Positions 1 through 11,874 of a stretch of DNA of 11,874 nucleotides are shown here, piece by piece. The stretch is taken from assembly GCA_043803685.1 (NCBI GenBank), contig JAZDJU010000082.1, positions 1 to 11,874 of the forward strand, read 5' to 3'. The position numbers were made by a program, and so were the translations under genes. The DNA comes from Candidatus Omnitrophota bacterium. Lineage in GTDB: Bacteria > Omnitrophota > Omnitrophia > Omnitrophales > Aquincolibacteriaceae. The notes beneath the pieces are model-generated. The model was given only the letters and a program-made list of their open reading frames with translations, was not told the DNA's origin and made no database searches. Positions within the stretch are counted from its first letter, which is position 1. The number at the start of each line of letters is the position of its first letter.

Positions 1-773
1 TCTATAGCGGCAAGTATCCGCAGAGCAGCTTCTTTGGGATCAGGAGCCTGCGTAATGGGACGGCCAACAACGATATGATCTGAACCGGCCTTTAGGGCTT
101 TCTCAGGCGTGAAGATCCTCTTCTGGTCCCCCTTGTCCGCACCCGTCGGCCGGATACCGGGGGTCACGATTAAAAAATCCTGCTTAAACTTTTTGCGGAC
201 CCAAGCCGTTTCCTCGGGCGAACAAACGATCCCGTCCAGTCCCGCTTTCTTCGCCAAACCCGCCAGGTGCAGAACCTCTTCTTTCACGCTCCCCCGAACC
301 CGGAGGTCGCGCGAGAGCGACTTCTGGTCATGGCTCGTCAGAACGGTCACGGCGATCAACTTCGGTTTCTTGACACATCCCGAGGAATATTTTTCCACTG
401 CCTCACGGGCCATCTTCATCATCTCAAATCCCCCGAGCGCATGCACATTCACAATGTCCACTTCATGCTCGCATACGGCCGCAAGCGTCCGGCTCACAGT
501 GTTCGGAATATCGTGAAGCTTGAGATCCAGGAAGACGCGCCCTCCGTAATTTTTCACCATGTTCACGGCTTTCCAGCCATGCGCTGTAAAAAGCTCGAGG
601 CCTACCTTGTAAAAAGAGACCACACCCTTCAGCTCCGAAAGCCATTGCTCGGCTACTTTAAGCGTCGGCGCATCAAGCGCTACGATCAAACGATCCCTCG
701 CGGAGGAAACGTTCGAGCTCCCACGATCATTCTGAAAACATTTCCGTCGGGCATGACCCGAAGTTCTTTTCAT
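1..773 (-). CDS. pyrF: Orotidine-5'-phosphate decarboxylase (3' end outside window)
   Basis: Not in the ORF track. Manual translation from ATG 773 (ATGA overlap with the pyrD stop) gives MKRTSGH...DRLIVALDAP...FYKVGLELF...FLDLKLHDIPNTV...IVVGRPITQAPDP. The DxKxxDIxxT signature is present and no stop was seen before position 1. An alternative in-frame ATG lies at 782. Confidence 0.96.
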   Translation of the reverse strand, partial: MKRTSGHARRKCFQNDRGSSNVSSARDRLIVALDAPTLKVAEQWLSELKGVVSFYKVGLELFTAHGWKAVNMVKNYGGRVFLDLKLHDIPNTVSRTLAAVCEHEVDIVNVHALGGFEMMKMAREAVEKYSSGCVKKPKLIAVTVLTSHDQKSLSRDLRVRGSVKEEVLHLAGLAKKAGLDGIVCSPEETAWVRKKFKQDFLIVTPGIRPTGADKGDQKRIFTPEKALKAGSDHIVVGRPITQAPDPKEAALRILAAI

Positions 774-1717
774 CGATTGCATCCCTCTCCTTTTTCATCA
801 GCCGGCACATAACTTCCCCGGAGATCTCCGAGCCGTACGATCTTTTCCTTGCGGCAAAACTCCTCAATCCCCGTCAGGATCTGGAGCGTCGCCTGCGGCT
901 CCACGAAATTCGCCGTCCCGATCGCCAGAAGGTCCGCACCAACAATCAGGAATTCCAGAGCATCCTGGGCGCTGGAGATACCGCCCGAAGCGATAACCGG
1001 GACCCGGAATTCTTTTTTGACCTGATAGACATAACGAAGCGCGACGGGTTTGATCGCCGGGCCGCTCAGTCCTCCGAAATCTTTCGCGATCCTGGAACTT
1101 CTCGTCCGAAGATCCACCGCCATGCCCCGCAATGTATTGATCAAACTGATCCCGTCCACTCCTTGCCCGATCACCTTGCCGGCAATATCAAGCACATCGC
1201 CGAGTTCCGGGGAGATCTTGGCGAAAACAAGAAGGTCGGTCTCGCCACACACAGCTTTTACAGCATCGAGGATCCGTTCCTGTTTTTTCATAGAATTGAC
1301 TCCCCCCGTCTCAACGTTCGGACAGGAAAGATTGACCTCAAGCGCCTTCACTACATCCTTCCGTCTCTCGAATGTCTTGGCGAGCTTGCCAAATTCCTCC
1401 GCGGACTCCCCGGCGATACTGACAATGAGCGGAACGCCGAGTTTCTTGAAGTAAGGGATCTTGTGTTCGATGAAATCCTCAAGACCTTTATTCTGGAGTC
1501 CAATCGCGTTGATCATTCCGGAGGGAGTTTCGCAGATACGCGGCATAGGATTCCCGGCACGCGCCTTGACCGTGATAGTCTTGGTGATGATCGCCCCGAG
1601 CTTCCGGGGATCCACATAACTGGCATATTCATCCGTAGTCCCATAAGTTCCGGACGCAACAGTGATGGGATTTTTCAGCCTAAGATTCTTGATCCGGGTC
1701 GTCAGGTCGACTCTCAT
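770..1717 (-). CDS. pyrD: Dihydroorotate dehydrogenase family 1B, catalytic subunit
   Basis: Motifs LKNPITVASGT, GNPMPR, NAIGLQN, NLSCPN (catalytic Cys), GGLSGPAIKP; directly follows pyrK with an ATGA overlap. Confidence 0.96.
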   Translation of the reverse strand: MRVDLTTRIKNLRLKNPITVASGTYGTTDEYASYVDPRKLGAIITKTITVKARAGNPMPRICETPSGMINAIGLQNKGLEDFIEHKIPYFKKLGVPLIVSIAGESAEEFGKLAKTFERRKDVVKALEVNLSCPNVETGGVNSMKKQERILDAVKAVCGETDLLVFAKISPELGDVLDIAGKVIGQGVDGISLINTLRGMAVDLRTRSSRIAKDFGGLSGPAIKPVALRYVYQVKKEFRVPVIASGGISSAQDALEFLIVGADLLAIGTANFVEPQATLQILTGIEEFCRKEKIVRLGDLRGSYVPADEKGEGCNR

Positions 1718-2487
1718 GTCTCAAGGTCCTCGAACTTAAAAACAGGACCGTCGGCACAGGCCCGTTTAAGGCCCGTTCTCGTCTTCACCATGCATCCGAG
1801 GCAGGCACCAACCCCGCAGGCCATACTTTCATCCCAAGACGCCTCACCTTCGACACCGTATTTGGCCGCAATCGCGATCACTGCCTCCATCATCCTCTTC
1901 GGCCCGCAGGTCTGGATGTAGAATTCCTCGGGATGTTGGTCTTTCAAGATCTCTTCGAGAAGTAGCGTCACCCGGCCTTTCGTGCCATACGAGCCATCCT
2001 CTGTGGTGAAAAGAAGTTGGGCCCGGACTTTTTTGAGTTCGGACTTCGACATGAGCTCGGCTTTGGATTTTGTGCCGACAAGAAGATAAGCCGTGGGATA
2101 TTTTTCAGCGAGAAAAACAAGCGGCGGAACGCCCACCCCGCCCGCGACCAGAATGCGCTTTTTCTTACCAAGGTCTTTGGTGAATGCGTTCCCAAGAGGC
2201 CCCATGACCCTGAGAAAGTCTCCCTTCTTCTTCCCGGAAAGAATAGAAGTACCGCGGCCCAGAACCTCGTAAAGAACCTCGACCCTTCCGGGAGAAACCC
2301 TAAAATAGCTAAAGGGACGCCTTAAAAATGGATCCTGCCCCTGGTTGACACGCACGTGAAGAAACTGCCCTGGCTTGATATCTTTTGAAAGAGCCTTGGA
2401 ACGAAAAACCAGCTTAAAATATTTTTCGTTCACCTTCTTGTTTTCAAGAAGAAGGACATCTTCGTCGTATTTTTTCGCCTTCATCAC
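1714..2487 (-). CDS. pyrK: Dihydroorotate dehydrogenase electron transfer subunit
   Basis: PGQF, LRRPFS (FAD), GPLGN, AGGVG, CGP and MACGVGACLGC...C ([2Fe-2S]). Start is GTG 2487 or ATG 2484. Confidence 0.95.
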   Translation of the reverse strand: MMKAKKYDEDVLLLENKKVNEKYFKLVFRSKALSKDIKPGQFLHVRVNQGQDPFLRRPFSYFRVSPGRVEVLYEVLGRGTSILSGKKKGDFLRVMGPLGNAFTKDLGKKKRILVAGGVGVPPLVFLAEKYPTAYLLVGTKSKAELMSKSELKKVRAQLLFTTEDGSYGTKGRVTLLLEEILKDQHPEEFYIQTCGPKRMMEAVIAIAAKYGVEGEASWDESMACGVGACLGCMVKTRTGLKRACADGPVFKFEDLET

Positions 2488-2597
2488 AGGATCCTGTTTC
2501 TCTCAATCGTTCCGCACATTCAAATCTTTTAGAATGTTATCAGATTGTCCATTTGATTCATATCTAGAATATCGTCTCGAGATCAAAAATCGAACGC

Positions 2598-4013
2598 TCA
2601 AACCAGATATCCTAACGATCTCAATTGATCCGAAAGCTCCCCATCCTCTTCGACCTTAATCAGAGCCTGAGAACCTATCTTTTCACGAACAGCCTCGTTG
2701 GAAACTCGGATATCATCAACCCTAGACCGCATTCGACGGGTAACATCTTTAAGACTCAAAGCTAGATTGTGCTGCTCGTGTGGATCTTTTGTCGCGTCAA
2801 AGAGACACTCGGTAATACCACCATTATGTTCATTCGAATAGACAAAATCGTTCTCAATGAATCGAATTCTGCCGCCTTCCCCATAACTGACGACAAGCGG
2901 CTGATACGTCCCTTGGTCCGTGATCAGAGGAGCAAAAGAGCCCCCTTGCATGGGGCCAAAATTTTTATATTTAATTTTCAAGAAATCAAGAATCGTCGGC
3001 AACAAATCCATGGTCCGCGCCCGGTCACGCACTTTTTTTCCGGAATAGCGCTTCCCCGGGAACTTAATGATCAGCGGCACATTCATAGTTTCAACGAACA
3101 TTCTCGTATGCTCCCGACCGCCATGCTCAAAGAATTCTTCCCCATGGTCAGAAATGAAAATAATAAGCGACTGATCATAAAGGCCTTCTTTTTTAAGGAT
3201 CTCGATCATTTCCCCAAACAGATGATCCTCGTAATAGATCGCGCCATCATAGAGCGATACCAGATGGGCCCGATGCCGTGGATTGCTCAGATCCACTTTC
3301 TTCCAAAAATCATCGTAAAAATCACCGCACTTCCCGTCGGCCGGAAGATCATAACGAGACACGGGAAAGTCCTGAACACTATCCGTTAAATATTTCATAC
3401 TATATTCAGGAGGCGCTTGGAGATAAGGGAAGTGACAAATATAATTATGCAGAAAAAGAAAAAAAGGCTTGCGCATCTGTTTGCTGTTCATAATGGCATG
3501 GCGAACATCTTCAATTCCCGTGTTAAAGCTGTCCCAGAAACAATAAAAATCAAACCCCTTATCAAAACCCAATCTGCCGACAACGCTCCCCCCCCCATGT
3601 AACCCTATGGTTTGATAACCATGCCTGCGCAGAATTTGCGGCAAAGTCTGGATCTTTTCATCCAAGCGCATATTCGTGACTTTCCGGCCATCCCCCGAAG
3701 GGTTGGATGTCAAGAGATGGACCCAAGGCGTCAGGCCCGTGAATATGGACATAAAAGCAGGGGTGGTCAGGTTCGCCTGACTAATAGCCTTTTCAAACAA
3801 AACCGAGTCCTTTGCGAAAGCATCCACATGGGGAGAGGTTTTTCGAGGATAACCGTAACAACTCAGATGGTCGGCACGCAGCGTATCGACCGCGAAAATA
3901 ATGATATTGGGAGGGATCGGACGACGGAGATGCAAAAAAAGAACAACCACTAAAAAAATACCCGAGACCGCCACTATCCCGGCTGCAAATACTCTGACTT
4001 TGGATAATGGCAA
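2598..4013 (-). CDS. Membrane-anchored sulfatase-like hydrolase/transferase (alkaline phosphatase superfamily)
   Basis: N-terminal hydrophobic helix, PNIIIFAVDTLRADHL, LTTPAFMSIFTG, YDGAI, SDHGEEF, DPHEQHNL and C-terminal LRSLGY. GGAGGT lies 8 nt before a TTG start. Confidence 0.88.
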   Translation of the reverse strand: MPLSKVRVFAAGIVAVSGIFLVVVLFLHLRRPIPPNIIIFAVDTLRADHLSCYGYPRKTSPHVDAFAKDSVLFEKAISQANLTTPAFMSIFTGLTPWVHLLTSNPSGDGRKVTNMRLDEKIQTLPQILRRHGYQTIGLHGGGSVVGRLGFDKGFDFYCFWDSFNTGIEDVRHAIMNSKQMRKPFFLFLHNYICHFPYLQAPPEYSMKYLTDSVQDFPVSRYDLPADGKCGDFYDDFWKKVDLSNPRHRAHLVSLYDGAIYYEDHLFGEMIEILKKEGLYDQSLIIFISDHGEEFFEHGGREHTRMFVETMNVPLIIKFPGKRYSGKKVRDRARTMDLLPTILDFLKIKYKNFGPMQGGSFAPLITDQGTYQPLVVSYGEGGRIRFIENDFVYSNEHNGGITECLFDATKDPHEQHNLALSLKDVTRRMRSRVDDIRVSNEAVREKIGSQALIKVEEDGELSDQLRSLGYLV

Positions 4014-4086
4014 ATGGCGTTACCTCCGATTCATCGCGTGCTTTTTCATTTGACTCCCGCTTTCCGTTCTATCCATGCTACAGACA

Positions 4087-5388
4087 TCACAGAACGTACT
4101 GATATCCCTTCACGAACGTATGGAGGACCTTCCCCTTGAGTTTTTTTCCATAAAAACATGAATTCCTGGATTTTGACTGAACGTCGTCCTCACCAAAAAC
4201 CCAGTCCTTGTCGATATCCACCAGAATAAAATTAGCCTGTTCGCCGATCTTAAGTCTTCCAAAATTCGCCTTCTTCAGGATCTCCGACGGTGTAAGGCTC
4301 ATTTTTTTCACAATGTCTTCCAACTTCCATTTCCGGCCATGAAAAAGTTCCGTCATGATGACCCCGAAAGCTGATTCCAATCCGATCGCCCCAAAGGGGG
4401 CCGTTTCGATATCGCGATCCTTTTCCTCAAGCGCGTGAGGCGCATGGTCCGTTGCAATTGCGTCGATCGTACCGTCCTCCAACCCCGCCATGATGGCTTG
4501 ACGATCTCTTTCAGTTCGAAGTGGCGGATTCATTTTGTAAAAGGTGTCGTAATTAACGAACTCCTCATCCGTCAGCGCAATATGGTGCGGCGTCGCCTCG
4601 GCGGTGATCGGCAAACCCTCCGCTTTCGCACGCCGTATCATGTCGACAGCCCCGCGCGTCGAAACATGCTGAAAGTGAAGCTGACATTTGATGAGCCGGA
4701 CTAGTTCAATATCCCTGGCCGTAGCAATATCTTCGGCGGCGTTGGGAGAACCTCGCAGACCCAGCTTCGAAGAAACGATCCCTTCGTTCATCACGCCATT
4801 CACGCTGATCGAATGATCTTCGGCGTGCGACATGATCGGCAATCCGTAGGTCGCGGCATACTCGTAAACACGGCGCGCTACACCAGAATCCACGACCCAA
4901 CCCCCGTCATCGGTGACAGCCACAGCCCCGGCCGCCTTCATTTCTGCCATTTCCGAGATCTTCTTGCCTTCCCTTCCTTGCGTCAGCGTCCCGGCCGGAA
5001 AGATATTAAAGTTCAGTACGTTCGCGCGCTCCATTTGGTATTTCACGACCTGGGCATTATCGCAGGCCGGCTTCGTGTTCGGCATGGTCACGCAAGCCAC
5101 AAAACCGCCCGCGATCGCGGCCTGAGCCCCAGTCTCGATCGTTTCTTTATGCTCGTAACCAGGTTCGCGAAAATGGACATGAAGATCCACCAGTCCCGGA
5201 AGAAGATGGCGCTTCTTAGCATCCAGGATCTCCGCTTCCTCCGCCGCAAGATCTTTACCCCATTTTACGATCCGGTGGCTTTTGACATGAAGGTCCATCA
5301 CTTCATCGATCTTGTTCGCAGGGTCCACGATATGGGCATTCCGGATGATCAGGTTCTTGACGGATTGCCCGTTCAGTTTATTTTTCAT
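4087..5388 (-). CDS. pyrC: Dihydroorotase (multifunctional-complex type)
   Basis: PGLVDLHVHFREPG, MPNT, SHAED, HVST, KMNPPLR, ATDHAPH; metal ligands appear intact. Overlaps the end of pyrB by 11 nt. Confidence 0.96.
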   Translation of the reverse strand: MKNKLNGQSVKNLIIRNAHIVDPANKIDEVMDLHVKSHRIVKWGKDLAAEEAEILDAKKRHLLPGLVDLHVHFREPGYEHKETIETGAQAAIAGGFVACVTMPNTKPACDNAQVVKYQMERANVLNFNIFPAGTLTQGREGKKISEMAEMKAAGAVAVTDDGGWVVDSGVARRVYEYAATYGLPIMSHAEDHSISVNGVMNEGIVSSKLGLRGSPNAAEDIATARDIELVRLIKCQLHFQHVSTRGAVDMIRRAKAEGLPITAEATPHHIALTDEEFVNYDTFYKMNPPLRTERDRQAIMAGLEDGTIDAIATDHAPHALEEKDRDIETAPFGAIGLESAFGVIMTELFHGRKWKLEDIVKKMSLTPSEILKKANFGRLKIGEQANFILVDIDKDWVFGEDDVQSKSRNSCFYGKKLKGKVLHTFVKGYQYVL

Positions 5389-6328
5389 TTTTCAGCGCCC
5401 CGCTCAGGAGATAAAGGACCGCCATACGAACTGCGATCCCGTTGGTCACTTGTTTAAGAATATAAGACTGCGGACTATCCGCGAGAGCGCTCTCAATTTC
5501 AACGCCGCGATTCACCGGACCGGGATGCATCAGGATCGCGTCAGGTTTCGCGCATTTAAAAAGCTCGGTATTCATCCCGAAAGTGCTCGCGTATTCACGG
5601 ATGCTCGGGAATAGCGTCTCATTCTGCCTTTCCATCTGGATCCGGAGAAGGGTCACGGCGTCCGCGCCATCGATCGCCCTCTTCACGTCGTGGATAACCT
5701 TCACGCCGAGTTCCTCGATCCCCCACGGAATGAGCGTCTTTGGTCCGCAGATAACGACCTCCGCGCCAAGCTTTGTCAGTCCCCAAACATTCGAACGCGC
5801 CACACGGGAATGCAGAATGTCTCCGACAAAAACGACCTTAAGACCCTTGATCTTCCCTTTGATCTCACGGAGCGTGAACATATCCAAAAGTCCCTGCGTC
5901 GGATGCTCGTTGATACCATCTCCTGCATTAACGATCCCGCATTTTGTGTAATTGGAAACGCGATGCGGGGCCCCCGTGGAACCGTGCCGCATGACAATAA
6001 TATCCACTTTGAGCGCCTCGATATTCGCGATCGTATCCCATAGGGATTCGCCCTTCGTCATACTGGAGCCGGCGCTTGCCATGCTGATGGTGTCCGCGCT
6101 TAATCGTTTTTCCGCGAGTTCGAAAGAAACGCGCGTCCGGGTGCTCGGCTCGAGAAAAAGATTCACCACGGTCTTGCCGCGCATGACCGGAACTTTCTTG
6201 ACCTCTCTTTGGGAAACTTCACCAAAAGATTTCGCGGTATCCAGGATCAGCGTGATCTCTTCCGCGGAAAGATCTCGCAGTCCGAGAAGGTCTTTTCGTT
6301 TCCAGGTAAGTTTCCCGTTCTGTGTCAT
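5378..6328 (-). CDS. pyrB: Aspartate carbamoyltransferase catalytic subunit
   Basis: [49 protein letters not shown]. Confidence 0.97.
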
Positions 6329-6873
6329 AGCCTGCCGCCTCCGGAGATCACCGCTTCGTCTTTTCCGTCCGCTTCCTTCAAACGAATAATAATTTTATCC
6401 TGGATCGAGGTGGGAACATTCTTCCCTACATAGTCCGCCTTGATGGGCAATTCCCGGTGTCCGCGATCGACAAGCACCGCAAGTTGAATGGCCTGGGGTC
6501 TTCCGAAATCGATGAGCCCGTCAAGCGCAGCGCGGATGGTCCTGCCCGTAAAAAGAACGTCATCGACCAGGATCACGATCTTGTCCTTAAGATCAAAAGG
6601 AATATTCGTTTCGCGAAGCTCGGGTTTGGGACCTATCTCGCTCAGATCATCGCGATAAAGAGTAATATCGAGAATGCCAAGGGGAATCTCTTTCTTCTCG
6701 ATCTCGGAAAGTTTCTTCTGAAGCCGCTCGGCAAGGAGAACGCCGCGGCTTCGAATACCGACGAGCGTAAGGTGGGCCGTTCCCTGATTCCGCTCGAGGA
6801 TCTCATGAGCAATCCGGGCAAGCGCCCGTTCGATCCCCCCCTCGTCAAGAACCTGCTTTTCGGGAGAGGTCAC
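6325..6873 (-). CDS. pyrR: Pyrimidine operon attenuation regulator / uracil phosphoribosyltransferase
   Basis: [53 protein letters not shown] start, ATGA overlap with pyrB. Confidence 0.97.
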
Positions 6874-6913
6874 AGGAGCTCCGGACTAGCCACTAAAACA
6901 TTGTCGGACAGGC

Positions 6914-6945
6914 AAAAAAATACCCCGCGTCTGTTTGCGGGGGCA
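6914..6945 (-). terminator. Intrinsic terminator (attenuator) in the pyr leader
   Basis: Minus strand reads TGCCCCCGC-AAACAGAC-GCGGGGTA-TTTTTTT, about 40 nt upstream of the pyrR start. Confidence 0.85.
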
Positions 6946-6975
6946 CTATGGGGAAATTTCGTATTCATTTTTCCA

Positions 6976-7008
6976 CCTTTGTCGGCGTCTCAGCGCCGTC
7001 TTAAAAGG
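6976..7008 (-). promoter_or_regulatory. PyrR-binding stem-loop (anti-antiterminator)
   Basis: Minus strand reads CCUUUUAAGA-CGGCG-CUGAGA-CGCCG-ACAAAGG: lower CCUUU/AAAGG stem, UUUAA motif and CNGNGA hexaloop, as in known PyrR sites. Confidence 0.85.
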
Positions 7009-7035
7009 AGTTAGAATCGCGCGTCTCTGAACAGA

Positions 7036-7064
7036 AAGTTACCCGTTCCTTCCTCCTTTGTCAA
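7036..7064 (-). promoter_or_regulatory. Sigma70-type promoter of the pyr operon
   Basis: TTGACA (7064-7059), 17-nt spacer, TAACTT (7041-7036); predicted start near 7029, just upstream of the PyrR site. Confidence 0.7.
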
Positions 7065-7080
7065 GCCTTACAAAAAAAAT

Positions 7081-7572
7081 GAGAAGGCCTTCTCTATAAG
7101 CCGAGTTCTGTCCCCACTCTTGCGAGCGGAGGATGACCATCTATCTTGGACCGCCATTACTGGCAGCCTCGGTCGGCTTACCCGACGAGGTTCCCGCCTT
7201 GCGACGGAATAGGAACGGGCCGTTCCCGCTTTCGCTCCTCATCATGTTTAGCCTTTCTTCACGTAGAGATTGCCGCGTTTCACCTCTACTCCGCGTCGTC
7301 CTTATCGGCGACGCTCTGCAGGAGCTAGCCCCTCTATCGCTAGAAGGATTCATTCCTGCGTAGCCCTGCCCTTACGGACAGGGCGAAGCAGAACTCGTCT
7401 CTGTGGCTCTGATCCGTTCCACGATCGACCCTCTTTAAGAAGGATCGATCCCGGAAGGTGGGCGTTACCCACTACGATGCCCTATGAAGCTCGGACTTTC
7501 CTCCCACAGCGGTTGGACAGGTCGTTTCCCGTCTCTCATCATCTGTGCGCGGTCATCCGAGAAGGCCTTCTC
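7081..7572 (-). ncRNA. rnpB: RNase P RNA
   Basis: Universal motifs GAGGAAAGUCCGAGC and ACAGAACUCGGCUUAUA (P4, with matching CCGAG/CUCGG), P2 GAUGACC/GGUCAUC, AGAGCCACAGAGA, GGUGAAAC, P6 GGGC/GCCC, P18 with GUAA loop, P19 with GCAA loop, 14-15 bp P1. Confidence 0.96.
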
Positions 7573-7614
7573 AAAAAACCGGATGTTCGGTCAAAGAACA
7601 AAAAACAAAGCGCG

Positions 7615-7968
7615 CTAAATCCGTGCGTCCCCTCGTAACATCTCGAGTTGCTCTTTGGAAAATTCTGCCCAGCTAGTTCCCGGGAACTTCTTTATAACCA
7701 GCTCAAAGCTCTCGCGAGCGTTGTCTCGATTTCCGGAGAGCGCATAACTTTTCGCCACATAATATTCCGCGATCGCGGACAGGGTCCCTTGAGGATGGGA
7801 TGTCAGATATTCCTGATACTTCTCGATCGCCTTGGGATAATTCCCCTTTTTATAGAAAGTCTCAGCCTCGGAGTAAGGCCCAAAGGAATACTTCGGAGAA
7901 CTTGACGCACACGAGGCGAACATCACACCCAAAAGCGCCACCACCGCAAAAAGCCGCATCTTCTCCAT
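7615..7968 (-). CDS. Small TPR-like lipoprotein (BamD/CpoB-like repeat)
   Basis: Signal peptide with lipobox FAS-C, then YSEAETFYKKGNYPKAIEKYQEYL..HPQG..AEYYVAKSY...FELVIKKFPGTSWA. Start placed at ATG 7968 behind GAGGGGG rather than at 7986. Confidence 0.8.
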   Translation of the reverse strand: MEKMRLFAVVALLGVMFASCASSSPKYSFGPYSEAETFYKKGNYPKAIEKYQEYLTSHPQGTLSAIAEYYVAKSYALSGNRDNARESFELVIKKFPGTSWAEFSKEQLEMLRGDARI

Positions 7969-8015
7969 ACAAAACCCCCTCAGCATTTGAGATGCAAAAA
8001 AGAACTGACGTTGAA

Positions 8016-8045
8016 AGTCTACTTTTCATCCCCGAAAAGTGTCAA
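8016..8045 (-). promoter_or_regulatory. Candidate sigma70 promoter for the lipoprotein gene (and possibly rnpB)
   Basis: TTGACA (8045-8040), 18-nt spacer, TAGACT (8021-8016). Confidence 0.55.
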
Positions 8046-8091
8046 GAAGGAAAAGTTCATCCACCACACATCCTACCCCATGTAAAACGTG

Positions 8092-8165
8092 TGGGCCCAC
8101 CTGGACTCGAACCAGGAACCAAAGGATTATGAGTCCTCTGCTCTAACCGATTGAGCTATAGGCCC
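8092..8165 (-). tRNA. tRNA-Ile2 (anticodon CAU, lysidine type); CCA not encoded
   Basis: GGGCCUA UA GCUC AAUCGGUUA GAGC A GAGGA CUCAUAA UCCUU UGGUU CCUGG UUCGAGU CCAGG UGGGCCC A forms a full cloverleaf. C4:G69 and C5:G68 match TilS determinants. It has neither the C1 mismatch nor the GGG/CCC anticodon stem of fMet. Confidence 0.92.
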
Positions 8166-9312
8166 GAAAGCTACAACTTCTTCTAGATGAATAGGTTACA
8201 ATAAATCTATCCATTACTTTTCCGTCAGGATTTTCGCCTTGTGCCCATTTTGTGTCTATTTTATAGCTTTTAAGCCCAAAAACCCTATCCAGAACGCCTA
8301 TGGCTTTCGCCTGATGTTCGGGGCTCAGATGACTGTAGCGCATGGTCATTTGAATGGAAGCATGGCCCAGAAGTTTCGAAACGGTCACCAAGTCTACACC
8401 ACTCATTACGAGGTGTGAAGCGAAAGTGTGACGAAGATCGTGAAATATAAAGTCATCAAGCTCGGCTTTCGCCACGGCAGCATCAAACTCCTTCCTGAAG
8501 TAAGAAGAGAAGATCAGTTCTGAATCGGGTTGTTTCCTAAGCGACAGAAGAAGGCTTCTCACAGTCTCGTTCATCTGAAGAATTCGGCCCTTCCCTGATT
8601 TTGAATCCCGGATATGGATCTGCCCGCGATGGATATCGATATCCCGCCAAGTGAGCGCTACGATTTCTCCCCTTCTCATGCCCGTATTAAGACCAAACTT
8701 CACAAAAGCTAAAAGCTCACCTTCACAGGCCGCGACAAGCTTCTCTATTTCATCCTTGGAAAGGAATCTAAGCCGCTCGTTATTCTCCCGAAGCTTCCGC
8801 ATGCCATCACAAGGATTGGCGCGATGCAATCTTCCCCACTCCTTAGCGCGGTTAAACATAGAACGCAATAAAGCCATGCTCCGATTGATGGTAGCGGGTT
8901 TAATCTCATCAGCCAAACGCAGGGCCTTGAAACTTTCAATATCCTTCGAAGTGATCTCAAAAAGATACTTCTTTCCTAAGATCTTATTGAGGGTCGTTAA
9001 TCGCTGTTCATCGGTTCGGGATGATTTGAGATATATTTTTGTATGTCGCTCCAGATATTCCTTGCCGAAGTTCTCAAAGGTAATCTTTTCATCCTTCTGA
9101 ACATCGAAGAGCTTGCCCTCTCGCGCCTCAGCCCGCTTCTTCCCCAGAAAGTCTTCAGCTTCCTTCTTATTCGGGCCTATAGCCTTGCGGAAACGCCGCC
9201 GGACGCCTGTCTGATCGTAATAGTAAAAAGAGACGTAATAAACTTCTTCACGCACATAAATCCCTTTTGTCTTACGCTCTCGTTTATTTGGCTTGTCGGT
9301 GGTCTCTTCCAT
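8143..9312 (-). CDS. Tyrosine recombinase / phage-type integrase
   Basis: N-terminal arm-binding-like region, SAM-like core (KPATINR), catalytic set TGMRRGE, SKSG, FHDLRHTFAS, LLGH, TMRY. Confidence 0.95.
   Translation of the reverse strand: MEETTDKPNKRERKTKGIYVREEVYYVSFYYYDQTGVRRRFRKAIGPNKKEAEDFLGKKRAEAREGKLFDVQKDEKITFENFGKEYLERHTKIYLKSSRTDEQRLTTLNKILGKKYLFEITSKDIESFKALRLADEIKPATINRSMALLRSMFNRAKEWGRLHRANPCDGMRKLRENNERLRFLSKDEIEKLVAACEGELLAFVKFGLNTGMRRGEIVALTWRDIDIHRGQIHIRDSKSGKGRILQMNETVRSLLLSLRKQPDSELIFSSYFRKEFDAAVAKAELDDFIFHDLRHTFASHLVMSGVDLVTVSKLLGHASIQMTMRYSHLSPEHQAKAIGVLDRVFGLKSYKIDTKWAQGENPDGKVMDRFIVTYSSRRSCSFRAYSSIG
8240..8261. repeat. Tandem 11-bp direct repeat, candidate integrase arm-type sites
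   Basis: TGTGCCCATTT followed by TGTGTCTATTT (9/11 identical), 75 nt from the tRNA 5' end. Confidence 0.55.
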
Positions 9313-9313
9313 A

Positions 9314-9493
9314 TTATGGCTCCCCTTGCCTCACTACCCGCTGTACTTCCTTTTTGGGTATCGCATATATCTTCTCTCCAAACCTGACGGCTTTAAGAGT
9401 GCCTCTCTTGATACGTCCAATAATCGCTTGGCGAGAAACGCCTAACAGCTTTGCTAATTCCGGGACCGAGTAGAAGTCTTTCGCCTTAAGCAT
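9314..9493 (-). CDS. Excisionase-like / HTH_17 DNA-binding protein, 59 aa
   Basis: Not in the ORF track. Manual translation: MLKAKDFYSVPELAKLLGVSRQAIIGRIKRGTLKAVRFGEKIYAIPKKEVQRVVRQGEP. Its stop is 1 nt before the integrase ATG (TAA-T-ATG). Confidence 0.88.
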   Translation of the reverse strand: MLKAKDFYSVPELAKLLGVSRQAIIGRIKRGTLKAVRFGEKIYAIPKKEVQRVVRQGEP

Positions 9494-9499
9494 GCGCTA

Positions 9500-9528
9500 A
9501 TTGTACGCCAAGCATTGTCATAAGTAAA
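9500..9528 (-). promoter_or_regulatory. Candidate promoter for a leaderless HTH-integrase transcript
   Basis: TTTACT (9528-9523), 17-nt spacer, TACAAT (9505-9500); ATG follows 6 nt later with no Shine-Dalgarno. Confidence 0.55.
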
Positions 9529-9530
9529 TG

Positions 9531-9746
9531 TCAAATTTCCTTAGCAATTACCCGTTTAGCCTGAAGCCAAGCTTCAATCTCTGCCGCACTAAAACGAAGG
9601 AACTTGCCCAGCTTGATGTGCGGAATCTTTTTAACGGCGCACCAGTCGTAGAGGGTATTCTTCGACACGCCTAACATTGACGACAGCTCATCGATTTCTA
9701 TTAGCCGCTGATTGCGCCCAAACTTTCCTGCTGCCATTTCACTCAT
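9531..9746 (-). CDS. Excisionase-family HTH_17 protein, about 71 aa
   Basis: RLIEIDELSSMLGVSKNTLYDWCAVKKIPHIKLGKFLRFSAAEIEAWL. Start placed at ATG 9746 behind GGAGGT (the track start is 9797). Confidence 0.9.
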   Translation of the reverse strand: MSEMAAGKFGRNQRLIEIDELSSMLGVSKNTLYDWCAVKKIPHIKLGKFLRFSAAEIEAWLQAKRVIAKEI

Positions 9747-9950
9747 ACACTCAGCACCTCCCCTCATGGGAGGGCCAGTTACGACATGGGCGTTCATGGT
9801 TTGGGAAGGTTTTTATACTTGAAATAATCTTTGCCGGAAGGCAGCTGCCAGACGGGGTCTGGCGGGATCAAGAACCCGAGATAATGGGAGCCAGAGAAGA
9901 ATTCTTAAAATCCGCCCATTACTACGAACGGAAAATAAACATAAGACGTG

Positions 9951-10373
9951 TTACATATCTCTCAGTTTGCCGTTCCAATACTCAATATAAGTCTCATAGG
10001 CTTTTCTTTCCGTCAGGAATCTCACGTGATGATCGACGGTCAGCCGATAAGCCAAGATGCTTTTAATGCCCAATCTGCGAGCTTTTTCCATTCTGTGATT
10101 ACCGTCGATCAGATTGTATTTCCCGGGCGCGATCTCGGCTATTATCACGGGATCACCGATCCTGATCGATTCCAGCTTCGAATCGGCAAACGGCTCAAAG
10201 CGATTAAAATCATCGACGGCAATTTCCTCCGGAACGAACTCTCCGGGACGCTCACGGATATGTTCGATCATCTTCGTGATATTGAACTCAAAGATGCCGT
10301 TCGCGAACAACTCATCCCCTTCAGATTCCGGGCAAGGAACAAAATCGCGATCAAGCTTCAGTTTCTTTGCCAA
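9951..10373 (-). CDS. Small stand-alone ParB/Srx N-terminal-domain protein
   Basis: PVIIAEIAPGKYNLIDGNHRMEKARRLG is a ParB/Srx-type motif. No HTH follows. GAGGAG lies before a TTG start. Confidence 0.75.
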   Translation of the reverse strand: MAKKLKLDRDFVPCPESEGDELFANGIFEFNITKMIEHIRERPGEFVPEEIAVDDFNRFEPFADSKLESIRIGDPVIIAEIAPGKYNLIDGNHRMEKARRLGIKSILAYRLTVDHHVRFLTERKAYETYIEYWNGKLRDM

Positions 10374-10446
10374 TTGAATCTCCTCGGAATTGCCACCGAT
10401 CTCGCCTTACATACAAAATGTGACGGAAGGCACACTTTAAACCGTG

Positions 10447-10962
10447 TCATCGGGACCAACTGGCAGGAAGGGTCTTATTGATCGCCTGGCGGGCCCCTTG
10501 TGAGAGCTGTGGCTCTTCGCTCTCTTTCGCTGTTGCCTTCGCCCGTGATGAAGAGCGCCCTGGGTCGAGGCGCCGCATGAGCTCCGGAACCGTAAGAATC
10601 TTGCCCACAAGAGAGCGAATGTGAAATGCCAGAGTGCCCCAATCTTCCGTAGCAACCTCGATATCCCTGGGCTTTGGGAAAGCCCTGCAAAATTTGATAA
10701 TGGCGTTATCAGCACCCTGATCCCCCGCCGTAAAGAGAACCTTGACCTGCCGGTCCGAAAGCTCTGGAGCGGACCGGGCCACGGTTCCGTCAAAATAGAT
10801 ACGGACCTCAAGTCCCTTCCTGCCGACGCAGTGTCTTTTTGCGAGCCGGATCAGTTCTTCCCGGTATCCGCGCCGCACTTCGTCAGATCCCAGATCGTGC
10901 TTGGGATTTGCCGCAAGCCCTCGGGCGATCACATTGTACCCGTCGATCACAAGGACGTTCAT
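10447..10962 (-). CDS. NYN-domain (YacP/Rae1-like, PIN fold) ribonuclease
   Basis: LVIDGYNVI, IYFDG, VLFT..GADNAI and VATED supply four acidic residues in YacP-like spacing; AGGAGA ribosome-binding site. Confidence 0.82.
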   Translation of the reverse strand: MNVLVIDGYNVIARGLAANPKHDLGSDEVRRGYREELIRLAKRHCVGRKGLEVRIYFDGTVARSAPELSDRQVKVLFTAGDQGADNAIIKFCRAFPKPRDIEVATEDWGTLAFHIRSLVGKILTVPELMRRLDPGRSSSRAKATAKESEEPQLSQGARQAINKTLPASWSR

Positions 10963-11016
10963 TTTGGTATCTCCTGTCTGTCAATCCTATTCAATTATAT
11001 TCATATTACCGATAAG

Positions 11017-11733
11017 TCAAACCTGAACGCGCCAGATAGGAATCCCTAGATGCTGACGAAAGGTCTCACCCGTCAAGAGCCGGGTTTTGCGTTCAGGAAG
11101 ATCACCTCGCCCCGCCACATGCTGCCGGTGCTTCCCGAGCCAGAGCGATGTCCCTAAGTGGAGGGCATGCTTGCCGTAGAGCGCATTGACCCCGTCAAGC
11201 ACCTGGTCGATCCTTTTAAAGGATTCGATCTTCGGGACATCATCAAAGAGGTCGTATTGAACCGTCCGGTCCGCTTCCATCTTGGAAAGAACGATCCCGG
11301 TCAACCGATACGCAGTCCCAGGAGAGAATATCCGTTCAAACAAATCCCCCACGAGATTAACTGCATCAAGCGTCGATGACGTGCTCCTGTCAAACGCCCC
11401 TTCGATCCCCGAAGAATGGAACTCCTGATCCCGAAGAAATATACAGACCTTTTTCGCCCGCAACTTGTAACGCCGCATTTTGATGAATGCCGATTCCAGG
11501 TTTCTTACAAGTTGCGCCTTCACAAAATCCTTCTCGGAAGAAGGCGGCGTGAAGGTCTTCGTTTTGCTGATCGATGCATAATCTTCCTTTTCTTGCGTTA
11601 CGACTGGATAGACCGCCTCACCGCGAAGTTCATGCCAAAGCTCAACCCCGATCTTCCCAAGCAGTCCCTTCGCCCACACTTCCGACCGGCTCACATAGTT
11701 CCAGACATTTCGTATCCCCTGCTTTTCAAGAAG
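11017..11733 (-). pseudogene. C-terminal part of a Y-family DNA polymerase (DinB/UmuC-like), interrupted by an IS
   Basis: LLEKQGI...LGKIGVELWHELRGE, SISKTKTF, little-finger YRLTGIVL, clamp-like QYDLF, D.VNALYGK. The catalytic N-terminal motifs are absent and similarity stops at the IS end. Confidence 0.85.
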
Positions 11734-11874
11734 TGACCTAGCCCCCGAAAACTGAGCCAGTTGTTGTGATAGACTTCTGGCAACAGAAAGGGGCAAAAAG
11801 ATGGCGAGAAAAAGGCTTCAACCCGAGGAGATCATTCTTAAATTACGAGAGGTCGAGATCCAGCAAGGGAAAGG
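11734..11874 (+). mobile_element. Left end of an IS3-family insertion sequence (IS407-like)
   Basis: Begins 5'-TGACCTAGCCCCCGAAAA, a TG-terminated IS3-type end, followed by a ribosome-binding site and orfA. Confidence 0.82.
11801..11874 (+). CDS. IS3-family transposase OrfA, N-terminus (partial)
   Basis: MARKRLQPEEIILKLREVEIQQGK after GAAAGGGG resembles IS407-group OrfA starts. Confidence 0.8.
   Translation, partial: MARKRLQPEEIILKLREVEIQQGK

Follow-up and report, generated by a model that had tools for sequence, protein, structure and literature searches.

The window, by which we mean the whole stretch of DNA analysed here (11,874 nucleotides), is an entire 11.9-kb contig, C82, of a metagenome-assembled genome that is 91% complete with 6.6% contamination. 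It carries on its reverse strand an integrase gene that ends inside a tRNA gene of the same strand, and the genes of this region are the following.

8143..9312, reverse strand: tyrosine integrase ORF (P0001), 389 aa, TAG stop included in the coordinates; from the ORF list with its translation and from Pfam.
8317..8766, reverse strand: catalytic domain of the integrase, aa 183-332, matching positions 2-171 of the 172 of the PF00589 profile.
8091..8165, reverse strand: tRNA-Ile2, anticodon CAT, reconstituted and intact; from ARAGORN, Rfam and comparison with E. coli.
8143..8145, reverse strand: TAG stop of the integrase, at tRNA nt 21-23 in the D arm; read directly from the sequence.
9314..9493, reverse strand: HTH_17 protein of 59 aa, candidate excisionase; PF12728, E=1.3e-9.
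9531..9797, reverse strand: HTH_17 protein of 88 aa; PF12728, E=5.6e-14.
9951..10373, reverse strand: ORF of 140 aa with 0 Pfam families, in the low-GC stretch beside the integration module; its membership of the element is uncertain.

The integrase (Int) matches the Pfam families Phage_integrase (PF00589, E=7.4e-34) and Int_N (E=2.5e-13), and in 14 aligned sequences R213, K238, H291, R294 and Y326 are invariant and H317 is nearly so. By its Pfam catalytic domain and the residue set R...K...H-x-x-R...H/W...Y, Int is a tyrosine recombinase. Only 1 nt lies between the end of the 59-aa HTH_17 ORF and the int start codon, and the GC content is about 46-48% over 8000-10250 compared to 52-55% on both flanks. 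The tRNA matches the Rfam tRNA model at 8092..8165 with 72.6 bits, is 82.7% identical over all 75 nt to the E. coli genes annotated as tRNA-Ile, and matches the tRNA of a relative (G010) at every position of nt 1-75 (100%). TilS is encoded in the same genome, in which only three CAT tRNAs were found, the window tRNA among them; the one on contig C31 we take to be the initiator from its 1:72 mismatch and its GGG/CCC anticodon stem. The Ile2 identity of the window tRNA is supported by these sequence comparisons and it is apparently the only tRNA-Ile2 gene of the cell, one that presumably decodes AUA and that we expect to be essential.

The translation of Int ends in ...SCSFRAYSSIG*, and the ORF with its stop extends exactly 23 nt into the tRNA (8165-8143), the CGG codon at 8166-8164 straddling tRNA position +1. 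An earlier sequence-only reading of this DNA had described the integrase as ending inside a same-strand tRNA-Ile2, and its coordinates, the TAG in the D arm and the CGG across +1 were all confirmed. Among 36 homologous loci, 17 have a tRNA on the same strand immediately behind the integrase, as do 13 of the 76 metagenome loci that could be measured, and since this order recurs the overlap is no chance juxtaposition. A direct repeat in the window (D3, 8151-8172 and 10742-10763, 77%) was set aside as chance, its far copy lying inside a YacP-like gene.

Comparison of the tRNA with the rest of the genome delimited two further features.

8127..8165, reverse strand: 39-nt block beginning at tRNA +1 and ending with the anticodon loop, the 5' half supplied by the element and shared with the displaced half.
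8127..8133, reverse strand: anticodon loop, the presumed strand-exchange (overlap) region, where the identity block ends.

The 39-nt block is 100% identical to a stretch on another contig of the same genome (G000:C98:83906-83944), where the identity starts at +1 and ends after CTCATAA. This displaced half has rpoD and a response-regulator gene before it and non-tRNA DNA after it, and the corresponding empty site, in the order rpoD, response regulator, tRNA(CAT) and TPR gene, is uninterrupted in seven relatives of the same genus (L039, L040, L043, L045, L047, L048 and L049). A conserved promoter-like sequence, TTGCAA-17-TATCCT (read by eye), follows the response-regulator gene and stays with the C98 fragment. 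The identity runs from tRNA +1 through the last base of the loop CTCATAA, with the symmetric anticodon stem on its flanks, which is the arrangement of the anticodon-loop class of tRNA att sites as outlined in passages of PMC8371274, and by analogy with that class the crossover would lie in the anticodon loop. The same genome holds sibling 5' fragments of 38-39 nt, namely of tRNA-Thr(cgt) on C5 and C90, of tRNA-Pro(tgg) on C7 and C1, and of tRNA-Thr(tgt) on C103. Both ends of the C103 sibling are on one contig and 9.1 kb apart, with the fragment at 57834-57871, int at 58019-59098 and the tRNA at 66866-66938, so that this island shows on a single contig the 5'-tDNA-fragment signature of Islander, which is a full tDNA and, upstream of it in the same orientation, a 5' fragment, with int between them; for the window element the fragment is on C98 and the full gene on C82. 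In viral contigs (L073 and L094/L096) int, then a tRNA 5' half and then non-tRNA DNA are found in a single molecule. These contigs are examples of what the sequence-only reading had supposed, that an excised circle would lack a complete tRNA, and the shared att block of the window element indeed comprises nt 1-39 only. The tRNA supplies stops in all three frames (nt 8-10, 21-23 and 37-39), and as all of them lie inside the shared block the C-terminus of Int is identical whether the element is excised or integrated; the TAG that int uses is likewise present in both forms.

The limits of the element were followed beyond the window. At their ends, C82 overlaps only with C33 and C113, its right end branching to these two contigs, and C98 overlaps with none. 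Past the C98 junction are glucoamylase-like, NAD synthase and fabF-like genes, which are partly housekeeping in appearance. The gene adjoining the junction looks accessory since it is present in only 2 of 20 relatives, and no att features were found upstream of its counterpart in G003. A related-locus search over the genome contigs gave 3 loci only. Four lake-water DNA runs yielded short contigs only, with pieces of int that had 0 differences at a depth of 2-4 and covered no junction, and with tRNA pieces from many organisms. The view that the int/tRNA adjacency is an assembly artefact or a chance neighbourhood, with an integrase unrelated to the tRNA, could appeal to the fragmentation and the 6.6% contamination of this metagenome-assembled genome and to the branching right end of its 11.9-kb contig. 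We consider it highly improbable, given that the same int-then-tRNA layout is seen in the loci of relatives and metagenomes, that an exact 39-nt displaced half sits in the expected host context, that matching arm repeats (described below) flank both sides, and that the int pieces in the public contigs of the four runs are without differences.

The part of int that precedes the tRNA contains the following.

8146..8280, reverse strand: C-terminal tail of Int, aa 345-389, overlapping the P arm of the attachment site; from the alignment and the AlphaFold2 model.
8238..8263, reverse strand: tandem arm-type repeat, two units about 11 bp apart, candidate arm-binding sites for Int; recurs on C98 and C63.
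8195..8199, reverse strand: GTAAC motif about 34 nt upstream of tRNA +1; read by eye.

The last invariant column of the alignment is L341 and there is no conservation beyond it, and in the AlphaFold2 model residues 344-389 have a pLDDT below 50 and no secondary structure. The 26-nt tandem repeat recurs at C98:84072-84097 with 96% identity, about 130 nt past the displaced half, and on C63. Sibling elements each have their own cognate tandem repeat in both arms: one set of repeats sits in the int tail, at several loci 70-94 nt ahead of +1, and the second some 125-170 nt past the half. They are paired between the window and C98, between C5 and C90, between C7 and C1 and within C103, and are contiguous in the viral contigs L073 and L094/L096. 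The AlphaFold2 model also has an N-terminal three-strand sheet and helix at aa 18-65. Judged from the repeats and from this model, Int fits the description of a heterobivalent (lambda-type) integrase with candidate arm sites on both flanks of the core. By eye, most of the 18 loci inspected show a GTAAC-like word at a distance of 27-31 nt from +1, and there is a similar word behind the displaced halves of C90 and C1, as well as behind the half in L073. Over the stretch that begins 13 codons after the catalytic Tyr and ends at tRNA +1, the int frame is at least 85% open in 14 of 17 loci, compared to 2 of 17 and 1 of 17 for the other two frames, and from this bias it follows that the tail is under some selection for translation and is not simply junk.

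The position at which int stops relative to the tRNA was compared over 32 int-then-tRNA loci, 17 from relatives, 13 from metagenomes and 2 viral. The stop is inside or beyond the tRNA in 10 of the 32, 1-16 nt before it in 15 and 30-80 nt before it in 7. Among the loci of relatives, 6 stop inside or beyond the tRNA, 9 have gaps of 5-16 nt and 2 have gaps of 56 and 64 nt; four metagenome loci stop inside or beyond, the others leaving gaps of 1, 3, 8, 11, 30, 45, 48, 57 and 80 nt; and the viral gaps are 10 and 13 nt. The closest integrase (L009, with 74% identity in the aligned part) ends 15 nt short of its tRNA, and two Ile2-type arms, the int-less remnant L044 and the attP of L073, have an in-frame stop 7 nt before +1. 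The stop-inside state recurs over at least 8 tRNA identities, and in L094/L096 the stop is inside the tRNA half even in the attP state. Being found in 10 of 32 loci it is not rare, and it may have a function in those lineages. Of 20 metagenome loci in which the tRNA converges on the integrase, 5 likewise have the integrase ORF entering the tRNA, here in antisense, and RNase P logic cannot apply at those loci. Among viral integrases 79 tails were measured and 17 long-tail loci were inspected by eye.

On the element side, sequences that could drive the rebuilt tRNA include the following.

9500..9528, reverse strand: promoter-like site with TTTACT and TACAAT 17 nt apart, ahead of the HTH_17-int pair; a consensus match only, 9/12.

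This site is a candidate source of int-tRNA transcripts, and between it and the tRNA, in 7950-9600, there are 0 terminator-like sites. Two promoter-like matches inside int (9/12, at 8419..8391 and 8258..8230), which are without conservation in relatives, could drive the tRNA alone. In the C103 sibling, where int is at the other end, an 11/12 promoter-like site about 130 nt upstream is aimed at the reconstituted tRNA. Five relatives have a 10-11/12 promoter-like site inside int about 345 nt upstream of the tRNA, which is absent from the window and coincides with the codons of a conserved F-C...P-Y-N-F stretch. A conserved sigma-70 promoter in the tail just upstream of the tRNA was considered and rejected, for GTAAC at its fixed distance has no conserved -10 after it. 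Also rejected was a terminator formed on C98 by the displaced half and a T-run of the element, where 0 terminator-like sites were found and the fold of -10.4 kcal/mol has no canonical hairpin.

The sequence-only reading had proposed that this overlap is a switch. RNase P cuts at tRNA +1, and non-stop mRNAs trigger tmRNA tagging and proteolysis. In the integrated state RNase P, on freeing the tRNA, would strip the stop from int so that Int is SsrA-tagged and degraded, whereas in the excised circle, with only half a tRNA after int, there would be no cleavage and Int would be stable, the arrangement having been selected as an integration-state sensor. Its geometry holds on the sequence: a cut at +1 would remove the stop, which lies at tRNA nt 21-23 as required, and no in-frame stop follows codon 381. 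An attP with nt 1-39 only allows no acceptor stem in the circle, rnpB and ssrA are both in the genome, no terminator-like site separates int from the tRNA, displacement of the native tRNA promoter makes transcription from the element side likely, and the stop-inside state has recurred as described above, and in L094/L096 it is present in attP as well. However, 22 of the 32 loci stop before +1, among them the closest integrase, and the Ile2-type arms of L044 and L073 close their frame 7 nt short of it. The same read-in occurs in antisense, and it can arise without selection, since whichever frame enters a tRNA will meet a stop there. The count of stop positions among homologues, which had been put forward as a check, thus showed that the stop-inside state is not conserved, and a designed switch was not supported by it, the stop being inside or beyond the tRNA in only 10 of the 32 loci and the nearest relatives stopping before +1. 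The observation named in advance as fatal to the idea, that homologues stop well before the tRNA, was found in part: the stops do precede the tRNA, but just before it and not well before it. The non-stop switch is therefore geometrically possible but not conserved, and we regard it as improbable that it was selected. Improbable too, in our judgment, is the broader proposal that host tRNA processing, with tRNA-Ile2 as the 3' end of an excisionase-integrase transcript, acts as an integration-state sensor that arose repeatedly. No paper proposing an RNase P or non-stop switch of int was found in the open-access literature searched.

Two other explanations start from the open frame. One gives the C-terminal tail a function within Int, such as regulation or contact between protomers, and takes the overlap with the tRNA as gene compaction. 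The frame is kept open, and the long tail is specific to one group, many of the 79 distant viral homologues ending 0-7 codons past aa ~340. This explanation is improbable nevertheless, for residues are not conserved after L341, the model gives the tail a pLDDT below 50, and the sole recurrent 'peptide' motif is the tandem DNA repeat, which has an 11-bp period out of step with codons and is also present in the non-coding DNA of the other arm. The other explanation is anti-polarity, in which a frame that is open up to the tRNA lets ribosomes cover the transcript, so that Rho does not load and the tRNA is read through from the int promoter; a stop just before +1 and the first in-frame stop of the tRNA would then be nearly neutral alternatives. 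It would account for the bias in open frames, for the 25 of 32 loci in which the stop is at most 16 nt from +1 or falls inside the tRNA, and for a tail whose peptide, unconserved and predicted to be disordered, is unlikely to be under selection. It also fits the displacement of the native promoter and the expression of the tRNA from the integrase promoter in pTN3-like elements, as stated in passages of PMC8371274. Against it, the argument is purely inferential, 7 of 32 loci have gaps of 30-80 nt, the dedicated promoter-like site of C103 shows that the family can express the tRNA without int read-through, and five relatives have the 10-11/12 site inside int about 345 nt upstream, although it coincides with conserved codons and is absent from the window. 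We hold anti-polarity to be possible and rather unlikely.

A probable explanation is that the overlap is a consequence of an unusual but known kind of attachment site, whose P arm is read as the tail of int. A family of heterobivalent tyrosine-integrase elements would recombine at the anticodon loop of a tRNA gene, and their attP, unlike that of most such elements, would have the tRNA 5' half (nt 1-39) immediately behind the end of int and in its orientation. On integration the 5' half of the host, together with the native promoter, would have ended up on contig C98, at the far junction, and the 5' half of the element would have been fused to the host 3' half, giving the intact tRNA-Ile2 of the window. 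The last 45 codons of int would then be the P arm of attP, with its tandem arm-type repeats and GTAAC word, in an open frame and not a conserved protein. In most relatives this frame closes 1-16 nt before +1, and in the window, where that stop is missing, it runs on to the TAG in the D arm. Transcription of the rebuilt tRNA would come from the side of the element, in the simplest case with the tRNA at the 3' end of the HTH_17-int transcript, and cleavage by RNase P may turn some int messages non-stop, which would be a tolerated side effect. The related elements thus suggest, from their sequences, that read-in of int into the tRNA is a side effect of the layout and not a switch. The best fit is the fallback offered by the sequence-only reading, in which the tail is read through incidentally, with the caveat that the frame is held open to the edge of the tRNA throughout the family.

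Integration into the 5' half of a tRNA gene is known but rare. In archaea, the pTN3/TKV4-type integrases of Thermococcales have as attB a tRNA 5' half, with a 41-bp shared block and a minimal site at nt 2-44 of tRNA-Leu, and the rebuilt tRNA of pTN3-like elements, cut off from its own promoter, is said to use the integrase promoter (passages of PMC8371274 and PMC5495485). The att site of the window element is likewise a tRNA 5' half; unlike pTN3, the element resides in a bacterium and has arm repeats of the lambda kind at its att site. In pTN3/SSV-type elements, whose integrases are called 'suicidal', attP is inside int and integration splits the gene, whereas the window ORF is complete with 389 aa and all catalytic residues and stays whole because its stop is inside the shared block. 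According to Table 1 of PMC4383910, 159 of the 3919 islands in Islander have a 5' tDNA fragment, and the same paper names the Mx8 and SSV integrases as extending 'across attP'. As in the 5'-fragment islands, a full tRNA gene and a displaced 5' fragment would mark the ends of the window element, and the anticodon-loop sublocation is common to both. Williams 2002 reportedly mentions bacterial 5'-fragment exceptions, and integration of the Myxococcus phage Mx8 into the 3' end of tRNA-Asp is said to alter the C-terminus of its Int. The window int, like that of Mx8, spans the attachment site, but its product is unchanged by integration, with stops in three frames in the block, and the tRNA part is the sense 5' half. 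The window Int resembles lambda Int in being heterobivalent, with tandem arm sites on both arms. In lambda the sib RNA element lies across attP and is cut by RNase III, which makes int expression depend on the integration state, and by analogy sib retroregulation would be the nearest precedent for the switch. The RNase site of lambda is joined to int when the phage is non-integrated and acts through mRNA decay; the RNase P substrate proposed here would be complete only in the integrated state and would act through loss of the stop. An mRNA-tRNA co-transcript separated by RNase P is described for E. coli secG-leuU (PMC2241853). There, as in the window, a protein-coding gene has a tRNA 3' to it, but secG-leuU is a host operon and not a mobile element. 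The secG stop is reportedly upstream of leuU, so that no non-stop message would arise.

If the non-stop switch were true, Int made from the integrated copy would be short-lived and Int made from the excised circle stable. This would mirror sib retroregulation as an integration-state control of a new kind, but in view of the comparative data the switch is unlikely to be what was selected. The family is a natural test bed for a contest between ribosome and RNase P over a few shared nucleotides. It also offers a compact and well-defined attP, made of tandem arm repeats in a coding tail, a core that is half a tRNA and a second arm, and with at least 12 different tRNA genes among its targets it lends itself to work on how integrases change target. 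To our knowledge, elements that target tRNA genes nearly always exchange the 3' part of the gene and leave its promoter untouched. With replacement of the 5' half, the apparently single-copy tRNA-Ile2 would depend on transcription from a mobile element, and host and element would thereby share an interest in keeping the int region transcribed.

The genome (G000) is metagenome-assembled, 2.89 Mb in 133 contigs, 91% complete and 6.6% contaminated; the window is one entire contig of it (C82, 11,874 nt). The sequence-only reading had the integrase (int) frame ending inside a same-strand tRNA gene, with a CGG codon across tRNA position +1, where RNase P cuts, and the TAG within, and when the coordinates were re-read this description was exact.

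Features of the int-tRNA region, all on the minus strand
9528..9500: promoter-like site upstream of a gene for a 59-aa HTH_17 (small DNA-binding) protein
9312..8143: int, 389-aa product with C-terminal end ...SCSFRAYSSIG
8280..8146: last 45 codons of int
8263..8238: 26-nt stretch of two similar units, ~11 bp apart
8199..8195: GTAAC word, ~34 nt before +1
8166-8164: CGG codon of int, straddling +1
8165..8091: tRNA with anticodon CAT (ARAGORN and Rfam)
8165..8127: tRNA +1 to the last anticodon-loop base, 39 nt
8145-8143: TAG stop of int, tRNA nt 21-23
7081-7568: rnpB, the RNase P RNA (Rfam RF00010, 174.7 bits), ~520 nt downstream of the tRNA

By its sequence the tRNA is tRNA-Ile2; over its full length it is 82.7% identical to E. 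coli genes annotated as tRNA-Ile (median of two places per genome), and TilS is encoded in G000. Only three CAT tRNAs were found in G000, this one included, and since the one on contig C31 is taken by us, from its 1:72 mismatch and GGG/CCC anticodon stem, to be the initiator, the window gene appears to be the only tRNA-Ile2 gene of this incomplete genome. Another CAT tRNA (C37 6335-6410) has tilS, for lysidine synthetase, directly downstream (region C37:5653-6410) and is read by elimination as a putative elongator tRNA-Met.

The 39 nt are repeated with 100% identity at C98:83906-83944, with rpoD and a response-regulator (RR) gene before the half-copy and non-tRNA sequence after it. In seven relatives of the same genus the order rpoD-RR-tRNA(CAT)-TPR lipoprotein is uninterrupted, and by DNA search rnpB comes next in many relatives. 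In G000 this locus is split, with rpoD, RR, a promoter-like word just past the RR gene (TTGCAA-17-TATCCT, read as conserved) and the tRNA 5' half on C98, and int, the complete tRNA, the TPR gene and rnpB on C82, the window contig, and the two junctions of the element lie on these different contigs. Because nt 1-39 are duplicated on C98 and the host locus is split compared to that of the relatives, the sequence indicates that the element is inserted at the anticodon loop of tRNA-Ile2 and, unlike in the usual case, brought its own 5'-half copy directly after int. Since the order tRNA-TPR-rnpB is kept in many relatives, the nearness of rnpB to a tRNA that it would process is host synteny and a coincidence. 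The same genome holds sibling elements.

Sibling elements in G000
tRNA-Thr(cgt): full gene on C5, nt 1-38 again on C90
tRNA-Pro(tgg): full gene on C7, nt 1-39 again on C1
tRNA-Thr(tgt): C103:57834-66938, 9.1 kb, nt 1-38 again 9 kb upstream on that contig

The C103 island is complete on one contig, with the 5' fragment at one end and the full tRNA-Thr(tgt) at the other; its integrase adjoins the 5' fragment on the opposite strand, and its cargo includes a replication-protein-O-like gene, a ThsB-TIR (Thoeris-type) gene and a Mrr/ResIII helicase gene. A fragment of tRNA-Gln(ttg), nt 1-34, lies only 330 nt upstream of the full gene on C40, and a 3' fragment of tRNA-Pro(tgg), nt 29-73, is on C45.

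On C98, past ~290 nt of the P' arm (one of the two arms of the element's attachment site, attP), come a glucoamylase-like gene (detected in 2 of 20 relatives), an NAD synthase gene, a fabF-like gene, signalling genes and a TcdB/SpvB/RHS-like ORF. This large Tc/Rhs-type ORF (C98:100126-103846; L068:16227-19946) lies ~16 kb from the displaced half of the tRNA, is cut by the contig end and has SpvB, TcdB-middle, FG-GAP and RHS-repeat domains. Two stretches, C63:9705-9955 and C7:8816-8886, are 77-80% identical to this P' arm, no tRNA half was detectable beside either, and each may mark the end of another or a decayed related element; C63 and C98 have a further ~1.5-kb stretch in common deeper in (71% identity). 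In the window, besides the low-GC stretch next to the integration module (about 46-48% over 8000-10250), GC falls a second time at 2250-4250, to 43-49% compared to about 54%, over an ORF at 2598..4013 (471 aa) and part of another at 4087..5388 (433 aa). A 259-aa ORF at 11017-11796 (minus strand), possibly truncated, matched Y-family polymerases in the C-terminal IMS_C domain only and adjoins a YacP-like NYN-domain gene (10447-10962, minus strand); since GC is back up to host level there, both may be outside the integration module. The right end of the window, 11734-11874, shares an overlap of 140-141 nt, 100% identical, with the ends of C33 and C113, an assembly branch probably caused by strain variation.

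Pfam matched Int_N at aa 94-175 and Phage_integrase at aa 183-332 of the int product. Aligned with 13 homologues, the product has invariant catalytic residues and L341 as the last invariant column, and no conservation was found after it. An AlphaFold2 model built on this 14-sequence alignment (mean pLDDT 79) is confident over an N-terminal domain of sheet plus helix and over the catalytic body, whereas residues 344-389 are below 50 in pLDDT and without secondary structure. As no conserved column lies past L341 and the model is of such low confidence there, the last 45 codons are, by alignment and prediction, a non-conserved tail.

What this tail does carry is a DNA repeat. Its 26-nt stretch is found again on C98, ~130 nt past the displaced half, at 96% identity, and also on C63. 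Each related element has its own version of the tandem pair in the int tail, and the cognate version is found again past the displaced half (C5 with C90, C7 with C1, and both arms on C103). Three viral contigs have the whole attP in one molecule: in L073 a tandem pair at -94/-83 is followed by a tRNA-Ile2-like 5' half, non-tRNA sequence and an identical pair at +157/+168, and L094 and L096 have the same arrangement with a tRNA-Cys-like half. Since the 11-bp period is off the codon step and non-coding DNA holds the repeat too, the weak peptide motif that the tails have in common is, as judged from sequence, a DNA feature. Most simply, the tandem repeats are candidate arm-type Int-binding sites, and the int tail would be the P arm of attP. 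The GTAAC word was seen by eye at a similar distance from +1 in most of 18 loci.

The sequence-only reading had proposed that in the integrated state RNase P removes the int stop, giving SsrA-tagged, unstable Int. Its structural premises held up: the TAG, at nt 21-23, is downstream of the RNase P site, attP carries the 5' half only, leaving an excised circle without a complete tRNA, and both rnpB and ssrA are present in G000. Some int messages would lose their stop if int and the tRNA are co-transcribed. In the open-access literature searched, no paper was found linking integrases with RNase P-generated non-stop messages. Among 36 distinct loci with the C-terminal part of an int homologue, from relatives and the same genome, 17 have a same-strand tRNA directly after int, plus one int-less remnant (L044). 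Among the 17, nine stop 5-16 nt before +1, two stop 56 and 64 nt before it, and six stop inside or beyond the tRNA.

Stops inside or beyond the tRNA
Window: tRNA nt 23
L020, L034: nt 21 of tRNA-Cys
C7: nt 10 of tRNA-Pro
L017, L033: frame through the entire tRNA-Leu(taa)

In L017 (G003:C7) and L033 (G011:C33) the frame continues ~150-200 nt past the tRNA, and two copies of the peptide derived from the tRNA stand in the translated tail, suggesting that a copy or fragment of the tRNA lies there in tandem (tandem att sites). In metagenome contigs (80 loci, stop measurable in 76) a same-strand tRNA follows int in 13; the stop is inside or beyond it in four (nt 38, 39, 44, 87) and before it in nine (gaps of 1, 3, 8, 11, 30, 45, 48, 57 and 80 nt). 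Viral contigs (80 loci, 79 measurable) gave two in which a full tRNA follows on the same strand, 10 and 13 nt past the stop. Over all sets the stop is inside or beyond the tRNA in 10/32, within 16 nt before it in 15/32 and further off in 7/32; these 32 loci cover ~17 different tRNA genes by anticodon and, being related, do not count as independent.

The nearest integrase (L009, at tRNA-Leu(caa), with 74% identity in the aligned part) stops 15 nt before the tRNA; in L044, the remnant of a related P arm before the same tRNA-Ile2 in the relative G003, an in-frame TAA stands 7 nt before +1 in place of the window's TGT; and the Ile2-type attP of L073 stops 7 nt before +1. Since all three stop before +1, read-in is a lineage-specific state. 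Integrase frames also run antisense into a converging tRNA at 5 of 20 such metagenome loci, and from this the overlap of int 3' ends with the att core is general and independent of tRNA processing. Because the first 39 nt of tRNA-Ile2 hold a stop for each reading frame (nt 8-10, 21-23, 37-39), a frame that lacks its own stop would be closed almost at once and read-in would cost nothing; all three codons lie in the block common to attP and the integrated junction, and thus the Int C-terminus is the same in both states. The switch does not stand as a conserved device: given the minority state, the differing closest relatives and the free backstops, the pattern reads as near-neutral drift of the int stop across the tRNA border, and we consider it quite improbable that the stop-inside arrangement was selected as a switch.

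The stretch from 13 codons past the catalytic Tyr to tRNA +1 measures 63-149 nt, and at 14 of 17 loci at least 85% of it is open in the int frame, compared to 2/17 and 1/17 for the other frames. The tail is unconserved and predicted to be disordered, yet kept translatable up to the tRNA edge, which is not explained by accident. In L016 (G039:C43) the int homologue, probably a pseudogene, has an in-frame TAA in the conserved H-L-S-P-S-H stretch just past the catalytic Tyr, and its tail frame is nonetheless open to 7 nt before tRNA-Ser(gct).

Upstream, a single base parts the end of the 59-aa HTH_17 gene from the start codon of int, and from the promoter-like site of the HTH_17 gene onward no terminator-like sites were found ahead of the tRNA. 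The TACAAT (-10-like) of this site, 23 nt downstream of TTGACA, ends 7 nt before the HTH_17 ATG (9485-9540, minus strand), and because of this short distance the message may be leaderless. Weak internal promoter-like matches are present in the window, and no conservation of these was found in relatives. On C103, where int is at the other end of the island, an 11-of-12 promoter-like site ~130 nt upstream is directed toward the rebuilt tRNA, which fits the idea of an element-supplied promoter.

According to the review PMC8371274, bacterial tRNA genes that have been rebuilt retain their native promoter "with very few exceptions", and for the pTN3-like integrases of archaea, which use the 5' half, the tRNA is driven by the integrase promoter; for pTN3, PMC5495485 gives a 41-bp shared block and a tRNA parted from its promoter. 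Islander (PMC4383910) counts 159 of 3919 islands with a 5' fragment and names Mx8 and SSV as integrases extending across attP. SSV and pTN3 have a split ("suicidal") integrase and Mx8 is of a tail-swap type, whereas the window Int is not split and swaps no tail. From its sequence the window element belongs to this rare 5'-half class, with a bacterium as host. Integration would part the rebuilt tRNA from its native promoter, so that transcription would have to come from the element. Translation up to the structured tRNA would leave Rho no room to load, and we only infer that ribosome cover shuts it out. The open tail frame would then serve the tRNA, and the explanation that we prefer is that it has been kept open for tRNA expression.
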